Origin: a virus | UHGV virus genome: UHGV-0124967 | Strand: one strand, 5' to 3' | DNA length: 52,734 nucleotides | In this document: in pieces, positions 1-52,734 of the stretch | Numbering within the stretch: the stretch's first letter is position 1 | Layout of the letters: each line of letters begins with the position of its first letter | Notes under the pieces: generated by a model | Databases searched by the model: none | The model's input: the letters and a program-made list of their open reading frames with translations, nothing else | Told to the model about the DNA's origin: nothing | Translations under genes and position numbers: made by a program

Positions 1-1646
1 GTTTCGCTGCTTAACTTACCGTTACTGACTACACATGTGGACCGTTCGGACTTTACCCGCATACCAATAAGCATTTTTTCCAGCCCGGCATTTTCATTTA
101 TTCGTCGGTCTGAACCACCTATATCACAATACGGAAAACCGTCGTACCCACCTGATGAACCAAACCCCATTACGATCCCCGCATCTGCCTGATGCCGGTA
201 TGTGTCAAAAACACGCGGTGCTGCATTTGGCGTTTTATACCAGTTCTTATGTACCTCACAAAGAACCGTAAAAGGAAGATTATAAAGGTTATTCTTGATT
301 GGGACTATCACCATATCGCTTGCCCGCGTTGCTGGTGTCGACCCCGTAACAATAAAAGATGATGCGCCTGCACCAGCCTCAATCTGTGGAGTGGTTACAT
401 CGAGACAATCCCCTGATGCCACCATCTGACCTGTATCCGGAGAATACTGGACTAAACCACCAACCGTATTTTCTGTTGTATTTGCTTTTAATGTAGCCTC
501 AAAAAATATCCAGCCAGTTGCATCATCCTTAACAGACCTTGCTGTAACACGGCTTGTCTGACCTGTCTTGCTAATTATGCGGGTGGTAAGGTTCAGGCTT
601 GCTGTTCCTATTGATGTACTTCCCTCCCCATCATAATGTTCAAATAAAATACGAACGGCGATATTATCAACTTCACTTTTTACCCGACAGGATATAGTTA
701 CATACTTTTCGTCCCCTGAAGTATCAACCCCTCCGGCACTCGAATACAGTCCGATAATGGTATGCGCTTTATTTGTACCAACAATCGAATCCCGTACGAC
801 AAACCGGCCATAATTAAACCCAAAACTATCTGTGCCTGTTTCTGTAACGTCCAGTGAATTTGACTTATTCCACTTCGAAGGGTCTGTACTGTTTATTAAC
901 AGGTTTGTGCGCGTCCCCTCAATCAGTAATCCTTCGCGTTCAAAACGTGGCTCATTAATACCAGCCACAGTTAAAACACCTGATTTGTTAATGTAAGTAG
1001 CAGTGCTTACGCGTGAGAAAGAAACAACTTTATCTGATGATATTGTTTTTTCTTCCCCATTAATGGTTACTTTTTTAGTACCAGGGCCGTAGCCCGTGAT
1101 CATATCGAGAGAATCGTTAAACGGTATCCATACGTCCGGCAGCGGTTGCAAAACATACGCGTAAGGCTGTGCGGTCTGATTGGCGTATTCGTGGGCTTCG
1201 TCTCTGTATGTCTTAGCTGAATCGGCTGCGCTTGTCGCTGTTGTTGCAGCGTTGGTTGCAGTGGTAGCTGATTGTGATGCTAATTTTGAGGCTGAAATCA
1301 CATCTTTGTTGTCGCTAAAAAATTCAACTGCGTCCGCTATTTCTGATTCTTTGCCCTGATAGTAACGCAGTGTTTCGGCGACATCCTGAGCAAGACCATC
1401 CACAGAGATCGAATCTGAAAGCAGGATGCTAAATTTAGTTCCAGCCGGAATAGCCGGACTTGCCGCAGGAGTTACCGACAAACTTGTTGCGCTTTTTACC
1501 TTTGTGATTGAAAAAATCTGCACCGGATCGCTAATGGCAATAAGAGTGCAACCCACTCTGATCAGAGATAATGCGGCGTTGAATTCAGTCCCTGCCCCGG
1601 TAACTGTGTTTCCGCTAACAGCTATAGTGCCTGTTGTGTAAATCAT
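1..1646 (-). CDS. tail fibre protein, N-terminal ~548 codons; 3' end beyond window start
   Basis: Minus-strand frame open from ATG 1646..1644 (GGAG complement at 1655-1658) to position 1, absent from ORF track only because it runs off the edge. Begins MIYTTGTIAVSGNTVTGAGTEF. Lies downstream of J. Confidence 0.7.
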   Translation of the reverse strand, partial: MIYTTGTIAVSGNTVTGAGTEFNAALSLIRVGCTLIAISDPVQIFSITKVKSATSLSVTPAASPAIPAGTKFSILLSDSISVDGLAQDVAETLRYYQGKESEIADAVEFFSDNKDVISASKLASQSATTATNAATTATSAADSAKTYRDEAHEYANQTAQPYAYVLQPLPDVWIPFNDSLDMITGYGPGTKKVTINGEEKTISSDKVVSFSRVSTATYINKSGVLTVAGINEPRFEREGLLIEGTRTNLLINSTDPSKWNKSNSLDVTETGTDSFGFNYGRFVVRDSIVGTNKAHTIIGLYSSAGGVDTSGDEKYVTISCRVKSEVDNIAVRILFEHYDGEGSTSIGTASLNLTTRIISKTGQTSRVTARSVKDDATGWIFFEATLKANTTENTVGGLVQYSPDTGQMVASGDCLDVTTPQIEAGAGASSFIVTGSTPATRASDMVIVPIKNNLYNLPFTVLCEVHKNWYKTPNAAPRVFDTYRHQADAGIVMGFGSSGGYDGFPYCDIGGSDRRINENAGLEKMLIGMRVKSERSTCVVSNGKLSSE

Positions 1647-1843
1647 CGCAATAACTCCGTTTTGTTAATTAACTAAACAATTCTACCATTTTGTGATCTG
1701 TGTTACACTTTGGGCTTATACATAATGTGTTTTTTGATCTATATCAACATACGAAATGATAGCTTCTGCGGTGATTTGCTCATCGGATGGGTGGATCATC
1801 ACGAACAACAAATGACAGTAAAACAAACAGTAAGGTGAATACA

Positions 1844-2089
1844 ATGAAAAAACTAATTGTTGCTTGCATCTTATCAGCTCTGTCTTTTGGTGCTTTTGCT
1901 TCTGTAAATTCGACAGATAAGAGTGATGCTGGCACTGCTCAATATGGTGATACTGGCCTTGATAACCAACGTTCGAGTTATTTCAATACTGACTCATGGA
2001 AAGAAAAACAACTACAAGGTAAAATTATTGACAGTGAATGTAATTTACCTATCCATTTTTCTGGTGTAAATGATGGGTGTAAAAAATAA
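1844..2089 (+). CDS. small secreted protein, 81 aa (tail-region moron), function unknown
   Basis: ATG at 1844 with AAGGTGA 8 nt upstream; MKKLIVACILSALSFGAFA looks like a cleavable signal peptide; two Cys in mature part; opposite strand to flanking tail genes. Confidence 0.55.
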   Translation: MKKLIVACILSALSFGAFASVNSTDKSDAGTAQYGDTGLDNQRSSYFNTDSWKEKQLQGKIIDSECNLPIHFSGVNDGCKK

Positions 2090-2100
2090 AAACAATGCAT

Positions 2101-2130
2101 AAAAAAAACGGGGCTTATGCCCCGTTTTTT
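2101..2130. terminator. bidirectional rho-independent terminator
   Basis: A8-CGGGGC-TTAT-GCCCCG-T6: perfect hairpin flanked by A-run and T-run; follows the plus-strand moron and overlaps the J stop codon. Confidence 0.75.
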
Positions 2131-5100
2131 ATGCTGTCGTTGATGTTCTAAATGATCCGGTGCCTCTTGCTACTATCATTGTTGGAGAATACAACGCGGT
2201 ACAATATGCGTATCCTTTAGATGATGATGTTTGAGGACAATATATTTTCCCGATAATATCTGATGCTTCTAAACCAGAAAAAGCGCATTGCACTGTTAAT
2301 GTGCATCCACCATAAGGCACGTAATATGAAATTGTTTTGTTTTTATCTCCGCAACTAAACGTTACGTTATAAATGGATCTATATTCACCAGACATTAATG
2401 AAATAGTCGCCATAAGCATAACTGATTTCGTCAATGCATTATCCGTGCTGTCTTTATATGTGATGGTTGCGCTATAACTTTCGTTATGCCCAAGCACTCG
2501 ATCTGGACCAACCCCCATGTTAGCAACGTCACCGACAAATGACTTTGCCTCTACTGTACCTTTAAACTTCCCGCTTGTGGCCTGAATCTCACCAGTGAAT
2601 TTACCAGATGTTGCGTACACCGTACCGCGTACAGTGACGTTGTTGAACTCCGCATTGCCGTTTTTATTTAGCATCCAGCCATCCGAACCAGCTTTATAGT
2701 TGGTTGACTGAATTTGCTGCGCAATCTTCGCGGTAGTGATTGATGCGTCTCTGATCCACGCATCACGGATGTAGCAAGCACCGTTAGTAACATAGAACGG
2801 GGTCTGATAGGAGCCACCTGCCGCAGTCATAAGCACGAAACTGTCAACGAGGAAAATACACCGCGATTGAACGTTAGTCCCGCTACCAGTAAGGCCGAGC
2901 GACATTCCTGTAGCGTATTTCATACCGTTTTTATCAGTGGCAATCTTAATTGAATATGACGCATCAACGTTACCTTTGAAGTCAGTCAGTGCTTTTGATG
3001 TCGTTTCTATCGCCGTTGTGTTTCCGTTAATAGTTACTTTCAACTGGTCGATTCTGGTTGACAATGCCTCGTCTGCCGTTGCCATAGCCTGTGACCATTC
3101 CGTGATGCTTGAGTTTACATCGTCGAAAGATGCCGAGATCTGGCCAAATTTTTCCGCGCTTGATGTTTCATGCGTAGAAAGTGCAGTTGACACTTCGGAT
3201 ACTTTCGAATTAATCGTACTGGTAAGCGATGAGTTAAGGCTGCTGATTGCGTCAGTGCGTGCATTCTTCTCATCTGCGATCGCTTTATCCATCCTAGTTA
3301 CGTTGCTTGTCACCTTGCTATCGAGCGTGGAAATTGACGCATTAACCCCGCTAATAGCTTCTGCGCGTGTGCTTGATTCGTCAGCGATAGCTTGATCAAG
3401 ACGGCTAACACTGGCATTTGTGTTATTTTCAAGCGTTGTTAAATCAGCTTTAACCTCTGTTATTGCGTCGCTTCTTGCCTGCGTTTCATCTGATATTGCC
3501 TTATCGAGGCGCTTAACACTGGCGTCAGTTTTCTTGTCAAGCGTTGAGATACTTGCGTTCACGTCGCTGATAGCCTGAGTACGCGCACTTGTTTCGTCTG
3601 CAATTGCCCGATCAAGACGGTTTACGCTGGCGTCAGTTTTCTTGTCAAGATTGCTTATTGAGGCATTTACACCGTTAATAGCTTCAGCGCGAGCGCTGGC
3701 CTCGTCAGCTACTGCGCGTTGCACATTAGAGATCTGACCTTTAAGGTTTGTGTCCATCACATTCATTTCTGCCGTGATGGTTTCCAGTGATTCCGCTGTC
3801 GCTTTTTTCTCTTCAGCGATAACGTTGTCAATGCGGTCAATTTCCGCTTTCGTCTCTGTCCTGCCTTTCTTGTACTGAGCGGTAAGAGTTACGCGAGTGT
3901 TAGTCTGTGCAAGCGAGTTATTAATAAGAGCAAGTGAGGCGTTTTGCAGACTTGCTTTTGCTTGCGCCAGTTCGCTGCCAACTTTTTCGCTAGACACCTC
4001 CAGCGAGTCGATTCTCGACTCATGCTGTCCAATATCATCGGAGTTTTCCTTAACTATTTTATAAAGATCTTCCGTTTCTTTTTTGAGCGTATCAGTATCA
4101 GCTTTTATTGATCCTGTTTCTATGGTTAGGTTGTCAGTAGCAGTTTTAAGGTCATTCGTAGCGCTTTCGATAAGATCAGTGCGGTCGCCTAGATCTTTAA
4201 TGTCACCAACCATTTCTTTAAATTGTTCGGAATTCATTACGTCTTTGGTGACGTAATCGGTAATTTCATCAAAGTTTTCTGTTGGCTTACCTGACGCTTC
4301 CACAAAGTCAGACACACCAAAAGCGTTACGCGCGCGCACATAAACGTAATATGTGTGACCTGTATTCATGCCGCCAAACGTCCACTGATGACCACGCCCG
4401 GTATATTGTGCTTTAGTGGTTATTGATGCCGGATCAGTGATCTGCGTTTCACCTGAGTAATAAAACTCGTAACTGGTATCAGTGGTGAGCATTGTTCTGC
4501 TGATCGGGTAAACTGTAGCCTGGAATACACCGGGAACCCAATTAACGCCAACTGGGGCCGCTGGTGCGCCAATAACCAGATCGACAATGCTTTCCGCACC
4601 CTTCATGCCCGTGTCATTTCTGCCACGAATGCCTAATGAGTAGTTGCCAGCATCAATGCCATAAAAATCATAACTGTAATTCGTGGTTTCGTAGCTTTTA
4701 ACTACAGCGCCTTCGGCGTTATACACGCGAATCTCAAAGGTCAGGCGACGCGTTGTCGTCTGTGTTTCCCATGTTGCGCGACATTGAACCGTTTCAGATC
4801 CAACGTTTAACACCTTCAGATTTTCAATGTTCGGCACGCGGAAGTGATTAAGCGTGTCGTTATTGATCTCGAAGATTGCGCCATTATCGACTTCGGCCTG
4901 CTTATGTGGATCATGCTGTGCGGCCTCGATGGTGTATACGCTGTTATTTTCTGTTTCTGCTACACTGGTGATTCGACATAAAACGGGTTTTGCTGCGTTG
5001 GTTGATACAGCAAAAACAGTGCCGTTACGAATCCACGCCGGGGCGGCTGCAAGGGTGATAATGTTCCCGTTAACTCCGATGATCTGGTGTTTTTTAAATT

Positions 5101-6682
5101 TACCATCGCTATCAAGTAAGCTGATGGTGTCGCCAGCCGCGATATATTCAGAATCAACCTTGTCGACCGTGATCGCTCTGCCATTGTTCGCCACGATGCG
5201 ACCGCCTAAACGAGCGCCTGCGCGATTATTATCGAGGATCTCGATTATATCCCCCGGCGTAAAGTGAATGGCGTCACGGGCCATTTTAAATGTGAATTTT
5301 GACGGCTCGCGTTTCGCTGTTTCGATCAGCCATTTACCAGCGCGGTGCGCTTGCCCGCGTGAAGTGCAACCGAACGCCTCCAACGTGGTTTCGTTATAAC
5401 CATCACGGGCGATTAGTTTATCATCTGCGACATATTCTTTTGATTGCTCCCAGCCGTTTTCAGGGTCAGTCCAGGATACGATCACGGCGTTGTAGCATTC
5501 TGCGCGTGCGATACTTGAACGAGTAAACGCGCCATCAACGACGTTTGCATTTGTGATGGTGGCGATTGGATCTTGTGGCGCATCAATCATCACGGTAAGA
5601 CGTTGTCCGTCCCATAACGCGATACCACGGAACATACCTGCGATGTTATCCAGTAGGTCGCGGGCGCTCATTTGCTCCGTAATGTAAGCGTTAAGCGTCA
5701 TGCGAGGTTCAAGGCCACCATAGCCATCATCAACCAACTGATCGCAGTATTGAGAAAGCACGTACAAAGCGCCATCATCAACATCAATGTAACCAGCATG
5801 TCGAGCAAGTCCAAAGCGCTCGTTTTTAACCAGATACCGGAAAAGCCATGCAGGGTTATTGGTATACGCCTTTTTAAATCCACCAAGCCATAAACCTGAA
5901 TATGTGCGCGTTTCAGGGTTGTAGTTGTCAGGCACATCAACAATCAGGCCGCGAAGGTGATAGGTGCGGGTAGGCGTATCAGTATACTGATCATGGTCAA
6001 TTACGGCGCCAGCTACAGCGGTATGAGGATAAGACAGATTATCATCTATTATTTCGCTGTAACTACTCCACCGCGTATCATTCCGCAATAGATCGCTGTT
6101 GCTGTCTGGTGTTGTGCGACGAACGCGAATATCAAACGGTTTTTCATCCGGCGCTTTAATGATGTGAGCTTCCAGGTATTCACCGCTTTGTTTACCAGGG
6201 CCAATGTGTATGTCTTTAATCGGCGACCACGTAGAAGATGATGACGGTTTAACATCAACCATCAACATGACGGATGTATTACATTGATTGCCCTTTTCAT
6301 CTGACTGAACGAGAGCATCAACACCAAGATTCAACCTGACGCGGGTAACGTTTGGATCTGAAACAGTCCTGATTATTGGTGTGTCGTGAGTTACCTTTGC
6401 GTTGACAATAACGGTTGACTCAATGGCGTTAAAACCATTAATCGGCGATTGGTCAGCCGTGCCGTTGCGCCAGGCTATACTAATCCCCGGAATTGATGTA
6501 TTCCCGTTTGCGTCAGTAACAGGAGTGTCATTAAGCATCACGTCATTCAATGGCGCTTTCTGGTTTACCGGACCGTATATCGGCCCTTCGCTGAGAATAT
6601 CTAAAACACGATAAAACTGTTTGTGATACAGGTTATCGTTCAATAATGTTGGTGTTTTGGCTTTGCCGCCGCCGCTACTCAT
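2129..6682 (-). CDS. J: tail tip / host specificity protein J, 1517 aa, with extended C-terminal region
   Basis: Very large ORF after tail assembly genes I/K/L; AGGAG RBS; N-terminal two-thirds reads like lambda J family; C-terminal third has coiled-coil repeats and a distal domain. Confidence 0.9.
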   Translation of the reverse strand: MSSGGGKAKTPTLLNDNLYHKQFYRVLDILSEGPIYGPVNQKAPLNDVMLNDTPVTDANGNTSIPGISIAWRNGTADQSPINGFNAIESTVIVNAKVTHDTPIIRTVSDPNVTRVRLNLGVDALVQSDEKGNQCNTSVMLMVDVKPSSSSTWSPIKDIHIGPGKQSGEYLEAHIIKAPDEKPFDIRVRRTTPDSNSDLLRNDTRWSSYSEIIDDNLSYPHTAVAGAVIDHDQYTDTPTRTYHLRGLIVDVPDNYNPETRTYSGLWLGGFKKAYTNNPAWLFRYLVKNERFGLARHAGYIDVDDGALYVLSQYCDQLVDDGYGGLEPRMTLNAYITEQMSARDLLDNIAGMFRGIALWDGQRLTVMIDAPQDPIATITNANVVDGAFTRSSIARAECYNAVIVSWTDPENGWEQSKEYVADDKLIARDGYNETTLEAFGCTSRGQAHRAGKWLIETAKREPSKFTFKMARDAIHFTPGDIIEILDNNRAGARLGGRIVANNGRAITVDKVDSEYIAAGDTISLLDSDGKFKKHQIIGVNGNIITLAAAPAWIRNGTVFAVSTNAAKPVLCRITSVAETENNSVYTIEAAQHDPHKQAEVDNGAIFEINNDTLNHFRVPNIENLKVLNVGSETVQCRATWETQTTTRRLTFEIRVYNAEGAVVKSYETTNYSYDFYGIDAGNYSLGIRGRNDTGMKGAESIVDLVIGAPAAPVGVNWVPGVFQATVYPISRTMLTTDTSYEFYYSGETQITDPASITTKAQYTGRGHQWTFGGMNTGHTYYVYVRARNAFGVSDFVEASGKPTENFDEITDYVTKDVMNSEQFKEMVGDIKDLGDRTDLIESATNDLKTATDNLTIETGSIKADTDTLKKETEDLYKIVKENSDDIGQHESRIDSLEVSSEKVGSELAQAKASLQNASLALINNSLAQTNTRVTLTAQYKKGRTETKAEIDRIDNVIAEEKKATAESLETITAEMNVMDTNLKGQISNVQRAVADEASARAEAINGVNASISNLDKKTDASVNRLDRAIADETSARTQAISDVNASISTLDKKTDASVKRLDKAISDETQARSDAITEVKADLTTLENNTNASVSRLDQAIADESSTRAEAISGVNASISTLDSKVTSNVTRMDKAIADEKNARTDAISSLNSSLTSTINSKVSEVSTALSTHETSSAEKFGQISASFDDVNSSITEWSQAMATADEALSTRIDQLKVTINGNTTAIETTSKALTDFKGNVDASYSIKIATDKNGMKYATGMSLGLTGSGTNVQSRCIFLVDSFVLMTAAGGSYQTPFYVTNGACYIRDAWIRDASITTAKIAQQIQSTNYKAGSDGWMLNKNGNAEFNNVTVRGTVYATSGKFTGEIQATSGKFKGTVEAKSFVGDVANMGVGPDRVLGHNESYSATITYKDSTDNALTKSVMLMATISLMSGEYRSIYNVTFSCGDKNKTISYYVPYGGCTLTVQCAFSGLEASDIIGKIYCPQTSSSKGYAYCTALYSPTMIVARGTGSFRTSTTA
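3200..3730 (-). repeat. about five tandem ~35-codon coiled-coil repeats inside J
   Basis: Protein repeats AIADETSARTQAISDVNASISTLDKKTDASVKRLDK and variants; the DNA repeats are visible by eye. Coordinates approximate. Confidence 0.6.
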
Positions 6683-6695
6683 GGTTTTTCTCCTG

Positions 6696-7226
6696 TTAAC
6701 TTACAACGTCTAAGGCGTCTTTATTGTTGCTTGTGTCTATGCCTAACGATCCGACGTTTGAACCTATTTTCATTTCACCTAATAGTATTGGCACTGGTCT
6801 ACCCTGGCCCACCTTGTTTTCAATGCTGGTGTAGGTGTTGTTCGTTATGGTGTTATCTTGTGCGCTTTCTGCCGATGTTTTTATCTTCATGTTGCGGGAC
6901 ATAAAGATTGAGAACGCAACGCTAACCACCGAAACACCAATCAGGATCCAGCCTACAACACCAATCCCAGCAATACCGCCTTCAACTACTGGCGCAATAA
7001 TGACGGTAGTTCCGTCAGGGTATTTACTATTAACCGCTGCCGGGGCCGTCTTTTCGTTATAATCTTTCCCGGCAATCCGTAACCGCAAAGGTGTATTTAA
7101 AAAAGCCTTCTTGAACTCCTGATTCTGCGCGGTCAATAGGCTAAGTCCTTGTGCTGGCGTATCAACGTTTAAACACACTTTGCCGTAATATCTTCGAAGA
7201 TTGCCCGTAAATCTAAATTTGAGCAT
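6696..7226 (-). CDS. I: tail assembly protein, lambda I-like
   Basis: 176 aa between K and J; GGAG RBS; central hydrophobic stretch GGIAGIGVVGWILIGVSVVSVAF as in I-family proteins. Confidence 0.6.
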   Translation of the reverse strand: MLKFRFTGNLRRYYGKVCLNVDTPAQGLSLLTAQNQEFKKAFLNTPLRLRIAGKDYNEKTAPAAVNSKYPDGTTVIIAPVVEGGIAGIGVVGWILIGVSVVSVAFSIFMSRNMKIKTSAESAQDNTITNNTYTSIENKVGQGRPVPILLGEMKIGSNVGSLGIDTSNNKDALDVVS

Positions 7227-7900
7227 TTGTCAGATCTCCATATTGAATGCGTTTGTCGAACATACGCGGGCCGCATTTGCTCGCGGCGGCTTAGCAGTCC
7301 GGCATTGTCATGATGCAAAACAGTGTTATCGCCCAGGTAAATCATCGCGTGACATGGGTCAGCACCCTTGAACGGCTGGCGAATAATCACGTCACCAGGC
7401 TGAATGCTTTGCGCATCAACCATGAAAAACCCGTTCAATGGCAGGTTTTTTATGTACAGGTTTTCCCCACGCAGCCACCACCCATCGTGGCGTTCAAAGT
7501 CAGGCAGATCCACGCCGCAAAGGTGATAGGCGTCACGAAAAAGCGAGTAGCAATCTGTTTTCCCGTGTTCAAATTTACGGCCTAACAGGTGCGCCACCGG
7601 GCGGAATTTCCTCACCATGCCACCGGAACATAAAAACCACGGCAGGCCGGAAATAACCTGCTGTTGTCGATCCCGTGCCGACAATACCGGAATATCTTCA
7701 ACGTGAGAGTGGAAAACGGCTGTTATAACGCCCAATTCGTCAGCTTTGATATAATCGTCAGGCGAGATTTTAAAGCTGTTGTGCGGCGTTTCAGACACGT
7801 TAGCGCACGGGTAAAAATAATCGTTATCTATCACCAGCCCGCACACTTCCTCGCGCGGGTGGGCTGCTGCATAGCGAATCATTTTATCTTCAAGTGCCAT
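7169..7900 (-). CDS. K: tail assembly protein K (JAB/MPN-like plus NlpC/P60-like)
   Basis: First ATG with RBS (AAGGTGG) is at 7900, 2 nt after the L stop; track ORF extends to 7996 with a non-ATG start. JAMM-like motif FHSHVEDIPVLSARD. Confidence 0.8.
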   Translation of the reverse strand: MALEDKMIRYAAAHPREEVCGLVIDNDYFYPCANVSETPHNSFKISPDDYIKADELGVITAVFHSHVEDIPVLSARDRQQQVISGLPWFLCSGGMVRKFRPVAHLLGRKFEHGKTDCYSLFRDAYHLCGVDLPDFERHDGWWLRGENLYIKNLPLNGFFMVDAQSIQPGDVIIRQPFKGADPCHAMIYLGDNTVLHHDNAGLLSRREQMRPAYVRQTHSIWRSDKCSNLDLRAIFEDITAKCV

Positions 7901-7902
7901 AA

Positions 7903-8607
7903 TCAACCCACCTTGCTCGATCCTGGGAAACATGAAATTGGTAACGGATTCGGGCGCGGGAAACGTAAACGGCAACCGCTCAGGCGGTGGCTGCATTTAT
8001 CCAGCTTTGGATCGCTGGTCGATTCGTCTTTATCAGTAGCTACAGGGCCGCCACTGTATCCGCAACCGTCGCCGCGATATTGCCATTGGCAAACGTCAGC
8101 AAGGATTGTGCGCCCTGGGATAACCGCCTTGTCAGCATCAATTGGCGTTGACAGCTCATATTGCACCTGGTCGGCTGTTTCTTCGCTCATCGCCTCAACG
8201 ACGTAAAAAGACACCGCCTCGATAGACGGATCTGCATCCGGGTTGCCGTTGGGGAAGTTGATGGCGTCCAGGTATTTTACTTCCACCTGGCGGCGTGTAA
8301 CTTTCATTCCTCGCAGGTCGTTGAAATCGTTATTCATCCCAGTGATTAGGCCGCCAATGTTGGCTACAACCATTTGCGGGCGTGAATAGACACCCTCGTT
8401 TTTCATTTCGAAGCCAGTGGCCTCGATAGGGTAGCTGTTGTAAGCCACCCCCTTCCAGATAACCGGGCCGTAATGGCCATTCACGCCGGAATGGAAGCGG
8501 ATAACCTCGCCACCCAGGGGCGTGAGGTCTAATTCAAACAAGTCAATTACCGCGCCGACTCCGGCATCGACGGAATCAATAATCATTTCTCTCGGAATAT
8601 TGCGCAT
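7903..8607 (-). CDS. L: minor tail protein L
   Basis: 234 aa, AAGGTGAG RBS, position upstream of K; Cys-rich C-terminus typical of L family. Confidence 0.8.
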   Translation of the reverse strand: MRNIPREMIIDSVDAGVGAVIDLFELDLTPLGGEVIRFHSGVNGHYGPVIWKGVAYNSYPIEATGFEMKNEGVYSRPQMVVANIGGLITGMNNDFNDLRGMKVTRRQVEVKYLDAINFPNGNPDADPSIEAVSFYVVEAMSEETADQVQYELSTPIDADKAVIPGRTILADVCQWQYRGDGCGYSGGPVATDKDESTSDPKLDKCSHRLSGCRLRFPRPNPLPISCFPGSSKVG

Positions 8608-8661
8608 TTTCTCACCTTGTCATTCTGTGATCTGCGTCACGCTAAATCATACCAAAATGGA

Positions 8662-8690
8662 TTGATCGCGGTTTTTACAATATGTATATT
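8662..8690 (+). promoter_or_regulatory. putative sigma70 promoter for plus-strand moron operon
   Basis: TTGATC (8662-8667), 17-bp spacer, TATATT (8685-8690) with TG at 8683-8684; about 45 bp upstream of first moron gene. Confidence 0.45.
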
Positions 8691-8736
8691 TTACTCAAAC
8701 GGAAGCATAGTTAACAAAATGGCGCGGAGGTGCGTT

Positions 8737-8901
8737 ATGACTGAAAAGCTATGGAAGTTGACGGTATTCATGACAGACGGTAGGGAAAAGGTTATCGCCC
8801 TGTATGACGACGAGGGTGAAGCATTGGTTGACGCGCTTTTACTTGCTGAGGATGACCGCCTTTTGGGATACCAGATCGAACCTGTCAAATATGAGGGTTA
8901 G
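8737..8901 (+). CDS. hypothetical small acidic protein, 54 aa (moron)
   Basis: ATG 8737 with GGAGG 6 nt upstream; inside longer track ORF 8617..8901. Confidence 0.5.
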   Translation: MTEKLWKLTVFMTDGREKVIALYDDEGEALVDALLLAEDDRLLGYQIEPVKYEG

Positions 8902-8905
8902 CAAA

Positions 8906-9259
8906 ATGCAAAAGTATCGTCTTGATGTCTGGATGGCTGGTAGTGATGATTGGGAAGGTTACGGTTTGCATGACAGTTACGAAATGGCGGTCGAGGAAGG
9001 AGAAAAACTCGTTCGATTCTTCGGTCGCGCCAGAGAATTCAAAATTACTCCAGTACAAATACCGGATAAGGTGGAAGATATGAACCCGAAAGATATTAAT
9101 GGTAGCTTCACTGCTTATTATGCAGATTCTATGGACCAGTCTTGCCCTGGTGAAATACACGCAAAAGGTTTCCCGGCTGACGATCCAGAAGCAAAACGCG
9201 AATACGAAAAAGCGGCGAAAGATTTCTGTATCGATAACCTTTCAGCATTCGATAAATAA
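8906..9259 (+). CDS. hypothetical protein, 117 aa (moron)
   Basis: ATG 8906, 5 nt after previous stop, GAGGGT RBS; loosely resembles the preceding protein. Confidence 0.55.
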   Translation: MQKYRLDVWMAGSDDWEGYGLHDSYEMAVEEGEKLVRFFGRAREFKITPVQIPDKVEDMNPKDINGSFTAYYADSMDQSCPGEIHAKGFPADDPEAKREYEKAAKDFCIDNLSAFDK

Positions 9260-9268
9260 GGCGGCAAC

Positions 9269-9517
9269 ATGGGGCGGCGCAATTACGGTGATTATGTGTA
9301 CACGTTGAAACAGGCCGCCCGCCTCGTCGGTTATCATGAGCACGAATTTATTGATTTGATGATTGAGCGCGGGATACTGTACCAGGTCTGTTTAACGCTG
9401 TACCCAAAAGCGAAATACCTACAGGAAAAGTTATTCATCATCATGACAGATGAAAACCAGGTTAACCATTCATTCGTCACTGATAAGGGCGTTAATTATC
9501 TGCGTGATAACTTATAG
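9269..9517 (+). CDS. hypothetical protein, 82 aa (moron)
   Basis: ATG 9269 following previous gene; same strand and spacing. Confidence 0.5.
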   Translation: MGRRNYGDYVYTLKQAARLVGYHEHEFIDLMIERGILYQVCLTLYPKAKYLQEKLFIIMTDENQVNHSFVTDKGVNYLRDNL

Positions 9518-9527
9518 GTGACAGATT

Positions 9528-9644
9528 ATGAAAATAGAAGTTTTGGCGCTAATAATAATGGGATTGATAGTATTTGGCGTTCATTCTGTAGATCTGGACT
9601 GGAAAACGATAGCAGAAAATATAGCATTAATGGAAATGGAATAA
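9528..9644 (+). CDS. putative small membrane protein, 38 aa
   Basis: ATG 9528 with AGGTGA RBS; MKIEVLALIIMGLIVFGVHS hydrophobic; below ORF-track size cutoff. Confidence 0.35.
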   Translation: MKIEVLALIIMGLIVFGVHSVDLDWKTIAENIALMEME

Positions 9645-9650
9645 TAATAA

Positions 9651-9677
9651 CCCCGCTTCTCGCGGGGTCGTGTTTAT
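9651..9677 (+). terminator. rho-independent terminator ending the plus-strand moron operon
   Basis: CCCCGC-TTCTC-GCGGGG hairpin followed by T-rich TCGTGTTTAT. Confidence 0.6.
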
Positions 9678-9874
9678 ACGCCATCAAGCAAAAACAAAAC
9701 TTCCTTCCCTTCTCTGGATCTGCACCCCACATACCCATCACCAACGTCGTGAAGATACCATATATCGCCATTATCAGCTTTTACAGCAAGGTCGTTGATC
9801 TCATAGTCATCAAACAATGTGAAAGCGTCAGTTTTGTCCACTACACAAGTCCCGTACATATTAACCACCATCAT
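9674..9874 (-). CDS. hypothetical protein, 66 aa, translationally coupled to M
   Basis: ATG at 9874..9872 overlaps the M stop (ATGA). Confidence 0.4.
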   Translation of the reverse strand: MMVVNMYGTCVVDKTDAFTLFDDYEINDLAVKADNGDIWYLHDVGDGYVGCRSREGKEVLFLLDGV

Positions 9875-10224
9875 CTAACAACTTGCTCAAACGTTGCGTT
9901 AAGCGTGTATACATGACCGTCTTTCGTCATACTCCAGCTACGGCAAACAAAAAGCCTTTGCACGCCATCCATCGACGGCGACCAGTAAAAAGCCTCGACA
10001 GCGCCGCGCGCCATCAAGAATGCTTCAGCCTGGATCGCCACGTTTCCACCATCACCGCATCCTGCGCTACTGCCTTTAAAGACCAGGGTGTAGCTGTCAA
10101 GCAATGTGTTGATCCCTTTCGCCTGGCGCTGTTCATAACCATCACCAAGTTTGACAACGGACACATTCGGTTCCCTGGTTACGCTGTAGCTTCGTTGCGG
10201 CGTCCATTTGAACACTTCCGGCAT
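9871..10224 (-). CDS. M: minor tail protein M
   Basis: 117 aa between tape measure and L; G-rich RBS. Confidence 0.75.
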   Translation of the reverse strand: MPEVFKWTPQRSYSVTREPNVSVVKLGDGYEQRQAKGINTLLDSYTLVFKGSSAGCGDGGNVAIQAEAFLMARGAVEAFYWSPSMDGVQRLFVCRSWSMTKDGHVYTLNATFEQVVR

Positions 10225-10285
10225 AAAACCCCCCCATAAGTTACATTTTGTATATATCTTTACGCGCTTCTACGCGAAAAATAAG

Positions 10286-10302
10286 ATCATTGTCACAATG
10301 AT
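10286..10302. promoter_or_regulatory. perfect palindrome ATCATTG-TCA-CAATGAT (possible operator)
   Basis: 7-3-7 inverted repeat between divergent M and plus-strand moron genes. Confidence 0.3.
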
Positions 10303-10324
10303 TATAGCTAGTTTACAAAATGGC

Positions 10325-10353
10325 TTCACATAGTACGCAACAAGATGTATATA
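10325..10353 (+). promoter_or_regulatory. putative promoter for plus-strand moron pair
   Basis: TTCACA (10325-10330), 17 bp, TG-n-TATATA (10346-10353); about 40 bp upstream of ATG 10394. Confidence 0.4.
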
Positions 10354-10393
10354 GAAAGCAAGAAGAAAGTAGTACCAACGAAGGAGGCCCAAA

Positions 10394-10549
10394 ATGAAAC
10401 GCTATGTAGTAGTAATGCTAAATAACGCATTCGAACAAGTGGAAATAGCAATCGTTAAGGGTTTCGACGACGCATTCAAATACGGTCAATTCATGATGAA
10501 TGCGAAAGAAGATGAATACCGGGACTTCTTCCTGAAGGCACTTAACTAA
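10394..10549 (+). CDS. hypothetical small protein, 51 aa (moron)
   Basis: ATG 10394 with AAGGAGG 6 nt upstream; below ORF-track cutoff. Confidence 0.45.
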   Translation: MKRYVVVMLNNAFEQVEIAIVKGFDDAFKYGQFMMNAKEDEYRDFFLKALN

Positions 10550-10566
10550 GGATGATGGGGTGAGTT

Positions 10567-10821
10567 ATGAAACTGGTAGCGATTGACAGAAATCTGAAAG
10601 CACAGAAAAACGCACATGACCGGATCATCAAGAAAGGTAAGGAATTACTTAAAGCCTTTCTGAGAAAAGAAGTTTACCCCAAAAAGTTACGCGACGGTTA
10701 CGGATACAAAATGGATATCAATCTTGATTGGAGGCTGTTTAGCGAAGATTTGAAGGTTTGGTTAATTGTTGAGCACCATGCCTATAACAAGTTATGTGGC
10801 GTGAAAGGCACTCATAAGTGA
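10567..10821 (+). CDS. hypothetical basic protein, 84 aa (moron)
   Basis: Track ORF; same strand directly downstream of 10394 gene. Confidence 0.5.
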   Translation: MKLVAIDRNLKAQKNAHDRIIKKGKELLKAFLRKEVYPKKLRDGYGYKMDINLDWRLFSEDLKVWLIVEHHAYNKLCGVKGTHK

Positions 10822-10874
10822 GTCGAGATATTCGAAAGGGGATATATCGCGCGGAATGGTCGTTTATAAATACG

Positions 10875-10913
10875 AAAAATAACCCCGGCATTGCACCGGG
10901 GTTTAGTTTATTT
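10875..10913. terminator. bidirectional rho-independent terminator
   Basis: CCCCGG-CATTGCA-CCGGGG hairpin (10883-10901) with A-run before and T-rich after; overlaps tape-measure stop. Confidence 0.65.
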
Positions 10914-13250
10914 GCGGCGAGGTTGCAACATTCCGCCTGGTCTTTGAGATTCCCTTGTTATCATTTTCATGGCTACACGTTCCATTGTTAATTCAAGTCT
11001 GCGGCTGTCTTCGTCGCTGAATCCGTTCGTGGTCTGAATGCTGATACTGACAGGCATACTAATACCGCCACCGCCGCCAATATCACGGCCCGGAATAACT
11101 CTGCCGTTCTCGCCAGGAATCATATATTGATTCCCGTTAGATGTCTGGAATAGCTCCGGCCTGTTGTGTTCCCCTACACGGTACATATTGCCACCAATGA
11201 CGCTACCACCATTAAAGCGACCGCCGCCAAAAATTGACGTAGCCAGCGACATGATCGCAGTGAGTGCCGCAGAACCAGCCGCCGCCCATGCGCCGCCAGT
11301 TGACGCCGCTGTTGCCGCCGCCGCCGGGGCCGCCGCCGCAGCAATCTGGCCTTGCGCCGCTACCGCGCCCGCCGTGGTACTTGCCTGAGTCGCTTTGCTT
11401 TGCGTTTCCATCATGATCTGATCTGCTATCCAGTTTGCAGCTATGTCTGAAAGCCTGTTACCGATATTCCCGAGGATATTGCTGCCTAAGTTAGCAAAAA
11501 CATCACTCAATGATTGAGTACCATTTAACAGGCCAACAAGTGCATTGCTCATACCACCTTTAAGGCCATTAACGCAATCACCGATAAGGCTGTTTGTGTC
11601 GCTTTGCGCCTGCCATTGCTCCCACTTCAGATCGCGGATCTGTTGCTCATAGGCTAACAGTTCCTGTTTCTGTTGCGCTTCCGTCACGCCCAGGTCGATA
11701 AGCATTTGCTTACGGACGGCCCATTCATTTTGAACCTGCTGAATAGGGTCTACTTCGCCCTTTAGCTGATCCATCGGGCTTACTATTTGCTCCCATTTGT
11801 CGCGCAATTCCTCTACCGGAATTTGTGCTAATTCTTCCTTTAGTTCCTTACCTATCCCTTTTTGCGCGGCGCGGTACTCAAGGAGAGTGATTTTACCCTG
11901 GGCGAATGCAGCATCAATGGCCTTGCCGCTCTCTAACGCTTTGCGCATAGCGGCGGCGTCTTTGTTGTACTGGTCAGAAACGCTTATACCTTTATCGCCA
12001 AGACGATCAGCTTCAGATTTCTTCTCTTTTTTCTGTTTTTTCGGTTTGTCTACTGGCTTGCCGGATCCGGTAATCGCTCCGTCATTGGCGGCATTCTGTT
12101 CATTTTTCCTTGCTTCTTCTGTAGCCTGGATTGCTGCGGTCAGATCATCCTGTAGTTGCATGACCTTGCCAACGGTCTTACCGTATTTCTTCTCGTAGTT
12201 GCTGTTATATTCGTCGGTTTGCTCTCCTACGACCTCCTTCATCCATTTGTAGGCATCCATTAGTGCCTTGATTGGCGTCACCATTGCGATGATCTTCTCG
12301 GCTACCTCGCCAGCCTTGATTCTGACATCTTCAAACATGTCGATGAATTCGCCACCAGCCGTCTTCAGGGTGTTAAAGCAGGTTTTAGCGAAATCAGCGC
12401 CTTCACTTAAAGCCTTAACACCTTTCGTTACAAGATCGATACCAGCAACAACCGTATCGGATACACCGAAAAGATCATCCAATTGCTCAACAAGTCCCAT
12501 AACCTCGACTTTAAGCTCATTCAGGGCCATGCCGGATGTGCGCGGCAACTGCGCAAACTTCTCGTTTGTTTCCTGCGTAGCCGCCTGGATTGCGTTAACC
12601 ATCCTTTCTGCCGTGATCTTACCGTCCAGCATTTCGGCGCGGAATTGGCCCATTGATAACCCCATCTGGCGTGCCATTGTCTGTACGATGGTCGGGGTGT
12701 TTTCTAACAGGCTGTTGAATTCTTCAGCACGCAACACGCCACCGTCGATAGACTGACGGAATTGACGCATTGAGTTTGACATCTGCTCCGCTGACGCGCC
12801 GCCCAACGCCCCCATTTTCTGAATCGTACCTACCAGGTTAAGCAATTGCCCTTCAGTGGCGGACGTGTTCTTCAGTGAGATAGCTAAGCCTTGCCACAGA
12901 TCCCCGGTATCCTTCATGCTTTGGCCTGTTTCTTTTGATATTGCTTTCAGGCCATCAAAAACCCGTCCGGCGGACTCCGCATCGCCCGTAAGCATTTTGA
13001 TTTTTACGCGAAGCATTTTTGCTTGCTCCGCCATATCCATAAATTGACGCACGGCCTCCGCAGCAATTAGCAAATGGATAACCCTGGTCAGTGCCTTGAT
13101 GGATGTTTTCAGGGTGTTTACCTGGCGGTCAGCCTGTTTTGCGCCGCGCTCTATACGCCCAAAGGCCTGGTCTGCCTGTCGTTGTGCAACGAGAAGTTGA
13201 CCAGTTTTCGCATCAACTTCGTAATAAATTGTACCTACACTGGTAGCCAT
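10908..13250 (-). CDS. H: tail tape measure protein
   Basis: 780 aa; alpha-helical Ala/Gln-rich body, Gly-rich C-terminus; between chaperone and M. Confidence 0.85.
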   Translation of the reverse strand: MATSVGTIYYEVDAKTGQLLVAQRQADQAFGRIERGAKQADRQVNTLKTSIKALTRVIHLLIAAEAVRQFMDMAEQAKMLRVKIKMLTGDAESAGRVFDGLKAISKETGQSMKDTGDLWQGLAISLKNTSATEGQLLNLVGTIQKMGALGGASAEQMSNSMRQFRQSIDGGVLRAEEFNSLLENTPTIVQTMARQMGLSMGQFRAEMLDGKITAERMVNAIQAATQETNEKFAQLPRTSGMALNELKVEVMGLVEQLDDLFGVSDTVVAGIDLVTKGVKALSEGADFAKTCFNTLKTAGGEFIDMFEDVRIKAGEVAEKIIAMVTPIKALMDAYKWMKEVVGEQTDEYNSNYEKKYGKTVGKVMQLQDDLTAAIQATEEARKNEQNAANDGAITGSGKPVDKPKKQKKEKKSEADRLGDKGISVSDQYNKDAAAMRKALESGKAIDAAFAQGKITLLEYRAAQKGIGKELKEELAQIPVEELRDKWEQIVSPMDQLKGEVDPIQQVQNEWAVRKQMLIDLGVTEAQQKQELLAYEQQIRDLKWEQWQAQSDTNSLIGDCVNGLKGGMSNALVGLLNGTQSLSDVFANLGSNILGNIGNRLSDIAANWIADQIMMETQSKATQASTTAGAVAAQGQIAAAAAPAAAATAASTGGAWAAAGSAALTAIMSLATSIFGGGRFNGGSVIGGNMYRVGEHNRPELFQTSNGNQYMIPGENGRVIPGRDIGGGGGISMPVSISIQTTNGFSDEDSRRLELTMERVAMKMITRESQRPGGMLQPRRK

Positions 13251-13303
13251 GATTTAACCTCATGCAAAAATGTGATCTGTGTATCTATTTTATACAAAAT
13301 GGC

Positions 13304-13332
13304 TTTACTTCAACGACTACATTTTGTATAAA
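13304..13332 (+). promoter_or_regulatory. putative promoter for lipoprotein moron
   Basis: TTTACT (13304-13309), 17 bp, TG-n-TATAAA (13324-13332); partner inverted copy at 13291-13302 faces tape measure. Confidence 0.45.
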
Positions 13333-13377
13333 GAAGCCAAAGGGAATGGTCAGTAAATCAAGTTAGCGAGGTGGGTT

Positions 13378-14037
13378 ATGAAACGGTTAGCAAAAGTGGC
13401 AATGATTGCGGCGGTATTGGGTCTGGTTGGTTGCAATGAGGATAATGAAAAAGCGCCTATAGTGACCACTCAAGAACAACAAGCATTAGCAGAGAAAAAT
13501 GCTAAATGGCTTGCAGAACAACAAGCAAAACAAGCCGCATATGAGGCACAGTTAGCAAAAGAAAAAGCTGGTAAACAGTGGCTTGTGGTCGAAAGAAAAG
13601 ATGATATGCAGGACACAAAAAACGTGTTCCTTTTCGTGAAAGCAGAACATTTCAGCGGAAGTCTTGATGCTTTCCCTACACTGAAAGCACGGGATGAAAA
13701 CAAACCTGTATTAACAATCGCTTGCCAGGGTAATAAAACAAAAATGTTCGTAGCATGGTCAAACCATGTAACTGACGCTGGGGACACTACTTATATTAAC
13801 TACCGGATCGGCGATCACAAAGCTGTAGCTACTGAATGGAGTCGGTCAACTAACTATAAAGCTCTTGGATTATGGAACGGCAAAAAAGCCATTCCAATGA
13901 TTAAAAAACTGGTTAACGAAAAACAATTTATCATTGAAGTAGTGCCGGAAGCTGGCGACATTGAGAAAGCAGTGTTTAACATTGATGGTCTTTATAACCA
14001 CATCGACAAAGTGAAAAACGCTTGCAACTGGAATTAA
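13378..14037 (+). CDS. lipoprotein, 219 aa (tail-region moron), function unknown
   Basis: ATG 13378 with GAGGTGG RBS; signal peptide with lipobox LVGC; coiled-coil-like segment; AT-rich compared with neighbours. Confidence 0.7.
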   Translation: MKRLAKVAMIAAVLGLVGCNEDNEKAPIVTTQEQQALAEKNAKWLAEQQAKQAAYEAQLAKEKAGKQWLVVERKDDMQDTKNVFLFVKAEHFSGSLDAFPTLKARDENKPVLTIACQGNKTKMFVAWSNHVTDAGDTTYINYRIGDHKAVATEWSRSTNYKALGLWNGKKAIPMIKKLVNEKQFIIEVVPEAGDIEKAVFNIDGLYNHIDKVKNACNWN

Positions 14038-14046
14038 GGGTGAAAC

Positions 14047-14367
14047 ATGAAACGCGATGAATGGATGAGAAAATGGGAACATAAACAAGTAGCATATAAT
14101 CGCAAGATGAACCGCGAATTTGACTTCGGTGTCGCAGAGCGTGATTGTGGGTATAAAGGAAATCTAAATGGTGCATATGTTCAACATGTTGGCGATAAAC
14201 AGTATTATTACATTGTCAACTTCAACCATGTATTGCACGCAGATCTGGTTGTTATTGATGGGAAAACAAAAATAGTAGCGAATAAACGCATTAATAAGAA
14301 CGCAGCAATCAATATATTAACAGTGATTCGCACCCAGATGAATGTGCTTTACGAAAAAATAGCATAA
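14047..14367 (+). CDS. hypothetical protein, 106 aa, co-transcribed with lipoprotein
   Basis: ATG 14047, 7 nt after lipoprotein stop, AAGGGTGA RBS. Confidence 0.55.
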   Translation: MKRDEWMRKWEHKQVAYNRKMNREFDFGVAERDCGYKGNLNGAYVQHVGDKQYYYIVNFNHVLHADLVVIDGKTKIVANKRINKNAAINILTVIRTQMNVLYEKIA

Positions 14368-14380
14368 GCGAACTTAACAA

Positions 14381-14409
14381 AAACGCCCGGATCTACCGGG
14401 CTTTTTCTT
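14381..14409. terminator. bidirectional rho-independent terminator
   Basis: GCCCGG-ATCTA-CCGGGC followed by T5CTT; the minus-strand chaperone stop sits in the loop. Confidence 0.65.
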
Positions 14410-15070
14410 GCTCGCGATTTTTCATTCTTTTTAGTATCTCCATAGCACCATTCATTCCATCGTCATAAGCCTTTTTATCCAGCAATACATTTGGGCGTTT
14501 TTGTTTGTTTCTTGCTTCTGGCGGCGTTTTAGCGCGTACAGCGGCCCTATATCCGGTCATTGTCATATTCCATGCTTCTGATTCTGATAACCCCAGGTGA
14601 GCTACGGCAGAATAAACGAATTCCAGCACGTTAAAAGTCGGCTTATATTCCCCTTCCCGGATCTCTCCGGCGTCTTCTTCTGGCCCGTCACCGATTAAAC
14701 CGTGGTACATGCAATGTTGTGCCAGCGTGATAACGTCACTGGTCGGCATCAGTCCGGGTTTTAGTCGTAACTTGGCGGAAGAAGTTAACCTACATTCACC
14801 CAATAACGGGGCTATTTCGTCGTCTGAGCAACATTTCAGGATGCGCATTGACGTTTGTACTATCTCACCATAACACCGCGCCATAATGCGATTGCGGAGG
14901 TCTGGATCTGCAGGCAATCGTGATGGGTATTTGCTGCCGTGGATAAGTGCGAAATATTCGACAAGCTCACTATCGTTGCCGATTTTAGCCATCGCAGCAA
15001 AGCAAGGATTAAACTCATAGCGCTTACCGTTCACCACGGCAGCAAATTGTCCTGTACGAACATGGATCAT
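14393..15070 (-). CDS. putative tail assembly chaperone (lambda G/GT position)
   Basis: 225 aa from first ATG (15070, AAGGTGA RBS); track ORF starts at a GTG at 15079. Called by position between major tail and tape measure only. Confidence 0.45.
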   Translation of the reverse strand: MIHVRTGQFAAVVNGKRYEFNPCFAAMAKIGNDSELVEYFALIHGSKYPSRLPADPDLRNRIMARCYGEIVQTSMRILKCCSDDEIAPLLGECRLTSSAKLRLKPGLMPTSDVITLAQHCMYHGLIGDGPEEDAGEIREGEYKPTFNVLEFVYSAVAHLGLSESEAWNMTMTGYRAAVRAKTPPEARNKQKRPNVLLDKKAYDDGMNGAMEILKRMKNREQEKAR

Positions 15071-15082
15071 AGTATTCACCTT

Positions 15083-15107
15083 AAAAGAAAAGGGGCCAAA
15101 TGGCCCC
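15083..15107 (-). terminator. hairpin terminator/attenuator after major tail gene
   Basis: GGGGCC-AAAT-GGCCCC followed on minus strand by T-run. Confidence 0.6.
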
Positions 15108-15125
15108 GATTGTTAATATTGGCTG

Positions 15126-15602
15126 TTATGCTGGCGGAACGTCGCCTACCGTTACCTTGCCAGCGCTTTCGCACTCAATAGACCAGGTGGAAACATCATC
15201 ATGCGGATCTTCTTCTTTAAAGGAAGCGCAAAGGAATGGGCCTTCAGTTACGTCTACAGGAGAAACGATCTTCAGCCATACATAAGGTTGTGATCCGGTG
15301 GTTTCATCTGGCGTAATTACGTGGCGTTTCAGCGCTTTCTGATTATGGATTTCTTCAGTGCGGGACACACCGTCGCCGGAGAAAGAAACGGATTTGTAAG
15401 TAACCATTGATTCTTTCGTGTAATCGGCTGATTTATCGGCGGTGGCGTCAGCGGTTTCCCATTCAACGGAAAGTGTTTTACCACGCATCATGCCTAACGC
15501 TTTGTACGCTCCATCTTCCGGCTTCGCATTTGGACAAGCGATAGCGAAGAATACAGCAACGTCACGGCCTGTAAACGTGCCTTTTTCGCAAGTCTGAGAC
15601 AT
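15126..15602 (-). CDS. major tail protein
   Basis: 158 aa, AGAGGT RBS, followed by attenuator hairpin; position after neck genes. Confidence 0.65.
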   Translation of the reverse strand: MSQTCEKGTFTGRDVAVFFAIACPNAKPEDGAYKALGMMRGKTLSVEWETADATADKSADYTKESMVTYKSVSFSGDGVSRTEEIHNQKALKRHVITPDETTGSQPYVWLKIVSPVDVTEGPFLCASFKEEDPHDDVSTWSIECESAGKVTVGDVPPA

Positions 15603-15615
15603 GTTAATTTACCTC

Positions 15616-16002
15616 TTATCTTGATATGATGGTTTGAAAGGCTACGGTGAAAATAAAGCGCCCTTCTCTTGTCTGTATTGCAGGAATAGCGCCAACTGGC
15701 TTCATGTGTGTAATTTTATCAGTTTTATATTCTGTTAACATACTTTGACGGATGGTATCGGCAAGGTCTTCCACCTCACTGATATTTGCATCATTACGCG
15801 CTGAAATAACCAGGATGCGGAAATAATCACGGGTTATTGCTTCCTCACCAGCCGCGCCGCCGTTTTGCTGGATCACGATGTATCTGTCATTATTCGAATT
15901 ACTTCGCTCATTCCAGAAACGGGCCTGCAAAATATAGCCTTCATCGTATCCGTGGGATTGAATCCAATCCCTTATTTCGTCGTAAACTTCGCTGCGTTTC
16001 AT
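15616..16002 (-). CDS. putative tail terminator / tail completion protein
   Basis: 128 aa immediately upstream of major tail gene. Confidence 0.5.
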   Translation of the reverse strand: MKRSEVYDEIRDWIQSHGYDEGYILQARFWNERSNSNNDRYIVIQQNGGAAGEEAITRDYFRILVISARNDANISEVEDLADTIRQSMLTEYKTDKITHMKPVGAIPAIQTREGRFIFTVAFQTIISR

Positions 16003-16463
16003 ACTTTGTAACCTTCTACAATTTCTTTATAAATATCATCGGCGTGGTTAGGATCTTCGAATGCCTTACGCAAGAATCCAGGCTCCGCATTTGGATCCCA
16101 ATAATTACCCTTTCCAGTACCACCACCAAAACTAATTACCTGTTTCGGTCCGAAATCTGAAAGGTTATTCGTTTTGCCGAAATCTTCGCGCGGCTGGCCT
16201 TTTAATGTACCCGGCATATTGTGCACCCATTCAGCGTAGCGGGCCGTATATCCCAGGCGTAATTGCATACCGTCCGCCGTGTTCCCTATGTACTGGAACT
16301 GACTGTTAATTAAGAAGCCCGTATCGACTGGCGTCATATTAGCCGCGAAGCCACCAGCCAGCATACCGACGCGCCATAAAACTTCGTGCGTCTTTTTATC
16401 GGTGATTTCCTTTAGTTCCTGCTTTAATCTCTCACGGACGCGTTTAACCCCCTTGATAGGCAT
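15999..16463 (-). CDS. neck protein, HK97 gp10-like
   Basis: 154 aa; ATGA overlap with downstream gene; position in neck module. Confidence 0.55.
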   Translation of the reverse strand: MPIKGVKRVRERLKQELKEITDKKTHEVLWRVGMLAGGFAANMTPVDTGFLINSQFQYIGNTADGMQLRLGYTARYAEWVHNMPGTLKGQPREDFGKTNNLSDFGPKQVISFGGGTGKGNYWDPNAEPGFLRKAFEDPNHADDIYKEIVEGYKV

Positions 16464-16465
16464 GA

Positions 16466-16834
16466 TTAACCCCCTGTCACGATCTTATAATCCGGCGTGT
16501 CGTTAAACATGCTCATATCCCATTCAACGATCCCGGTAATAACGTTGGCCCCAGCCACCAGCGGGTCGGAAATATTAGTGGTGTCGCCAGTGGCAATCAT
16601 CCAGCCGTTTTTCGGGCGCTGCACTGGCTGCATATTATGAAGCAGTTCGGTAAATACGGTTATTGTATTGCTAACCTCATTACCGTTTGTGTCTGTTGCA
16701 GTGCCGTCGGTGCGCTCCCATGCGCAGTTAATCAGGTATGGTGCGCCGTATACGTCGGCGTTTGTCCAGTCGTCATGCGTTACGGGGTAGATGGTGGCTA
16801 ATGCCTTGTAACTGAATCGCGCAATCTTACTCAT
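16466..16834 (-). CDS. putative head closure / head-tail joining protein
   Basis: 122 aa in neck module. Confidence 0.5.
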   Translation of the reverse strand: MSKIARFSYKALATIYPVTHDDWTNADVYGAPYLINCAWERTDGTATDTNGNEVSNTITVFTELLHNMQPVQRPKNGWMIATGDTTNISDPLVAGANVITGIVEWDMSMFNDTPDYKIVTGG

Positions 16835-17012
16835 AGCCGTAACTCCAGCTAATGACCTTTGGATGAGTTTTCGCCACGCGCGGGCAAAGAATTACCCATA
16901 AGCCAGCATCATTGAGGTAGGCCGCCACCTGGCGTCCGCTATCCGTTTTAACCCACACGCGGGTAAATGGTTTCGGCAATACTGGATTTGGTAATGTCAG
17001 GTCGTTCCACAT
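16827..17012 (-). CDS. small hypothetical protein, 61 aa
   Basis: First ATG at 17012 with AGGAGG 8 nt upstream; track ORF starts at GTG 17018. Confidence 0.4.
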   Translation of the reverse strand: MWNDLTLPNPVLPKPFTRVWVKTDSGRQVAAYLNDAGLWVILCPRVAKTHPKVISWSYGYE

Positions 17013-17014
17013 TG

Positions 17015-17401
17015 TCACATCCTCCTGCTCTTACCAATCCACAGCCCGGCGTGCGCGGTGTTTTCTGGATCTGGTGGAATTAGTTCGGCTGTACAATGGT
17101 GTTTGTCCAGTGAGTAAAGCAACGAATAGGCCGCCTTCCATCGCTTATTAAAATCGACATAGCGGTAAGACTGGCTTGCACCGTTCGGACCAGTCTGCGA
17201 GGAAACGTATTTATCAGCCTGGCTGAGTCCTAACAGGCCAATGAGATAAAGCTGAATCAATGTTGCAGTGGAGGACGGATAATTGGCATCAAGGCATTCA
17301 TTAACGCTATTTGCCTGCTCCACCAGCAAAGATAAAACCACGTCTGGTATTTCAATCCCCTGGCTTTCGAGATATTCCCGCGCCTGTTGTGTGGTAACCA
17401 T
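17015..17401 (-). CDS. putative head-tail adaptor (gp6-like)
   Basis: ATG 17401 with GGAGAAAAC RBS (track ORF extends to 17437); first gene after capsid terminator. Confidence 0.5.
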   Translation of the reverse strand: MVTTQQAREYLESQGIEIPDVVLSLLVEQANSVNECLDANYPSSTATLIQLYLIGLLGLSQADKYVSSQTGPNGASQSYRYVDFNKRWKAAYSLLYSLDKHHCTAELIPPDPENTAHAGLWIGKSRRM

Positions 17402-17419
17402 TTTGTTTTCTCCACATAC

Positions 17420-17447
17420 AAAAAAAATCCCCGGCATTGCGCCGGGG
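17420..17447 (-). terminator. hairpin terminator/attenuator after major capsid gene
   Basis: CCCCGGC-ATTGC-GCCGGGG followed on minus strand by T8; near-identical stem to 10883-10901. Confidence 0.65.
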
Positions 17448-17466
17448 AGCTACAGAAACATATCAA

Positions 17467-18531
17467 TCAGATATTGCTGCCGTAGACCACTCCTGAACGA
17501 CCTTTCATGTCACGGGTGATTTGCAGACCCTCAGCGGACATGATGCGGAAGTTGTAGTTATCAGTCGGCATCATGCGCGGTAACGGTACAACACCAGTAG
17601 TCATACCAATCAGCGGGGTAATTACGCTACGGCTGCGCTGATAAGCAATGAACTCGTTGCCGGACAATGCATAGCTCTGGCGAATCTCACCAACCGGAGC
17701 GAACGGCATAATGACGCTCAGCACGCTACCAACTACAGCACCATTGACGATGTGCGGACGGGCCAGGTTAGCCATGATCTCAGGCGATACCCACATGACG
17801 TCGTATTTAGCTACGAAGTTGGCGCGAGCCAGCTTGCCGAACTCACCAACGGTGAAGAAGTCAATGATCTTGTCGAAACCCACAGTAGGCAGGTCGACTT
17901 TTGCGACGGTTTTTAGTTTAAGCTGCTGGGTGCTTTTGTGGTTTTTAATACCCATAGCTTTATGACCATCAACCACGATGCGATCGTTACCATTCAGGTA
18001 GAACTGGACGCGTGCTTTGTTGAATTTTTTCAGTTTCAGGCGCTGACTATCCAGGGCAAGGTCGATGCCTACAGTACTCAAGCCCTGAGCGAGACGCCAG
18101 TTAACACCGTAACCAGCCGCGAACATCGGGATCGGGTCGCCATCGCTATCGTATTCGGTGTGATCAAAGCCGTGTGGCGCTTGACCATCCATAGACATCA
18201 CAACTTCATCATTGATGTCACCGGATACGTTGTACATTTTCAGCGTTTTACCGACTGGCAGTACGGTTTGCACACCCATCAGGTCGTTTACGATCTCAAT
18301 ACCGATTTCTTCGGTGTTCAGTTCGATAATCTGGTTATCGATTTCTTTCCAGAATTCTTTTGCGAAGCCGCCGACGGCGTTACAGGCCAACATTTCAGCG
18401 GTCATATTTGCCTGATTTGCTGCAATCATGGCGTTGTGCTGCGCGTTGAAGATATTGCGTTGCGCCCACAGTTCTTTCCAATGGCCCTGCATACGGGCGT
18501 TGGTGGCAAGGTTTTCTTTTGTAAAGTACAT
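17467..18531 (-). CDS. major capsid protein
   Basis: 354 aa between decoration and neck genes, followed by attenuator. Confidence 0.7.
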   Translation of the reverse strand: MYFTKENLATNARMQGHWKELWAQRNIFNAQHNAMIAANQANMTAEMLACNAVGGFAKEFWKEIDNQIIELNTEEIGIEIVNDLMGVQTVLPVGKTLKMYNVSGDINDEVVMSMDGQAPHGFDHTEYDSDGDPIPMFAAGYGVNWRLAQGLSTVGIDLALDSQRLKLKKFNKARVQFYLNGNDRIVVDGHKAMGIKNHKSTQQLKLKTVAKVDLPTVGFDKIIDFFTVGEFGKLARANFVAKYDVMWVSPEIMANLARPHIVNGAVVGSVLSVIMPFAPVGEIRQSYALSGNEFIAYQRSRSVITPLIGMTTGVVPLPRMMPTDNYNFRIMSAEGLQITRDMKGRSGVVYGSNI

Positions 18532-18548
18532 GTTTTTCCCCTTTTAAA

Positions 18549-18977
18549 TTAAGCAACGCGAACGCGGATAAAATCTTCCGCCCCCAGGGTTACGTCTTCC
18601 TGGCAGTATGCGATGATCGGATCTGGCGCTGCCTGTTCACTTGGCACAGCAAACAGTTTCACCCCGTCGGCTGCGAGAGCAATAGCTGCACCCTTAACAT
18701 AAGCGGCTGCAGGAACAAGGAGAGCAAACTCTCGGCCCTGTTCCACATAATCAGCAACAACAGTTTCATTTGCAGCGATTGCATCAGTAATGGTTTTGCC
18801 TTCGTGGAATGCCGGGTTGACGATGTACAACTGAGCTGCACCGACATCAGCACTGGTTGCTTTTGCAAACTTACCTTTGTCCAGTTTTACCAGTTCACCT
18901 GGTTTTACTGCGACCTTAGCAGTGTAGGTTTCGGTAATGGATTTACCATCAATATTTACACGACGAAAACGAGACAT
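18549..18977 (-). CDS. head decoration protein
   Basis: 142 aa, GGAGGG RBS, Ala/Val-rich, directly upstream of capsid. Confidence 0.6.
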   Translation of the reverse strand: MSRFRRVNIDGKSITETYTAKVAVKPGELVKLDKGKFAKATSADVGAAQLYIVNPAFHEGKTITDAIAANETVVADYVEQGREFALLVPAAAYVKGAAIALAADGVKLFAVPSEQAAPDPIIAYCQEDVTLGAEDFIRVRVA

Positions 18978-18991
18978 TGTATTCCCTCCAG

Positions 18992-20281
18992 TTAGAAATA
19001 AGTGTTAAAGTCAGGGACTTCGCCTTTTTTGTTTTCACTTGCTGTGTTGGCGGCTAGCGGAGTTGCTTTACCCAGGGATTTAAACATTGCCTCTAATGCT
19101 TCACCGCTTAATGCGTTAGCAACAATTTCGCCGTGAACTTTTGCTACTGCGGCGCGTTTTTCTGCTACTTCTTTATTTGCGTTTGCTGCAATTTCTTCTT
19201 TAATTGCTTTCTGGTTGGTCTGTAATTCTTCTTGGTTGGTCTGCAATTCTTTTACGCTTGCCTGTACTGGTTTTAATGCCTCTGCTACTGCATTAGCGAT
19301 ATTGGCGGCTAAGCCTTCGTTAATTTCTTTTACCAGTTCGGCGCGTTCTTCTTTTGTCAAAGGCATGGGATCGTCCTCCGATTTATTGGCCTTAATTTTT
19401 TCATTCAGGGAGAAAAGATTAGAAAGGTGTTCAGCGAACTGAGCAAACCATGATTTACTTTCCTCGTTGGTTGCAAGCTCGCCATTATTGATAATAATTT
19501 TATCAGCCTGTTTTTCGTAGTTGTATCTTTCCGCACGGTTTTCATTAGTGGCGATCGTCACCTCTCTATCAGTGAAGTCCACCACGTATACGTAATCAGC
19601 GTCAGGGAACATTTCCCGCGCGGCAGCGGTTAACTGTTTTTCAAGTGTGCGATAGCTATTTTCTTTCATTGCCACCGCCATTAACGGCTTCGCCTGGTCG
19701 GTATTAACCATTAAGCCTACGCCCTGTTCCGGCGAAGCGGCTGGCGGCTCATGCAGCAAGATAGCGTCATGGTCGATCGACATGATTTTCACTACATGGT
19801 CAGCACCCTGGGCTTTCATTTTTTCGGTGGCTGGCATACGCTGGCGATATACAGCGACGGACGACCAGATAGGATCTTTGCTTTCTCCTTTCTCCAGTGC
19901 TTCCAGTCGGGCTAATAATTCGCGGCCCTGGCTTGAATGGCTGGCGGTTTCCACATCCACCCATTTTTCCACATAAACACGGTTGCCGCGTAACTCAACG
20001 TTTCTGTTCCACGCACCACAAAAACCCGTGTTTAATCCTTCCGGGCTAAATGCTGAAACAAATTTACCGTCAACGGTAGGATGGCCCAGCGGGGCAAGCG
20101 TACCCTCCAGTGACTGGTAATTAGCGATAATTTCAGCTTCCGGGTAATATTCCCGGTTCATTACGATGTTAAAGGGTAACGTGTAGGACGGAACAACAAT
20201 ATGTTCCCGCCCGTTATACGTTTCCCGGCGTATGGTATTAGCGGTTAATTTGGTATTAACCTGAATTAATTCTTTACTCAC
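18992..20281 (-). CDS. putative prohead protease / scaffold protein
   Basis: Likely GTG start at 20281 with GGGAG 8 nt upstream (track ORF begins at TTG 20296); C-terminal half is coiled-coil scaffold-like with ELQTNQEELQTNQK repeat. Confidence 0.55.
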   Translation of the reverse strand: MSKELIQVNTKLTANTIRRETYNGREHIVVPSYTLPFNIVMNREYYPEAEIIANYQSLEGTLAPLGHPTVDGKFVSAFSPEGLNTGFCGAWNRNVELRGNRVYVEKWVDVETASHSSQGRELLARLEALEKGESKDPIWSSVAVYRQRMPATEKMKAQGADHVVKIMSIDHDAILLHEPPAASPEQGVGLMVNTDQAKPLMAVAMKENSYRTLEKQLTAAAREMFPDADYVYVVDFTDREVTIATNENRAERYNYEKQADKIIINNGELATNEESKSWFAQFAEHLSNLFSLNEKIKANKSEDDPMPLTKEERAELVKEINEGLAANIANAVAEALKPVQASVKELQTNQEELQTNQKAIKEEIAANANKEVAEKRAAVAKVHGEIVANALSGEALEAMFKSLGKATPLAANTASENKKGEVPDFNTYF

Positions 20282-20286
20282 GGTTT

Positions 20287-21231
20287 TTACTCCCAATCTT
20301 CGCCATATTTAGCGTGCGCAACTTTATAGTTTTCTTGCGCCCGATCTAATATTCGTTCGTTTAATATGTTACCGTCTTCGTCAACTAATACGGTAATCGT
20401 GCTACATTTGCAGTTAATTGAATTAGGGGATCTACTCCACCATTCGCGCTGCTCATCTATGGTGTATGTTTTACCGTGCCGCTGCGCGTGCGATAGCCTG
20501 GTAGTCGGTGATAATGCCGAAATGTGCATTTGCATAGTGCGCAGATTAAATTCTTCTGTCGCCGCTTCTGCCTCATCCATACGCGCTGTGCGTAACGCTG
20601 TGCATATTTCAGTTCGGGCAATACGTTTGCACCTGTATAGCGGTAACCGCGTCTCCTGATTCAATGTGCGCGCTATTTCCAGTGGATTTAAACCGCGTGC
20701 CATACCTTCGGTTAATCTTCTTGCCATATCCTTTTTGATCTGTGCGGTCAGCCCGCGCATTTCCTCAAATACACGGGTACGTACCAGGGCAAGGCGGGTG
20801 CGGTAAGTTGTGCTTGATAACACGGCAGATACATCAGGGTAGGCGCTTGAGTACGTGACAGACTGGTTAGCGAGGTTGGCATATTCCTGTGCCGTGCCGC
20901 GCTGATAGGCCACCTTCACGTAATTCTGCCAGAACCAGAAGTTTTCCGGGTCTGTTAACTCGAATATCTCATCAATCATGTCGCTTGCGTCCTCCAGCAT
21001 GTCGTGAAATTCATCCATGTAAATCTGAAAGGTGTATTTCTTATTAACAGCCAGGCTATATTGGATTCTGTCCAATATGGCGATATATGGATCGGCTACT
21101 TTTTTCAGGCAGGATTTGAAACGCTTAATAGCACCAGACCTTAACTTCCCTGTCATGGTCGGGTCTTCGGTGTTAGATGGCATTATCGCGGCTGGAGGTA
21201 TTCGCCTGATTATCTTCTTCACTTTCATCAT
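20287..21231 (-). CDS. head morphogenesis protein (Mu F / SPP1 gp7-like)
   Basis: 314 aa downstream of portal; start ambiguous (21231, or 21183 which reduces overlap with portal). Confidence 0.7.
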   Translation of the reverse strand: MMKVKKIIRRIPPAAIMPSNTEDPTMTGKLRSGAIKRFKSCLKKVADPYIAILDRIQYSLAVNKKYTFQIYMDEFHDMLEDASDMIDEIFELTDPENFWFWQNYVKVAYQRGTAQEYANLANQSVTYSSAYPDVSAVLSSTTYRTRLALVRTRVFEEMRGLTAQIKKDMARRLTEGMARGLNPLEIARTLNQETRLPLYRCKRIARTEICTALRTARMDEAEAATEEFNLRTMQMHISALSPTTRLSHAQRHGKTYTIDEQREWWSRSPNSINCKCSTITVLVDEDGNILNERILDRAQENYKVAHAKYGEDWE

Positions 21232-22543
21232 CGTTTTCCTCTTCCAGTTCTACCTCACTAGCCGGGCCATTATATCCGGCAGCTTCGCGGATCTCGTCAC
21301 CGCTGAATATTTCCTCACCAGTAGCGAGACATGCCTGATTGATTTGTGCCATTTTGTATGCCGCGTCGAGTAGCTCTGCTTTTGTCATGGCGTTAAGGTC
21401 GTCCCACAGTACAGATACGTCTACTGGCATACTGATAAGGCGGAGATCTGCCATCTTGAGGAATAGCTCCTCAAGCTCGCCTCCTATTTCCTCACGGCGG
21501 GTCATGCAGCGGTTATTGAAGTAGCGGAGGTCTTCGGTTGATGCGCGTTCGCCCTGCTGATTCCCAACCAGGATACGCGTTGGAATATCGATACCAGCGG
21601 CTGCGGTTTGCAGGTTGACGTCATAGGTAGCGGAAGGATCTGCTACGGCAGTAACCAGCGGGCTAACGGTAGCTCCCTGTAATGCCATCATCACATCATT
21701 ACCTTTATTTATATCCTCTGCCGCTTCATTGAATTTTTCGCGTAGCTCTGTAACGTCGCAACCGTATGTTGCAGCCAGAGAACGGAAATCAATTTCTTTA
21801 TCGAACGAGATAGCCAGTTGACGTGCTGCGTTTTTCAGGAATGATTCACCGCTGCCGCCTTCCACTTTCTCCAGCGAAACGAATGCGTTATAGGACGGTT
21901 CAAGGAAGGCGATGGCATCATCAGAATAGTCGCCAAAGATAAATATGCGATCGGGATGTATCTTTCTTGCTATGGCCTTACTGTTAATGCGCTCCTTGTA
22001 TTCCCACCATGTCGGCAGGCCATAGTTTTCATTATCCGGGTTTTCTTCGAAGTCCTTCGGTGTAAGAGCACCAGCCCATACAGGGGTAAATTTGGCAATG
22101 CCTACACCTTTTGTTACTGGCTGATCCCACGGCTTGTTATCCCTGACGTGAATTAACAGTCCAGCATAACGACCGATGAGGCGGCGGCGATCGCATTCAG
22201 CTATGACGCGCCAGAAACGATTATCAAATTGTTTTTTGATTTCTCTTTCCCACGATGTTTCATTTTCCGCTTTCTCGTCTTCCGTACCTTCAATCAGCGT
22301 TGGCCTGGTGCGCCAGCACGTAGTAATGATCTTCTCAATAGCACCGTGAGCGATACCACCGCGACGATACAGTTTGTATAAATCGGCATAGGTGATTTCT
22401 TCTTTGAATCCGTATTCACTCCACGCAGCATCACGTTTTGCATCAATACCCATTGAGAATGGGTTAGCAGCTGCATAGCGGGCAAAGGCCGCCTGGCGTT
22501 GAGACAAGGCAGCATTAACCGCCAATTCTAAATTGGATGGCAT
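21173..22543 (-). CDS. portal protein
   Basis: ATG 22543 with AGGAG RBS (track ORF starts 22564); acidic C-terminus; between TerL and head morphogenesis gene. Confidence 0.7.
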   Translation of the reverse strand: MPSNLELAVNAALSQRQAAFARYAAANPFSMGIDAKRDAAWSEYGFKEEITYADLYKLYRRGGIAHGAIEKIITTCWRTRPTLIEGTEDEKAENETSWEREIKKQFDNRFWRVIAECDRRRLIGRYAGLLIHVRDNKPWDQPVTKGVGIAKFTPVWAGALTPKDFEENPDNENYGLPTWWEYKERINSKAIARKIHPDRIFIFGDYSDDAIAFLEPSYNAFVSLEKVEGGSGESFLKNAARQLAISFDKEIDFRSLAATYGCDVTELREKFNEAAEDINKGNDVMMALQGATVSPLVTAVADPSATYDVNLQTAAAGIDIPTRILVGNQQGERASTEDLRYFNNRCMTRREEIGGELEELFLKMADLRLISMPVDVSVLWDDLNAMTKAELLDAAYKMAQINQACLATGEEIFSGDEIREAAGYNGPASEVELEEENDDESEEDNQANTSSRDNAI

Positions 22544-22691
22544 AATGTTTACTCCTGAATACATGTTTACGCGTTGCTACGCGAAAAATAGAAAAACTTG
22601 TGGGGGATTGTGAGACAGATTTTATGTAGCCAATTGAGAATTATTCTTGTTCATCTTCGAAAATTTTTCGAAGTTGATAATAATCAATAAC

Positions 22692-24206
22692 TTAAAATAC
22701 GCGCAGGCGTTTAGGTAACATAAGACCCATCGCCTGTGGTTGGCTTAATTCAGTGATCCCCCATACCATCGCATCCATACGGTCAGGGGATTTTTTAGCG
22801 GTAGCTGGCACATATTCCATCATTTGATTTTCCAGCGTGTACAGGCTGCCAGTGTGGGCTACCCTACCCTGTGCATACAATGCAGATATTGGTTCGGCGC
22901 GGGCAAATTTACCCTTGCTTGCGTGCACCTTAACAATGCGGCCCTTAAATCCTGCATTGCGTAGTGTGGCCTCTGCCATATCACCACCCTGGTTGGTTTC
23001 GATAACCATCGCGTCAGCTTCATGGATGTTGTAGGCGTTCATTGCTGCTTGCGCCCAGTCATTAGGTGACATGCGGCCTGAATAGTCACCGTCTACTGAA
23101 TACTGAGCATTCTTGCCACCACCATAAGCGGAACAGGCTACAATCCCTGTTTCGTCTGACTCATCAGATGATGTTGTCGCCGGGTCGATGGCTATCACCG
23201 TGCGAATTTTCTCCTGCGTTATCTGCATCCTGTGCGCGGCGGTTATCATCGCTTCAGTCCACAATGCGCCCTCTTGATCGAACTTGCGCGGACACTGCAT
23301 ATATTGAGCTTCGAATGTTCGGCGATGTGATTTAAGAGTTGATTCATCTTTATCACTATGCTTATGCAACCATAGCCAGCCATCCGGCAGGTTGTGAGGA
23401 ACAGGAATAGCAAATTTGTTTTCCGGGTACAGATCCCAATAGTCAAGACTGTTGTCGATCTTCACTGGCAGGCAAAGGTGATGCCATTTCTCACCACTAC
23501 CGCCACGTAACAGGTAGCCGGATAAATCATCGTAGTGGATACGCTGCATGATGACGATCACTGGCGTTGTTTGCACAGCCAGGCGCGAAGAAAGCGTGTC
23601 GTTGTAATTGGTATTAACCTGCTTTCGCACCACATCAGAATAAGCGTCAGCTGGTTTCAGGGGGTCATCAATAATCATTGCGCCGTTAAACCCAGGTTCC
23701 ATGTACCCGGCGCGGAACCCTGTCACCTGTCCAAGCGATGACGTCGCATACACGCCGCCACCCTGAGTGGTCCACCACAGGTTTTTCGCGTTCGAATCGT
23801 TGCGCATTTGCATAGGCCACAATTCCTGATATTGCGGCATCGTGATTATGTTTCTTGTCTCTGAGGAATTAAGCAAGGCGAGTCCGTGTGAATACGATAC
23901 ATGCAGGAATCTGGTGCGGGGTTCTATTGCGAGGCAGCGGGCCATCATGTGAATTGTGGCAATCATTGTTTTGCCATAGCCCGGTGGGATGTTGATTATC
24001 AACCTGGTGATTTCACCATTAATAACTCGTTGTAGCGTATCGGCAATTATTCTGTGATGACGCCCAACCAAAAAGTCCTTGCCAACCTGTTGCTTATAAA
24101 AGTAGGAACTAAAAAACAAAGGTGCTGATATGTCTTTGGGAGCACAACCTTTAACACACAACCCCCTTAGAACCTCTCTGTCAATCTTTGTCGTCGCAGT
24201 CTCCAT
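22692..24206 (-). CDS. terL: terminase large subunit
   Basis: 504 aa; Walker A PPGYGKT; overlaps TerS end by 26 nt. Confidence 0.9.
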   Translation of the reverse strand: METATTKIDREVLRGLCVKGCAPKDISAPLFFSSYFYKQQVGKDFLVGRHHRIIADTLQRVINGEITRLIINIPPGYGKTMIATIHMMARCLAIEPRTRFLHVSYSHGLALLNSSETRNIITMPQYQELWPMQMRNDSNAKNLWWTTQGGGVYATSSLGQVTGFRAGYMEPGFNGAMIIDDPLKPADAYSDVVRKQVNTNYNDTLSSRLAVQTTPVIVIMQRIHYDDLSGYLLRGGSGEKWHHLCLPVKIDNSLDYWDLYPENKFAIPVPHNLPDGWLWLHKHSDKDESTLKSHRRTFEAQYMQCPRKFDQEGALWTEAMITAAHRMQITQEKIRTVIAIDPATTSSDESDETGIVACSAYGGGKNAQYSVDGDYSGRMSPNDWAQAAMNAYNIHEADAMVIETNQGGDMAEATLRNAGFKGRIVKVHASKGKFARAEPISALYAQGRVAHTGSLYTLENQMMEYVPATAKKSPDRMDAMVWGITELSQPQAMGLMLPKRLRVF

Positions 24207-24696
24207 GAGTATTGTACTCCTTATTCAGGTTATCGATTATCTCAAGGACAGTAGTCTGATTTACTTCTACCTGGACGGGTGCTTCTTCCTTGTTACCGAC
24301 GATCTCTTGTGTGACGCGTTCGCCGTATTTGCGCGGCTGGAGTTTTGCCAGTAGCCACTTGCGTGTCTCAATCATCAGTTGATGGCGGCGCAATTGGTCC
24401 TTATCTGCGTTCTCTGCGGCATCAGCCAGATCGATGATTTCATCAGCCAACACCTCGAAGCCGATTTCCTTCGCGCGCGCGTACATGATCGAGAATTCCG
24501 GTACATCCCTAAACCATTTCAGAATTGTGGAACGGGTAGGCATACCAGGCATTTTAGATATTTGGTTAATGCTCTGACCGTCCGCCACCAGTTCGCAGAT
24601 CTCTAACGCTTTTTCTTCTGTATAACCATGCGGACGGCCCACCCTTTTTGCGGCTGGCTTTTTATCGTCAGCATTTGCCTTTTTAGTGCGGGCCAT
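24181..24696 (-). CDS. terS: terminase small subunit (HTH)
   Basis: 171 aa; basic N-terminus and HTH-like segment; GAGAGGTGA RBS; directly upstream of TerL. Confidence 0.7.
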   Translation of the reverse strand: MARTKKANADDKKPAAKRVGRPHGYTEEKALEICELVADGQSINQISKMPGMPTRSTILKWFRDVPEFSIMYARAKEIGFEVLADEIIDLADAAENADKDQLRRHQLMIETRKWLLAKLQPRKYGERVTQEIVGNKEEAPVQVEVNQTTVLEIIDNLNKEYNTHGDCDDKD

Positions 24697-24843
24697 AATT
24701 CACCTCTCAATATTTATTGATGATATATACGCAAGCTACAAAACTTGCGCAGTATGTTAAAACTTCCAACCAGTCGAACAGCTCTTTCATTGTTTACCTT
24801 TATGCGAAGAAAACGATAACGACTAACAACGTGCATTAGGCGT

Positions 24844-24939
24844 TCATAATTTACTCTTTACGGTTATCAGCGCAGCAATGACAAAACACACCAGAAATAC
24901 AGAAACACCGATTAGTCCGGCGATGATGTTCTCATCCAT
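24844..24939 (-). CDS. putative small membrane peptide, 31 aa
   Basis: MDENIIAGLIGVSVFLVCFVIAALITVKSKL; ATG 24939 follows stop of the preceding peptide. Confidence 0.3.
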   Translation of the reverse strand: MDENIIAGLIGVSVFLVCFVIAALITVKSKL

Positions 24940-24943
24940 AATA

Positions 24944-25012
24944 TTAATGCCCGTATATCAAGATCACAGCGGCAGCAATACCAACAAATACGCCTAACAG
25001 AAAAGTAAACAT
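24944..25012 (-). CDS. putative small membrane peptide, 22 aa
   Basis: MFTFLLGVFVGIAAAVILIYGH; ATG 25012 with GAGGG RBS, 2 nt after the stop of the HExxH gene. Confidence 0.3.
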   Translation of the reverse strand: MFTFLLGVFVGIAAAVILIYGH

Positions 25013-25014
25013 AA

Positions 25015-25557
25015 TCACCCTCGTTTAAAGCTCATTACGCGCGGCACATACGCCTCTTTTGATTTCGGCTTACGTTTGCCTTTCTTCGCGGGTTTTTCTT
25101 CTTCCTTCGGCTGTTCTGCCTGGTCCATCGCCTGATCTACTACTTCTGCCGCCTGCATTGCTGCAACCTGTGCTTCGTTTGATTCTGCTAGGATAGGGAA
25201 AAACGCATCGAAGATACGGCCTACCATGTAAGCGTAAGTCTCATTCGCCGGATGGGTAGGATCCGTGGTAGCCACGACGCCTACATCACTTAAAACGTGG
25301 AATGTAGTGTGGGCGCATTCATGGACCAGCGTTCCCAACTCATTGTCGAATACTGCGATCACGTAGAAGTTACCACCATTCTCGCCAGTGCAAGTAAGCG
25401 TTAATCCACCAGCCAACTCGAAATCAGGTTCAATCGGAATTCCTGCCTTTTCGCAAAATTCATAGAACATCTCGCGGGTCGGGCAAAAGAAAACGGTTGT
25501 ATGCTCAAAGAGTGGGATCTTAAATTGAGGCAATTTAATGCCTTTAGCCTTAGCCAT
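25015..25557 (-). CDS. hypothetical protein with HExxH motif and lysine-rich C-terminal tail
   Basis: 180 aa; AGGAG RBS; LVHECAHTTFH suggests a zinc-metallopeptidase-like site; tail KEEEKPAKKGKRKPKSKE. Confidence 0.55.
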   Translation of the reverse strand: MAKAKGIKLPQFKIPLFEHTTVFFCPTREMFYEFCEKAGIPIEPDFELAGGLTLTCTGENGGNFYVIAVFDNELGTLVHECAHTTFHVLSDVGVVATTDPTHPANETYAYMVGRIFDAFFPILAESNEAQVAAMQAAEVVDQAMDQAEQPKEEEKPAKKGKRKPKSKEAYVPRVMSFKRG

Positions 25558-25836
25558 CAGAATAATCTCCTATTCTGAAAAATATAACCCCCGCAAAACT
25601 CGACACCGCAGGGAGTGAAAACAGTTATAAAACACTGAAAACGGCGCTTCATCAGTACCGTTTCCAGAATTTTATAAAATTGGTGAATGGCGCTTTCTTC
25701 TACCCAGGTAGCGCCTGACCTGTTAATGGGACTGTTGATCCGGTATTACGTGTTTTTGACTATTCCGCCGTCGCTCGCGGGAAGGATTGGCCCGGTTATG
25801 GCTGGCTGACAGAAACGGCGACACGTCCACGCGCTG

Positions 25837-26307
25837 CTATTCTTTGCGTAAACACTGAGTTTTGATGTAGTCCTGTAGGCCAGTGATCTGTGCGTCTTTC
25901 TCTTTTAGTTGTTCTCTGAGGGATAGATAAGATTGTCTAGCAGTGGCATCAAGCTCGCAGGTGGCTCCATCAATGCGGCTGGCGGTCGCGGCGGGGTCGG
26001 ACACTCGCACGGGTATTGCGTTGACGCGCAACCGGATAGTACCGTTATCAATGCCAGTGCGCAGATCGGCAATGTCAGATCTGATAGCTTTAATCTCATC
26101 GTGATACCTCTTATCAAGTTTTGACAGTTCGGCGTTTCGCTCCTTCATCTGCTGAATAGTGTTACTTGCCGTTTTCAGTGCGCCTTTCGTTACCGTGACT
26201 TCTTCCTGTAACCTTGCCGCCTCACCATGGTAATAACATGTTACGGCGGTCAGTCCGGCAATAATGCAAACAACAGCGGCGATGATTAACGTCTTCACCT
26301 TGTCCAT
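25837..26307 (-). CDS. Rz: i-spanin Rz
   Basis: 156 aa; N-terminal TM segment then coiled coil; directly downstream of endolysin. Confidence 0.8.
25905..26099 (-). CDS. Rz1: o-spanin Rz1 (lipoprotein embedded in Rz, +1 frame)
   Basis: First ATG 26099; lipobox LSGC; Pro-rich mature part; entirely inside Rz. Confidence 0.7.
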   Translation of the reverse strand: MRLKLSDLTLPICALALITVLSGCASTQYPCECPTPPRPPAALMEPPASLMPLLDNLIYPSENN

Positions 26308-26786
26308 GTTTCACCCCATTCGCAAACGGCATACTCAACATCACGGCGATTAATTAACCCTTGCCACTGCTTACCGCCAGCATATATCCAGCGTTTAAGC
26401 TGTGCGCACGCCTCTGATTTCTTACCGTCATTGAGTAGTTTTAATAAGGTTGATGTTTTGAAGTTGGTAGCGCCTACGTTATAGGCGAATGAATAAAGTG
26501 CTGCGCGGGTAAAATCTGATATTTCGACTTTGATATATGGGTCAATCGCTTTTGCGGTCTTGTGTAGATCTTTATTTAACAAAGCATCGCATTCTGATTG
26601 CGTGTAAGTCTTACCAAGCATGATGTCTTTTCCGACGTGTCCATAACATATCGTGTAAACACCGATGACATCTCTGTATGGCTTATACTCAACGCCTTCA
26701 AGATCTTTTATCATCACCGCCGCAATAGCGATCGCCCCACCAGCCGCCGCCGCAACAATCTTGTTTTTCAGCGATTGGCTAATCAT
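26295..26786 (-). CDS. SAR endolysin (T4-lysozyme-like)
   Basis: 163 aa; N-terminal Gly/Ala-rich weakly hydrophobic SAR segment then catalytic region [22 protein letters not shown]; close to phage 21 R as recalled. Confidence 0.9.
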
Positions 26787-26987
26787 TTACTTATTCCCCA
26801 TTCGCGCGTCGTGTTCCTCTTGCGCCCGCTTGTTCTCCTGTGATTTGAAGTAATAATTAACGGCAAATGTGCCTACGGTTGATAAGATACCAACGAAAAC
26901 AGCGATGTCATTGATGGTTATCGCGCCGAAAAAAGCAGTTACGGCCCCAGTCACATACGCACACGCCTCACGTATTCTGTCGAACAT
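26787..26987 (-). CDS. class II holin (pinholin-like)
   Basis: 66 aa, two hydrophobic segments, charged C-terminus; directly upstream of SAR endolysin. Confidence 0.7.
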   Translation of the reverse strand: MFDRIREACAYVTGAVTAFFGAITINDIAVFVGILSTVGTFAVNYYFKSQENKRAQEEHDARMGNK

Positions 26988-26999
26988 GGATTTTCCTCC

Positions 27000-27028
27000 A
27001 ACAAAGCAAAACCCGGCGCGGGGCCGGG
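27000..27028 (-). terminator. intrinsic terminator in late leader (tR'-like)
   Basis: CCCGGC-GCGGG-GCCGGG hairpin followed on minus strand by T-rich TTTTGCTTTGTT, about 20 nt upstream of holin RBS. Confidence 0.5.
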
Positions 27029-27056
27029 TAATTACAATTTCGCATTGTTAGGAAAT

Positions 27057-27085
27057 ATTTTAATCTGTTTGTTTGCGCTCTACAA
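27057..27085 (-). promoter_or_regulatory. putative late promoter (pR'-like)
   Basis: Minus strand TTGTAG (27085..27080), 17 bp, TAAAAT (27062..27057); leader of about 50 nt ends in the hairpin above. Confidence 0.45.
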
Positions 27086-27093
27086 ATACGGCG

Positions 27094-27321
27094 TTAACGA
27101 TAAGGTCCAAGCAAACGAACAAGCCATTCTTTGTATTTGACGGCAACGTGTTTTGGTGCAAAATATCCTTGCACTTCCTTACCGCCTCGCCACTCCCTTC
27201 TAAATTCGCACTCGTTTTGATACTCCTTTCCGCTTTTACTATCCAGCCAGCAAGCAGGTGAGTAACCTTTTTCACTTCCGAACCGATGCCATATTGATGA
27301 CAGCAAAACCCTTTCTTCCAT
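27094..27321 (-). CDS. hypothetical protein, 75 aa
   Basis: ATG start; preferred over overlapping GTG-start ORF 27060..27275, which would overlap the predicted promoter. Confidence 0.5.
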   Translation of the reverse strand: MEERVLLSSIWHRFGSEKGYSPACWLDSKSGKEYQNECEFRREWRGGKEVQGYFAPKHVAVKYKEWLVRLLGPYR

Positions 27322-27486
27322 ATTACCCCAACAAATACGGCTTTACTGCTTTCTGTATATCAGGCCATTATCAAGCAATGTTTGCATGTGTTCGCGATCC
27401 ATGCCGCTTGATTCCCAATGTGGCCCAGGTATTCGCAACCAATCGTAAACCCAGGGTATTCGCCTTTACACCGGATTTTGTAAAGT

Positions 27487-27810
27487 TTATTTGATGCGCT
27501 CAATTTCCGACCCTCCACTTTCTGCTTCAGTGATTTTGTATTCTGCCGCCAGTTCAGCGCCAAGCAATTCCACTTCCATATTAGCGATACCGTGGAACAT
27601 CAGATAGGCAAAAACTAGGCTTTTAATTCTATCCGGGTCTTCAAGATGGTCTGCATTAAAAGGCGGTTCCGATATGTGGAAGCATTTAACATGCGCATCG
27701 TCTTCAGTGGCTACACGGAAACATGTGCCAGGTTGCCCGGCGAATTCCCCCCATCTTTCTTCGTTCGGTAAAGTACCACGGAAAACTTTAACGCTGATAA
27801 ATTTAGTCAT
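27487..27810 (-). CDS. hypothetical protein, 107 aa
   Basis: Track ORF with ATG start; part of co-directional small-gene array. Confidence 0.5.
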   Translation of the reverse strand: MTKFISVKVFRGTLPNEERWGEFAGQPGTCFRVATEDDAHVKCFHISEPPFNADHLEDPDRIKSLVFAYLMFHGIANMEVELLGAELAAEYKITEAESGGSEIERIK

Positions 27811-27813
27811 TGT

Positions 27814-28095
27814 TTATTCTCCTTCGTAAAGAGTTGCCACCAGTTCGGCATCTGTTAGCGTGTTATAATCTGTATAAAACCCGCAACGCATAAGTGAAGA
27901 AAGGCCAGCCACTTTGCACCACATAGGGGTCGATTCGCTCAAATATTCATTCTCCCTTTTTTCGCTGTATTCCAGTTCATAAAACCGACTATTGTTAACA
28001 CCCTCAATTACACGGCTGTATGTGCCATCAAGCCTACTAACTCCGCGCCATAGTCTGATCACAACCATAATTTCTACTCCGTTTGATGGGGCCAT
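27814..28095 (-). CDS. hypothetical protein, 93 aa (or 84 aa from ATG 28068, which has a GGAG RBS)
   Basis: Track ORF; stop 4 nt before next gene start. Confidence 0.5.
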   Translation of the reverse strand: MAPSNGVEIMVVIRLWRGVSRLDGTYSRVIEGVNNSRFYELEYSEKRENEYLSESTPMWCKVAGLSSLMRCGFYTDYNTLTDAELVATLYEGE

Positions 28096-28107
28096 TCGGC
28101 CCCGTGT

Positions 28108-28248
28108 TTATTCTTCTTCTCCTCCTCTAAATCCTAAGCACTCCGCGTATTCGTCAATGCTTGATGCTTCTTCACCTGGTGCCAATACTTCAAAGTAGCG
28201 GGCGTATAGTTCGAAAACCCAGGCCGGATATTTAGCGTTAGCGTTCAT
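28108..28248 (-). CDS. hypothetical acidic protein, 46 aa
   Basis: ATG 28248 with AAGGGGGAA RBS; fills the gap between two track ORFs. Confidence 0.4.
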   Translation of the reverse strand: MNANAKYPAWVFELYARYFEVLAPGEEASSIDEYAECLGFRGGEEE

Positions 28249-28257
28249 GGTTCCCCC

Positions 28258-28536
28258 TTATGCCATGCGTGCAAATTCAAGTGATTTGCATTCGTAGTCT
28301 TCCTCTGCCTGTTCGATGACTGCCATCATCATTTCGTTTGCGTTGTTGAATGCGTTGCTTTGTGCGAACTTGTCGGCTCCACCTTCTTCTTCGAACTCCG
28401 CGTTGTTTGCTGCAATGTAGTGATATTCGATGTTGTTCAGGTAAGGGCTTGCAGCGTGTGCTGGGTCTTCTTTCTCCACCATCTCCCAAAATGCGTTTAA
28501 GCGAGATTCGACTTCTTTGTTAATCCAGCGTTTCAT
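28258..28536 (-). CDS. hypothetical acidic protein, 92 aa
   Basis: GGAGGG RBS; preceded by 98-bp intergenic region with inverted repeat and CRP-like site. Confidence 0.5.
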   Translation of the reverse strand: MKRWINKEVESRLNAFWEMVEKEDPAHAASPYLNNIEYHYIAANNAEFEEEGGADKFAQSNAFNNANEMMMAVIEQAEEDYECKSLEFARMA

Positions 28537-28617
28537 TTTTCTACCCTCCGCATCGTTCTCTCTTCAGCTTCTTTATAACAAAATGGCACTGCCGAAACAA
28601 TGCCATTTCGTAAACCT

Positions 28618-28633
28618 TGTGATACAGATCACA
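28618..28633. promoter_or_regulatory. CRP-consensus-like palindrome TGTGA-N6-TCACA
   Basis: TGTGATACAGATCACA; adjacent to inverted repeat AAATGGCA...TGCCATTT (28582-28608). Confidence 0.35.
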
Positions 28634-28634
28634 T

Positions 28635-28859
28635 TTACGTTTCTTCCGTAAAAGTAACCTTCATCGCCCCATCCGAACTACGGACAACATAACGACCAAT
28701 ACCGCCTAGCGGCCCTGCATACCATAAGTGACCGTAAGTGTCAGTCACGACGATAAACGGAAATTTAGGAGACAATCCCATCGGTTTTTCAGCCGTATAC
28801 TGTGCGCCTTCTTCAAAACAGCCTAATTTCGATTCGTTACACGTTAAAATCATTTTCAT
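28635..28859 (-). CDS. small protein, paralogue family member A (74 aa)
   Basis: Shares F..G.IY...D..G.LW.F-type pattern with the next three genes. Confidence 0.55.
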   Translation of the reverse strand: MKMILTCNESKLGCFEEGAQYTAEKPMGLSPKFPFIVVTDTYGHLWYAGPLGGIGRYVVRSSDGAMKVTFTEET

Positions 28860-29095
28860 ACCCCTACATACGAAAACGCAGCAAAAGCACCACCACCAGC
28901 ACGCGCATAAACAAGTGCCGTGCCATACCCCATCTTATAAAATCGCCATAACTGACCCTGGTCGTCAGTAATGGCATGAATATATTCCTGATCCTTTGCG
29001 TCAACCAATGCCGCGTCAACCTCGTAGATCTTGCCATTCTTAAAAAACGCGCTGCATCGTGAGTATGTGCACTGGTATCTATGTTTCCGATTCAT
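28856..29095 (-). CDS. small protein, paralogue family member B (79 aa)
   Basis: GTGAGGTG RBS; ATGA overlap with A. Confidence 0.55.
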   Translation of the reverse strand: MNRKHRYQCTYSRCSAFFKNGKIYEVDAALVDAKDQEYIHAITDDQGQLWRFYKMGYGTALVYARAGGGAFAAFSYVGV

Positions 29096-29105
29096 AGCAC
29101 CTCAC

Positions 29106-29363
29106 TTATTCCGGTTTACTGCCTTCGCGGGCGCAAAACTCCGCGATCTCACGGAAATCATGCACTATGCGATAAATATACAAACCAGCGGCGTTATTGA
29201 TATGGCTAACATAAGCGAAATAAACTTTATCATCATCGCCAGTTATCGCCATTGCACCATCACCGCCCGGTGCGCCGTGGAGTTGAACGCCGCAATAGAT
29301 CTTCCCTTCTTCAAAAATATTGCGGTCGCGCGTCTGTAATACCTCAAAATATAAATGTTTCAT
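29106..29363 (-). CDS. small protein, paralogue family member C (85 aa)
   Basis: ATG 29363 with AAAGGGG RBS (track ORF extends to 29399). Confidence 0.55.
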   Translation of the reverse strand: MKHLYFEVLQTRDRNIFEEGKIYCGVQLHGAPGGDGAMAITGDDDKVYFAYVSHINNAAGLYIYRIVHDFREIAEFCAREGSKPE

Positions 29364-29373
29364 TGTTGCCCCT

Positions 29374-29586
29374 TTAATAACGTTCAAAGCTGGCAGCAAA
29401 ACCTACACCGGATATTTCACCGCCTTCATAGCTCGGCCTGAATACCCATATTTCGTCATGATTATCAATCAAGGCAAGGCAATTACTCATTGTGTGTGCT
29501 TCATTGCCATAAACGATGTGAACGTCATAAATACTCCCAATCGTGAAAACACTGTCATTGCTTGAGTATGAGCATTTAACTTGCAT
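29374..29586 (-). CDS. small protein, paralogue family member D (70 aa)
   Basis: Start overlaps upstream stop by 1 nt. Confidence 0.55.
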   Translation of the reverse strand: MQVKCSYSSNDSVFTIGSIYDVHIVYGNEAHTMSNCLALIDNHDEIWVFRPSYEGGEISGVGFAASFERY

Positions 29587-29831
29587 CAGAAAACCCCTTT
29601 ATAATCGACCGTGTATTTTGCTATCAGATTCCAGTCGCAGTAATTAAGCATGTTGCGAGGCTGCCAGCCTTTCATCCCGACCGCCCGCCGCGCAGCGTGA
29701 CGGCGATAATCATCGTTATAGTCAGCTATGCACCACGGCTGGAGAACAAACATATAATTTGCTTCATTAACCAGGATAGCCACCAGCTTTCCTGTTGCCT
29801 TGTCTTTTGCCCTGAAATAATTCACTTTCAT
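29586..29831 (-). CDS. hypothetical protein, 81 aa
   Basis: Track ORF, coupled to neighbours. Confidence 0.5.
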   Translation of the reverse strand: MKVNYFRAKDKATGKLVAILVNEANYMFVLQPWCIADYNDDYRRHAARRAVGMKGWQPRNMLNYCDWNLIAKYTVDYKGVF

Positions 29832-30043
29832 TTTAACACCTCGTCGATCAACATTTCTTCTTCCAGGTTAGCCGGACGTTTACGAAATATCCCGGCAAAA
29901 ACCAGATCTTCGAGTAGGTCTTTACGCTTAAATAACCACTCTTTCATTATCACCCCGTCGTTGCTGCGATATACGACGCCGCTTTTCAGAAAATAAAAAG
30001 TGCGGCTATTGGTCTGTAGGTAGAGATCTTCGTAAACGTCCAT
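29828..30043 (-). CDS. hypothetical protein, 71 aa
   Basis: Track ORF, 4-nt overlap with downstream gene. Confidence 0.5.
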   Translation of the reverse strand: MDVYEDLYLQTNSRTFYFLKSGVVYRSNDGVIMKEWLFKRKDLLEDLVFAGIFRKRPANLEEEMLIDEVLK

Positions 30044-30047
30044 ACCG

Positions 30048-30275
30048 TTAATCCTCTACAATCTCAAGCCCGCGCCCCTTGTCCCCGACGAAATCGCCCA
30101 AGCTGAACGTATACGACCACGCCGGATTGATGTAATGGTCATCAGCACCAGCGGCAATGAGATCAGCACCATTAATCATGCAAGTAATATCATCGCTATG
30201 AACGACATTAACGACCTTACCAACAACCTGTTTCAATGACTGGTATCCGTGATCGTGCAAGAATTTAACTTTCAT
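30048..30275 (-). CDS. hypothetical protein, 75 aa (distant resemblance to the A-D family)
   Basis: Track ORF with ATG. Confidence 0.5.
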   Translation of the reverse strand: MKVKFLHDHGYQSLKQVVGKVVNVVHSDDITCMINGADLIAAGADDHYINPAWSYTFSLGDFVGDKGRGLEIVED

Positions 30276-30505
30276 TCGTCTGCCTCCCAGTGGTCTATGC
30301 TGATTAAAAAGTCCCGGATAGCGTGTCGTTCGTCGCGCGTTGGCTTGCGCTTACGGTAAATCTTAAAGTCAAACCATTCTTTTTCTTGTTCGAAATCCAG
30401 GTTGTAAGCAAGCACCTCAATATATCCACATTCGTGATACTGGTACGCCACGCCAGCACGAACAAAAAAGCGGGTTTTATCCCGCTTGTGTTCATAGATA
30501 CGCAT
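30272..30505 (-). CDS. hypothetical protein, 77 aa
   Basis: Track ORF; ATGA overlap. Confidence 0.5.
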   Translation of the reverse strand: MRIYEHKRDKTRFFVRAGVAYQYHECGYIEVLAYNLDFEQEKEWFDFKIYRKRKPTRDERHAIRDFLISIDHWEADE

Positions 30506-30515
30506 ATTTGCCCCA

Positions 30516-30746
30516 CTATGCAGTCGTGTAACTATCTACCAGCTTTTCATCCTTCATTCTGGCAAGCTGGGAGATATTCATCGTGTAGCCTTCATCAGAG
30601 AAAAGCCACTCCGCAGCCTTGCGACGAAAAGCTATATCATCATGGTTGCGCGTCCATGTAGCGATCACCACGCGCTTTCCATCAGTGGCAAACATGGTTA
30701 ATTCGTTATCAACAACGTCGATAGCCTGCCAGATTTTTAGTTCCAT
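30516..30746 (-). CDS. hypothetical protein, 76 aa
   Basis: Track ORF. Confidence 0.5.
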   Translation of the reverse strand: MELKIWQAIDVVDNELTMFATDGKRVVIATWTRNHDDIAFRRKAAEWLFSDEGYTMNISQLARMKDEKLVDSYTTA

Positions 30747-31102
30747 GATTTATCACCGTAGATCTTGAATAGTTCACACGCTTTCTGATCTTCAAATATA
30801 TTCATATGCAGGTCACGCAGACGGCGCATTGTTCGGAATCGCGGTCTAAACTCCTGGCTCCGTTTAATGTATTTGCCGCCAATTGAATAAATATGCCCGT
30901 ATGAATACCATCTATTCCCTACCCATATTTCATATTCTTTGCCTTCGTAATTGAATTTTATCGTTAGCTCGTCCACTTCAACTATTGACCATTTATCAAT
31001 GATGTCATTAAGCATTTCGTCCCATTCTTTCAGGAATGGATGCTGATAAAAACCGAAAAGCGTATTTGCAGCGTGGCAAAGGTAATCAATGATTATTTGC
31101 AT
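30737..31102 (-). CDS. hypothetical protein, 121 aa
   Basis: Track ORF; Trp/Tyr-rich. Confidence 0.55.
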   Translation of the reverse strand: MQIIIDYLCHAANTLFGFYQHPFLKEWDEMLNDIIDKWSIVEVDELTIKFNYEGKEYEIWVGNRWYSYGHIYSIGGKYIKRSQEFRPRFRTMRRLRDLHMNIFEDQKACELFKIYGDKSWN

Positions 31103-31322
31103 ATTTCCACCTTCTCAATATGTAGTAAATGTTATCGTAAGCTATATTATCCGCATCTTCCTGTGTTATATGTCTGGCATCAAAAAAGAAATCAGCGTCG
31201 TGCCATACATGAAAAAGAAGTCGCGCGAATTATCTGCGGCGGCGCTTACTGCGTGATAGTTCGTTAAATTCTATTAACGCTTTATCATATGCTCTTATCA
31301 TGCGCTTACGGTTACTTTTCAT
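31085..31322 (-). pseudogene. tandem paralogue of 31327..31527 interrupted by an in-frame TAA
   Basis: ATG 31322 gives MKSNRKRMIRAYDKALIEFNELSRSKRRRR, then TAA (31232..31230), then same frame continues FARLLFHVWHDAD...DNIYYI; this matches the upstream gene product on both sides of the stop. Confidence 0.45.
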
Positions 31323-31326
31323 ATTG

Positions 31327-31527
31327 TCACCACATCATATAGTAAACGTTATCATCTGCTAATTCGTCTGCGTCTCTTTGGCAGTCGATTGTCGCATCAT
31401 CTTCGTGCCATTCTTTAGCAAATAAACGCGCCCATTTACGACGCTCACGTTTATTGTGCCGCAGGTCACTAAAAACCATTAAAGCCTTGTCGTAAGCTCT
31501 TACCAGGCGTTTCATTCTACTTTTCAT
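31327..31527 (-). CDS. hypothetical basic protein, 66 aa (intact copy of duplicated gene)
   Basis: MKSRMKRLVRAYDKALMVF...DNVYYMMW. Confidence 0.5.
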   Translation of the reverse strand: MKSRMKRLVRAYDKALMVFSDLRHNKRERRKWARLFAKEWHEDDATIDCQRDADELADDNVYYMMW

Positions 31528-31733
31528 TTTTCACCCTTCCTTAATTCCTTAATTTCAATATTGCGTAACCGGACGTCGCACGGCGTTTCAGATTTACCAG
31601 TAAGCGCCAGCGTCAGGTTTTCAGGTGTCGTGTAAAGAATTATCTCTTTACCAGTGCTAAATTTAATTTCTATGCGGATCTCGTTTTCATCACCGCACAA
31701 TACGCGGCTAATTGACAGGCCAGCTTTTTTCAT
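31524..31733 (-). CDS. hypothetical protein, 69 aa
   Basis: Track ORF; ATGA overlap. Confidence 0.5.
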   Translation of the reverse strand: MKKAGLSISRVLCGDENEIRIEIKFSTGKEIILYTTPENLTLALTGKSETPCDVRLRNIEIKELRKGEK

Positions 31734-31746
31734 TGCTCAACAAACC

Positions 31747-32058
31747 TTAAAATCTGTATTGCCAGTAAATATCACACTTTATTGCGAATACCTTCACCGG
31801 ATCAGGGCCGAATAGTGGATGTTGAATCAACTTGATTTCGTACCCCATGTAAGGCAATACGATAATCCGGTCTTTCTCATCATCCGATGGATAACCCCAT
31901 TTAATGATTAATCTTGTGTACTCCCGCCCCTCCAGGCGTTTACGCCAGTATTCATTGTAAAGCCGGTATTCTTCCACCTTCTTTCCCGCCCGGATGGCGT
32001 GGAAGTATTCACCTTTTAAATTCAAATGTAAGTGTTTATTTGCCATCGCTATGATCAT
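31747..32058 (-). CDS. putative ASCH-domain protein (start 32058 or 32046)
   Basis: HAIRAGKKVEEYRL fits the ASCH GxKxxExR motif. Confidence 0.5.
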   Translation of the reverse strand: MIIAMANKHLHLNLKGEYFHAIRAGKKVEEYRLYNEYWRKRLEGREYTRLIIKWGYPSDDEKDRIIVLPYMGYEIKLIQHPLFGPDPVKVFAIKCDIYWQYRF

Positions 32059-32305
32059 GTAAACAGTCGTTATAGCCTTCGATGTATCCGGTTAATCCTG
32101 TGTTACTTACTGACCAATCAGCCGAACGGCGCTTGATGGCCTTGTCCATAGTCATCTCGTCACCTGGCCCGCCTGGCTCGATGTATTTTCTTAAATCCCT
32201 TACTATCCACGCCCTTAATTGTTGCGTATCACTGCACACACGCGCCGTTAATGTCAGATTATTAACCAGCTTTGCGAATAGATGTTCTTTTAATTTAGGC
32301 TTCAT
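32036..32305 (-). CDS. hypothetical protein, 89 aa
   Basis: GAGGTGA RBS. Confidence 0.5.
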   Translation of the reverse strand: MKPKLKEHLFAKLVNNLTLTARVCSDTQQLRAWIVRDLRKYIEPGGPGDEMTMDKAIKRRSADWSVSNTGLTGYIEGYNDCLHDHSDGK

Positions 32306-32501
32306 CCTTCACCTCGCGACGATAGATTTCTACTGGCTTAACCGGAATAGCGTTAAAATCACCTTCATCCAGTGCGGCAATAAACGTTAGCGCCAACCGT
32401 GCTTCAACACCGCTTAAATACTTGCACCATGCCTCACCGTTATAATCTTTAAAAAGAATAATCACTTTTTCATGTTTATCTCTTGTTGTTTCATTATTCA
32501 C
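32295..32501 (-). CDS. hypothetical protein, 68 aa, non-ATG (GTG) start
   Basis: No in-frame ATG; begins at GTG overlapping the Q stop. Confidence 0.4.
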   Translation of the reverse strand: MNNETTRDKHEKVIILFKDYNGEAWCKYLSGVEARLALTFIAALDEGDFNAIPVKPVEIYRREVKDEA

Positions 32502-33216
32502 CCCGTGTCACTCGTTTAATTTCGTTATCAGCCCGCGCCTCTTCTTTGAACAATTCAGTAATGGCGTCTTCATAGAAAGCACGGTATTTCTTCCACCACG
32601 TTGATCGGCTTACCGGAAATACAAGCTGATTAACCGCACGCCGGACAAGATCTACAGGGAAACGCGAGTACCCGCGCCCGCCGCAATGCTGGCACGTTTT
32701 GAACACTGGCATTTCCGCTGCTTCACTGGCTGCTTTATCCGGTATCTCGCCGCGCCCTTTGCATCGTTTACAATGATTGCGAACTTTTCCATGCCCCTTG
32801 CATTTTTTGCAAAGGTGTTTTTCTCCGTAGTCGTCAAACGTAAATTTATATCCGCCGCAATCCATACAAGTTTTTTCTGTCGCGGCACTCTGGCAGTAAT
32901 CCCGAAACGCGAAAACGGCAACAAGAATAATAAGATCATTGCGTTTGTCCTCGTCCAACTCCATGACGTATTCGTAATCTTTTGCCATAGCTCTTAAACG
33001 CTCTGTAAGCAAAACTACGGCCCTGTGTTTTTCGGCTTGCGATAATTCCATCTTCCCTAAAAAAGCGCTATAACCAAGCTCTACGCGCGATTGCGCCATA
33101 CCTGCTGCGGTTAGTGCATCAGTAGTATTAAGCGAGTCTGGGGACGTGCCCCGGCTTTCATCTGACAAACGCGGTGATTTTGGGAAGTGGAATTTAAGAA
33201 TAGATTCCAAATTCAT
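32494..33216 (-). CDS. Q: late-gene antitermination protein Q (zinc-finger type)
   Basis: 240 aa; four CxxCxGxG repeats; follows RusA and a small gene as in nin regions. Confidence 0.65.
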   Translation of the reverse strand: MNLESILKFHFPKSPRLSDESRGTSPDSLNTTDALTAAGMAQSRVELGYSAFLGKMELSQAEKHRAVVLLTERLRAMAKDYEYVMELDEDKRNDLIILVAVFAFRDYCQSAATEKTCMDCGGYKFTFDDYGEKHLCKKCKGHGKVRNHCKRCKGRGEIPDKAASEAAEMPVFKTCQHCGGRGYSRFPVDLVRRAVNQLVFPVSRSTWWKKYRAFYEDAITELFKEEARADNEIKRVTRGE

Positions 33217-33398
33217 TATTTACCCCCGTAACGTGCAACCAGTCTTTTGCGATCAGATATTGATTGCACTAGCTTTCTTTCAAACTCTTTCAGTGCAAGT
33301 AATTCTCGCATGTGAAAAGCCTGAATTTGTCGGACTGTGGCTAAATCACGCTCGTCGCGCTGAATATCTATTTGCAGATCTTTAATTTCGTTTTTCAT
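33216..33398 (-). CDS. small protein between rusA and Q, 60 aa from first ATG
   Basis: ATG 33398 directly after RusA stop; track ORF extends to GTG 33410. Confidence 0.45.
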   Translation of the reverse strand: MKNEIKDLQIDIQRDERDLATVRQIQAFHMRELLALKEFERKLVQSISDRKRLVARYGGK

Positions 33399-33400
33399 TG

Positions 33401-33802
33401 TTACCACCACATATTAGTCAAGTATTCGTTAATATCCGGTAACAGGTCGCCGCGTTCGCGTACCTTGATAAACAATCGCCCTCTTTTTACCTTCCGGCAG
33501 CGGACAAATTTCATTGCGTCAACCTGGCTATCATCAGCCCAAAAACCGGAATAAGTTATAGCGTCAAATAATGCCTTCCCTACATTGTCAATATCGCGGC
33601 GTCTGTTATCTGGCGGTGCAATATACACCGTTATTGATAGCCTACACTTAAGATTAATTTTCAGATTAAGCAGTTTTATAATGTCTTTTACCTGCTCCCT
33701 GTATTCCTTACCTTCCTTGCTTATATAGTGGAAACCGCGCGAATGCCGGTAATATTTATTGTTCGATGGCGGGTAAGGCAGGCTAAAAGTATATTCATTC
33801 AT
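33401..33802 (-). CDS. rusA: Holliday junction resolvase RusA
   Basis: 133 aa; LPYPPSNNKYYRH...RRRRDIDN...FWADDSQV close to RusA as recalled. Confidence 0.85.
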   Translation of the reverse strand: MNEYTFSLPYPPSNNKYYRHSRGFHYISKEGKEYREQVKDIIKLLNLKINLKCRLSITVYIAPPDNRRRDIDNVGKALFDAITYSGFWADDSQVDAMKFVRCRKVKRGRLFIKVRERGDLLPDINEYLTNMWW

Positions 33803-34404
33803 GCTGCCTTTCTCCTTAAGGCGTCCAATTTAGCCTGATAGACTTTTATGATCTCCTTGCATTCTTCGATCGCCCATTTATGAGTTTCGTTGTTGTTCTC
33901 CAGCGCTTCCACCCTGGCAAGGCCAATTTTCCTAATCAGCGCTGGGCGATATGCTTCTATGTTGCCATCTAATGTCTGGTTGCAGTGCCTGCATTGTTTG
34001 TGGCAATTATCCTCGTTAAAACGAAGGTGCCCGGCGGCGGCAACCGTTCTATAGTGTCCGGCATCTGCTCCGCATTGTTCGTAATAGTAAGTCCCGCATG
34101 ATATGCACGGCTGACCCGCGTCACGTTCGCGGATATAGGCATTAAATACCGCTTGTGCCTGCTTCAACCAATAACTACGCGGATTTAACTGCTTCCGCTT
34201 CCGGTTGCGTTCTTCCCGCTGGCTATCACGGCGTTTCTTCCGTTCCATAGCCTTCATAGCCTTCTCACGGTCGCGGCATAGCTGATCAAACTTCAGCTCT
34301 TCCAGACACTCATCACTGCACCACGTTTGATTGTGATATTTAGGCTCAAAAAAAACGCCGCAGCACTTGCAACGGCGTCTTATTGGTTTTTTAGGGTTCT
34401 GCAT
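33799..34404 (-). CDS. ninG: recombination protein NinG (Rap-like)
   Basis: First ATG 34404 gives MQNPKKPIRRRCKCCGVFFEP...; Cys-rich N-terminus and basic linker (track ORF extends to 34494). Confidence 0.7.
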   Translation of the reverse strand: MQNPKKPIRRRCKCCGVFFEPKYHNQTWCSDECLEELKFDQLCRDREKAMKAMERKKRRDSQREERNRKRKQLNPRSYWLKQAQAVFNAYIRERDAGQPCISCGTYYYEQCGADAGHYRTVAAAGHLRFNEDNCHKQCRHCNQTLDGNIEAYRPALIRKIGLARVEALENNNETHKWAIEECKEIIKVYQAKLDALRRKAA

Positions 34405-34418
34405 AAAAACCACCCCTA

Positions 34419-34595
34419 TTATTTTTGATTCTCTGTTTCGTTCAGCCTTTCGGTGTGTCCGGCCCTTAGCCAATGATCTAAGCATTCGTTGCACTCGTTA
34501 CAGCCTCCTTTCTTTGTGCTGCATACATTGCACATTGCACGCATGACGCTTTCTCGTTCATAGTCGTCATGCCATTGGTAATTATCAAAAGACAT
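34419..34595 (-). CDS. small Cys-rich protein, 58 aa (zinc-ribbon-like)
   Basis: ATG 34595 with AGGGAGGGA RBS; CNVCSTKKGGCNECNEC. Confidence 0.4.
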   Translation of the reverse strand: MSFDNYQWHDDYERESVMRAMCNVCSTKKGGCNECNECLDHWLRAGHTERLNETENQK

Positions 34596-34754
34596 AATGC
34601 TCCCTCCCTTTAAGGTGATTTCTACGCATTTCAGCGCTGCCGGATTTTTAAAGAGCATTTCGTTTGCTTGAAGTATACAAAATGGATACACGTAAACAAG
34701 ACGAAAAGCGCCATTATGTGACCTGTATCACACAATGACGCCATTTTGTAAACT

Positions 34755-35516
34755 TCAGTCCGGTAAAACGCGGTTGAGCGTAGTACGATTGATGGCCCGG
34801 TCGTTAGCCAGGAATACAGCACGGGCAAAGCCACGCGGCGTTAGTGAGCGGATCATCTTAGTGCGTTTCGACTTTCCTCCTAACTTAGCGTGCTGCTTAC
34901 TGTCTTCCCATTCATCAGGCATTGGCACAGGCAGGAATAGCGGCTGATTAAATCCATTCCCGCACCAGATACAAGTTTTCTTCGTGTATGCGTCGCGGTC
35001 GGCGATGTATTCCGGGAAGGCAGGATGTTTGTCATCTTCAGGCAGGTAGCCACCGTAAGCGCACGGGTTGAAGATAAAATCCGGCTTACGCCATAACGTT
35101 GACAGCGCACCTACCGGATTTTCCACCATCCACGGGACGTGGTACATATCAGCAAGCGTTTCTACCAGTTTTGCGTTGTATGCCGCCTTCTGCTGGAAGT
35201 AAGGTTCTTTTTTCCGCTTATCAGCAAACCAGCGAGCGCCGGACACCGCAAGATCGTCGCACGGAGGAAAGCCCAGGATAATGTCAGGATCTGGATAAAC
35301 AGACAATTCAGGGGAGAACATTACCAGGAAATGGCTGTCAATCCATACGTTGATATACTCAATGTTCGGATGAATGATTTTTGACGCCTTCATAATCGCC
35401 GTGATTAGCGCCATCATAGTTGAAGCAATAGCATTTATAACCAGCGTCGGCCCAATCTTTAACGGCGTATCCGCTGCCGTCGTACAGCGACCACACCACC
35501 CAATTTCTAAGTCCAC
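34755..35516 (-). CDS. DNA cytosine-5 methyltransferase-like protein (short, atypical N-terminus)
   Basis: PDPDIILGFPPCDDLAVSG resembles motif IV and WMVENPVG motif VI; no clean motif I, so may be truncated or frameshifted. Confidence 0.5.
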   Translation of the reverse strand: MDLEIGWCGRCTTAADTPLKIGPTLVINAIASTMMALITAIMKASKIIHPNIEYINVWIDSHFLVMFSPELSVYPDPDIILGFPPCDDLAVSGARWFADKRKKEPYFQQKAAYNAKLVETLADMYHVPWMVENPVGALSTLWRKPDFIFNPCAYGGYLPEDDKHPAFPEYIADRDAYTKKTCIWCGNGFNQPLFLPVPMPDEWEDSKQHAKLGGKSKRTKMIRSLTPRGFARAVFLANDRAINRTTLNRVLPD

Positions 35517-36019
35517 TCTTTCCTACCCTCGAACGTAAAGTAGCGGCGCATGATGATAGTGATCACCGTTACCGCCGCCATTTTTGAGATGAATTGCATA
35601 GCTGATATTTCCGGCATGAATGCCATAAACGATAGCGTTGGGAAAATTAACGCATCGCCAATGGCGGACGCTATATTTGCAGGCCAGCGTTTAGAATCGA
35701 AATCACCAGGTAAAACCCGGTAAACGCCGCCAGAAATAAGCGCACCGGAAACAACCGCGACGAATGACGCGATCGCCACCATTCCGGCGTCGTAATTTAT
35801 CAGCACCGTGATTGCGCCAGCGGCGGCGCATGTTGTAGCCGACCATTTAAGGCCGCCGTCATATAACAGAAAATCACGAATCATCATATTGACACACACT
35901 GCGGCTACCGTGGTGATCGGAATTACCCACGGGCCACAGTGGTTAACAATAAGATTGATGATCACGAAAACGGCGACATAAACGCAGGCTAATAACCTGT
36001 CAATTGTCACCCTTTTCAT
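35507..36019 (-). CDS. multi-pass inner membrane protein, 170 aa
   Basis: ATG 36019 with AAGAGGT RBS (track ORF starts at TTG 36061); several hydrophobic helices. Confidence 0.5.
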   Translation of the reverse strand: MKRVTIDRLLACVYVAVFVIINLIVNHCGPWVIPITTVAAVCVNMMIRDFLLYDGGLKWSATTCAAAGAITVLINYDAGMVAIASFVAVVSGALISGGVYRVLPGDFDSKRWPANIASAIGDALIFPTLSFMAFMPEISAMQFISKMAAVTVITIIMRRYFTFEGRKEWT

Positions 36020-36500
36020 TTGGATCGTACCTCTTATCACGAATAGCTTCAGCTCTATCAAACTTCAAATCAAGTCGAGTTGAAATGCAACCACATTGAG
36101 GGTTAAGCATAGAAGGCGGCAATCCCTTACAACTGGTTATAGCTTCATCTTTTATTAATCCACCATTCAGCGGCATATCAAAAACAGCCTGTTTCTTTCT
36201 TTGTTCTTCCTCACGTTCCGTTAATATTTGCTCAGCTTTTAGCGCGTTATAGCTAATTAAATCAATTAGTGTGTCTGTCGGATCGCTGTTATTGCTCAAA
36301 ATAGCCTCTAAACGCGCCTCCTTGAGACAAATTAGCAGATCCCATACATCAAGCGTGGTTAAATCTGCCCCCTTCTTAGCGTTGTAAATAGTGGCTATTT
36401 TTGGCGCTGATTTTTCCTCTTTTTTGTCGTAGCCGTTTTGCTTACCTCTTTGCTCTATGGTTTCTGATGCAAGTCTTAATAAATCTGCTGCCTTAGTCAT
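36000..36500 (-). CDS. hypothetical protein, 166 aa
   Basis: Track ORF; overlaps Dam end by 8 nt. Confidence 0.5.
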   Translation of the reverse strand: MTKAADLLRLASETIEQRGKQNGYDKKEEKSAPKIATIYNAKKGADLTTLDVWDLLICLKEARLEAILSNNSDPTDTLIDLISYNALKAEQILTEREEEQRKKQAVFDMPLNGGLIKDEAITSCKGLPPSMLNPQCGCISTRLDLKFDRAEAIRDKRYDPNEKGDN

Positions 36501-37032
36501 TATTTGCGCCTCTCGCGTATAGCTCTTTACGTGTTATCTGCGTGAAAATACATTCATGTCTGCACCGTGGATGCCAGATCAAGAACAAGCTCCCTTTATT
36601 GTTTCCGCTTGCTGGTTTCCCTGTCGCGGCATTTATAAAAGCCAGCCGCCCGCGCGTAATTAATCGGCATTCGTTTGCCGTCTCCACGCCGTTCATAAAC
36701 CAGTTAACAGAAATGTCAGCGGGCAATAACATTACACAGCCAATGTGATTTCGTTGATGTTCAAGCGCCGCCTTATCAACGAATGGCCCCGGATTAGAAT
36801 ATGGCGGATTCATCCAGACATACTCACCAGGCATCGCCACCGCTCCCCACGGATAATGGAGCGTGTCCATTTCTTCGGTTATATATCGCGGTATTAATGC
36901 GTTTGCCTTGTTTGCCGCCACATCCGCGACGAATTCGAATTCCAGATCCATTCCTCTAAAAACAGGTTTCGGCGTCTGCCATAGGTCTTTTATTTCTTTC
37001 GGCGTGTTGCTGCCGCCGTAATCATTTTTCAT
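36493..37032 (-). CDS. DNA N6-adenine methyltransferase (phage Dam-like)
   Basis: 179 aa; catalytic motif WMNPPYS. Confidence 0.85.
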   Translation of the reverse strand: MKNDYGGSNTPKEIKDLWQTPKPVFRGMDLEFEFVADVAANKANALIPRYITEEMDTLHYPWGAVAMPGEYVWMNPPYSNPGPFVDKAALEHQRNHIGCVMLLPADISVNWFMNGVETANECRLITRGRLAFINAATGKPASGNNKGSLFLIWHPRCRHECIFTQITRKELYARGANND

Positions 37033-37041
37033 TACGCCCCC

Positions 37042-37293
37042 TTAGAAATAATCCTGATCAGTTCCCCATCGGTTGTTTAAATACCCCACCAGCCAGACAA
37101 AACGCTCGATACTGATTAGCGGGGCGACCTTGCGATAATGCTTGTCTAATATCAGCCGCGTGGCTTTATCGCTGTAGCCGTTCTTTTCCACCTCCGCTTT
37201 GCAGGCCGAAAGCGCCGCGCGGGCGGCAGTTTTTACGGCGTTAAATTGCGGCTCTGACATATTGAATAAAGCCATAGGATCACCATGTATCAT
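37042..37293 (-). CDS. hypothetical protein, 83 aa
   Basis: Track ORF with ATG. Confidence 0.5.
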   Translation of the reverse strand: MIHGDPMALFNMSEPQFNAVKTAARAALSACKAEVEKNGYSDKATRLILDKHYRKVAPLISIERFVWLVGYLNNRWGTDQDYF

Positions 37294-37477
37294 CCCAATC
37301 CGGCGCGGCAGTCAAGCAAAAACCAATGAATGCGCTCACAGCCAATAAAGCGCGGGCTGCAAAAAGAATATTCCCAATGTCGTTAAATTCAGGCAGCGAC
37401 CACGTAATAAACATACCCCCCAGCATAATAACACCGATAACAGTCAGGGCCGCCAGGAAAACAAAAAGCGTAGCCAA
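37280..37477 (-). CDS. putative membrane protein; start uncertain (TTG 37477 or ATG 37426)
   Basis: Hydrophobic throughout. Confidence 0.35.
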   Translation of the reverse strand: MATLFVFLAALTVIGVIMLGGMFITWSLPEFNDIGNILFAARALLAVSAFIGFCLTAAPDWDDTW

Positions 37478-37518
37478 AAGCCACGCCCCCCAACCAGTTA
37501 AAAAAGCTCTTAAGCATT

Positions 37519-37722
37519 TTAAACGTCCTCAATTACCCCGCCTTTCACGCGCTCTTTAATATCCCATACGTGAGGCTTGCACATTTCTTGATAGTAGTGA
37601 TCCGGCCTGCTGCCGAAATACCATTTGCCATCCATATAAAAATAAACGCCAGAAAAATTTCCTGGTGCTGCCTTTGTCGCTGCTTCTGGAATTTTCCATT
37701 CTTTATAGTGTTTAAACTTCAT
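37519..37722 (-). CDS. hypothetical protein, 67 aa
   Basis: Track ORF with ATG. Confidence 0.45.
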   Translation of the reverse strand: MKFKHYKEWKIPEAATKAAPGNFSGVYFYMDGKWYFGSRPDHYYQEMCKPHVWDIKERVKGGVIEDV

Positions 37723-37906
37723 GAGCTTTTAAATAACCTCTTCTGAATGCTTTGATGTAAAGTCCTAGCCTTCTTATATGCTGAACGCCATCAATGAGGC
37801 GCACTAAATAAATCGCCCCGTTTGCGTCAGATACAAAACTACAACCAAAACCAATGCCTACTAACTTCAGGTTTTCAGGTATTCTATAATCAGTTTCCTG
37901 TTCCAT
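37712..37906 (-). CDS. hypothetical protein, 64 aa
   Basis: GAGGTGAGG RBS. Confidence 0.45.
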   Translation of the reverse strand: MEQETDYRIPENLKLVGIGFGCSFVSDANGAIYLVRLIDGVQHIRRLGLYIKAFRRGYLKAHEV

Positions 37907-38322
37907 GCCTCACCTCATATGGTATTCAATAAACCACCTAATAAACAGGCATAAGGCAATAAAACACCAGCAACAGCACATATAAAACAATGTGTCGTCC
38001 ATAATTAAGCCTCAATAACACCATAATCAAACGTGCCTAAATACTGTTCGATACTTACAACCTCAATACCATCAATGCACCGTTTCTACACAGACACCCT
38101 GCTTTCATTTTCCCGGAAGTGCATATTAGAAAGCACTTCATCGGCTGGATAGCCTTTCCCAGCGACGTAGGCATCGAGACCTACTCCACCCTCAACACAA
38201 TAAAGCATTAATTCGCTGGCCATCTTGTTTTCCTCCGCGCCGTAAACCTTTTGATTTCAGTTCACAAAACGGATTCGCGATCACAACACAAAATGTATTT
38301 TTATGTGATCGCCATCACTATG

Positions 38323-38943
38323 TTAATGAAGTACGCGTTTTTCATGTTCTGGCATTGGCTGTGCGTCTTTCCGCGCGTCATTAAGCACGGCTACAGCCGC
38401 CTGCACACCGAAATCATTTGCACGCATATCATTGCCAACCATTTCGCCGTAAAATAATGGCATAAGATGTTTAACATCTTCTTCTTCGTAGCCATCATCA
38501 ATGAATTTCTGTAATAAATTAACCTCAAATAGTTTTTTCATAATGCCGCGCATAGAATACAGCGCAACGCTACCCATATGATTTTCATCTAACGGGAAAA
38601 TAACAGCACTTCCGAACGCCAGTGGGTCAACTTCTTCCGGCACTGGTACGCGACCATATTCTTCTTCCATTCGTTTTACGAAAGTAAGGCAGAAGACATA
38701 ACGAGCTACAGCCGTTTTTTCTTCAGCACTTAAAGACACATAATCGCGGATCAACGCATCCATCATAATATCAACAATCTGTAATGCCAGATTCAAATCA
38801 GCGTCATACTTGCCAGCTTCCATATCTTTCAATACTTCGTGATAATCTTTAATTTCCACTTTATGAAAACTTGCGTCTTCAGTGTAGCGAGTGATTAACA
38901 TGCCTTCGCTGTCGAGTGAATAAGCTGTTTTGATGTCGTTCAT
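38323..38943 (-). CDS. hypothetical protein, 206 aa
   Basis: Track ORF; acidic; followed by 416-bp gap. Confidence 0.55.
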   Translation of the reverse strand: MNDIKTAYSLDSEGMLITRYTEDASFHKVEIKDYHEVLKDMEAGKYDADLNLALQIVDIMMDALIRDYVSLSAEEKTAVARYVFCLTFVKRMEEEYGRVPVPEEVDPLAFGSAVIFPLDENHMGSVALYSMRGIMKKLFEVNLLQKFIDDGYEEEDVKHLMPLFYGEMVGNDMRANDFGVQAAVAVLNDARKDAQPMPEHEKRVLH

Positions 38944-38954
38944 GATATTTATCC

Positions 38955-39287
38955 TTATAACGGGTGATGCCAGCGCATTTCAGTTTCTGAATTAAACGGG
39001 ATACCTTCTCTTGAAAGGAATAAATCACGCTCCCGCTTCAGTTCTTCCGGGCTTATTTCTATTTCATCAATCTGACCGAACGATCCCGGCATCATTCGTT
39101 TTAAATCAGATAGCGGACGCATAAGGCAGCAACCACGTAACAGCATATCGACCGCGAATTGTCGCCGACCGCCAGCGTCATTGAATCGCCTCGAATAAGG
39201 CACAACCACGATCCTGCGTTCGAATTCAATAAATAGCGATAGCTTGTTTGTGTTAGCGTCATACGCTTTATAGAATTTAATTTTCAT
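38955..39287 (-). CDS. hypothetical protein, 110 aa
   Basis: Track ORF; ATGA overlap with upstream gene. Confidence 0.5.
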   Translation of the reverse strand: MKIKFYKAYDANTNKLSLFIEFERRIVVVPYSRRFNDAGGRRQFAVDMLLRGCCLMRPLSDLKRMMPGSFGQIDEIEISPEELKRERDLFLSREGIPFNSETEMRWHHPL

Positions 39288-39469
39288 CCCAGCACCTCTA
39301 CATATTGTTCAAGATGCCATTGGCCCACCTCTTCGTAATCTTCATCGAATATTGTTACCTGACCACCAGGGCCGAAATAAAACTCAGTAGCAATAAATTC
39401 ATAACTGAACCACGCGCGGAGTTTTTCGCCGCCTTTCAGGTGCTTTACCTTCACTAATTTTATAGCCAT
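39284..39469 (-). CDS. hypothetical protein, 61 aa
   Basis: Track ORF. Confidence 0.45.
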   Translation of the reverse strand: MAIKLVKVKHLKGGEKLRAWFSYEFIATEFYFGPGGQVTIFDEDYEEVGQWHLEQYVEVLG

Positions 39470-39732
39470 ACGCCAAACATCCCATTCAGACCAGCGAACA
39501 ACCGCCGCCAGTGGTTTTCAACATAAGCCCGGAACGGCTTAACGCGAACATTGCGGGCCTTCAGTTCAATCTTGTCGAAGAAACGCGGCTCTATAATTGT
39601 TCCGTCCAGATATTTAACCAGGATCGGGCGCTCAAGATCGTTATATGTCTTGTTCAGCACAACCAGACCAGGGTCACTACGATATTCAGGCAAAACAACA
39701 AGATCGCCCTCTTTTACATTCCAAGTAACCAT
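39460..39732 (-). CDS. hypothetical protein, 90 aa
   Basis: ATG 39732 overlaps stop of upstream peptide gene by 1 nt. Confidence 0.5.
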   Translation of the reverse strand: MVTWNVKEGDLVVLPEYRSDPGLVVLNKTYNDLERPILVKYLDGTIIEPRFFDKIELKARNVRVKPFRAYVENHWRRLFAGLNGMFGVWL

Positions 39733-39851
39733 CACATCACCACCTTACCAATAAAAGCCAATACCGCAGCAAGTGCTCCGCAAAATACAATCGTAAACAG
39801 GAAACAAATAACGCAAAACGCGACCGTCACAATATCCTTACCGACTTTCAT
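39732..39851 (-). CDS. putative small membrane peptide, 39 aa
   Basis: MKVGKDIVTVAFCVICFLFTIVFCGALAAVLAFIGKVVM; ATG 39851 with TGAGGT RBS. Confidence 0.35.
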   Translation of the reverse strand: MKVGKDIVTVAFCVICFLFTIVFCGALAAVLAFIGKVVM

Positions 39852-39859
39852 GATTAACC

Positions 39860-39973
39860 TCACATATTAGTAATCAGTTTTATGATCGCTACCGCGATAT
39901 AAAGCGAAGCGGCAAGATAAGCAACCGCTATTGCAACCCCTGCGGCTAACGCTGCTATTTTTATCATGTTCAT
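39860..39973 (-). CDS. putative small membrane peptide, 37 aa
   Basis: MNMIKIAALAAGVAIAVAYLAASLYIAVAIIKLITNM; ATG 39973 with GGAGG 9 nt upstream. Confidence 0.35.
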   Translation of the reverse strand: MNMIKIAALAAGVAIAVAYLAASLYIAVAIIKLITNM

Positions 39974-40194
39974 TTTTCAGCCTCCGCAATGAATTTATCC
40001 AGCCATTTGTTATTTGCCAGGCGTTCTGAGTCTTCGCCAAATGATTTACGATCGCTTAATTCCTGGCGCGTTGGGAAATTCCAGTGGTCATGCCATCCAG
40101 CCGATGTTTCGAATTCATACAAGCCGCCGCTAAAAGTAACAAGCTCATCAGCACCGTCCGGCATTTCCTTATCAACTTCTTTACCTTCGATCAT
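39970..40194 (-). CDS. hypothetical acidic protein, 74 aa
   Basis: ATG 40194 with TGAGGT RBS (track ORF extends to 40422 in same frame). Confidence 0.45.
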   Translation of the reverse strand: MIEGKEVDKEMPDGADELVTFSGGLYEFETSAGWHDHWNFPTRQELSDRKSFGEDSERLANNKWLDKFIAEAEK

Positions 40195-40207
40195 GATTAA
40201 TACCTCA

Positions 40208-40486
40208 TTAATCGTTAATAACCTGGCCCATACGCCCGCGATATTTGCGCATACGTGGATCGACATATTCAGGCCAATGCATATCCGGTTTTCTTTGCAG
40301 TGGGTAAAAACTTGCCTGCCAGTTGTCGAACCATATTTGCTTTGCGTACAGGTCACTAAATCTTTTTGCCATCCGATCCGCTGCCGTGCCGCATAAAAAA
40401 AGCCCGCGATCGATTTGATCACGGGCTTCTTTTAATACTTGCTCTTTTGTTCGTGGTTGCGGTGGCGGTTTTAGATAATCACTCAT
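40208..40486 (-). CDS. hypothetical protein, 92 aa
   Basis: First ATG downstream of ssb stop (track ORF extends into ssb). Confidence 0.45.
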   Translation of the reverse strand: MSDYLKPPPQPRTKEQVLKEARDQIDRGLFLCGTAADRMAKRFSDLYAKQIWFDNWQASFYPLQRKPDMHWPEYVDPRMRKYRGRMGQVIND

Positions 40487-40502
40487 CGCTAACACATTGA
40501 TT

Positions 40503-40922
40503 CTAAAAAGGAATATCGTCGTCAAAGTCCATCGGAGGCGGATTATTCCCGTTATTATTCTGCTGCTGCGGCGGCGCTTTCTGCTGCTGTCCTTGCTGCT
40601 GGCCTTGTTGGTTAACATTCATGAATTCAAATTCGTTAACCGCCACTTCTACCGCAGTCCACTTCGTGCCGTCGTTCCGGTCATATTGCCGAACATCCAG
40701 GCGACCGCTTACCACTATTTTTCCACCCTTGCGGATATGTGGCGCTAATTTTTCCGCACGCTCGCCAAATACCAGACAAGTGATCCACATTACCCGCTTA
40801 TTATCACCGTAGCCATTCGTTACAGCTAACGGGAAGCTACCGATCGCTTTACCGCTTTGCGTGTAGCGGACTTCCATGTCATTTCCGATATTCCCGCCCA
40901 GCGTAATTGAATTTAAGCTCAT
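40503..40922 (-). CDS. ssb: single-stranded DNA-binding protein
   Basis: 139 aa; OB-fold-like N-terminus, Gln/Gly/Pro-rich linker, acidic tail ending DDDIPF. Confidence 0.9.
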   Translation of the reverse strand: MSLNSITLGGNIGNDMEVRYTQSGKAIGSFPLAVTNGYGDNKRVMWITCLVFGERAEKLAPHIRKGGKIVVSGRLDVRQYDRNDGTKWTAVEVAVNEFEFMNVNQQGQQQGQQQKAPPQQQNNNGNNPPPMDFDDDIPF

Positions 40923-41563
40923 TAACCCATCTCCCCGTTAAGCTCTGATTTTCTGATCTGGTATACATCGCTCGCTTTCTGTCGTTGCTCTGAGTTTTCA
41001 GGTAATAACTTCCAGCATTTAGCAAAAATATCTTTAAGCGCTTTTTCGTCCTGCGCTTTCGCTGCCGCATCACAGAAACGTGCTAATACTTCATCAGGAT
41101 TTGGCGGCGCTTTCTGCTGCTGCGGTTGTTGTTTTGGTGGGTTTTTCTGTTGTCGCGGCTGCTGGCCTGTCTGCTTCGCGTAATCATCAGTATCAGGATC
41201 GCGAGCATCATCTATGCAGAATAAACCGTTCAAAGCATATTTCCGCGCGTAACTTGATGTTGCTCCTGTTAGCTGGCTGGCGTCCATACCCTTCTTGCTT
41301 TCTTCCTCCCTGGCATAAGCAGTTACCGCTATTACGTCTTCACCGTCGCTTAGCGTCGCCGTGGCTTTCACATAATAGCGATTGCCGATCAGGACAATTT
41401 CATCACTAACAGTCAGTGTGATATTTTGAAGCAGTGGTTTAACCGCCTCTAAAATATCCTCCGCAGACCTGTAATTATAGCCACCGAAGTTATTACGCTG
41501 ATTTTTCGGCGCATTCAGCGTTTGCTGAATCGTCCATAGTTTTTTATGTAACTCTGTTTTCAC
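40922..41563 (-). CDS. erf: Erf-family single-strand annealing protein
   Basis: GTG start with AAGGAG RBS; closely resembles P22 Erf as recalled (LNAPKNQ...KATATLSDGE...ASQLTGATSSYARKYALNGLF). Confidence 0.9.
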   Translation of the reverse strand: MKTELHKKLWTIQQTLNAPKNQRNNFGGYNYRSAEDILEAVKPLLQNITLTVSDEIVLIGNRYYVKATATLSDGEDVIAVTAYAREEESKKGMDASQLTGATSSYARKYALNGLFCIDDARDPDTDDYAKQTGQQPRQQKNPPKQQPQQQKAPPNPDEVLARFCDAAAKAQDEKALKDIFAKCWKLLPENSEQRQKASDVYQIRKSELNGEMG

Positions 41564-41712
41564 CCTTTAATCTCCTTCGCTGTTAACACTATGTATAAGG
41601 CTTTATTCGCGGCGCTCCACATTTCGGCATCATGAAGCATTTCCGCTACCGCCAGTTTGAATTGAAGCGCCAGAATAACCATAATGTCACCTCCGAACGT
41701 TTACATTTTGTA

Positions 41713-42003
41713 TTAATGGTAGCGGACTTTATCCAGGGGTTTTTCCCCTAAATGGCGTGGTTGCGTTGCGTGGTAGTAGCTGCCGCTTTCATTTTCCGTA
41801 TACCATTTTACTGATCCTTTGCGACGTTCTTTAATGCTATTTGGTTTGCATCTTTCCTCGTTTGCAAATCGAATAGCTTTATCCACATTGTCTGTTTTAT
41901 TGATTGCAGGTGATGATTTTCTTTCGTTTTCTCTTTTTATCCTTCTGCGTTCCCTGGCATTCATTTTGCTATCACATTTGCCATATATAATTGTAACGCT
42001 CAT
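41713..42003 (-). CDS. basic protein with arginine-rich motif; possible N-like antiterminator
   Basis: 96 aa; GGAG RBS; NARERRRIKRENERK near N-terminus; first gene of the leftward operon after CI. Confidence 0.5.
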   Translation of the reverse strand: MSVTIIYGKCDSKMNARERRRIKRENERKSSPAINKTDNVDKAIRFANEERCKPNSIKERRKGSVKWYTENESGSYYHATQPRHLGEKPLDKVRYH

Positions 42004-42465
42004 AATCTGATCTCCGTATATCCTTGATAAAAATTAATAAAAATCATCTTCGTTAATTGCCGCACTTCCAGCGGCTGACCAGATTGTTAATGAGCGGCTT
42101 AACATCTTTCAACTAATCCCGCAATCATCGCCGTTCCCGGCGTGACCTTGCTCACTCCAAGCAAGCTGACTCGTCGCCTTGCGTGCGGTTTCGTGGGGGA
42201 TGTAACGCTTTAAACACCCCATGCGCCTTGTTATCAGTGCCGCTTTCGGTCCCCCATCGGGGAGTTACTCCACGGTTGACAAGGTGTTAAGCCTGATTTT
42301 TAAAGTGCCAGGAAGTTGCTTTTGTTACCTGCGACCTTCCTTTGACTCGCAATATACGCCCCGTAAAACATCGAGTCAATCCATTTTGTATACTTTTTTA
42401 AAATATTTTATATGCTATTGATATTTAAACAATAAATAACGTTTTCTGTTTACGTTTTGGCGTTT

Positions 42466-42496
42466 TCCAGGCAAAGAAAAGCCGCCATCCGGCGGC
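42466..42496 (-). terminator. intrinsic terminator after the repressor gene
   Basis: GCCGCC-ATCC-GGCGGC followed on minus strand by TTTTCTTTG, 7 nt after CI stop. Confidence 0.55.
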
Positions 42497-42502
42497 TAAT
42501 GT

Positions 42503-43150
42503 TTATGGCAGGTTTACGATCTTCGCATCAACCACCACGCCTATAATTTTTGATTCTGGATTCATAGGGATTGGCGGATACAGCGGATTGAGCGAACGTA
42601 AAAGCCTTTGACCTCCATCAATAATCAACTGTTTAAACGTCGGTATCTGCCATTCCTCAAGCTGGGCTATAACCAGTTTGCCGTCAATAGCTGGCGCGTG
42701 CGGGTCAACAAGTATCATCGTCCCCGCCGGGATGCTCAACCCCTGCGGCGCGTTCATTGATTCACCTTTGGCAACCAGCCAGTAACTGTCATCTGAACAA
42801 ATAACGCTAGTCGTAACGTGTCGTAATGCTGAACGCCTTGCGTCATCCATATTGTTTACTGTGTCCTTCCAGTCAATAACCGGGTAACTACCTAAATCAC
42901 GCGGCGGCACAGCCTGAAGTGTATTAGAAACAGAATCATCAATGACCATACCATCATGTGTAACAGTGAACTGCCGACGACCAAGCTCTCGCATAATCCG
43001 CGCAATATCTTCAAGATTTGGCTCGCGGCGACCGTTCAGCCAGTGTGACAGGTCGCCTTTAGTTATCCCCATGCGATCCGCTAGTGAATCCTGGCTCATG
43101 CCCTGCGCCCGCATGAGCTGCTTTGCTAAGTCATACCATTTTGTTTTCAT
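42503..43150 (-). CDS. CI-like repressor (HTH plus S24 LexA-like self-cleaving domain)
   Basis: 215 aa; N-terminal HTH (QDSLADRMGITKGDLSHWLNGRR), C-terminal GESM...K pattern. Confidence 0.85.
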   Translation of the reverse strand: MKTKWYDLAKQLMRAQGMSQDSLADRMGITKGDLSHWLNGRREPNLEDIARIMRELGRRQFTVTHDGMVIDDSVSNTLQAVPPRDLGSYPVIDWKDTVNNMDDARRSALRHVTTSVICSDDSYWLVAKGESMNAPQGLSIPAGTMILVDPHAPAIDGKLVIAQLEEWQIPTFKQLIIDGGQRLLRSLNPLYPPIPMNPESKIIGVVVDAKIVNLP

Positions 43151-43210
43151 GTCGCTACCCTATAACCTCAAAAAAGTTTGATGCAAGTCACAAAACGTGT
43201 ATTTTAAGCC

Positions 43211-43238
43211 TTGATCTTAAAATTCCATTTTGTAAACT
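43211..43238 (+). promoter_or_regulatory. putative rightward early promoter (pR-like)
   Basis: TTGATC (43211-43216), 16 bp, TG-n-TAAACT (43231-43238); followed by palindromes. Confidence 0.45.
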
Positions 43239-43275
43239 TGCAGACAAGGTAAGGCCATACTTGCAAAGACGCAAG
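43237..43275. promoter_or_regulatory. candidate operator palindromes
   Basis: CTTGCAGACAAG (43237-43248) and CTTGCAAAGACGCAAG (43260-43275); similar GCAAG/CTTGC half-sites at 42161-42183. Confidence 0.35.
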
Positions 43276-43456
43276 GAAAAAGATAACGGAAGGCACAAAA
43301 AGGCACTTACCTTAAGCTCTTTAAAAATCCGGTGTCGCTGCGAAGCGAAAAACAAATATCACGCAACGGCGGGATCTGTTGAGCGGTCAGTCACTGCTAT
43401 CTAATGCTAATGGGATGCCCGCCCGCGCGTTCACTCTAACCATAGGAGAAAACACG

Positions 43457-43714
43457 ATGAGTATGCACATGATGAATGAAGTATGGAACGTAAAACTTAA
43501 CAGCCCGATTCAAAAACTTGTCTTAATGGCTCTGGCTGAAAAGGCAGATAACAAAGGACGGGTACATGATGCATCACGCAAAGAAGTAGCCGCAATGTGT
43601 GAACTTCCTGTTCATACGGTACATGATGCTTTCGCCGCGTTAATGGATAAAGGATTTGTTTGTCGTCTTGATGCATTCAGTGATGTCTATGTAGTGATGT
43701 TGCCGGAGGGATGA
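43457..43714 (+). CDS. HTH DNA-binding protein, 85 aa (first gene of rightward operon)
   Basis: ATG 43457 with AGGAG RBS (track ORF begins upstream at 43379); could be a Cro-like regulator or N-terminal module of the initiator. Confidence 0.55.
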   Translation: MSMHMMNEVWNVKLNSPIQKLVLMALAEKADNKGRVHDASRKEVAAMCELPVHTVHDAFAALMDKGFVCRLDAFSDVYVVMLPEG

Positions 43715-43717
43715 TCT

Positions 43718-44770
43718 ATGAAGTGGTTTAAGCATGACAGCGATGCGAACCGCGATGAAAAACTTCAAAACGTTTTGTTAGATTATGGCCTGGAAGGGTA
43801 CGGGCTTTATTGGTATTGCCTAGAGCTAATAACTTATGACGTAGATCAGCACAATCTAACTTTTGACCTACGACATGACGCAAGAATAATTGCGCGAAAC
43901 GTCGGATCTACTGAAAAACGTATAGAAGAAATGATGAAATACTTCATCGAAATTGGTTTGTTTGAATGTTCTCAAGGCCACATAACTTGTTTAAAGTTAT
44001 TGAAAAGGCTGGACCAATCAATGACTTCTAAAAGCGCTTACAGGGCCGCCATAAACACAGCGAAGGAGCAATTAAAATTAGAAAAGTTAATCAATCCAAC
44101 ACAAAAAGGTCATGATAGGGTCATGACCGGGTCAGGAAAGGGTCATGAATTAGAATTAGAAGTAGAAAAAGAAAGAGAAAAAGATATATACACTTCGTGT
44201 ATTGTCGAAAATGAACAAAAAATGGTCAATCAGGATGGCGTAAACGAAGCGGCATTGCGTTGCCTTGCCTTCTACAACGACAAGGCAGGATGCAAATGTC
44301 GTGATGCTAAGCCATTCGTAGAACTACTGACAGAAACAAAAACACGTAAAGCGTATACGGAGAATGAGATCACGTTAGTAATTGAGTGGGCTTTAACCCA
44401 ATGGCGTAGCCGTGGTGGAGTACCTAAGCCTATCAACATTTGCCGGGTAACTAAATTTGATGGGTATCTGACTGATGCTGAACAATGGCGCAAACTGTCA
44501 GCCACTGTAAACGCTGCCGACGTGGTGGAAGCATTTAACAGCACGTTTGACGGCCTGTTACCACCTGCCGAACTGGATCGGGATCTTGAACGCAAGATCT
44601 ATGCGTTCACTGACTACCTGAAAGACAAAAGCATTAACGGCTTTGTCGCCTACTTCGAAACGTTCAAAAACACGGCTTCAGATTTTTACTTCGGCGATGG
44701 CTTCACCGCGACACTTGATTTCCTGCTTAAACCAAAAACGCTACGTGATACGCGCGCTGGCGTTCTTTGA
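43718..44770 (+). CDS. putative replication initiator / replisome organiser with internal origin
   Basis: 350 aa; GGAGGG RBS; iteron array lies inside the coding sequence, as in lambda O-type initiators. Confidence 0.6.
   Translation: MKWFKHDSDANRDEKLQNVLLDYGLEGYGLYWYCLELITYDVDQHNLTFDLRHDARIIARNVGSTEKRIEEMMKYFIEIGLFECSQGHITCLKLLKRLDQSMTSKSAYRAAINTAKEQLKLEKLINPTQKGHDRVMTGSGKGHELELEVEKEREKDIYTSCIVENEQKMVNQDGVNEAALRCLAFYNDKAGCKCRDAKPFVELLTETKTRKAYTENEITLVIEWALTQWRSRGGVPKPINICRVTKFDGYLTDAEQWRKLSATVNAADVVEAFNSTFDGLLPPAELDRDLERKIYAFTDYLKDKSINGFVAYFETFKNTASDFYFGDGFTATLDFLLKPKTLRDTRAGVL
44108..44200. repeat. putative origin of replication: four iterons plus AT-rich region
   Basis: GGTCATGA 44108-44115, GGGTCATGA 44118-44126, GGGTCAGGA 44129-44137, GGGTCATGA 44140-44148 (about 11-bp phasing), then an A/T-rich run. 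Confidence 0.55.
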
Positions 44771-44903
44771 CCAATCACGATCCGCAAAAATCCAAAATTA
44801 CCCACAAAACAACCTCACCAGCGAGCTAAATCGCATGTGGTGCTACACTTGCTTACCTTTTTGCGATTAGCTCGTTATAGAGCGTTACAGAGAGGATTTT
44901 AAA

Positions 44904-45005
44904 ATGGACGGTAAACACGTTTTCGCCCTGGCTTTTGCCATCGCTGCGGCAATCGATGTTAACGTCGCCTTGTTCGGCGGTCTGTACCTGCTAATCAATC
45001 CATAA
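44904..45005 (+). CDS. putative small membrane peptide, 33 aa
   Basis: ATG 44904 with GAGGAT RBS; MDGKHVFALAFAIAAAIDVNVALFGGLYLLINP. Confidence 0.3.
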   Translation: MDGKHVFALAFAIAAAIDVNVALFGGLYLLINP

Positions 45006-45145
45006 CCTACCTACCATTCTGTAAATCGAAAATTAGCCACCTGATGGCGCCTCTGACGCAATAAGACACTGCAACCCGTGCAAATGGGTTACGCGGTGGT
45101 TTTTTGCATTGTAGCGCGTCTGAGGCGTTTTAAGGAGTTGGAACG

Positions 45146-45646
45146 ATGCGCAAGTTAACACACGAAGAACACATCACAGATATAGCCAAAGTTAACACTT
45201 ATGTTGAAGTATTGGGAAAAATTAAGAACCATAGAGATAAAGTCCCGTGCCGCTGCAAGATCTGTAGTCATGAGTGGTCTGCCAGGCCTTGCAACCTTAA
45301 AAGCGGGTACGGCTGTCCAAAATGCGCGAAATACGGTTTCCTTCGTCATGAGTATGGCAAACTTTACATCATGGTTGATGATCTGGAAGTGCCTACACAA
45401 ATGAAAATTGGGGTAAGTGTTCAGGAAAATAAACGAAGAAACGAGATATTAAAAAGCGCACATAAAGCAGGCGTTAGAATTCCTAATTTGCATATCGTGA
45501 AAACGTTAGAAGGGCCAACCGAAAATATACATGAACTAGAAAACACGATGCATAAGGCTTTTAGCAATTATAAAATTAACTTTCCTGTAAAATTTGATGG
45601 TAGCAATGAGTTTTTTATTACAGGCCGGAAGTATTCGACATGGTAG
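45146..45646 (+). CDS. zinc-ribbon plus T5orf172-like (GIY-YIG-like) domain protein
   Basis: 166 aa; AAGGAG RBS; CRCKICSHEW...CPKCAKYG, then KLYIMVDD...MKIGVSVQENKRRNEIL...NEFF. Confidence 0.55.
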   Translation: MRKLTHEEHITDIAKVNTYVEVLGKIKNHRDKVPCRCKICSHEWSARPCNLKSGYGCPKCAKYGFLRHEYGKLYIMVDDLEVPTQMKIGVSVQENKRRNEILKSAHKAGVRIPNLHIVKTLEGPTENIHELENTMHKAFSNYKINFPVKFDGSNEFFITGRKYSTW

Positions 45647-45715
45647 AAGAAGCATTTAAAGAGATTGTTTGCTGCCAATGAATATACAAAATGTAAAACC
45701 TGAGGATATAACATT

Positions 45716-46834
45716 ATGTGTCAAAGAAAGATTAGTGATGAACAGCTAATCACTGAACATAACAACGGTCTAACGTATAAACAGATCGCCGAAAAATACG
45801 GAATGGCAAAACGCAACGTCGAACGCCTGGGCGCACGGTTGGCGAAACGCGGTTTAATATCCACGCGTCGCGCGCCGGGTTTTGGCGTCAATGGTGAGTC
45901 ATTGCTCGTCGATAAGGATGGCAATGTGATTATGCGCTGGATTAAAACAGCCCGTGATCGCGATGAAATGGAAAGGCTAATGCAATCTGCTTGTGACGCC
46001 TTCACGGAAGAAATACCCCGCGCGGAGTCCGTGCCAGTGCCGGAAATTGATTTCCAAAAAAGCCTGGCCCTTTATCCGGTATTTGATCTGCATATCGGGG
46101 CGCTTGCTCATAAAGCTGAATGCGGCGATAGCTACGACACCGGGATCGCTGAGCGCGTGCTAAATGATTTCTTCGACTACGCGGTAGGCGCTGCACCGAT
46201 GTCTGAAAAAGCTGTTTTGCTGTTAGGAGGGGATGTGCTCCACACTGACGGACTGTTACCAGTGACGCCATCAAGTAATCACGTTTTGGATTGTGATTCA
46301 CGCTACGCAAAACTTGTTTACGTGGCGATCCGGTCGGTCAGGCGTGCTGTAGGTAAGATGTTGTTGAATCATAAGGATGTAGAAATTCAGGTGTTATCAG
46401 GTAATCACGACCAGTCAGGAATGATCTGGCTACGTGCGGCGCTGAAGGCTTTTTACGAAGATGAACCGCGCGTTACTGTTGATGTGTCACCTGCCATCGT
46501 CCACCACACACAGTACGGCAAAACATTCCTTGCATATCATCACGGTCATACTATCAAAAAACCTGACAATTTGTTGTCTGCCTGCGTCTCTGACTGGCGA
46601 GAAGACTTTGGCAAGTCTGCGGCGGTTTACGCTCATTGCGGGCACTGGCATCATCAACGGCTAATTGAATCATCGTTAGGCGTTGTTGAGTATCACGGCA
46701 CGTTAGCGGGTAAAGACGCTTACTCAACTAATGGCGGCTGGCGGTCACGTCGTATGGCAGCGGTGATTATTTACAGCCAGGATTATGGTGAGATCGGGCG
46801 CTTTGTTTATTACCCTGAATATTCCATTTTGTAA
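45716..46834 (+). CDS. HTH plus calcineurin-like metallophosphoesterase domain protein
   Basis: 372 aa; N-terminal HTH; phosphoesterase motifs DLHIG, GGDVLHTDG, GNHD, HHGH, GHWHH. Confidence 0.6.
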   Translation: MCQRKISDEQLITEHNNGLTYKQIAEKYGMAKRNVERLGARLAKRGLISTRRAPGFGVNGESLLVDKDGNVIMRWIKTARDRDEMERLMQSACDAFTEEIPRAESVPVPEIDFQKSLALYPVFDLHIGALAHKAECGDSYDTGIAERVLNDFFDYAVGAAPMSEKAVLLLGGDVLHTDGLLPVTPSSNHVLDCDSRYAKLVYVAIRSVRRAVGKMLLNHKDVEIQVLSGNHDQSGMIWLRAALKAFYEDEPRVTVDVSPAIVHHTQYGKTFLAYHHGHTIKKPDNLLSACVSDWREDFGKSAAVYAHCGHWHHQRLIESSLGVVEYHGTLAGKDAYSTNGGWRSRRMAAVIIYSQDYGEIGRFVYYPEYSIL

Positions 46835-46852
46835 ACCGGAGGTAATGACATA

Positions 46853-48274
46853 ATGGTAACTGAGCAGATAAACTCACTACTGCAGGAACGTGAAGCGTCA
46901 GTTATCGGCGGGCTGCTATTAGGCGGCCTCACTCCTAACGCGCAAGATGTTCTCGCTACGCTAGATCCTGAAGTGTTCACTATTCCGCTGTATAAGCGGG
47001 CGTTTGAAATTATCCGGGCGCAAGCCAGAAACAGGAATCTTATCGACGCGTTATTGGTTGGTGATGAGATTGGTAATGAAAACTTTGTACCGCTAATGCA
47101 AACGGCGCGATCGTGCCCTTCTGCTGCCAACCTGAAGGGATATGCACAGCTACTACGTGAAGAGCACCAGCGGCGGCAGATGTTGGAACTCATCGACGAT
47201 ATGCGCTACAAACTGGAAACTGGGACACTTGAGGTCGTCAAAGAGACGATGAAAGATTTTGATTCCCGGTATTCAAAATTAAAGGTAACAAAAGATCAGA
47301 TTATCCCGGTGCTGTTGCGCGATGCTGTCCAGGAATACACGGAAGTGCTAAGTAAACGCATGGAGTGTGGCGTGAACTCTGACAACATCAAAACAGGGAT
47401 TGACCCACTCGACGAAATGTTAGGCGGCATTAACGCTACTGATCTGGTGCTTATCGCCGGACGCCCAGGGTCTGGTAAATCGGCGTTGGCGTTGGCAATT
47501 GCCCGCGCGGCTGCTGAACGCCAATACCCTGGCGGAGAAGGTCAGCGGGTCGGCGTTTTGTTGTTCACGCTTGAAATGTCGCTCGATCAGATGACTGAAC
47601 GCGCTATCGCTGGCGCAGGGAACTTGTCAACGGATTGCTTACGTAATCCGGTAAAACTGGATGACGAAGGATGGGCGCACGTTGCCCAGGGAATGAACGC
47701 ACTTGCTGATCTCGATGTGTGGATTGTTGATGCATCACAGTTAACTGTCGAGGAAATACGCGCCACAACTGAACGAATGAAGCAGGATTATCCCAACCTG
47801 GGTATGGTAATGATTGACTACATCGGGTTAATGAAGCTGGCTAAGGCAGAACGTCACGATCTCGCTGTAGGGCAATTGTCATGGTCGTTGAAGATGATGG
47901 CGAAAGAATTGCGCGTACCAGTGTTGGCACTGGCGCAATTATCCCGCCGCGTTGAGGAACGACCAAACAAGCGCCCGAACAATTCTGATCTGCGTGATTC
48001 CGGTAATCTTGAACAGGACGCAGACCGGATCATCATGGTCTACCGCGACGGGTACTATGATGAACAGTCTGTTGCCCGCGAATATATGGAGATCATTGTT
48101 TCGAAAAACCGTCACGGGAAAACGGGGACTGTTTACCAGCGGTTTGACGACAACGGCAACATCTTACCATGCGACCAGGCCCGCGCGGCGTCAGCTTGCA
48201 TCCAGTCAATGCAACAACGTCCGTCTGCAAGCCGATTCTCACCACGAAACAACCAGAATAACGCATCTTTTTAA
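46853..48274 (+). CDS. replicative DNA helicase (DnaB family)
   Basis: 473 aa; Walker A GRPGSGKS, LFTLEMS, VMIDYIGLM, LAQLSRRVEERPNKRPNNSDLRDSGNLEQDADRIIMVYRD. Confidence 0.9.
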   Translation: MVTEQINSLLQEREASVIGGLLLGGLTPNAQDVLATLDPEVFTIPLYKRAFEIIRAQARNRNLIDALLVGDEIGNENFVPLMQTARSCPSAANLKGYAQLLREEHQRRQMLELIDDMRYKLETGTLEVVKETMKDFDSRYSKLKVTKDQIIPVLLRDAVQEYTEVLSKRMECGVNSDNIKTGIDPLDEMLGGINATDLVLIAGRPGSGKSALALAIARAAAERQYPGGEGQRVGVLLFTLEMSLDQMTERAIAGAGNLSTDCLRNPVKLDDEGWAHVAQGMNALADLDVWIVDASQLTVEEIRATTERMKQDYPNLGMVMIDYIGLMKLAKAERHDLAVGQLSWSLKMMAKELRVPVLALAQLSRRVEERPNKRPNNSDLRDSGNLEQDADRIIMVYRDGYYDEQSVAREYMEIIVSKNRHGKTGTVYQRFDDNGNILPCDQARAASACIQSMQQRPSASRFSPRNNQNNASF

Positions 48275-48352
48275 TTAACTTGAGAAACGGCTTACCGGAA
48301 AGTTTACCGCTTTCTGGTGGCTGTTTTCGCGCTTAAATCGAGGCTAGAAACA

Positions 48353-48880
48353 ATGAAAACCATTTATAAAACACAAATAGCGAAATTTTTACAGGATGCC
48401 ACTGTTGCTGGTGAAGCAACAATTATTAAATCTATTCCAGGTCCTGAAATCGAGATCGTTAATAGTTTGCGTGATATGGTTTCTGACGGCGCTATTATTC
48501 CTGTTGAAATGGGAGTGCCGCGATTATCATATTGCTTGAAGTCAGTGCGCGAAATGGCAATAAAAAAAATCATGCCTTTATTTCTGAATAGTAGCGATTA
48601 TTTTTCTGCTGAGGATGTTAAAAAAGAATTAAAACTCGAAATAAAACAGAGGAAAATTTGTCGGGTTTTAAAGATGTTAGGCAGTGAAAATTTATTAACA
48701 GTTAATAAATTTGATGGGAAATACTTTTTTAGATCAGCTCGCTTCTATGGTTGTTCGAGTCCTATCGTATTTGAATTTAACAACCGCCTGAATGAATACC
48801 GGAAAAATAACGGCCTGCTGCCGGATAAACCAGTATTTGAGATCGAAAAACTTAACGGTGAAACGGGGTTGGAATTATGA
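48353..48880 (+). CDS. hypothetical protein, 175 aa, AT-rich gene
   Basis: First ATG 48353 (track ORF starts 48317); conspicuously AT-rich compared with flanking genes. Confidence 0.5.
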   Translation: MKTIYKTQIAKFLQDATVAGEATIIKSIPGPEIEIVNSLRDMVSDGAIIPVEMGVPRLSYCLKSVREMAIKKIMPLFLNSSDYFSAEDVKKELKLEIKQRKICRVLKMLGSENLLTVNKFDGKYFFRSARFYGCSSPIVFEFNNRLNEYRKNNGLLPDKPVFEIEKLNGETGLEL

Positions 48881-49083
48881 GACTGGTAATCTTTTATTCA
48901 GTTGAAACGTTTATTGACGATACGCGCGTTTATTATCCGTGGGAAGGATACGACGCAAAGGTGTATACACCGCCACTGATGCGGAAATATAAACACGTAA
49001 AATTTAACCGGGTTTTTGTACCAATGCGTGATGCACTGCAGGCGCTGCGCGGTGAATTACGAAACACAATGCGTATTGTGTGA
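48877..49083 (+). CDS. hypothetical protein, 68 aa
   Basis: ATGA overlap with previous gene. Confidence 0.45.
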   Translation: MRLVIFYSVETFIDDTRVYYPWEGYDAKVYTPPLMRKYKHVKFNRVFVPMRDALQALRGELRNTMRIV

Positions 49084-49092
49084 GGTGGCGTT

Positions 49093-49218
49093 ATGGATAA
49101 GGAATTAGATTTAACAGTTGAAGACCTGAGCACGATTGCGGAATACATGCGCGACGATGATCCTGATCGTCCTGTCGTCGTTGATATGAAAAAACTAAAA
49201 AAACGACCATATGGCTAG
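49093..49218 (+). CDS. hypothetical acidic protein, 41 aa
   Basis: ATG 49093 with GAGGTGG RBS; below track cutoff. Confidence 0.35.
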   Translation: MDKELDLTVEDLSTIAEYMRDDDPDRPVVVDMKKLKKRPYG

Positions 49219-49287
49219 TTCAAGGCTCATTTCTTTATGGGCGATCATGTATGCGCGGGCGCAATGGAAAAATAGCAACGGTGTATT

Positions 49288-49719
49288 ATGAGGCAAATTA
49301 GATTTGAGATAGTCAACGACGCCGTGAAAGAAAATGCTATCAGGCAGATAAGGGAAATACAGCCTGATAGCAAAAGCCCGCTGATAATCACCATCCAGGA
49401 GAAAACCCGCTCGCTAAGCCAAAATAGCCTTCTATGGGCGTTGCTAACCGACATTAGTGATCAGGTTAATTGGTACGGTAAGAGGCTGTCGCCGGAAGAC
49501 TGGAAGGCGGTATTCACTGCCGGGCTTAAGAAATATGGCGTTGTCCCTAACCTGGACAAATCAGGCTTTGTTGTGCTGGGAACATCAACCAGCCGGATGA
49601 GTAAAGCGGAATTTAGCGAATTAATCGAACTGATCTACTCGTTCGGTGCTGAACATAATGTTCAATGGTCAGGTGATACGAAATTAAACGAGGAATTTAT
49701 AAAACGCTGGGGGCAATAA
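49288..49719 (+). CDS. ninB: recombination protein NinB
   Basis: 143 aa; close to lambda NinB as recalled (TIQEKTRSLSQNSLLWALL...SPEDWKAVFTAGLKK...PNLDKSGFVVLGTSTSRMSKAEFSELIEL). Confidence 0.85.
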   Translation: MRQIRFEIVNDAVKENAIRQIREIQPDSKSPLIITIQEKTRSLSQNSLLWALLTDISDQVNWYGKRLSPEDWKAVFTAGLKKYGVVPNLDKSGFVVLGTSTSRMSKAEFSELIELIYSFGAEHNVQWSGDTKLNEEFIKRWGQ

Positions 49720-49895
49720 TGGCTAGTTATTACATGGCTAAACCTACAGGCATTTTGTATAAGGTTGATGGCGAATACGTTTATTACTTTCACAACCAGG
49801 CGCGTGAGTGGCGATTGTGTCACGCGCACTTTAAGCACGAAATAGAAAATCATCCTGAATATTTTATTAAGGTTGACAATGTAACAGTGGCGTAA
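49719..49895 (+). CDS. hypothetical protein, 58 aa
   Basis: ATG overlaps NinB stop (TAATG). Confidence 0.4.
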   Translation: MASYYMAKPTGILYKVDGEYVYYFHNQAREWRLCHAHFKHEIENHPEYFIKVDNVTVA

Positions 49896-49910
49896 TTGAG
49901 GATAAACAAA

Positions 49911-50573
49911 ATGAGTGAATCAAGAGTAATTGGCATAATTCGTCATCGCACTAACCCTGATGTTTACCCATCGTTTGAGGTAACAACATGCCGCACGGAA
50001 TACAATTTTGGATCATGCTATTTAGTTGGCGTCCGCGCTGATACTCGCGGCACTTATTCAGTTATGGCGGCAAGCTGGAAATTTGATAAATACGCTAATT
50101 TATCTAACAAGGATGATGACGGCATGAATAAAGAAAGTGAAATTATTGATGGATTAATCGAAGATGAACGCCGTGACTGCGAAACACAACAAGAAAAAAC
50201 GGAATGGGTCGTAGGTGATAAGCCTCCTGTTAATGTGTGGCTTGATTGCGTAGGTTTGACAAGTGGAACTATTCTTGATGTCGTCAGGTTTAAATATGTT
50301 GGTGATAAATGGGCTATATGTGAAAGCAAGGAAGATTTTTGTGGCGAGAGGCCGCTATCATGGACAACATGCTCTTTCAAGCTGCATATAGATCCGAAAG
50401 AAAAGGCACTTGCTGAAATCGCGCTTGCACTTGCTGTCAATGTTATGGGTGAAGACGCGGCAAAAGAGATTGACTTTAACCACGACAATGATTTTTCGTG
50501 CGATTATCGCAATATGGCGCAAGCTATTATTGATGGATGTATCGGACACGTTGAATACACGGGGGATAAATAA
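49911..50573 (+). CDS. hypothetical protein, 220 aa
   Basis: ATG 49911 with GAGGAT RBS (track ORF from 49896); Cys-containing, acidic. Confidence 0.5.
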   Translation: MSESRVIGIIRHRTNPDVYPSFEVTTCRTEYNFGSCYLVGVRADTRGTYSVMAASWKFDKYANLSNKDDDGMNKESEIIDGLIEDERRDCETQQEKTEWVVGDKPPVNVWLDCVGLTSGTILDVVRFKYVGDKWAICESKEDFCGERPLSWTTCSFKLHIDPKEKALAEIALALAVNVMGEDAAKEIDFNHDNDFSCDYRNMAQAIIDGCIGHVEYTGDK

Positions 50574-50803
50574 TGGATAAAACCGGGACAATCCTTCTTA
50601 GTCGCCCTGCCATCTGCCGGATGCTTGGGGGAATTAGCAGGGGAACGTTTTACTTATGGCGTAAAAAATGGGAACGGAACGGAACTCCGTTCCCCGACCC
50701 GGTTGACGTACTTGGGACCGGGCGTGGCGTTATGTACCGCTATCAGGACGTAATGCAGTTCTTTGATCGGATTGGTTTAACGTCAGCCAAAGATAACACA
50801 TAA
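50573..50803 (+). CDS. AlpA-family HTH regulator / putative excisionase
   Basis: 76 aa; LGGISRGTFYLWRKKWERNGTPFPDPVDVLGTGRGVMYRYQDVMQFF pattern; convergent with integrase 3' end. Confidence 0.65.
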   Translation: MDKTGTILLSRPAICRMLGGISRGTFYLWRKKWERNGTPFPDPVDVLGTGRGVMYRYQDVMQFFDRIGLTSAKDNT

Positions 50804-51958
50804 TCAGCAAACTTATTTAGTGCCTCCTTTTGTTCATCAAGATAATCATATTTGTCGTACACCGCCAGTATTCCCCTTAATGAATGGCCTAAGATCTTTT
50901 CTGCAATATGTACCGGAACACCTATAGCTGAAAGGTGTGTCCGGCACGTCCTGCGGAGGTCGTGACAGGACCATGATTTACCGCCCATCCTTTTACGCAC
51001 GAATATTGCAGCTACTTTTATCACTGATACGTTTACTGGCCTGTTGCCGCCGTTAATCACTGGCGGGAATACATAATCATACTCATGGGAGGTTAAAACC
51101 TCCCTGAGCATTTTTATCGACAAGTCAGATAATCCCCGCCTGATTTCACTTCTTGTCTTCGCCACCGCCGCCGGAACGGTCCATACACCGTTGTCCAGAT
51201 CTAGGTGTTCCCTTCTCATTTTCTGCAATTCACCAACCCTGCACCCGGTTAGCAATAATAGCTTTAAGGCTATTTTGTTCTGCGGATAGATCTGCGAACT
51301 GTCTACCGTGCGCCAGAAGTGGCCTATCTCCTCACATGAAAGGTAACGCTCCCCCCACCGCATAATGCTCGCCAACGTCAGCTACACGGATATTGTTTAT
51401 CGCCGTGTTAGTCATTAGCCCACGCCTGATTGCGCTGTTAACGATGATTTTCATTCGCTTCAATATCAAACCAGCCGTAACCGCGTGACCCGCCGCAGTG
51501 ATCTCGCCAAATATATCCATCCACTGTTTTGTCGTTACGTCGTCAGCTATGTAGTCGCCGTACTTGTTGACTACGTGGCGCATCAATGCGCTTTTGACTT
51601 CTTTATATGCCACCAGCTTAATGACGTTCGGCAGGGATAGATAGTCTTCCACTACGTCGGATATAGATCGCTTGCCCTGCTCAAAGGCTATGGCCTGCTT
51701 TACGCACAGTGCCGGATTCTTCCCTTTCGTAAGCAACTCCCTGTATTCAGACACCGCATAGCGGGCGTCTTTCAGACTCATTTTCCCGTATTCACCGATC
51801 TTCATTCGCACTGGCTTACCGTTGAATCTGTAACGGTACTGGAAAGTAATTTTCCCTTTTGGGTTTATCCTGGCTGACAGGCCATCACGATCAGCTATCT
51901 CGCTTGGACCGTCGTATGGCTTGTTGGCGATGGCCCTTAACCTGGTATCCGTAAGCAT
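50743..51958 (-). pseudogene. tyrosine integrase disrupted by a frameshift
   Basis: Two overlapping frames (51332..51958 N-terminal, 50743..51375 C-terminal with HDLRR, LGHS, AVYDKYDY motifs). They meet at a C6 run (51351-51356); deleting one base would give continuous ...GEHYAVGERYLSCEEIGHFW.... Could be a real pseudogene or a sequencing error. Confidence 0.7.
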
Positions 51959-51972
51959 GTTGCCCCCCCATT

Positions 51973-52235
51973 TTTGGTCACGTTTTGGTACACAGTTTTT
52001 GTTGTACGGATATTAACAGTATTGTACGGAATTAGAAACGTGATGCCGGGTTTTGGTTACAACTTTATGATTTTTAAGTGATTTTATTGACGTGATTGAA
52101 CGGAGTTAAACGCCTTTAAACATAGTGCGCTGGTCCTGTCTGGAATGATTAGTGTAACGAATAATCATTTATAAAACATAATGTTATGTTGTTTTTGATT
52201 TTAGTTTTTGATATTTGGTCACTATTTGGTACACA
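51973..52235. repeat. two copies of a ~22-bp direct repeat flanking an AT-rich region; candidate integrase arm sites / att region
   Basis: TTTGGTCACGTTTTGGTACACA (51975-51996) and TTTGGTCACTATTTGGTACACA (52214-52235); each is itself a tandem of TTTGGT(C/A)AC. Confidence 0.35.
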
Positions 52236-52263
52236 AAAAGAAACGAGGCGTTAGCCTCGTTTC
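52235..52263 (-). terminator. rho-independent terminator for minus-strand gene 52307..52591
   Basis: GAAACGAGGC-GTTA-GCCTCGTTTC followed on minus strand by T5. Confidence 0.5.
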
Positions 52264-52306
52264 TCGGCGATGCTTTCAACATCACCATGCTATCACTGCC
52301 GCATCA

Positions 52307-52591
52307 TTAAGCCCATGCGCGGACGCCTGGATCTGGAACGATGAAAGGCTCAAGCTGAGAAATATCAACATCGTCACCAGTTATACGCACGTTGACGTAA
52401 TAACCTTTTTTTCCAATAAGTACAGGTGTCTCGCTTTCTGGATCGTCGAATACAAGGACAAAACCGATATCATCAATAAACACGGTTGACCAATTGGCAT
52501 CCAGCCAGCCGCTATTAATCACAATGTCGTTGTATTGCTGTTTGTCAGTAAATTGCAAGCTAACGTCTTTCATGTTAACCACCTTAAACAA
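52307..52591 (-). CDS. hypothetical protein, 94 aa (outside or at edge of prophage)
   Basis: Track ORF with AAGGTGG RBS; followed by terminator. Confidence 0.45.
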   Translation of the reverse strand: MFKVVNMKDVSLQFTDKQQYNDIVINSGWLDANWSTVFIDDIGFVLVFDDPESETPVLIGKKGYYVNVRITGDDVDISQLEPFIVPDPGVRAWA

Positions 52592-52593
52592 TT

Positions 52594-52734
52594 TCGCTTA
52601 ATTGCGCATCAGTTAATGCCTTATGCCATACTCGAAAATTTCTAACATGACCAAATAAATGACGTTGTCCTGTCGTTGTCTGACCACCGATACGAATAGT
52701 TGCGGAGCTTTGAATATAAGTCCAGGTTGTTTTT
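52594..52734 (-). CDS. C-terminal fragment of a protein with a LamG/jelly-roll-like terminus; gene starts beyond window end
   Basis: Open minus frame from window end to TAA at 52594; ends ...GQRHLFGHVRNFRVWHKALTDAQLSEIV. Confidence 0.4.

Follow-up and report, generated by a model that had tools for sequence, protein, structure and literature searches.

A probable replication origin of short, phased palindromic repeats within the initiator gene of a temperate mEp021-group coliphage

That an origin of replication can lie inside the gene for its own initiator protein is a textbook principle, and the virus genome UHGV-0124967 raises the question whether a short array of phased repeats in an initiator-like gene marks such an origin, and which protein would read it. 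The window, the whole stretch of DNA analyzed here, comprises 52,734 nucleotides and represents a temperate coliphage of the mEp021 ("mEpimmI") group. The region of interest is 90–93% identical to that of the Escherichia phages MagusPhagus and mEp515, and in part also matches mEp021, mEp010, mEp554, mEp044, and mEp013. The mEpimmI phages have been described as a group of Nus-dependent non-lambdoid coliphages (PMC11893012); in this description the word "iteron" is absent and nothing is said on a replication origin. On the basis of sequence comparisons, we consider it very probable that positions 44107–44192 constitute the phage replication origin, and that the N-terminal domain of the initiator reads its repeats. 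The layout of such an origin is familiar; new here are the Lin1244_N/DUF4373 domain and the short palindromic units, phased at one helical turn.

The initiator gene sits in an immunity/replication module, with a cI/LexA-like repressor gene on the opposite strand upstream and genes for a T5orf172-type endonuclease, an exonuclease-like protein and a DnaB-family helicase downstream. The helicase was identified by its matches to Pfam DnaB_C (E 4e-76), the DnaB N-terminal domain (E 9e-12) and NCBIfam TIGR00665 (E 6e-96). No lambda P/DnaC-like match was observed among the ORFs scanned, a set that leaves aside the small ORFs in 44771–45145. A promoter scan gave hits that were not above expectation (3 vs. 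3.9), and none of these, at the thresholds used, was located in the cI-proximal intergenic region; we therefore infer the early promoter from gene order only.

The protein has a single match in Pfam, to PF14297 (Lin1244_N, formerly DUF4373; residues 3–87, E 6.9e-11), and its score of 43.2 bits against a cut-off of 25 places it within this family. It also matches PHROG 20981, 345, and 428, annotated as "replication initiation (O-like)," with E-values of 8e-19 and 1e-19 for the O-like matches, of which the latter concerns the C-terminal half only. In RefSeq the E. coli homologues are named "Lin1244/Lin1753 domain-containing protein," and literature searches for a function of DUF4373/Lin1244 returned nothing. 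NCBIfam contains no family for the initiator or for the small ORF upstream of it, and no RepA_N sequence match to the initiator was found with Pfam.

Structural modeling with AlphaFold2, built on 75 homologues, predicts two folded domains separated by a linker. The N-domain (residues 10–128) was modeled at a pLDDT of 84–97 and comprises a helix-turn-helix and a beta-hairpin wing, whereas residues 129–170 (nucleotides 44102–44227) have a pLDDT below 50 and are predicted to be disordered. In the C-domain, residues 172–262 were modeled confidently and the remainder less so. The predicted winged helix resembles DnaD-NTD and RepA_N initiators, a similarity that is modest and generic to winged helices. 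A PDB sequence search with the initiator yielded nothing significant (best E 0.44), and Foldseek gave no match in the PDB below E 1e-3; the weak matches, used qualitatively only, were all winged-helix proteins. The repeat array, the A/T-rich run and a small palindrome (Table 1) are all encoded within the predicted linker, and the low pLDDT of residues 129–170 supports the initial annotation, which had placed the repeats inside the initiator coding sequence in what reads as a linker.

Table 1. Features of the initiator locus and its surroundings; positions are those of the window.
Feature	Position	Strand	Details
Small winged-helix ORF	43460-43714		Resembles initiator N-domains; just upstream of initiator
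Replication initiator gene	43718-44770	+	350 aa; Pfam, PHROG, AlphaFold2 layout
N-terminal DNA-binding domain (aa 1-128)	43718-44101	+	Coding region; proposed repeat reader
Iteron 1	44107-44115	+	AGGTCATGA; translated G-H-D
Iteron 2	44118-44126	+	GGGTCATGA; translated R-V-M-T
Iteron 3, degenerate unit	44129-44137	+	GGGTCAGGA; TGA to GGA
Iteron 4	44140-44148	+	GGGTCATGA; translated G-H-E; abuts A/T-rich run
Candidate DNA-unwinding element (A/T-rich, purine-biased run)	44149-44192	+	ATTAGAATTAGAAGTAGAAAAAGAAAGAGAAAAAGATATATACAC; 80% A+T, 80% purine
Small palindrome, ATACAC-ttc-GTGTAT	44188-44202	+	Right edge of A/T run; hairpin in predicted fold
C-terminal domain (aa 171-350)	44228-44767	+	Coding region; proposed helicase/replisome contact
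Phage DnaB-family replicative helicase	46853-48274	+	Likely initiator client; Pfam, NCBIfam

The array consists of four units with the consensus (A/G)GGTCA(T/G)GA that start at positions 44107, 44118, 44129, and 44140, giving start-to-start distances of 11, 11, and 11 bp. Each unit is built on the 6-bp palindromic core TCATGA, and iteron 2 together with its flanks forms a 10-bp palindrome, GGTCATGACC. Where the initial annotation had described four repeats of 8–9 bp at about one helical turn, we thus find units of 9 bp at an exact spacing of 11 bp. The repeat-finder check that it had proposed gave the same result, as Tandem Repeats Finder independently recovered a period-11 array (4.2 copies, score 57) at 44104–44149. 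The 9-mer itself is not enriched across the window (8 matches with at most one mismatch vs. 8.5 expected); it is the phased cluster, and not the frequency of the 9-mer, that is the exceptional feature of the array. The self-match over 11 bp at position 44106 (26/33) is the window maximum for this period, and was reached in none of 300 simulated first-order Markov sequences of 52.7 kb each, in which the maximum was 22. An equivalent self-match fraction at periods 9–12 was likewise reached in 0 of the 300 simulations. No other phased repeat cluster of comparable strength is present in the window, as judged by the period-11 self-match scan and Tandem Repeats Finder.

Directly after iteron 4 starts the A/T-rich run, also noted in the initial annotation, which extends over 44 bp with an A+T content of 80%. 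It is composed of GAAnnn repeats that encode E-L-E-L-E-V-E-K-E-R-E-K, and was recovered by Tandem Repeats Finder at period 12 (3.5 copies). The run falls in the lowest-GC stretch of the 2.4 kb from 43000 to 45400; its A/T content is matched elsewhere, as 13 regions of the window reach 35/44 A+T. Of the small palindrome at its right edge, 15–17 bp (ATACACTTCGTGTAT) are also found in mEp021, mEp044, and mEp013, and with one change in mEp010, in each case within a different flanking sequence. It is absent from mEp554 and from some of the relatives in IMG/VR, and is possibly an accessory element of the origin.

An alignment of eight initiators from this phage group shows that the gene is a mosaic of two exchangeable parts. 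The C-terminal half is near-identical in all eight from about residue 177, whereas the N-terminal half is one of two unrelated versions: Lin1244_N (window, MagusPhagus, and mEp515) or an HTH_36-type winged helix (Pfam PF13730; mEp021, mEp010, mEp554, mEp044, and mEp013). The linker DNA switches together with the version of the N-domain. At the same position in the gene, the HTH_36 group carries four dyad-symmetric iterons of 20 bp (GGTAGTGaCACAGaGTCACC) at a spacing of 22–23 bp, with an A/T-rich run behind them; four of the five phages also have the ATACACTTCGTGTAT palindrome there. The small ORF upstream of the initiator is swapped along with the module in the mEp group.

The reverse combination is found outside the coliphages. 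Searching with the N-domain (tblastn) identified 48 phage records, mostly of Vibrio, Pseudoalteromonas, and Pantoea phages, and IMG/VR contains 344 relatives. The N-domains of the Vibrio, Pseudoalteromonas, and Pantoea phages are 70–77% identical to that of the window at the amino acid level, but their C-domains are unrelated to it and their neighboring genes differ, with lambda-P-like or DnaB-like genes following the initiator. Nevertheless, the corresponding position in these phages is occupied by 4–5 TCATGA-core units, placed 11 bp apart, and a purine-rich A/T run after them. In total, approximately 60 distinct homologous loci show 4–5 TCATGA units at 11 bp and a purine-rich A/T run in the same place in the gene. 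As the array is kept with the shared N-domain despite unrelated C-domains and neighbors, it travels with the N-domain. The initial annotation had called for a comparison with related phages and had named loss of the spacing or sequence in homologues as evidence against its reading; both are kept in these approximately 60 loci, the origin-type layout is retained, and the repeats follow the N-domain, not the C-domain.

The locus therefore displays what is expected of an iteron-type origin in an initiator gene: at least three tandem direct repeats in helical phase, an adjacent candidate A/T-rich unwinding element, a position inside the initiator ORF in a linker between the DNA-binding and effector domains, and covariation with the DNA-binding domain together with independence from the effector domain. 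It is the covariation, and this line of evidence only, that suggests binding of the initiator to the repeats.

A natural switch in the repeat core bears on the same partnership. The E. coli prophages LSU61 and MFDS and two IMG/VR loci (L049 and L050) encode an N-domain that is 82–83% identical to that of the window, closer than that of the marine phages, and yet have a different core: all five units contain CCATG (consensus CCATGG), still at a spacing of 11 bp. Four substitutions (E83D, I89V, T90R, and K93S) are fixed in this group and differ from every protein of the TCATGA type, and they cluster in and beside the wing. If a reader and its site co-evolve, a symmetric replacement of the outer base pair in a palindromic hexamer, accompanied by substitutions in the wing, would be the expected outcome, and we regard it as suggestive; the switch is one event only, so that this evidence is not of a statistical nature. 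The TCATGA/CCATGG pair, with its four fixed wing substitutions, offers a ready-made system for swapping specificity.

Covariation of domain and repeats indicates a protein–DNA partnership, and not replication as such. The repeats could consequently be binding sites of the initiator N-domain, or of another regulator, that serve gene regulation, for instance as an autoregulatory roadblock or a titration site, with the origin located elsewhere. The small winged-helix ORF directly upstream of the initiator, with its exchange in the mEp group, would fit such a role. We consider this reading improbable, as a purine-rich A/T run always adjoins the array directly, where an unwinding element is classically found, and no comparable phased repeat cluster exists elsewhere in the window. 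The product of the small ORF was also rejected as the specific reader of the repeats, because it does not track the repeat type: in MFDS, with its CCATGG units, it is 93% identical to that of the window, but in MagusPhagus, where the TCATGA units are identical to those of the window, the identity is 67%. In addition, 51 marine loci with a retained array lack a homologue of it.

It is less probable still that the array acts as a hairpin or cruciform, either as a leftward (antisense) terminator or as a modulator of translation of the initiator mRNA. Units 1 and 2 can form an 8-bp stem (dG -9.2 kcal/mol, z -5.6), which on the minus strand is followed by TTTTTGTGTT and was called terminator-like, and close to the right-hand side of the array there are two weak promoter-like sites in leftward orientation. 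Hairpin potential, however, is an automatic by-product of tandem palindromic units, and what is conserved is the primary sequence and the 11-bp phase, not compensatory pairing. Most marine homologues lack a stretch of at least five A before unit 1, and hence the T-run on the minus strand. The promoter-like sites are not in excess (3 found vs. 3.9 expected), and no Rfam family matched at E up to 1 within 43000–45300.

A third explanation, that the periodicity is a protein-level repeat or a low-complexity linker (G-H-D/G-H-E and the E-x run) without a function in the DNA, can be assessed from the reading frame. The linker is predicted to be disordered and is compositionally simple, and the A/T run encodes an E-x repeat, all of which would suit this explanation. 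A repeat at the protein level would, however, give a period of 33 bp and not of 11 bp, as 11 is not a multiple of 3. Because 11 = 3 × 3 + 2, successive units occupy three reading frames, and units 1–4 are translated as GHD, RVMT, GSG, and GHE. Unit 1 is read as GGT-CAT-GAT (G-H-D) and unit 2 as GTC-ATG-ACC (V-M-T), while unit 4 is in the frame of unit 1. An 11-bp period that runs across all three frames is therefore a repeat of the DNA and not of the protein. In the frame of unit 3 the consensus would read TCA-TGA and introduce a stop codon, which explains why this unit is degenerate; the actual sequence is TCAGGA.

The same pattern was observed among 63 distinct homologous loci. The exact hexamer TCATGA is present in 53/82 and 74/97 of the units in the permissible frames, vs. 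0/85 in the stop frame, where the commonest hexamers are one-base variants of it (TCAGGA, TCAGAA, TCAAGA, TCATGC, and TCATGG). In 22 distinct close relatives, none of the 24 columns of the GGTCATGA cores of units 1, 2, and 4 varies, whereas 53% of the upstream third-codon positions and four of the six spacer positions do. The array is thus a DNA-level constraint that overlaps a reading frame, and the stop-forced degeneracy of every third unit cleanly illustrates how a code for DNA binding and a code for protein can limit one another. Frame-specific avoidance of TGA and a wholesale change of the repeats with the N-domain are not expected of a passive linker, and with the frame analysis contradicting a protein-level repeat we rejected this explanation, whose probability we regard as negligible.

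Terminase recognition sites, too, can contain phased short repeats, but a role of the array in packaging (as a pac/cos site) or in recombination, with another phage protein as its reader, is just as remote, and was rejected on account of the location of the array in a replication gene beside the immunity region, its covariation with the initiator N-domain and its conservation across phages whose other modules are unrelated.

The favored reading, an origin within the initiator gene, can be compared with several known systems. Among lambdoid phages, Stx phages included, the O/ori arrangement places the origin midway along the initiator gene, where tandem initiator-binding repeats are followed by an A/T-rich tract (PMC7466680). 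The initial annotation had equated the locus with this arrangement, which holds for the architecture and the proposed mechanism but not for homology. As for lambda O/ori, the putative origin is located within the initiator gene and has four repeats, an A/T tract and a repeat-encoded linker that appears dispensable; as is known for lambdoid O/ori, the repeats co-vary with the N-terminal part of the protein, and the C-terminal part is separate and exchangeable. Unlike lambda O, the N-domain belongs to Pfam Lin1244_N, and no homology to lambda O is part of the resemblance. The iterons of lambda are dyads of approximately 19 bp, placed about two helical turns apart, whereas the units described here are 9 bp long, have a 6-bp palindromic core and recur every 11 bp. 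In addition, the phage encodes its own DnaB-family helicase, and no lambda P-type loader was present among the ORFs scanned.

A parallel in overall organization is provided by the "DNA replication protein O" genes of mEp021, mEp010, mEp554, mEp044, and mEp013, which share the genome type, the position, the C-domain and the order of four repeats and an A/T run, but in which an HTH_36 N-domain with 20-bp iterons forms an alternative specificity module. Genes 18 and 12 of Salmonella phage P22 likewise combine an origin-containing initiator gene with a phage DnaB-type helicase, in a module that has no lambda P-type loader, and gp18 of P22 is a lambda-O-type protein. The locus resembles this P22 module in both the putative origin inside the initiator gene and the DnaB-type helicase of its own.

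Two systems from Firmicutes show a related organization. In the Bacillus phage SPP1, direct repeats and an A/T-rich unwinding element (oriL) are located within gene 38, which encodes the origin-binding protein gp38 (PMC6316719). A DnaB-family phage helicase is encoded downstream in both phages; SPP1 differs in that it also has another origin (oriR) and, in gp39, a dedicated loader, and no homology of the initiator to SPP1 gp38 was detected. In the RepA_N initiator gene of the staphylococcal plasmid pSK41, four Rep boxes are found in the central part of the gene; the N-terminal domain of Rep binds them, and the linker that they encode is dispensable (PMC5703833). In contrast to this Firmicute plasmid, the present locus belongs to a phage of Gammaproteobacteria and has no RepA_N match at the sequence level.

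The sequence comparisons establish the anatomy of the repeats, the constraint on the DNA and the evolutionary link of the array to the N-domain. By analogy with lambda O, SPP1 gp38, and pSK41 Rep, we infer the binding, stoichiometry, melting and helicase recruitment in the following scheme. The N-terminal winged-helix domain (residues about 10–128) would recognize the four units with a TCATGA core, and their 11-bp spacing would align the bound domains on one face of the helix and lead to an oligomeric nucleoprotein complex. Together with early rightward transcription of the gene, which probably assists, this complex may then melt the 44-bp run. The exchangeable C-terminal domain would bring the phage DnaB-type helicase onto the melted DNA, after which the primase and polymerase of the host would take over. 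A palindrome of 6 bp in every 11 bp does not match the usual picture of winged-helix proteins, in which one dimer occupies approximately 20 bp.

If correct, this scheme assigns a testable function to DUF4373/Lin1244_N, namely that of an origin-binding domain whose target, downstream by a few dozen bases, is part of the same gene, and it indicates where the mEpimmI coliphages probably have their origin. Applied to marine and gut phages, this rule would allow origins to be annotated in hundreds of contigs.

At greater evolutionary distance the layout is preserved, with cores that differ between lineages. Athena1 has three repeats of 21 bp, each containing TCAGTGA and TCATGA, and VBM1, with an identity of 33%, has ACATGT three times at 11 bp. 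Prophages in metagenome-assembled genomes (MAGs) assigned to several phyla contain either units of the GTCCCGACA type, in 3 to about 12 copies, or AGTCAGGAGTG units, in both cases phased at 11 bp and with TAGAAGAGAAGAGA-like runs after them. No obvious array was observed in locus L085 or in three near-identical Treponema/Lachnospiraceae loci (L113, L114, and L116). From this range of sequences one might generalize, although we think it rather unlikely to hold in full, that Lin1244_N/DUF4373 proteins are a large class of phage and prophage initiators across several bacterial phyla that follow one origin rule: 3–12 short units, each occupying one helical turn and sharing a core that is specific to the lineage, would feed directly into a strand-asymmetric purine run of conserved TAGA, AAGA, and GAA words. 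The run would be more than a passive A/T-rich element: its sequence would be read specifically, with the initiator or the helicase recognizing it, for example, in single-stranded form in the manner of the DnaA-trio, and the complex would be a continuous filament on one face of the DNA, not a lambda-type O-some wrapped around dyad iterons.

A generic scan of the homologues over all periods was misleading, as the 5–6-bp periodicity of the purine run outscored the 11-bp array, and it was replaced by core-anchored analyses. Manual reading of the homologue arrays was more informative than the automated self-match metric, a crude measure that tends to miss arrays when their third unit is degenerate or their spacing mixes 10 and 11 bp. 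Even so measured, in 90 distinct loci the stretch immediately preceding the purine run has a median 10/11-bp self-match of 0.63, vs. a mean of 0.39 in the N-domain coding region, with values of at least 0.70 in 37/90 loci vs. 0/90 controls. The run that follows the array has a median purine content of 82%, compared to 70% for the best run in the part of the gene that encodes the N-domain.

The HTH_36-type initiators of the sister phages carry iterons in their linkers (table below), the sequence of which is GGTAGTGGCACAAAGCAACC in mEp021 versus GGTAGTGACACAGAGTCACC in mEp010. Several positions of the N-domain differ between these two initiators as well, and iteron and initiator appear to co-vary here for a second time.

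Arrays with an 11-bp phase and very different cores were found in distant Lin1244_N genes from MAGs assigned to several phyla (loci L118, L107, L109, L111, L112, L117, L103, L104, and L108). The cores include GTCCCGACA, with about 12 units in L118 (positions about 760-900), as well as CTCCGACAA and AGTCAGGAGTG, and every one of these arrays is followed by a GA-rich run. No array was seen in the Lin1244_N loci L113, L114, L116, and L085.

The A/T-rich run next to the iterons (window 44149-44192) and its equivalents in the homologous initiator loci L008-L120 show an internal periodicity, which is GAAnnn in the E. coli group, and in marine phages the run is made of AGATT/AGATA pentamers. Words resembling TAGA, AAGA, or GAA make up the run even in very distant lineages within this set. 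Among close relatives its length changes by 6-bp steps, with a constant phase of the iterons. The role of the A/T-rich run may go beyond passive unwinding.

Features of the replication module, followed by short periodic or tandem arrays elsewhere in the window, as listed by TRF or a period scan
Feature	Position	Strand	Remark
Four 20-bp dyad-symmetric iterons, 22-23-bp spacing	L003 (mEp010) 3703-3790		Linker of HTH_36-type initiator
Same	L002 (mEp021) 3706-3793		Same
Same	L005, L006, L007, equivalent position		Same
Winged-helix ORF, 84 aa	window 43460-43714	+	Directly upstream of initiator
8-bp hairpin from iterons 2 and 1, then TTTTTGTGTT	window 44128-44098	-	Terminator-like by prediction
Two weak leftward promoter-like sites	window 44229-44181
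Palindrome ATACAC-ttc-GTGTAT	window 44188-44202
ORF with T5orf172 domain and zinc-ribbon/CapR-type region	window 45146-45646	+	PHROG 681, endonuclease
Conserved 372-aa protein	window 45716-46834	+	PHROG 704 'DNA repair exonuclease', E 2.5e-139
21-bp unit x2.6	window 19197-19251
15-bp unit x2.3	window 22338-22370
12-bp unit x2.2	window 40582-40607
11-bp unit TTTTGGTACACAG x2.3	window 51972-51999
Triplet-type periodicity near 11.28 kb	window about 11265-11300

The palindrome at the right edge of the run is common to phages of either iteron type (mEp021, mEp044, mEp013, and, with one change, mEp010), and the 50 bp around it differ between the phages that share it. It was not found in mEp554, nor in some IMG/VR relatives. 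On the minus strand, the hairpin and the promoter-like sites could provide a short antisense transcript over the A/T-rich run, or could be a coincidence arising from the palindromic units; a comparable minus-strand T-run does not arise from the bases preceding unit 1 in most marine homologues.

The small winged-helix ORF is similar to O-like initiators in their N-terminal domain (PHROG 4617, E 7e-22), and could represent a paralogue with a Cro-like or regulatory function. There are two versions of it, which in the mEp group are exchanged along with the initiator N-domain; nevertheless, the ORF does not follow iteron type, and no counterpart was present in the marine relatives.

The T5orf172 ORF is located downstream of the initiator and ahead of the exonuclease-like gene. 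This stretch is matched in only mEp013 and mEp021 of seven related phages (MagusPhagus, mEp515, and the five sister phages), and in other relatives a 'homing endonuclease' instead separates the exonuclease-like gene from the helicase. This pattern suggests that mobile endonucleases have inserted into the replication module. The 372-aa protein, encoded between initiator and helicase, gave no significant Pfam match; a weak HTH-like match was observed at its N-terminus, and it possibly has a part in helicase loading.

Follow-up and report, generated by a model that had tools for sequence, protein, structure and literature searches.

What are two genes of different kinds doing between the replication initiator and the replicative helicase of a phage? 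The question is raised by the viral genome UHGV-0124967, a stretch of 52,734 nucleotides (the window) that represents a temperate coliphage of the mEp021 group (mEpimmI). Its early-right operon runs from a winged-HTH protein and a Lin1244/O-like initiator through a conserved spacer, a first variable site (slot 1), an HTH-metallophosphoesterase and a second variable site (slot 2) to a DnaB helicase. The genes concerned are the following:

43379–43714, + strand: small winged-HTH protein that opens the replication module (phrog_4617 'replication initiation protein', E 6.6e-22; annotated in MagusPhagus and mEp021).
43718–44770, + strand: Lin1244_N/O-like replication initiator (PF14297, E 6.9e-11; phrog_20981, E 4.9e-156; phrog_428 and phrog_345, replication initiation).
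45146–45646, + strand: 166-aa protein of predicted homing-endonuclease type, with a CapR-type zinc finger (residues ~18–62) and a T5orf172/GIY-YIG nuclease domain (~70–158).
45716–46834, + strand: 372-aa HTH-metallophosphoesterase, a core gene (HTH ~8–44, beta-hairpin 58–78, helix 79–98, phosphoesterase core ~114–365).
46853–48274, + strand: DnaB-family replicative helicase (PF03796, E 4.1e-76; PF00772, E 8.9e-12; phrog_19).

For the winged-HTH gene, a shorter start is annotated in relatives. An earlier, sequence-only reading had delimited the 166-aa and 372-aa open reading frames exactly, and had correctly placed both between the initiator and the helicase.

Is one of them a missing helicase loader or primase? 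The same reading took such a protein to be expected at this position, which is a weak premise, as the complete relative MagusPhagus has neither annotated. Genes 18 and 12 of P22, an initiator and the phage's own DnaB-type helicase, form an established minimal arrangement, and P22-type replication modules work without a loader. The window resembles the P22-type (gene 18 initiator, gene 12 DnaB-like helicase) and SPP1-type (G38P-G39P-G40P) modules in having an initiator followed by a phage DnaB-family helicase, with no phage primase. It differs from them in the additional HTH-phosphoesterase gene and the two cassette slots that separate initiator from helicase, and this intervening gene is unrelated to SPP1 G39P, lambda P or DnaC. 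Profile searches against Pfam, PHROGs, NCBIfam and PADLOC placed neither protein in a primase or helicase-loader family, so that the outcome which would have overturned the earlier reading did not occur. Neither the 166-aa nor the 372-aa protein is the missing loader or primase.

The two genes do not form a functional pair either: the first belongs to an optional mobile cassette that is absent or replaced in relatives, while the second is a core gene. On balance, we favor a joint reading in which a cassette of homing-endonuclease type occupies slot 1 next to a core, DNA-directed HTH-phosphoesterase, neither of them serving as loader or primase. The suggestion that the pair might contribute nuclease or phosphatase activities appears right as to class for both proteins, judging by their domain assignments; for a counter-defence role, which had also been proposed, no support was found in this analysis.

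How optional is the first gene? Three features of the surrounding DNA bear on this point:

45119–45675, + strand: cassette DNA, in place of which the empty-site relatives MagusPhagus and E. coli 09-00049 have ~10 bp (blastn junctions and alignment).
46835–46852, no strand: slot 2, the second polymorphic slot, empty here (18 bp) and holding a cassette of ~539 bp in 5/47 relatives.
45047–45049, no strand: recombination crossover, with L027-type phages on its left and L013-type phages on its right (three-way alignment and 200-bp identity profile).

Among homologous genomes, the cassette is polymorphic for presence or absence at one precise site. In a survey of 47 related loci, slot 1 held a member of the T5orf172 family in 18, a Rha/KilAC gene in 16 and a DUF559 gene in 5, and was empty in 8; the zinc-finger/T5orf172 gene is, in other words, replaced by unrelated genes in 21/47 loci. 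The 18 copies of the T5orf172 family carry 1, 2, 3 or 6 zinc-finger repeats, and the cultured phages reflect the same variety: MagusPhagus is empty at this slot, mEp013 has one finger and mEp021 has six. The occupant of slot 2 in mEp021 combines HNH_3 and AP2 domains, and a homing or HNH endonuclease is annotated in mEp515 and mEp021. The crossover is separated by 70 bp from the cassette downstream of it. On its left, the window shows 100% identity with loci L027, L037 and L039, and on its right with L013–L017.

The product of the slot-1 gene was described beforehand as a zinc-ribbon protein with a T5orf172/GIY-YIG-like C-terminus, and profile matches agree: PF10544 scores 25.9 bits (cutoff 20), PF21817 (CapR) 24.6 (cutoff 24.2) and PF13455 (MUG113) 22.7 (cutoff 22.3), while PF14311 (DUF4379), at 23.2 bits, falls just below its cutoff of 24.5. 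The phrog_681 endonuclease family matches with E 1.2e-31. A treble-clef zinc finger of the form CxxC-x16-CxxC spans residues 37–60, and the protein has the GIY-YIG alpha/beta fold, in a structure model that is unreliable from residue 143 onward. R97, H136 and E155 (of 'NEFF') are invariant in 19 homologues, and Y74, in the L-Y-I motif, is shared by those members whose sequence includes the position but is not invariant over the whole alignment. R97, Y74 and E155 may correspond to the catalytic residues of I-TevI, a mapping in which E155 lies in a low-confidence part of the model. A sequence search of solved structures returned a marginal DUF4379 match and nothing else, and PADLOC gave a weak PDC-S57 match for the T5orf172 domain and nothing further. 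The gene probably belongs to the free-standing T5orf172/GIY-YIG homing-endonuclease type.

The closest parallels come from Vibrio phage ICP1. T5orf172 homing endonucleases of ICP1 and other phages carry zinc fingers as 'beads on a string', recombine between repeats, acquire frameshifts and cluster by replisome genes (PMC10448857). Two of them, ICP1 gp174 and gp165, have CapR-type repeats, and CapR of the PLE satellite and Odn of ICP1 are derivatives of this family (PMC10448857; PMC8263062). The slot-1 gene shares with the ICP1-type enzymes one or more N-terminal CxxC..CxxC zinc-finger modules and a C-terminal domain of the T5orf172 (GIY-YIG) subfamily, a variable presence in near-identical phages, changes of repeat number by intragenic recombination, frameshifts, and a place beside replisome genes at a mosaic-exchange boundary. 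It differs in its host, which belongs to the temperate mEp021-group siphoviruses of E. coli, and in its single finger and frameshifted C-terminus. The likeness to I-TevI, the GIY-YIG homing endonuclease of T4, is more distant: I-TevI is intron-encoded with its nuclease domain at the N-terminus, whereas the slot-1 gene is free-standing, has the reverse domain order, shares only 16% identity and reads K-I-G at the YIG motif, where the second Tyr is replaced.

How might such a gene spread? By analogy, the CapR-type zinc finger would provide recognition of a DNA sequence and the GIY-YIG-like domain would cut. During mixed infection or prophage recombination, the nuclease would cleave cassette-less genomes near slot 1, and repair of the break would then copy the cassette together with its flanks, making slot 1 a boundary of genetic exchange. 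Both the cleavage and the homing are steps that we infer. The window carries an allele that arose from a 3-repeat one when recombination between zinc-finger repeats deleted part of them. The mosaic crossover near the cassette is indirect evidence of homing. Several points speak against it: the window copy is frameshifted directly behind its putative catalytic Glu, in the part of the protein where the model is unreliable, a single mosaic breakpoint is no proof of endonuclease-driven exchange, and slot 1 also hosts the non-nuclease Rha/KilAC gene. Because of this last occupant, slot 1 may just be a hotspot for insertions in general, lying downstream of a terminator.

Could the gene have been domesticated rather than remaining selfish? 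It might act as a sequence-specific repressor, like CapR of the PLE satellite, or as a nuclease against competing phages or satellites, like ICP1 Odn, in which case an arms race over target specificity would account for the varying number of zinc fingers. The combination of CapR-homology and T5orf172 domains fits this idea, both kinds of domestication being published (PMC10448857), and so do the retention of the family in 18/47 loci with 1 to 6 repeats and the position of the gene, with its own ribosome-binding site, in the early operon. However, the family is absent or replaced in 29/47 otherwise near-identical loci, no candidate target, whether satellite or competitor, was identified, and C-terminal frameshifts at the same T-run in the window copy, P0138 and P0164 look like decay. 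We consider domestication unlikely.

The frameshift of the window copy lies within a short homopolymer:

45611–45616, + strand: T6 homopolymer, site of a -1 frameshift; T7 in a 99%-identical relative (alignment with M1/5, mEp021 and mEp013, and protein comparison).

The 166-aa frame derives from a 178-aa protein by a frameshift near the C-terminus; the native stop would be at 45679–45681. The frame is not intact: just after the putative catalytic Glu, the last 21 residues are exchanged for 9. This truncation is due either to decay or to a sequencing error, the latter being conceivable because the other indels with respect to near-identical relatives are also found in homopolymers. Is the gene, then, a dead remnant, or its truncation an artefact, and is it inactive by itself in this genome? 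The -1 indel, which lies in a T-run and is not shared by a 99%-identical allele, would agree with such a view, as would the window's integrase gene, which a +1 in the C-run at 51351 splits in two, a third indel that is likewise homopolymeric, and the lack of an identical 166-aa protein in a collection of 5.8 billion proteins. Yet the frameshift is downstream of all the conserved catalytic positions, and an artefact would simply leave the intact 178-aa form as the true gene. The view of a remnant or artefact is a rather doubtful reading, if a less remote one than domestication.

Upstream of the cassette, the 375 bp that follow the initiator were noted at first as a structured gap with a long-range inverted repeat. 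Structured it is, but not empty:

44904–45005, + strand: conserved, hydrophobic 33-codon open reading frame (MDGKHVFALAFAIAAAIDVNVALFGGLYLLINP), of the same length and intact in ~44/48 related loci.
45046–45129, + strand: structured RNA/DNA element, with an outer inverted repeat, an inner terminator-like hairpin (45067–45098) and then a U-run (45101–45106).

The small frame carries a CDS annotation in MagusPhagus, mEp515 and mEp013, and the spacer as a whole is conserved backbone, found whether the slot is occupied or empty. The inverted repeat exists, although its arms, first given as 45047–45059 and 45113–45126, are better defined as 45046–45059 and 45116–45129, with one mismatch. A 111-nt region containing it folds at -44.5 kcal/mol (z = -4.0), a stability reached by 0/200 shuffled sequences. 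The inner hairpin is kept in all related loci; a simple terminator scan of the + strand left it unflagged, owing to a bulge, and a search of Rfam with the element gave no match at E<=1. Covariation in this hairpin amounts to one compensatory pair, in 3/31 sequences, too little for a claim of a functional RNA.

Is the repeat the end of a cassette or transposon? This possibility was considered and rejected: in every locus the left arm and the inner hairpin belong to the backbone; the right arm, common to two unrelated cassettes and missing from the others, contradicts it as well. The right arm occurs only in loci with T5orf172 or DUF559 cassettes and is missing from empty and Rha-type loci; this outer arm is lineage- or cassette-specific.

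The second gene poses a different question: what does a phosphoesterase with a DNA-binding domain do in so many phages? The HTH and the full set of calcineurin-like motifs attributed to it at first sight are borne out, all five motifs (DxH, GD, GNH(D/E), H and GHxH) being conserved. Across 77 members with 28–56% identity, D124/H126, G172/D173, N230/H231, H276 and H312 are invariant and H310 is nearly so. The protein matches phrog_704 over its full length (E 2.5e-139, residues 4–368 against profile positions 2–387 of 390). At E<=0.1 it has no match to Pfam Metallophos or Metallophos_2, for which weak matches appear in 24/77 and 16/77 of its relatives, respectively. It has the beta-sandwich phosphoesterase fold, with Mre11/SbcD, PolD DP1 and polymerase B-subunits as best matches. 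Searches of solved structures with the single protein and with a 39-sequence profile found weak HTH matches and no phosphoesterase, and a fold search of BFVD returned solely uncharacterised viral homologues with automatic names. The motifs of PPP-type Ser/Thr phosphatases such as lambda phosphatase/NinI (GDxxDRG, GNHE) are not present as such. It is very probable, from motifs and profile, that the gene encodes an active HTH-phosphoesterase of PHROG 704.

Compared with Mre11/SbcD, PolD DP1 and the eukaryotic polymerase B-subunits, this protein has an N-terminal HTH instead of a capping or OB domain (in particular, the C-terminal capping domain of Mre11 is missing from its model), has no encoded Rad50/SbcC or polymerase partner, and shows no detectable sequence similarity to the solved members of the Mre11/DP1 type. 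In the related complete phage MagusPhagus, no Rad50- or SbcC-like gene is annotated.

PHROG 704 is matched in 2046 of 50,697 phage records (~4%) and comprises ~5,500 protein clusters at 50% identity, bearing automatic labels such as 'DNA repair exonuclease', 'DNA polymerase II small subunit' or 'oxidoreductase'. The 'DNA repair exonuclease' or 'putative phosphoesterase' of T1-like phages (Drexlerviridae), Jerseyvirus, Kagunavirus and many other siphoviruses has the same architecture of HTH, beta-hairpin and phosphoesterase, and shares the invariant motifs at 39–66% identity. The gene is found in every related locus, and its position is fixed within each phage genus. In the window, a temperate phage, it sits between initiator and DnaB; members of PHROG 704 in other phages neighbour Dam and lysis genes, lie within tail clusters or precede terminase genes. 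In Kagunavirus the genes after it encode a PNK-type phosphatase and a P-loop kinase, neighbours that hint at nucleic-acid end processing.

What, then, is the substrate? We infer that it is DNA. The N-terminal HTH would tether a catalytically intact, binuclear metallophosphoesterase to DNA, and the product may be an Mre11/SbcD-like DNA-directed phosphodiesterase, that is, a nuclease that processes DNA ends or structures in phage DNA metabolism. The narrower assignment to a DNA nuclease leans on the similarity of the fold and the resemblance of the motifs and is tentative, with somewhat less than an even chance of being correct.

Two other roles have to be weighed. In host takeover or counter-defence, the enzyme might act as a phosphodiesterase on small molecules or RNA ends: it would, for instance, hydrolyse Ap4A or cyclic (oligo)nucleotide signals, or heal 2',3'-cyclic phosphate ends, with the HTH serving autoregulation or localisation. 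A core gene with a fixed position in each genus is unlike typical accessory anti-defence genes, though, and neither PADLOC nor other searches gave a defence-related match, while the DNA-binding HTH is conserved across the whole PHROG 704 family; such a role seems improbable. Alternatively, it might be an accessory of replisome or initiation specific to this operon, either a loader substitute that links the initiator to DnaB or an exonuclease of DP1 type that partners the host polymerase. In T1-like and Guernseyvirinae phages, however, close homologues (44–66% identity) belong to the core genes, next to Dam methylase, lysis or tail genes, and the helicases of these phages are of types other than DnaB. 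Strictly conserved catalytic motifs are, moreover, needless in an adaptor, and P22-type modules, as mentioned above, do without a loader. This alternative is very unlikely. Because the family sits away from DnaB in T1-like, Jersey-like and Vibrio phages, the enzyme is no dedicated loader; members without an adjacent DnaB also occur in Kaguna-like and Rhodobacter phages. The presence of the family in about 2,000 phage genomes at places that bear no relation to a DnaB helicase likewise speaks against a loader-like role. A DnaB-specific partner, likewise considered, was rejected on the gene contexts in other genera.

A bolder version of the DNA-directed enzyme can also be imagined: an undescribed, widespread phage enzyme of replication or DNA maturation, a DNA-tethered, Rad50-independent, Mre11/DP1-like nuclease whose direct partners in mEp021-type phages would be the initiator and the phage DnaB; its task might be, for instance, to process origin or fork structures or to stand in for a loader. 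This is a long shot, only slightly less improbable than the operon-specific accessory. If true, it would explain why homing-endonuclease slots flank the phosphoesterase as they flank essential genes.

No experimental paper was found on the HTH-phosphoesterase family, T1-like phages and replication modules included, and the genome paper on the mEp021 group discusses neither the slot-1 gene nor the phosphoesterase.

Taken together, the two genes range from ordinary to moderately interesting. With the cassette, E. coli offers a clean case of an arrangement described until now chiefly for Vibrio phage ICP1, that of T5orf172 zinc-finger nucleases at boundaries of genetic exchange by replication genes. 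Natural alleles have 1, 2, 3 or 6 fingers, and isolates that lack the cassette are available for direct crosses. The HTH-phosphoesterase is the weightier gap in knowledge; strict catalytic conservation is accompanied by automatic labels only. If its substrate were determined in a temperate coliphage that is easy to work with, thousands of annotations would be corrected.

The 166-aa and 372-aa genes that the sequence-only reading placed between the initiator and the DnaB-type helicase agree in their coordinates with the ORF list; that observation was largely correct, and its interpretation partly right. The features of the region are the following.

42503-43150, minus strand: cI/LexA-type repressor, divergent, upstream
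43379-43714, plus strand: small winged-HTH gene, upstream
43718-44770, plus strand: Lin1244_N/O-like initiator, 350 aa, upstream
45146-45646, plus strand: 166-aa ORF
45716-46834, plus strand: 372-aa ORF
46853-48274, plus strand: DnaB-family helicase, downstream (PF03796, E 4.1e-76; PF00772, E 8.9e-12)

By DNA similarity the window belongs to the mEp021 or 'mEpimmI' group, temperate coliphages that are non-lambdoid and Nus-dependent. The group is described in PMC11893012, a paper that discusses neither the cassette carrying the 166-aa gene nor the phosphoesterase genes. Among the matches are seven isolated phages, including mEp021, mEp013, mEp515 and MagusPhagus, and also prophages of 35 complete E. 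coli genomes. Similarity to the E. coli prophages ends at 52144 (region 50700-52144), and the prophage genomes run on into the host gene dgcM, into which the window does not extend; the integration site of the group therefore adjoins dgcM. As for the initiator, its function apparently falls to two separate proteins, the small winged-HTH protein and the Lin1244_N protein, encoded 3 bp apart (43379-44770, plus strand). In mEp021 and mEp013 the middle portion of the Lin1244 gene is a different allele, and the identity profile drops out at 43500-44300.

What kind of protein is the 166-aa product? The zinc ribbon and T5orf172/GIY-YIG-like C-terminus claimed for it are borne out by Pfam, where T5orf172 (25.9 bits, cutoff 20) and the CapR homology domain (24.6 bits, cutoff 24.2) both score above cutoff, and by a single CxxC-x16-CxxC finger at residues 37-60. 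Pfam also returns MUG113 and DUF4379 treble-clef finger matches, and PHROGs assigns the protein to phrog_681, 'endonuclease' (E 1.2e-31). Across a 19-homologue alignment of the T5orf172 half, R97, H136 and E155 (in 'NEFF') are invariant and Y74 (in 'LYI') is conserved. This architecture, zinc finger plus T5orf172, is like that of the T5orf172 homing endonucleases of Barth, Dunham and Seed (PMC10448857), in which CapR-, DUF723- or DUF4379-type zinc fingers, as 'beads on a string', are combined with a T5orf172 nuclease; the genes of these enzymes are variably present among isolates, show frameshifts and in-frame repeat deletions, and cluster beside essential genes, the replisome included. Judged by its sequence, the 166-aa gene adds a new member to this known class of mobile genes for T5orf172 nucleases, with a predicted nuclease function.

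The cassette (45119-45675) is replaced by ~10 bp in MagusPhagus and E. coli 09-00049, which lack it. Its site, slot 1, lies between a conserved spacer and the phosphoesterase gene, and was surveyed at 47 loci retrieved via the latter gene: the window itself, isolates, E. coli prophages and IMG/VR contigs. The alternative occupants were assigned by Pfam.

Occupants of slot 1
Zinc-finger/T5orf172 family, 166 to 495 aa, with 1, 2, 3 or 6 fingers: 18 of 47 loci
Rha/KilAC-type gene: 16 of 47 loci
DUF559 (Vsr-like endonuclease fold) gene: 5 of 47 loci
Empty: 8 of 47 loci

A second slot separates the phosphoesterase gene from dnaB. It is empty in the window and holds a ~539-bp cassette at 5/47 loci (mEp021, mEp515 and three metagenomic relatives); that of mEp021 encodes an HNH_3+AP2 homing-type endonuclease.

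46835-46852 in the window: slot 2, 18 bp
5937-6440 in related locus L002: slot 2 cassette
5174-5728 in related locus L003: slot 2 cassette

Nuclease slots thus flank the phosphoesterase gene on both sides. Cassettes of the T5orf172 and DUF559 types, themselves unrelated, have a common 5' leader, GCGTCTGAGGCGTT[T/A]TA (window 45119-45135 compared with L005, L025, L029, L033 and L035); empty and Rha-type slots read TTTACGGA(A/G)AA at this position.

The sequence-only reading had also described a 375-bp structured gap ahead of the cassette. The structure stands, the emptiness does not: these 375 bp are backbone, 88-92% conserved at every locus regardless of slot content, and contain a conserved hydrophobic ORF of 33 codons (MDGKHVFALAFAIAAAIDVNVALFGGLYLLINP; 44904-45005, plus strand) with a ribosome-binding site. 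The ORF keeps its length in ~44/48 related loci, is already annotated in several phage records, and has Asp at position 18 in the window alone, Ala in all other loci; its product is probably a small membrane peptide. Further on, 45025-45135 forms a stable fold (-44.5 kcal/mol, z -4.0) around a terminator-like hairpin (45067-45098, plus strand) followed by a U-run (whole element 45067-45106), which separates the initiator from the genes downstream of it. The hairpin core is conserved in all related loci, with one compensatory pair; an Rfam search of the region gave no match, and none of the related records annotates the hairpin. The long-range inverted repeat is real, and its right arm, GCGTCTGAGGCG, is the cassette leader, present only with T5orf172 and DUF559 cassettes and not with empty or Rha-type slots. 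The MagusPhagus annotation includes N-like and Q-like antiterminators, and we infer that the operon is Nus/N-dependent and that the hairpin core may serve in it as a tR1-like terminator, passed by the phage's N-like antiterminator.

How did the window acquire its cassette allele? Finger 3 and the nuclease of a 3-finger allele (E. coli M1/5 and contigs L013-L017) share 99-100% identity with the finger and nuclease domain of the window's allele, whose N-terminus, MRKLTHEE, matches finger 1 of the longer one; inter-repeat recombination within the 'LTHEE' stretch therefore gave rise to the window's allele. In 200-bp identity profiles, the identity of the window to L027, L037 and L039 falls from 100% upstream to ~75% in the cassette, whereas identity to L013-L017 is 90-99% upstream and 100% from the cassette on. 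A three-way alignment sets the crossover at 45047-45049, 70 bp 5' of the cassette. This one crossover, a single event, would fit nuclease genes lying at boundaries of genetic exchange, and does not in itself prove endonuclease-driven recombination.

The C-terminus of the 166-aa protein is altered, '...NEFFITGRKYSTW' in the window vs '...NEFFYYRPEVFDMVEEAFKEIVCCQ' in relatives, because T6 replaces T7 at 45611-45616; two other family members, P0138 and P0164, are frame-shifted at the same place. One C too many in the C-run at 51351 splits the tyrosine integrase (50743-51958, minus strand) into ORFs of 208 and 210 aa, and a further C-run indel occurs at 51963, both judged against the 99.7%-identical E. 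coli M15 prophage. All three indels lie in homopolymers, so that sequencing error and decay are equally plausible; the pattern points either to errors in sequencing homopolymers or to early decay.

The 372-aa protein yields no phosphoesterase domain in Pfam, only weak HTH matches (residues ~11-66), and is assigned over its full length to phrog_704, 'DNA repair exonuclease' (E 2.5e-139). The HTH and full set of calcineurin-like motifs ascribed to it are nevertheless there: none of the five metallophosphoesterase motifs varies among 39 close homologues or among 77 more distant ones (28-56% identity), 24 of the latter weakly matching Metallophos, along with assorted HTH models. In the AlphaFold model (pLDDT 77.5) an HTH (8-44) is followed by a beta-hairpin, a helix and then the phosphoesterase sandwich; the loop with the near-invariant, family-specific residues H176, D178, D192, D194 and R196 is poorly modelled, and no sequence-level link to solved structures was found. 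The protein is, by these comparisons, a member of an already catalogued phage HTH-phosphoesterase family with a predicted enzyme function; a literature search on the family found no experimental work.

This family matches in 2046/50,697 phage records, with 5,554 representatives (50% clustering, E<=1e-3), nearly all of 370-420 aa and the same architecture. No mEp021-type locus lacks the gene. In T1-like Drexlerviridae, whose helicases are of SF2 and DUF3987 types, not DnaB, it stands between a Dam methylase and a holin; in Jerseyvirus and Kagunavirus it sits in a small island amid tail genes; lysis and head genes lie close to it in Vibrio and Rhodobacter phages; and in PEAT2 it precedes the terminase genes. 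A dedicated DnaB loader or primase is ruled out for the family, and a replisome accessory seems quite improbable. Directly 3' of the phosphoesterase gene, Kagunavirus carries a PNK-type HAD phosphatase (PF25109; phrog_415) and a P-loop kinase (phrog_139).

4001-6170 in related locus L096 (Escherichia phage L AB-2017, Kagunavirus): HTH-phosphoesterase, phosphatase and kinase genes

Together these are possibly a nucleic-acid end-processing trio. The strict conservation of the catalytic residues favours an enzyme over a pure regulator. Would it be a PPP-type protein phosphatase? This is disfavoured, the motifs being GDVLHTDG and GNHD rather than GDxxDRG and GNHE. The most likely function, put forward tentatively, is that of a DNA-directed phosphodiesterase (nuclease or end-processing), given the conserved HTH, a fold resembling Mre11/SbcD/DP1, the GNHD and D-x-x-H motifs, and neighbours that are DNA-metabolism genes, SSB, HNH genes and PNK-type enzymes; the D-x-x-H motif resembles Mre11's GDLFH. 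A phosphodiesterase of small molecules or RNA ends, acting in counter-defence, has a distinctly smaller chance.

Is a loader or primase to be expected at this position, as had been supposed? The complete MagusPhagus genome, annotated with Erf, SSB, Abc2, NinB and NinG, has neither among its annotations. The P22 arrangement, too, is an initiator and a phage DnaB, with no loader or primase. In a global survey of viral replication genes, helicases dominate phage-encoded replication proteins (PMC4889955). The absence is therefore not anomalous.

The cassette slot is well resolved, and the main value of these loci is that both questions can be put to the test: the mobility of the cassette can be tested directly in cultured phages, of which some carry it and others lack it, and the phosphoesterase in a tractable temperate host.

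Follow-up and report, generated by a model that had tools for sequence, protein, structure and literature searches.

In lambda, the early gene order is P-ren-ninB. Some NCBI records call fragments of the small Ren protein MarR-family, and we know of no mechanism established for Ren. Exchange between temperate phages reportedly creates mosaic genomes with novel joints at gene or domain boundaries, an account said to go back to Juhala et al. in 2000 and to Hendrix and colleagues. A moron, in the sense of Juhala and Hendrix, is an extra phage gene that is carried by some close relatives only and has its own promoter upstream and a terminator downstream. The lambda terminator tR2 is placed after ren in PMC3640518. 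The group of the mEp021-like (mEpimmI) coliphages is treated in PMC11893012, which reports N-like antitermination with a nutL site for the operon that corresponds to the one studied here.

The window analysed here, a stretch of 52,734 nt (UHGV virus genome UHGV-0124967), is the genome of a mEp021-like ("mEpimmI") temperate coliphage. Its gene order is DnaB-g1-g2-g3-NinB, and lambda has ren in the slot that here runs from the phage DnaB helicase to NinB. The slot is bounded upstream by the gene of a DnaB-type replicative helicase (46853..48274, + strand), whose product matches Pfam DnaB_C (4e-76) and the DnaB N-terminal domain (9e-12) as well as phrog_19, and downstream by the gene of the recombination mediator NinB (49288..49719, + strand; Pfam NinB 3e-46, phrog_72). 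The initial annotation had described g1 and g2 as an AT-rich pair behind a hairpin that was probably acquired recently. We found that both are conserved genes of the early replication/recombination operon in mEp021-like coliphages, and that the AT-rich stretch is an exchangeable cassette of about 420 bases inside a conserved gene, not a newly inserted gene pair.

Results

The gene g1 (48353..48880, + strand) has 175 codons in an intact ORF and encodes, according to an AlphaFold2 model, a double winged-helix protein in a chimeric allele. Its GAGG ribosome-binding site (48340..48343, + strand) does not vary among the aligned relatives, and 9 nt separate it from the ATG at 48353. The GC content of g1 is 35.6% and its GC3 31.8%, compared with a GC content of 45.8% for the whole window. 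This is the second lowest value among about 90 ORFs (mean 45.0%, sd 3.8), and just 0.3% of 528-nt sliding windows match it, which bears out the claim that g1 is AT-rich. The same claim does not apply to g2, for which a GC content of 43.5% and a GC3 of 42% are within the normal ORF range. The atypical composition attributed to the pair is a property of g1, where it is concentrated in codons 2-141.

These codons (48356..48775, + strand), which encode both winged-helix domains, were delimited by composition and DNA alignments as an AT-rich allelic cassette with a GC content of 34.0% and a GC3 of 27.1%. The lowest-GC 419-nt stretch of the 52.7-kb window begins at 48362, within the cassette. Inside the one ORF of g1, GC3 steps from 27% in codons 2-141 to 50% in codons 142-175. 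GC is low along all 420 nt of the cassette and at all three codon positions, which fits a different gene pool; derivation of part of g1 from such a pool is supported by these compositional data.

Three deeply diverged alleles of the cassette were found among the relatives, namely A, A' and B, and the window carries A, the rarer, low-GC allele. At the DNA level the window cassette is unalignable with allele B and about 72% identical to A', and identity within A is 94-100%. The composition breakpoints match the positions where DNA identity to relatives drops and recovers (codon 2 and about codon 141). The flanks are near-identical, comprising the hairpin and the ribosome-binding site upstream and a 34-codon tail segment downstream. 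Four relatives share the A cassette at 99-100% identity and a fifth at 94%, and the neighbouring genes of these genomes differ by up to 23%; for the A-allele genomes L003 and L010, with a 99-100% identical cassette, the adjacent endonuclease and exonuclease-like genes differ by 12-23%. Conversely, the B-allele genomes L022, L023, L029 and L031 are 91-100% identical to the window in the repressor, initiator, endonuclease, exonuclease-like and DnaB genes, and among relatives the DnaB gene is 88-100% identical in DNA irrespective of the g1 allele. Identical cassettes on differing backbones, and the converse, point to recent recombinational exchange. On backbones that are nearly the same, A, A' and B are freely reassorted, and cassette exchange of this kind is ordinary phage mosaicism. 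The AT-rich allele lineage itself is old, because A and A' are separated by a dS of 1.4-2.0 (saturated at synonymous sites) and both remain at 32-36% GC.

All combinations of g1 and g2 alleles were seen, and a linkage scan of 10 kb on either side of g1 revealed no segment that co-varies with the g1 allele. When the scan covered 12-52 kb in 38 viral genomes, one segment (19426-20025) matched the g1 allele; it was rejected as a co-varying partner, as the match reflects the clonal kinship of four A-allele genomes and is lacking in the divergent A genome and in the A' genomes. No cognate DNA site co-varying with the g1 allele was found in these scans of 12-52 kb.

Synteny of DnaB-hairpin-g1-g2-g3-NinB extends to each of the close relatives inspected as well as to one distant relative. 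Each of the 7 phage records inspected has g1 and g2 in this slot, and the pair is found without exception in the 31 complete (>50 kb) viral contigs of close relatives, which had been gathered via an unrelated protein. A check for presence or absence in related prophages, proposed along with the idea of recent acquisition, went against that idea: among 35 matching E. coli genomes, the five prophage annotations that were opened all have g1 and g2 in this slot. Even a distant relative with no more than 55% identity in DnaB has the pair. As judged from dN/dS (0.04-0.18 for g1, about 0.1 for g2), both genes are under purifying selection.

Upstream of g1, a conserved RNA hairpin followed by TTTT was located at 48284..48327 (+ strand) by fold energy and conservation; it is likely an intrinsic terminator or a processing stem-loop. 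It has 17 pairs and one bulge, an RNA dG of -23.3 kcal/mol and a z-score of -4.1, and none of 200 shuffled sequences was equally stable. A consensus scan flagged a terminator-like site at 48292-48320. The hairpin is specific to the sense strand, because four G.U pairs exist on the + strand only; the - strand has a dG of just -10.5 (z -1.0). The stem-loop with a T-rich tail that had been noted before g1 is thus real in kind but had been placed at 48320-48345, an interval with a chance-level fold (dG -3.1, z +0.6). In 23 sequence variants of the hairpin, 98.2% of the pair cells remain paired; the changes that preserve pairing are all one-sided (G.U to A.U or G.C), and no double compensatory change occurs. 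The T-run has only 4 T; it reads UUUU in the window and in about 13 of these variants, followed by CGCG (UGUG in three), and is interrupted as UUAU in about 10. The hairpin belongs to the backbone sequence and is kept upstream of every g1 allele. A search of the region against Rfam gave no match. From its sequence features, the hairpin is probably a terminator, although the short and often interrupted T-run and the lack of double compensatory changes speak against this. The g1 start codon follows the hairpin after only 25 nt, too short a distance to hold a promoter. Two promoter-like sites matching 9 of 12 positions lie inside the cassette, but they were not counted as evidence of internal promoters, since the regional count of 11 such sites is below the shuffled expectation of 17.7.

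The AlphaFold2 model of the g1 protein (pLDDT 79) consists of a first winged helix (WH1, residues 1-62), a linker with a second winged helix (WH2, residues 63-135), a helix (residues 137-152) and a disordered tail. In four lineages the charge is distributed in the same way, with a pI of about 5 in WH1, about 10 in the linker and WH2, and about 4.5-5 in the tail (about 4.8 for the segment of residues 142-175). The recognition helix of WH1 is acidic, so that at least WH1 is more likely to contact protein than DNA, and on the model the basic linker and WH2 are likely to form a nucleic-acid-binding surface. The conserved tail-coding segment (48776..48877, + strand; residues 142-175, ...RLNEYRKNNGLLPDKPVFEIEKLNGETGLEL) was recognised by DNA and protein conservation. 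It is near-invariant at both levels across A, A' and B, with a dN/dS of 0.05-0.10 and a GC3 of 50%, and residues 159-175 have a pLDDT below 50. The tail core YRKxNGLLP..FE..KLN is retained in the distant homologue P0027.

The g1 family is very small, with 24 clusters among 5.8 billion proteins. A search of 1.84 billion cluster representatives with a family-profile HMM returned 8 matches, including only one new full-length relative, and two scans of GTDB species representatives detected no relatives. Scans of Pfam, NCBIfam and PADLOC gave no match for g1 or g2. Matches to phrog_1687 have E-values of 1e-17 for P0027, 4.9e-9 for allele B, 5.9e-5 for the window allele (A) and only 0.02 for A', and residues 5-154 of the window allele align with profile positions 3-153 of 162; by these profile scores, the wider g1 family clearly belongs to phrog_1687 and the window allele is a marginal member. 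The top structural match in BFVD was a viral protein of 185 aa (29% identity, E 1.9e-9, TM 0.59/0.56), probably the allele-B orthologue, and the structural matches of g1 are all generic winged-helix proteins.

Several named families were considered for g1 and rejected. For the MarR family, neither the window allele nor allele B matches Pfam PF01047 or PF12802, P0027 reaches 19.9 and 14.6 bits where the cut-offs are 27 and 24.6, respectively, and g1 has two winged helices per chain, not a single one with a helical dimer interface. For Lrp/AsnC, the PGAP label of allele B (WP_021524088.1), no Pfam AsnC-type match was found in A, A', B or P0027, and the model has a second winged helix in place of the RAM (AsnC_trans_reg) domain. 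A Rep_3 or RepA-type initiator was dismissed as well, as there was no Pfam match and the only repeats nearby are short two-copy ones at chance level.

The gene g2 (48877..49083, + strand) encodes a basic protein of 68 aa and is translationally coupled to g1 through an ATGA overlap. Of the 47 relatives with the gene, 44 have the 68-aa ORF intact; in one it is cut to 33 aa and in two it is slightly longer (70 and 73 aa). Genome L007 has a 62-aa g2 homologue with the motif IYTPPLIRKY after g1. No family was matched by g2 in PHROG either, and its AlphaFold2 model is of low confidence (pLDDT 64). The following gene, g3 (49093..49290, + strand), was recognised by a match to phrog_21123 and encodes a small acidic protein. 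It appears frameshifted in the window, with an A7 run at 49197-49203; four relatives, otherwise identical across a 216-nt stretch around it, have A6 and an intact 65-aa ORF. The integrase gene likewise appears frameshifted, at about 51353.

The cassette contains a perfect AT-rich palindrome of 25 bp, AAATTTATTAAC-A-GTTAATAAATTT, at 48688..48712, detected by a palindrome search. The window has just 3 perfect palindromes whose arms reach 12 or more, this one included, and 0.04 per window are expected from local-composition shuffles. Of possible cognate sites for g1, it is the sole candidate. In allele A' it is kept with one compensatory change from T:A to C:G in L005 and with one mismatch in L013 and L014; it is missing from allele B and L007. 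Another copy was sought in the window, and only one match with two mismatches was found, at 40205, which is within chance.

Discussion

In our best reading, g1 acts as a nucleic-acid-binding adaptor or regulator encoded in the early operon, and its specificity module can be swapped. The cassette (codons 2-141) has been swapped by homologous recombination between conserved flanks, formed by the hairpin, the ribosome-binding site and the first codon on one side and by the 34-codon tail on the other. The double winged-helix module would set the target specificity, and its target may be a nucleic-acid site or a partner encoded outside the 12-52 kb of backbone examined. The invariant tail would dock on a conserved partner such as g2, the phage replication or recombination proteins, or a host protein. 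The hairpin, as an intrinsic terminator or RNA-processing element, would gate the expression of g1-g2-g3-ninB, and read-through past it would come from the N-like Gp17 antitermination system of the phage. For this explanation as a whole, with conserved operon genes, an exchanged g1 cassette, a specificity module with a docking tail and a gating hairpin, we estimate a probability of about 0.6.

Two other explanations of the low GC content have to be weighed. One holds that g1 and g2 are a recently gained, moron-like foreign pair behind the helicase, with the hairpin as part of the insert, and it draws on the strongly atypical composition of g1 and on the variability of the helicase-ninB slot in lambdoid phages with 54-57% identical helicases. 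Against it, none of the close relatives examined lacks the pair and a distant one has it too, the GC content of g2 is normal, all alleles share the hairpin and the g1 tail as part of the backbone, promoter room between hairpin and g1 is lacking, and long-term purifying selection on both genes is accompanied by saturation of synonymous sites between A and A'. We consider such an insertion very improbable, and the synteny largely refutes it. A moron identity was likewise rejected, because the pair is never absent among the 31 complete close relatives, the 7 phage records and the 5 prophages, the distance from hairpin to start codon is 25 nt, the hairpin lies upstream and not downstream of the pair, and no terminator-like site is present between g2 and ninB. 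What remains of the recent acquisition first proposed is that codons 2-141 come from a foreign pool and were recently exchanged; a gain of the gene pair is not supported, as both the synteny and the GC content of g2 oppose it. The other explanation takes the low GC as a cis-acting DNA element within the coding sequence, an AT-rich unwinding or binding region with the palindrome, and not as a sign of foreign origin. A precedent is ori-lambda, which is situated inside gene O; no stretch of the genome is richer in AT than the cassette, and the palindrome is statistically unexpected and kept in A' with a compensatory change. Yet no iterons or other repeats beyond chance-level pairs were found around or inside g1, low GC extends over all 420 nt and the three codon positions, and both the palindrome and the low GC are missing from allele B and from L007, so that no such element is conserved at the locus. 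We give this explanation hardly any weight.

As to function, g1 might be Ren-like and counteract exclusion or defence; it would then be a relative of lambda Ren with a duplicated winged helix, and its allele diversity would stem from an arms race against the exclusion systems of hosts or prophages. The lambda gene order, the MarR-family (that is, winged-helix) labels of Ren fragments in some NCBI records and the absence of linkage between the g1 allele and anything in the 12-52 kb backbone, which fits an external target, agree with this idea. Weak matches to phrog_142, 'Ren-like exclusion protein', were obtained for P0027 (4.2e-4) and allele B (4.4e-3), but the window allele has none, and a profile-profile comparison of g1 with Ren by hhalign (E 0.0024, probability 12%) covers a generic helix-turn-helix stretch. 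Pairwise comparisons of g1 with Ren were not significant, PADLOC gave no match, and the low dN/dS within alleles is not that of diversifying selection. A Ren-like role is in our opinion unlikely. It is also conceivable that g1 is an accessory factor for the phage DnaB, a helicase loader or adaptor, with the tail binding DnaB and the winged helices binding DNA or the initiator. No known loader resembles g1 in sequence or fold, no g1 homologue is present in those lambdoid and P22-like phages whose helicases are the most similar (54-57% identity), the g1 allele is independent of DnaB and initiator variants, and a terminator-like hairpin stands between dnaB and g1. On the other side, no DnaC-like or lambda-P-like loader was found among the five replication-module proteins scanned, and g1 directly follows DnaB in close and distant relatives despite different initiators (Lin1244-type in the window, HTH_36-type in L007). 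Loaders of the SPP1 G39P and DciA types combine a folded domain with a conserved disordered C-terminal tail, and the architecture of g1 recalls them by analogy. We regard a loader as distinctly unlikely.

Within the preferred reading of a swappable specificity module, a stronger version can be formulated, to which we attach a low probability: g1 could be a modular specificity-plus-docking protein of a type undescribed in phages, combining an exchangeable double winged helix with an invariant disordered tail. Its target would lie outside the phage backbone or be the palindrome in A and A', and its tail would provide a link to the DnaB/NinB machinery or to a host factor. If this were true, g1 would be either a helicase-associated adaptor of a new class or an anti-exclusion factor of the Ren type whose specificity can be switched; if g1 is Ren-like, it could help to explain escape from Rex exclusion. 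The g1 family is confined to a gut-prevalent coliphage group, is kept beside the replicative helicase and is not known to have been the subject of earlier work. The natural swaps of A, A' and B on near-identical backbones are ready material for testing what g1 recognises. Moreover, what appeared to be a recently acquired gene pair is an intragenic domain swap, which calls for caution in GC-based calls of horizontal transfer.

The g1 and g2 genes correspond in position to gp08 and gp07 of mEp021 (AXN54127.1 and AXN54126.1) and to the orthologous genes of mEpimmI phages and E. coli prophages, which are annotated as hypothetical, 'MarR' or 'Lrp/AsnC'. The gp07 protein is the orthologue of the window g2, and gp08 shares with g1 the length class, the predicted tandem winged-helix fold and an identical C-terminal tail. 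However, the winged-helix part of gp08 is only about 20% identical to that of the window g1, the DNA is unalignable, and orthologues of the mEp021 type have a GC content of 43-46%, compared with 34% for the window allele; the latter was absent from all sequenced phage isolates in the collection searched. The near full-length match to phrog_1687 ('MarR family transcription regulator') indicates the same overall architecture, and the name is an annotation only. Two consecutive winged helices, as in g1, are found in the tandem winged-helix proteins, which include ESCRT-II subunits, the C-terminal domains of SelB, ScpB and plasmid initiators of the RepA/RepE type. The best full-length Foldseek matches of g1 are proteins of this kind (TM 0.3-0.6, identity 10-14%); Pfam Rep_3 and ScpB have no match in g1 and no iterons were seen, and the likeness is, on the predicted model, architectural only. 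Like g1, lambda Ren (NP_040633.1; phrog_142) is encoded after the last replication gene and before ninB, in an early operon under N antitermination, but Ren has 96 aa and presumably a single domain, whereas g1 has 175 aa, and the hairpin precedes g1 in the window whereas tR2 follows ren in lambda. The mosaic exchange of temperate phages is resembled in that identity within g1 drops sharply from >90% to unalignable and in that the g1 alleles reassort among otherwise near-identical backbones. It differs in that both joints of g1 fall within one ORF, at codon 2 and at the boundary between domain and tail, and thereby produce the intragenic step in GC3.

Genomic context of the gene pair

The window is the genome of a phage of the mEp021-like ("mEpimmI") group, the temperate, Nus-dependent, non-lambdoid coliphages described in PMC11893012. 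The 1.1 kb around the genes g1 (48353-48880) and g2 (48877-49083) matched seven phage records of this group (mEp021, mEp010, mEp013, mEp044, mEp515, mEp554 and MagusPhagus); among 5,426 complete E. coli genomes, 35 had a matching prophage. The local gene order begins with a LexA-family repressor on the minus strand, followed by a small MarR-like gene, a Lin1244-type initiator (43718-44770), a T5orf172/zinc-ribbon endonuclease (45146-45646), a phrog_704 exonuclease-like gene (45716-46834) and DnaB (46853-48274); g1, g2 and g3 (49093-49290) lie between DnaB and NinB (49288-49719), and a Xis-like gene and then the integrase come after NinB and further genes. The initial annotation assumed an integrated prophage. 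However, in integrated E. coli prophages the 'head spike fiber' genes that match the right end of the window (52134-52734) are some 50 kb away from g1, from which it follows that the window is an attP-joined, circularly permuted genome in phage form.

Base composition and allelic variation of g1

The gene g1 is a real ORF of 175 codons with a GAGG ribosome-binding site. Its GC content is 35.6%, compared with 45.8% for the window; just 0.3% of the sliding windows of equal length are so low, and g1 is the second most AT-rich among about 90 ORFs. The initial annotation had described g1 and g2 together as an AT-rich pair behind a hairpin; this is true of g1 and of the presence of a hairpin, but g2 (43.5% GC) is unremarkable among the ORFs of the window, and the hairpin lies elsewhere (see below). 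Within g1, the block 48356-48775 (codons 2-141, hereafter the cassette) has 34.0% GC and a GC3 of 27%, while the GC3 of the last 34 codons is 50%; the 419-nt window of lowest GC in all 52.7 kb starts inside this block. A second strongly AT-rich spot was seen at 1579-2505 (35% GC). It contains an ORF of 100 aa (1787-2089) with a GC3 of just 21% and a weak match to phrog_2243, a family of unassigned function, directly followed by a palindromic terminator (2103-2130), a G+C-rich perfect palindrome with flanking A/T runs. As a candidate moron-type insertion, this spot is preferable to g1-g2.

Alignment with relatives showed near-identity over the end of dnaB, the hairpin, the ribosome-binding site and the ATG, an abrupt loss of similarity at codon 2, and near-identity again from about 48776 on through g2. 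Three allele classes of the cassette were distinguished. Allele A is carried by the window, five IMG/VR contigs and three complete E. coli genome records (two of which are the same assembly); allele A' has 73% amino-acid identity to A and 32-33% GC; allele B, found in mEp021 and most relatives, has 43-46% GC and about 20% identity to A in the cassette part. All three can be aligned to one architecture and have the common tail ...RLNEYRKNNGLLPDKPVFEIEKLNGETGLEL.

In B-allele relatives such as L022, L023, L029 and L031, the cassette is unalignable to that of the window although the repressor, initiator, endonuclease, exonuclease-like gene and DnaB are 91-100% identical; in three A-allele relatives (L003, L010 and L011), the cassette is 99-100% identical while neighbouring backbone genes differ by up to 23%. 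Judged from these alignments, the g1 cassette has been exchanged recently. It is of foreign ancestry and was moved by homologous recombination; the proposal that atypical composition reflects recent acquisition thus applies to the domain-encoding cassette and not to the gene pair. An imperfect direct repeat, 75% identical over 24 nt (TACCGGAAAG.../TACCGGAAAA...), flanks the exchangeable cassette, with one copy in the 5' arm of the hairpin (48293-48316) and the other in the conserved tail-coding stretch (48797-48820). The pair is also present in the B-allele relative L004, and it may be due to chance.

Conservation of the gene pair

Both g1 and g2 were present in the slot in every relative inspected, contrary to a recently inserted pair. 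Since one set of relative loci had been retrieved through g1 itself, where its presence is by construction, contigs were also collected by way of an unrelated 219-aa protein; the 31 complete close relatives (>50 kb) that this yielded were all on the g1 list too. The only new full-length g1 homologue among 1.84 billion cluster representatives was P0027 (locus L007), from a phage whose DnaB and NinB are 55% and 67% identical to those of the window, and which has the order DnaB, g1 homologue, 62-aa g2 homologue (with an IYTPPLIRKY motif), 63-aa gene, NinB. Purifying selection acts on g1 within and between alleles (dN/dS 0.04-0.18). Between A and A', synonymous sites are saturated (dS 1.4-2.0) while both remain AT-rich, which argues that the low-GC lineage is old. 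The g2 gene has a dN/dS of about 0.1; of the 47 relatives in which it was found, 44 have it as an intact 68-aa ORF, one has it truncated and two have it slightly longer. It has a central allelic block at 48919-48965 (about codons 15-29), DDTRVYYPWEGYDAK vs DESHFKFTCDPCGTM, the second form with a CxxC motif; these forms assort independently of the g1 alleles, and every combination of the g1 alleles and the two central g2 alleles occurs.

The A-run of g3 at 49197-49203 is A7 in the window and A6 in four relatives otherwise identical over 216 nt. The extra A shifts the frame, giving 41 aa instead of 65 aa; it reflects either a genuine mutation that inactivates g3 or a sequencing error in the homopolymer. 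A second frameshift of the window, in addition to that in g3, splits the integrase (50743-51958, minus strand) into two overlapping ORFs near 51353; residues 1-202 and 202-404 of the mEp021 integrase matched different frames by tblastn, and in relatives 99.7-99.8% identical in DNA the gene is intact, with 1-2 gaps relative to the window. The slot of the GIY-YIG-like homing endonuclease gene (45146-45646) is truly variable: the gene is missing or replaced in many relatives, of which some have zinc-ribbon proteins of other lengths and L005 a KilAC antirepressor, and it has no alignment whatever in about 65% of the B-allele genomes.

Predicted structure of the g1 protein

The AlphaFold2 model of g1 (pLDDT 79, pTM 0.66) predicts a winged helix WH1 (residues 1-62), two linker helices and a second winged helix WH2 (63-135), a helix (137-152) and a disordered C-terminus. 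One charge pattern is common to all four lineages (A, A', B and P0027): an acidic WH1 (pI about 4.5-6.7), a basic linker plus WH2 (pI about 10) and an acidic tail, residues 142-175 (pI 4.4-5.2). The best BFVD match to the model is a 185-aa viral protein of 29% identity, probably the allele-B orthologue. Among protein families, g1 matched phrog_1687 ('MarR family transcription regulator') and no other: P0027 (1e-17) and B (4.9e-9) hit it clearly and A marginally (5.9e-5), and the match of A' lacks significance. Because no Pfam MarR or AsnC model exceeded the threshold for the g1 family and the predicted architecture differs, the MarR and Lrp/AsnC database labels are unsupported. The family is tiny: a set of 5.8 billion proteins contains 24 clusters of it, which come from E. 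coli wherever a source is named; no relative was found in 185,579 species-representative genomes.

The hairpin upstream of g1

A strong stem-loop is present at 48284-48327 (17 pairs, dG -23.3 kcal/mol, z -4.1, followed by TTTT), not at 48320-48345 as initially annotated, where no structure beyond chance was detected. It folds well only as sense-strand RNA, because four pairs are G.U. The hairpin is a conserved feature ahead of all alleles; the distant L007 alone lacks it and has a spacer of 22 nt. Among 23 variants, 98% of the pair cells are still paired and seven are unpaired; the pairing-preserving changes are one-sided, and as no double compensatory change occurs among them, covariation support is weak. 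The T-run is short, with an interruption in about 10 of the 23 variants, and the region has no Rfam match. Given that N-like (Gp17) antitermination with a nutL site governs the operon (PMC11893012), the hairpin is most economically read as a putative moderate intrinsic terminator or RNA-processing stem gating the distal g1-g2-g3-ninB genes.

Search for a target co-varying with the g1 allele

Were the variable part of g1 to determine DNA specificity for a cognate site in the phage, some other segment would be expected to co-vary with the allele. No such segment was found within 10 kb, and over 12,000-52,700 of the window in 38 viral genomes the sole allele-associated segment was 19426-20025, in a phrog_760 head-region gene (ORF 18992-20161, minus strand), which is just 10-14% diverged. 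Its identity to the window is 99% or more in four A-allele genomes, 91% in the fifth and 84-90% in every B and A' genome. Neither the divergent A genome nor the A' genomes share it, and we therefore read the association as clonal relatedness and not as functional linkage. The only candidate site for g1 is self-contained within the cassette: a perfect 25-bp, AT-only palindrome at 48688-48712, AAATTTATTAAC-A-GTTAATAAATTT, in the WH2 coding region (peptide ENLLTVNKF). Three perfect palindromes with arms of at least 12 bp exist in the window, against an expectation of 0.04, and this is one of them; it is kept in A' with one compensatory change but absent from B and L007.

Possible role of g1

The evolutionary and structural parts of our reading are well supported: the anomaly is real and its explanation ordinary, namely that phage mosaicism has acted on a domain-encoding cassette within a tandem winged-helix gene that is conserved and uncharacterised. 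As to the biochemical role of g1, we propose, with a probability of perhaps 40-50%, an adaptor or regulator that is made from the early operon, binds nucleic acid and carries a swappable specificity module. The conserved tail would have a docking function, and g1, which is translationally coupled to g2, would be expressed by read-through of the conserved terminator-like hairpin.

Two alternatives are live. The g1 protein, encoded directly behind DnaB, might be a loader or adaptor for this helicase. Outside the group, the most similar helicases (54-57% identity) are those of P22-like and lambdoid phages, in which the helicase-ninB interval holds unrelated small ORFs; g1 is thus not a general partner of this helicase clade, which makes the loader or adaptor role less likely. 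Alternatively, g1 could be a Ren-like anti-exclusion protein, as suggested by weak phrog_142 matches from g1 relatives; yet the allele of the window has no such match, and profile-profile comparison with the Ren family alignment gave a probability of only 12%. Homology between g1 and Ren is unproven, and their relation is positional and at most at the level of the fold: lambda ren occupies the same slot as g1, in the order P-ren-ninB.

Follow-up and report, generated by a model that had tools for sequence, protein, structure and literature searches.

A frameshifted type Ia integrase gene in a circular mEpimmI-type coliphage genome from a human gut metagenome

One tyrosine integrase in two reading frames

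The DNA analysed here, a stretch of 52,734 nucleotides that we call the window, carries an integrase gene (int) whose reading frame is interrupted within a run of six C residues, read on the plus strand as ...AACGCT-CCCCCC-ACCGC... (C6; Table 1). The upstream fragment, ORF-N, comprises the arm-binding domain and the core-binding region; it continues out of frame after Gly199, the last in-frame glycine, for the six residues GALPFM up to a TGA stop at 51334-51332, and its C-terminus reads ...GEHYAVGGALPFM followed by that stop. The downstream fragment, ORF-C, lies in the +1 frame and counts 206 aa from the ATG at 51363, or 210 aa from the TTG at 51375 that the ORF lister took as its start. Gene callers give the identical 208-aa product in metagenome contigs, together with a 206-aa call that has a Phage_integrase match.

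Table 1. Positions in the window of the features discussed in the text
Feature	Position	Strand	Evidence or remark
76-aa helix-turn-helix protein	50573..50803	+	HTH_23; phrog_4745 (DNA-binding protein)
Integrase C-terminal fragment (ORF-C), catalytic domain	50743..51363	minus	ORF list, PF00589, phrog_1
C6 homopolymer	51351-51356		G6 in mRNA: GUG GGG GGA; +1 insertion site; C5 in relatives
Integrase N-terminal fragment (ORF-N), 208 aa	51958..51332	minus	ORF list, translation, PF13356, phrog_1
S32N, arm-binding domain of int	codon 32, 51863..51865	minus	AAC (Asn) vs AGC (Ser) in relatives
G7 run (C7 on + strand)	51963..51969	minus	four bases upstream of int ATG; putative ribosome-binding site
attP core GTCCTGTCTGGA, 12 bp	52133-52144		junction of int arm and other prophage end
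DNA (cytosine) methyltransferase gene, broken	35516..34755 (region 34755-35520)	minus	two private indels

The two fragments match consecutive stretches of the phrog_1 integrase profile (positions 92-253 and 268-455), ORF-C alone with an E value of 2e-43. When one C was deleted from the tract in silico, a continuous 404-aa protein was obtained, joined as ...GEHYAVG-ERYLSCEEIGHFW..., with Pfam matches to Arm-DNA-bind_3 (PF13356; residues 2-84, all within ORF-N, E 7e-20) and to Phage_integrase (PF00589; residues 207-367, E 1e-20, 74.5 bits for a gathering cut-off of 27.1 bits). Read by eye from the translation, the catalytic R-K-H-R-H-Y set is present in ORF-C (TGCRVGEL, AKTR, HDLRRT, GHS and the Y in AVYDKY), and the catalytic residues of the repaired protein are those of an intact homologue, P0003. 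ORF-N and ORF-C correspond to the two parts of a single tyrosine integrase and are no chance pair of ORFs. A sequence-only reading of the window had described an integrase split at the C6 tract into two overlapping frames, which the ORFs, the Pfam matches and the phrog_1 profile bear out, and had predicted that removal of one base would restore a continuous protein, which it does with exactly the join that had been written down. Integrases of this family carry their DNA-binding and catalytic domains on one polypeptide; here the frame is broken at the G6/C6 run, and the gene as written is a pseudogene of its family.

At the level of domains only, the repaired protein resembles the CP4/P4-like integrases, with which it has the PF13356 plus PF00589 architecture in common: its residues 2-77 align to the solved N-domain of these proteins (DUF4102-type arm domain; PDB 3jtz, 3rmp and 3ju0; E 8e-8), there being no solved structure of the window integrase itself. 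Alignment to lambda Int pairs residues 135-261 of the query with chain residues 113-231 and, taken with the Pfam boundaries, would put the break close to the linker that connects the core-binding domain with the catalytic one. A two-piece integrase, in which ORF-C is translated on its own from the ATG at 51363, is unlikely: its Shine-Dalgarno match (GGCGAG) is poor, and translational coupling is lacking since ORF-N stops downstream of that ATG. The isolated catalytic domain of lambda Int does not recombine, which by analogy also counts against a two-piece enzyme.

The gene for the small helix-turn-helix protein is convergent with int, the 3' ends of the two genes overlapping tail-to-tail by 61 bp (50743-50803). 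RefSeq annotates a homologue of this protein as a helix-turn-helix transcriptional regulator, and we consider it a candidate excisionase or directionality factor. On the other side of int, a second, non-coding G/C run is, judging from its position, probably the ribosome-binding site; it has seven bases in the window and 5, 6, 6, 6, 6, 6, 7 and 9 in relatives. The length of this run could modulate int translation, or its variation could partly reflect homopolymer errors in the other assemblies.

A circular genome of the mEpimmI group

The homology of the int arm to prophages ends at window position 52144, where dgcM comes next in chromosomes. From 52133 on, the window presents the opposite prophage end (the tail/head-fibre arm), beside a head-spike-fibre gene and with no dgcM. 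The core sequence at this junction occurs once in the window by string search, and a three-junction alignment finds it in attP and also at each end of the LP-26-E1-261 prophage, where this joins the chromosome; attL of this prophage reads MITHNFNTLDLLTSPVW, the start of DgcM. The att site lies in dgcM (ydaM), at codons 14-18, and a tRNA scan of the window for a tRNA-type att site returned no tRNAs. Since the int arm joins the other prophage end at the core, the window carries attP. Its two ends (1/52734) are contiguous in contig L004, which was assembled independently, and both the window and L004 read straight through attP, host DNA being absent at either arm. The window is therefore the entire genome of a circular phage in linearised form, derived from a human gut metagenome, and no segment of a chromosome.

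The phage belongs to a type that has already been described. The mEpimmI group consists of Nus-dependent non-lambdoid coliphages, with mEp021 as archetype, in which integrases of types Ia and Ib have as their target the 5' region of ydaM, the gene at present named dgcM (PMC11893012). The window int is 90.8-99.2% identical in DNA sequence to those of FAH, M1/5, MS 21-1, PAR, KKa019 and Ecol_244, which are listed as type Ia in Table 2 of that study (PMC11893012), and the att core is shared with the 5' part of ydaM/dgcM. Genome architecture, integrase family and the ydaM/dgcM target are thus common to the window and the type Ia phages, whereas mEp021 is only about 83% identical in the int region. 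The published description gives integrase genes in all members of the group and mentions no frameshift (PMC11893012), in contrast to the window, in which int is both split and altered by S32N. As a change, C6 is of an ordinary kind, probably a routine loss-of-function mutation.

The six-base tract in relatives, in other assemblies and beside other lesions

The int module (50573-52144, 1.57 kb) is 99.2-99.7% identical at the DNA level to prophages in E. coli M15, LP-26-E1-261 and FAH, in all three of which RefSeq gives the integrase as intact, with 404 aa in M15 and LP-26-E1-261. FAH is annotated with a shorter integrase of 396 aa that ends ...LADVKPI. A base-by-base comparison showed C5 in these three prophages, and a pattern scan open to any run length showed C5 in six IMG/VR contigs and three metagenome contigs, so that comparison with intact homologues, which the sequence-only reading had put forward as a check, gives five bases in 12 of the 12 close relatives examined. 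The repaired protein is identical at 403 of 404 positions to P0003, a 404-aa E. coli prophage integrase recorded on 490 contigs. Together, the invariant C5 and this near-identity indicate that C6, a +1 insertion, is both derived and private, within a gene otherwise almost the same as the common intact allele. Two further searches gave nothing closer: a scan of the genome contig collection for the tract at run lengths of 3-9 returned no match of any length, and in the phage record collection the closest entries were mEp021 and mEp515 at 83%, none being near.

By tblastn, every IMG/VR or metagenome contig that covers the gene has one open integrase frame, with a single exception. This exception (OBUX01000065.1) is a prophage from another metagenome, host junctions present, in which a 20-bp tandem duplication, AACGTATCAGTGATAAAAGT, at about position 5031 (equivalent to about 51034 in the window) frameshifts the catalytic domain. 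Inactivation of int is therefore recurrent in this group, this contig being an independent case.

No more than 4-6 contigs on record, in ENA, JGI/IMG and Logan assemblies, encode the exact 208-aa and 206-aa fragments. Two of these contigs were read, a 52,748-bp scaffold from SAMN00715136 and a 52,811-bp MEGAHIT-style contig from SRR341586; they come from different assemblers and are both 100% identical to the window through the C6 site. These two contigs, L004 and L005, are assemblies of the window's sample, and both have C6. PRJNA422434 is the T2D gut cohort of Qin et al., and the two contigs almost certainly come from one of its samples. All C6 carriers probably derive from one human gut sample, SAMN00715136 and SRR341586 presumably designating the same one. 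The agreement between assemblers rules out an assembler artefact and is compatible with a systematic read error. The reads of the T2D cohort are presumably Illumina data, and Illumina consensus indel errors are rare at six-base runs.

Other private lesions accompany C6 in this genome. In int itself, the window has T at 51864 where relatives have C, and the resulting S32N substitution replaces a serine that each of the 27 full-length homologues read retains, even those of only about 88% identity. The DNA (cytosine) methyltransferase gene, intact with 254 aa in 5 of 5 relatives examined, is broken by two lesions, a 1-bp deletion at 35518 that removes the ATG and lies outside any homopolymer, and a +1 insertion in the A/T run at 35374-35378; what is left is a 46-aa ORF with motif I (LYDGSGY) and a 253-aa ORF with motif IV (GFPPCDD). 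A search of IMG/VR for both methyltransferase lesions gave 0 matches.

When the window was compared over its full length with the closest prophage, LP-26-E1-261, mosaicism (84-96% identity) prevented a clean count of indels, and the frameshift census was made at the protein level instead, with ORFs from two related prophages. Most of the flagged pairs were antisense or intergenic artefacts, and the only clear recent breaks were those in int and in the methyltransferase gene. Two other changes of frame were noted. At 49093-49218 a 41-aa ORF takes the place of a 65-aa gene that overlaps ninB in relatives, with A-rich runs at 49189-49210, and at 45146-45646 the final residues of a 166-aa gene depart from the frame of a 303-aa zinc-ribbon protein, with an indel at 45615; the alleles compared are 75-79% identical, a distance at which neither change can be called recent. 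Mosaicism is strong in general, the int module being 99+% identical to relatives and the adjoining modules 84-96%.

These data bear directly on whether C6 is genuine. Were it a sequencing or assembly error, the true tract would be C5, the integrase would be intact and the window would represent a normal temperate phage induced and excised in the gut, an explanation that we regard as unlikely while giving it some weight. It fits a single-base difference in a homopolymer, confined to assemblies of apparently one sample where every relative has C5, and an attP-form circle is the expected product of an Int-proficient induced prophage. However, C6 is given by at least two different assemblers and by JGI and Logan records; the cohort is presumably one of Illumina data, with the low rate of consensus indels just mentioned; and the genome has another three private lesions, all in non-essential genes and one of them away from any homopolymer. 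These further lesions point to real mutational change rather than to homopolymer miscalling. The four private lesions, in two genes dispensable for lytic growth, look like the product of relaxed selection and not like random miscalls. A simple sequencing error, as the sequence-only reading had suggested among other possibilities, keeps a modest probability; the multiple C6 assemblies and the other private lesions disfavour it.

Possible consequences of the broken frame

We consider it probable that C6 is a real, recent mutation that inactivates the type Ia integrase of a temperate coliphage of the mEpimmI group. Replication slippage would have converted C5 to C6, a classic Streisinger +1 insertion, breaking int; translation would then end six codons after Gly199, and the arm/core-binding half and the catalytic half would no longer share one polypeptide. 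Separated domains of lambda Int do not perform arm-dependent recombination. By analogy, Int activity should be lost in the window phage, which should be able neither to integrate into nor to excise from the dgcM (ydaM) attB. At 215 aa, the CI-like repressor has the full length found in relatives, and the combination of a circular attP genome with an intact CI-like repressor makes an integration-defective free phage the most likely state. Such a phage would have been present in one human gut sample as DNA that was free or replicating, presumably maintained by lytic propagation, and would form only abortive lysogens.

The closest functional parallel may be the int-minus mutants of lambda, which keep the repressor, grow lytically, form no stable lysogens and cannot excise once integrated; the window phage is expected to behave alike. 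The lambda strains are laboratory mutants with an integrase of another lineage, whereas the window holds a natural allele from a gut metagenome, with a phenotype deduced from its genes.

There is a tension in this account: a free attP genome arises most simply by Int-mediated excision, for which a working Int is needed. Because excision needs Int, the attP form would be better explained by a C5 majority, or by a mixture of C5 and C6, in the population. On a further, more speculative reading, the genome may be that of a temperate phage caught in the process of turning obligately lytic in the human gut.

A prophage locked in the chromosome, which the sequence-only reading had also envisaged, is contradicted by the circular genome and its attP junction; the flanking attL and attR host DNA that would mark such a prophage is absent from the window. 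For a locked or grounded prophage to be the source nevertheless, the circle would have to come from tandem prophage copies or from a helper integrase acting in trans, and we hold this to be very unlikely. Integrated prophages with a dead integrase do exist among the relatives, as the 20-bp duplication in OBUX01000065.1 and its host junction illustrate, and resident prophages typically show decay of accessory genes, the methyltransferase gene being one of this kind. Grounded or cryptic prophages indeed resemble the window in having loss-of-function lesions in int and in accessory genes, but the window is in the attP form without flanking host DNA, and L004 likewise reads through attP with arms free of host sequence. 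Moreover, the C6 carriers of known size (L004, L005 and the longest recorded) are all of 52.7-52.8 kb, close to the length expected for the phage genome alone.

Phase variation had been another proposal of the sequence-only reading. It would imply a reversible switch of the tract between C5 (on) and C6 (off) and hence a population alternating between lysogeny-competent and lytic-only phages. The lesion does sit in a mononucleotide run, and relatives do differ in the length (5-9) of the second G/C run, the one shortly before the int start codon. The int tract itself, by contrast, is constant at C5 throughout the relatives and just six bases long in the window; hundreds of contigs encode the full-length protein; and the assemblies show no heterogeneity within the sample. 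A contingency tract would be expected to vary in length among relatives or within the population, neither of which is seen here, and runs of 5-6 bases are below the length of known contingency tracts. The proposal finds no support in this comparison, and we give a reversible switch almost no credence. None of the three meanings put forward by the sequence-only reading has positive support.

Recoding of the two frames into one product would take either a +1 ribosomal shift on G GGG GGA, with the P-site tRNA-Gly re-pairing from GGG to GGG, or slippage of RNA polymerase on G6. A +1 slip at the GGG codon would give the exact wild-type protein, ...AVGERY..., and the zero-frame stop lies just six codons downstream. 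A programmed frameshift should leave a two-frame layout conserved in homologues, but the split arrangement occurs in none of them, all being single ORFs of 396-404 aa, which refutes a programmed, conserved recoding site. We know of no stimulatory frameshift signal at the int C6 site, G6 is shorter than the tracts that give efficient transcriptional slippage, and any read-through would be at background level; recoding is exceedingly improbable. Equally hard to credit is a C6 allele that is leaky and not null, with low-level wild-type Int made by a +1 slip on G GGG GGA. Were this the case, the window would represent a natural variant with "down-tuned lysogeny", integrating and excising at low frequency, and the excised attP form would be explained.

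In annotations, the proper label for the gene is frameshifted integrase pseudogene of an mEpimmI type Ia phage, and a score of lysogeny-competent should be given to the genome only after a check of the reads, a point of relevance to pipelines that predict lifestyle from a mere integrase match. If the mutation is real, it provides a small natural case in which a temperate coliphage of the gut has lost both integration and a methyltransferase while still being present as free DNA, and it bears on how frequently temperate phages drift to a lytic-only life in vivo. The one mildly notable aspect is that a temperate phage probably unable to integrate was assembled from gut material as free DNA; the finding has little import beyond annotation.

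On the host side, lysogeny at the attP core splits dgcM, leaving the promoter and codons 1-17 on one side and the remainder of the gene on the other. The product of dgcM is a curli-regulating diguanylate cyclase, and RefSeq annotates a 393-aa DgcM at the prophage junctions of L002 and L007.

Follow-up and report, generated by a model that had tools for sequence, protein, structure and literature searches.

The interval 51970–52236 of the window, as we call the whole 52,734-nt stretch of DNA that was analysed, is best explained as the attP site of a heterobivalent tyrosine integrase of the P4/lambda kind that recombines with the host gene dgcM. We put the probability of this reading, in which the integrase (Int) is taken to bind the arms, at about 0.9. 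The N-terminal arm domain of Int would bind four TTTGGT(A)CAC units that are arranged as two tandem pairs flanking the core, and its core-binding and catalytic domains would act at the 12-bp core GTCCTGTCTGGA. Bridging of arm and core sites, probably helped by host bending proteins, would give rise to the intasome, and attP would then recombine with the identical 12 bp in codons 14–18 of dgcM to form the two prophage junctions. Excision should restore dgcM exactly, with a 76-aa helix-turn-helix (HTH) protein as the likely excisionase. The binding of Int to the repeats is one that we infer from the anatomy and the conservation of the region.

The window can be assigned to the mEpimmI (mEp021-like) group of temperate coliphages as a circular genome with an integrase of type Ia; it forms a closed circle in which base 52734 runs on into base 1 in prophage order. 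The closest phage records are mEp021, mEp515 and mEp554, with 83–84% DNA identity across int, and the Int protein is 89% identical to that of mEp021, a type Ib phage whose match to attB is 9 bp. DNA identity to the prophages FAH, M1/5, MS 21-1, KKa019, PAR and Ecol_244 is 92–99.8% across int and 91–99.6% across int together with the att region; all six of these lie beside dgcM and are given as integrase type Ia in Table 2 of PMC11893012. The same paper (PMC11893012, Front Microbiol 2025) defined the mEpimmI group and its integrase types Ia, Ib, II, III and IV, and gave as insertion sites the 5′ region of ydaM (= dgcM) for types Ia and Ib, the 3′ end of abgT for type II and the start of mppA for type III, the mEp021 site at ydaM being PCR-verified. 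Its integration motif sequences are shown in figures only, and its text, which speaks of short integration sequence motifs and integrase types, makes no mention of attP, arm-type sites or an excisionase. A full-text literature search for TTTGGTACAC, one of the arm units described below, returned unrelated primer sequences only. The insertion locus ydaM/dgcM is already published for this phage group and the architecture is an ordinary one. The gain is mostly one of annotation, as the insertion locus, the only feature published earlier, is now joined by a complete description of attP with its arms, core and terminator and of the likely int promoter and excisionase, and the new detail, namely the arm-site set and the apparently constant arms with swapped cores, is modest. 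In human faeces, the mEpimmI coliphages are reported to equal lambdoid phages in frequency.

Arm repeats, core and prophage junctions

A 22-bp block, TTTGGTCACnnTTTGGTACACA, is present in two copies, at 51973–51994 (reading TTTGGTCACGTTTTGGTACACA) and at 52214–52235 (reading TTTGGTCACTATTTGGTACACA), with a start-to-start spacing of 241 bp, and does not occur elsewhere in the 52.7-kb window. Even when up to three mismatches are allowed, the pattern matches only these two blocks, compared with a mean of 0.02 matches in shuffled sequence, where two matches were reached in 0 of 100 shuffles; chance as the source of the repeat was ruled out by these statistics. Each block is composed of two 9–10-nt units, TTTGGTCAC and TTTGGTACAC, that follow one another with a period of 11 bp, and the relaxed unit TTGGT[N]CAC is found four times in the 52.7 kb, all four within the att region and all four on the + strand. 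The Int-proximal (P) block at 51973–51994 holds the tandem + strand units TTTGGTCAC (51973–51981) and TTTGGTACACA (51984–51994) and lies 14 nt from the int start codon, and the Int-distal (P′) block at 52214–52235 holds TTTGGTCAC (52214–52222) and TTTGGTACACA (52225–52235), also on the + strand. No other repeat of the att region occurs on both arms. A possible fifth arm-type unit, TTTGGTTAC (52052–52060, + strand), has one mismatch to TTTGGTCAC and is weaker; its status is uncertain because it is found in type Ia sequences only and is not conserved in types Ib, II and III. The GC content of 51959–52238 is 33.9%, as against 45.8% for the whole window.

A sequence-only reading of this DNA had described direct repeats and an AT-rich stretch beside the integrase, with smaller repeated units in that stretch and no tRNA-like sequence. 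The repeats and the AT-rich stretch are indeed present, with the main repeat far above chance expectation, the smaller units were recovered as two copies of TTGTACGGA and two of GTTTTTGAT(T/A)TT, and a search of the whole window with ARAGORN gave neither tRNA nor tmRNA genes. That reading did not include the weaker unit at 52052, the terminator at 52238–52265 or the frameshift in int, which are added here.

Prophage junctions were sought by megablast of the window against 5,426 complete E. coli genomes. In ten of these (LP-26-E1-261 and nine others) the window is split at 52133–52144, the two places lying ∼54 kb apart. The int-side prophage homology runs up to 52144 and the far-side homology begins at 52133, and the core is therefore the 12-bp GTCCTGTCTGGA (52133–52144), a sequence that occurs just once in the window. 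The int-side junction of LP-26-E1-261 has GCGCTGGTCCTGTCTGGA up to the crossover and TCGTTTCGCC after it, and then continues into dgcM. The other junction reads ATGATTACG...CTCACCAGTCCTGTCTGGA and is followed by ATGATTAGTG, with zntB, ynaN and the dgcM promoter region located before it. The prophage is flanked by zntB/ynaN and the 5′ end of dgcM on one side and by the remainder of dgcM on the other, and the P and P′ blocks are found at its opposite ends, ∼54 kb apart. The unoccupied site of strain 120899, which reads CACCAGTCCTGTCTGGATTGTTTCG within dgcM, contains the same 12 bp, and the alignment shows GTCCTGTCTGGA to be common to attP, both prophage junctions and this unoccupied site. The core, as the crossover region, is identical to attB within dgcM and corresponds to codons 14–18 of DgcM (MITHNFNTLDLLTSPVW, then IVS). 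The two arm blocks flank it, with P 138 nt to one side and P′ 69 nt beyond the other side. Core-type inverted repeats flanking the overlap region were looked for by eye and none was convincing.

These junctions bear directly on the earlier proposal that the repeats are integrase arm sites of an att region, which is supported by a prophage crossover that falls between the two repeats and by the adjoining integrase with its arm domain. A prophage boundary mapping elsewhere would have spoken against that proposal, and in the ten E. coli genomes the boundary maps exactly between the two copies; the comparison with an uninfected chromosome that had been suggested is provided by strain 120899, and the other prophage end, which had still to be located, lies ∼54 kb away beside zntB/ynaN and the dgcM 5′ end. 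The expectation that integration is not into a tRNA gene likewise holds, with attB being codons 14–18 of the protein-coding dgcM. An element that targets a tRNA was considered and rejected, as the window holds no tRNA or tmRNA and attB is located in a protein-coding gene.

Integrase gene, leader and accessory sites

The tyrosine integrase gene next to the repeats, of the P4/CP4-57 type (50743–51958, − strand), is split into two ORFs in the window by one extra C in a C6 run at 51351–51356. The same run has five bases in six relatives, including the intact orthologue of LP-26-E1-261, and the extra base is the only structural difference between the window int and that of LP-26-E1-261. Because of the five-base run in six relatives, the frameshift probably arose either in assembly or by mutation in the very recent past; were it real and no homopolymer artefact, this one genome would be unable to integrate without help. 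The intact orthologue of LP-26-E1-261, a protein of 404 aa, matches the Pfam families Arm-DNA-bind_3 at aa 2–84 (E 6e-20) and Phage_integrase at aa 207–367 (E 1e-20), and Int also matches the arm domain of a CP4-like integrase (PDB 3jtz, E 1.8e-7). The catalytic motifs R (TGCRVGE), HxxR (HDLRR), H (LGHS) and Y (VYDKYDY) are all seen in the Int sequence.

As int reads away from the core, its promoter must be located in the P arm. A poly-G tract (51963–51969, − strand; C7 on the + strand) separates the int start codon from the first arm unit and is, to judge from the sequence, the likely Shine–Dalgarno region of int. Among relatives the tract is G5, G6, G7 or G9 in length, and PAR and L048 have an interrupted form of it. 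A −10-like hexamer, TAATAT on the int sense strand (+ strand positions 52010–52015), is found between the two TTGTACGGA copies and directly upstream of the P2 unit on that strand, and a counterpart is present at the same place in four integrase types, as TAATAT (Ia, Ib), TACTAT (II) and TATATT (III). A second candidate is the sigma-70-like TTAACT-17-TAAAAT toward int (52081–52109, − strand), with a −10-like hexamer whose end, 122 nt from the int ATG, is the same in types Ia, Ib and III. It was the sole hit in a promoter scan of 51800–52400, which gave none toward dgcM, and one int-strand hit is no more than is obtained with shuffles. The P pair lies between the int start codon and the conserved −10-like element, and Int bound there would cover the leader and the ribosome-binding region and would thereby be predicted to repress its own synthesis. 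Negative autoregulation through an int promoter that overlaps the att arms has been demonstrated with intS of KplE1 and is also reported for P4 (PMC2951348). On the far side, the P′ arm is abutted by the strong rho-independent terminator of the − strand tail/spike operon (52238–52265, − strand), which consists of a 12-pair stem and a T tract, is identical in all four integrase types and ends an operon that includes a 94-aa ORF and the head-spike/tail-fibre gene.

The candidate excisionase, or recombination directionality factor, is the 76-aa HTH protein encoded at 50573–50803 on the + strand, in a gene that converges on int with a 61-nt overlap with the int 3′ end. The protein matches Pfam HTH_23 (E 2.5e-6), and only generic HTH families reach the threshold in Pfam and NCBIfam; below it are found Xis_Gifsy_1 (E 0.016) and, for the type II orthologue, Phage_AlpA (E 0.2). 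Similarity to P4 Vis is weak (33% identity over 43 aa, E 0.004). In a fold search that used a single-sequence AF2 prediction, with four of the five models poor, the best PDB match was the GIsul2 excisionase 8c3t (prob 0.99, E 0.089). These matches point to a likely excisionase, as a tentative assignment. The TTGTACGGA copies at 52002–52010 and 52022–52030 (+ strand), which flank the −10-like hexamer, are candidate int-promoter or excisionase-binding sites. Their counterparts are specific to each integrase type, with GAACGGAT twice in Ib, ACACGATAGAA twice in II and GTTTAC three times in III, and the HTH proteins are 93% identical between Ia and Ib and 45% identical between Ia and II. The type-specific repeats and the divergence of the HTH protein would fit excisionase sites at the TTGTACGGA repeats, without proving them.

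The T-rich repeats GTTTTTGAT(T/A)TT (52191–52215, with starts at 52191 and 52204, + strand) are situated between the core and the P′ block, as is an IHF-like site with one mismatch, TATCAAAAACTAA, on the − strand at 52201–52213. No exact IHF consensus is present in the att region, and sites with one mismatch number two versus 0.5 expected and are not conserved across the integrase types. The types all keep the T-richness but do not conserve the second half of the IHF consensus, and IHF sites are weakly supported here.

Integrase types, related systems and other explanations

We rebuilt attP for seven genomes, namely the window and PAR (Ia), mEp021 and STEC308 (Ib), mEp010 and strain 190 (II) and LSU61 (III). 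In the seven-sequence alignment the block beside the int ATG, the block beside the terminator and the terminator itself are strongly conserved, as is the short −10-like block by the P arm, whereas the rest of the ∼240 bp between the arms diverges. Beside the int ATG, the P block is retained by types Ia, Ib and II and replaced by a variant in type III, and the P′ block stands directly before the terminator in all four integrase types. Types I and II have TTTGGTCACnnTTTGGTACACA at both positions, the mEp021 P′ copy carrying one substitution (TTTGGTCTC), and the type III arm variants are TTTGGCGCACAATATGGTACACA and TATGGTACACATAATGGTGCACA. The cores are GTCCTGTCTGGA in Ia, CTGTCTGGAT(T)G in Ib, TTATCTTTT in II and GAAAGAGA in III, and change with the host target (dgcM, abgT, mppA). 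Comparison of Int of type Ia with those of types II and III gives the highest identity for the N-terminal arm domain (61%), 47–54% for the catalytic part and the lowest value (34–40%) for the middle, core-binding part. To be set against the reading of the repeats as Int arm sites, there is no clear co-variation of the arm motif with the N-terminal domain, as at the same 61% identity the type II arms are identical and the type III arms variant. An exact-motif scan of IMG/VR gave 36 stretches with the motif, on contigs mostly of ∼54 kb. The motif adjoins the int ATG or the terminator in every one of the 36, and the 11 stretches with both copies have them 241 bp apart (type I) or 231 bp apart (type II). 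A family with the same arm sites and at least four cores and core-binding domains represents a natural retargeting series, which is relevant to the engineering of integrase specificity.

The closest parallel in layout is the attP of satellite phage P4 (NC_001609.1, annotated with ‘attP arm sequence repeat’ and ‘attP core’), in which the int ATG, a tandem arm pair, the core and a second tandem arm pair follow in the same order. In P4 the first arm pair is located at 3942–3965, 16 nt from the int ATG, the core at 4078–4097 and the second pair at 4151–4174, all in a single orientation. In both P4 and the window int reads away, a pair lies ∼15 nt from the ATG, the core ∼110–140 nt further on and the second pair 55–70 nt beyond, for a total att span of ∼230–265 bp. 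The two Int proteins are homologous and both contain Arm-DNA-bind_3, although their identity is only 23% (E 3e-15). The arm motifs differ, being TTTGGT(A)CAC with an 11-bp period in the window and (T/A)NATGCCCCC (ATGCCCCC) with a 12-bp period in P4. Core and target differ as well, in that the window phage uses the protein-coding dgcM and P4 integrates into a tRNA-Leu gene. Lambda and the KplE1 IntS-TorI system (PMC2951348) likewise have arm-type sites on both sides of a short core within an AT-rich attP of ∼250 bp, and as in KplE1 and P4 the int promoter of the window must overlap the int-side arm. With respect to lambda, the Int family, the arm motif and the number and spacing of the sites are different, and IHF and Xis sites are not confidently identifiable in the window.

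The integrase of the Stx2a phage WGPS6, a distant relative of the window Int (34% identical), is preceded by a tandem TGGTACACA pair (TTTGGTACACATCTGGTACACAA), and the TGGTACAC arm motif is therefore common within this branch of the family. Among species-representative genomes the exact 22-nt block was found in two only, both marine alphaproteobacterial MAGs, with about one chance hit expected. Each MAG has it ∼22 nt ahead of a DUF6538-type integrase, together with a third unit of 11 nt. This also counts against the attP reading, since no similarity in sequence could be detected between these DUF6538-type integrases and the phage Int. Both the location of the block and its additional unit argue against chance. 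On a speculative and rather unlikely view, the presence of the TGGTACAC motif upstream of marine alphaproteobacterial integrases of this type hints at an old, portable arm code.

The P block stands in the int 5′ leader directly downstream of the conserved −10-like hexamer, and the HTH gene adjoins int, so that the repeats might also be read as operators at which the small HTH protein, or another regulator, governs int expression or excision. We consider operators in place of arm sites to be quite improbable. The P′ block lies ∼280 bp from int, beyond the core and against the terminator, with no gene there to regulate, and types I and II share the same blocks though their HTH proteins are only 45% identical. 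Moreover, an arm-binding domain needs arm sites, the two blocks are the sole repeat shared by both arms, and the same tandem-pair layout is annotated as attP arm repeats in P4. The +1 frameshift that splits int in the window is what a relic would display, that is, a dead integrase with repeats left over in a phage that has given up lysogeny by integration. Such a state is very improbable, given that the frameshift amounts to a single extra homopolymer base that is absent from six close relatives, and that the arms and core are undamaged and match exactly those of integrated prophages whose int is intact.

An AT-rich stretch (34% GC) with several short direct repeats also recalls a replication origin with iterons, as phage origins often look so and the P4 crr/ori repeats are located near P4 attP, or else some cis element unrelated to integration. 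We regard this as scarcely credible, since the prophage crossover takes place inside the region and leaves the repeat copies at opposite prophage ends, the replication genes (a 372-aa protein and a DnaB-type helicase, 45716–48274) are 4–6 kb away, and the block travels with int across phage lineages, including the Stx2a phage. As an origin or iteron array, the region was ruled out by the junction mapping.

Consequence of integration for dgcM

Integration through attP splits dgcM such that its promoter and first 17 codons are found at the far prophage end, fused to ND-stop (a stop after 19 codons). The remaining part of dgcM, beside int, has a phage in-frame stop four codons upstream and no phage-supplied start; the remnant is annotated in RefSeq as 393 aa. 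From these fusions it would follow that dgcM is very probably inactivated during prophage carriage and restored upon excision. DgcM and MlrA together switch on csgD and curli, and in O157:H7 curli are known to be lost through prophage insertion in mlrA (PMC3874044, PMC5635171). As dgcM activates the formation of curli and biofilm, carriage of these prophages, which is seen in ∼0.35% of complete E. coli genomes, may alter the biofilm phenotype.

A parallel is provided by the Stx phages inserted in mlrA (yehV) of E. coli O157:H7, which have a related P4-type integrase and affect the same DgcM-MlrA-CsgD curli/biofilm pathway (PMC3874044, PMC5635171), although the target gene and the core of the window phage differ from theirs. 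Integration and excision might accordingly be viewed as a reversible switch on the DgcM-MlrA-CsgD pathway, with relatives retargeting through a swapped core-binding part of Int and a fixed arm module, a speculative and on balance unlikely extension of the attP reading. It is suggested by the removal of the dgcM promoter and 17 codons and their restoration by precise excision, by other prophages with P4-type integrases that hit mlrA in the same pathway and, as far as retargeting is concerned, by sister types that keep the arms and have moved to abgT and mppA nearby.

Host gene and attachment site after integration

Comparison of the 12-bp attP core (52133-52144) with the E. coli dgcM loci L001 and L002, and with that of strain 120899 (L015), reveals that integration breaks this gene after codon 17, and that its 5′ piece runs on into the prophage as a 19-codon ORF ending SPVWND*. 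No in-frame start is supplied from the phage side to the 3′ piece, which is nonetheless annotated in RefSeq as a 393-aa DgcM. The host base directly 3′ of the core is polymorphic, TGG ATC versus TGG ATT, as observed on comparing STEC308 (L009/L010) and strain 120899 (L015) with L001, and the change is synonymous. On a host with ATT, the type Ib match to attB reaches CTGTCTGGATTG. mEp021, itself of type Ib, has just 9 bp in common with the ATC form of attB. The window represents a circularly closed genome, base 52734 running on into base 1 in an order that matches the prophage of E. coli LP-26, and its linear cut falls inside a head-spike/tail-fibre gene.

Integrase reading frame and flanking sequence

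Within int (50743-51958, minus strand), one additional C in the C6 run at 51351-51356 leads to a frameshift of the integrase. Six relatives, among them a 99.6%-identical prophage, exhibit C5 at this position together with an intact 404-aa int ORF. The frameshift in the window reflects either an error of assembly in a homopolymer or an inactivating mutation of very recent origin. A poly-G tract (51963-51969; C7 on the plus strand) that is likely the Shine-Dalgarno region of int lies between the int start codon and the first arm unit. Its length differs between close relatives (G5, G6, G6, G6, G7 and G9), and the tract is broken up in PAR and L048; the tract could be prone to slippage and thereby tune Int translation, or the variability could be noise from sequencing. 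In the type II phage mEp010 (L005, 150-1385), the annotated int ORF begins 12 codons 5′ of the conserved MLTDTKL start, which has the effect of placing the P arm block within the annotated CDS; the annotated int start in type II phages is probably wrong.

At its other end, int is convergent with the candidate excisionase ORF (50573-50803, plus strand), and the 61-nt overlap implies that each gene is transcribed antisense to the 3′ end of its neighbour. In the type III prophage of LSU61 (L014, about 4375-4606), an orthologue of the candidate excisionase ORF is present, unannotated.

Arm motif in other integrases

The exact 22-nt arm block, plus a third 11-nt unit, is found in two marine alphaproteobacterial MAGs (L052, 4100-4121; L053, 6215-6236), ∼22 nt 5′ of integrases of 481 and 487 aa with a DUF6538 N-terminus, for which BLASTP against the phage Int gave no similarity. 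This occurrence may stem from an arm code common to both, from convergence or from chance. L053 also carries a tRNA 3′ fragment nearby, and a second integrase ORF, DUF4102-like by eye, with GTTTGGTACCC 5′ of the ORF. In the Stx2a phage WGPS6 (L055, 1-240; NC_049945.1), TTTGGTACGC and tandem TTTGGTACACATCTGGTACACAA precede an integrase that is 34% identical to the window Int, and Gifsy-1 (L057) contains two copies of TGTGTCCATCA (reverse complement TGGACACA). Within this branch of integrases, TGG(T)ACAC seems to be a widespread arm motif.
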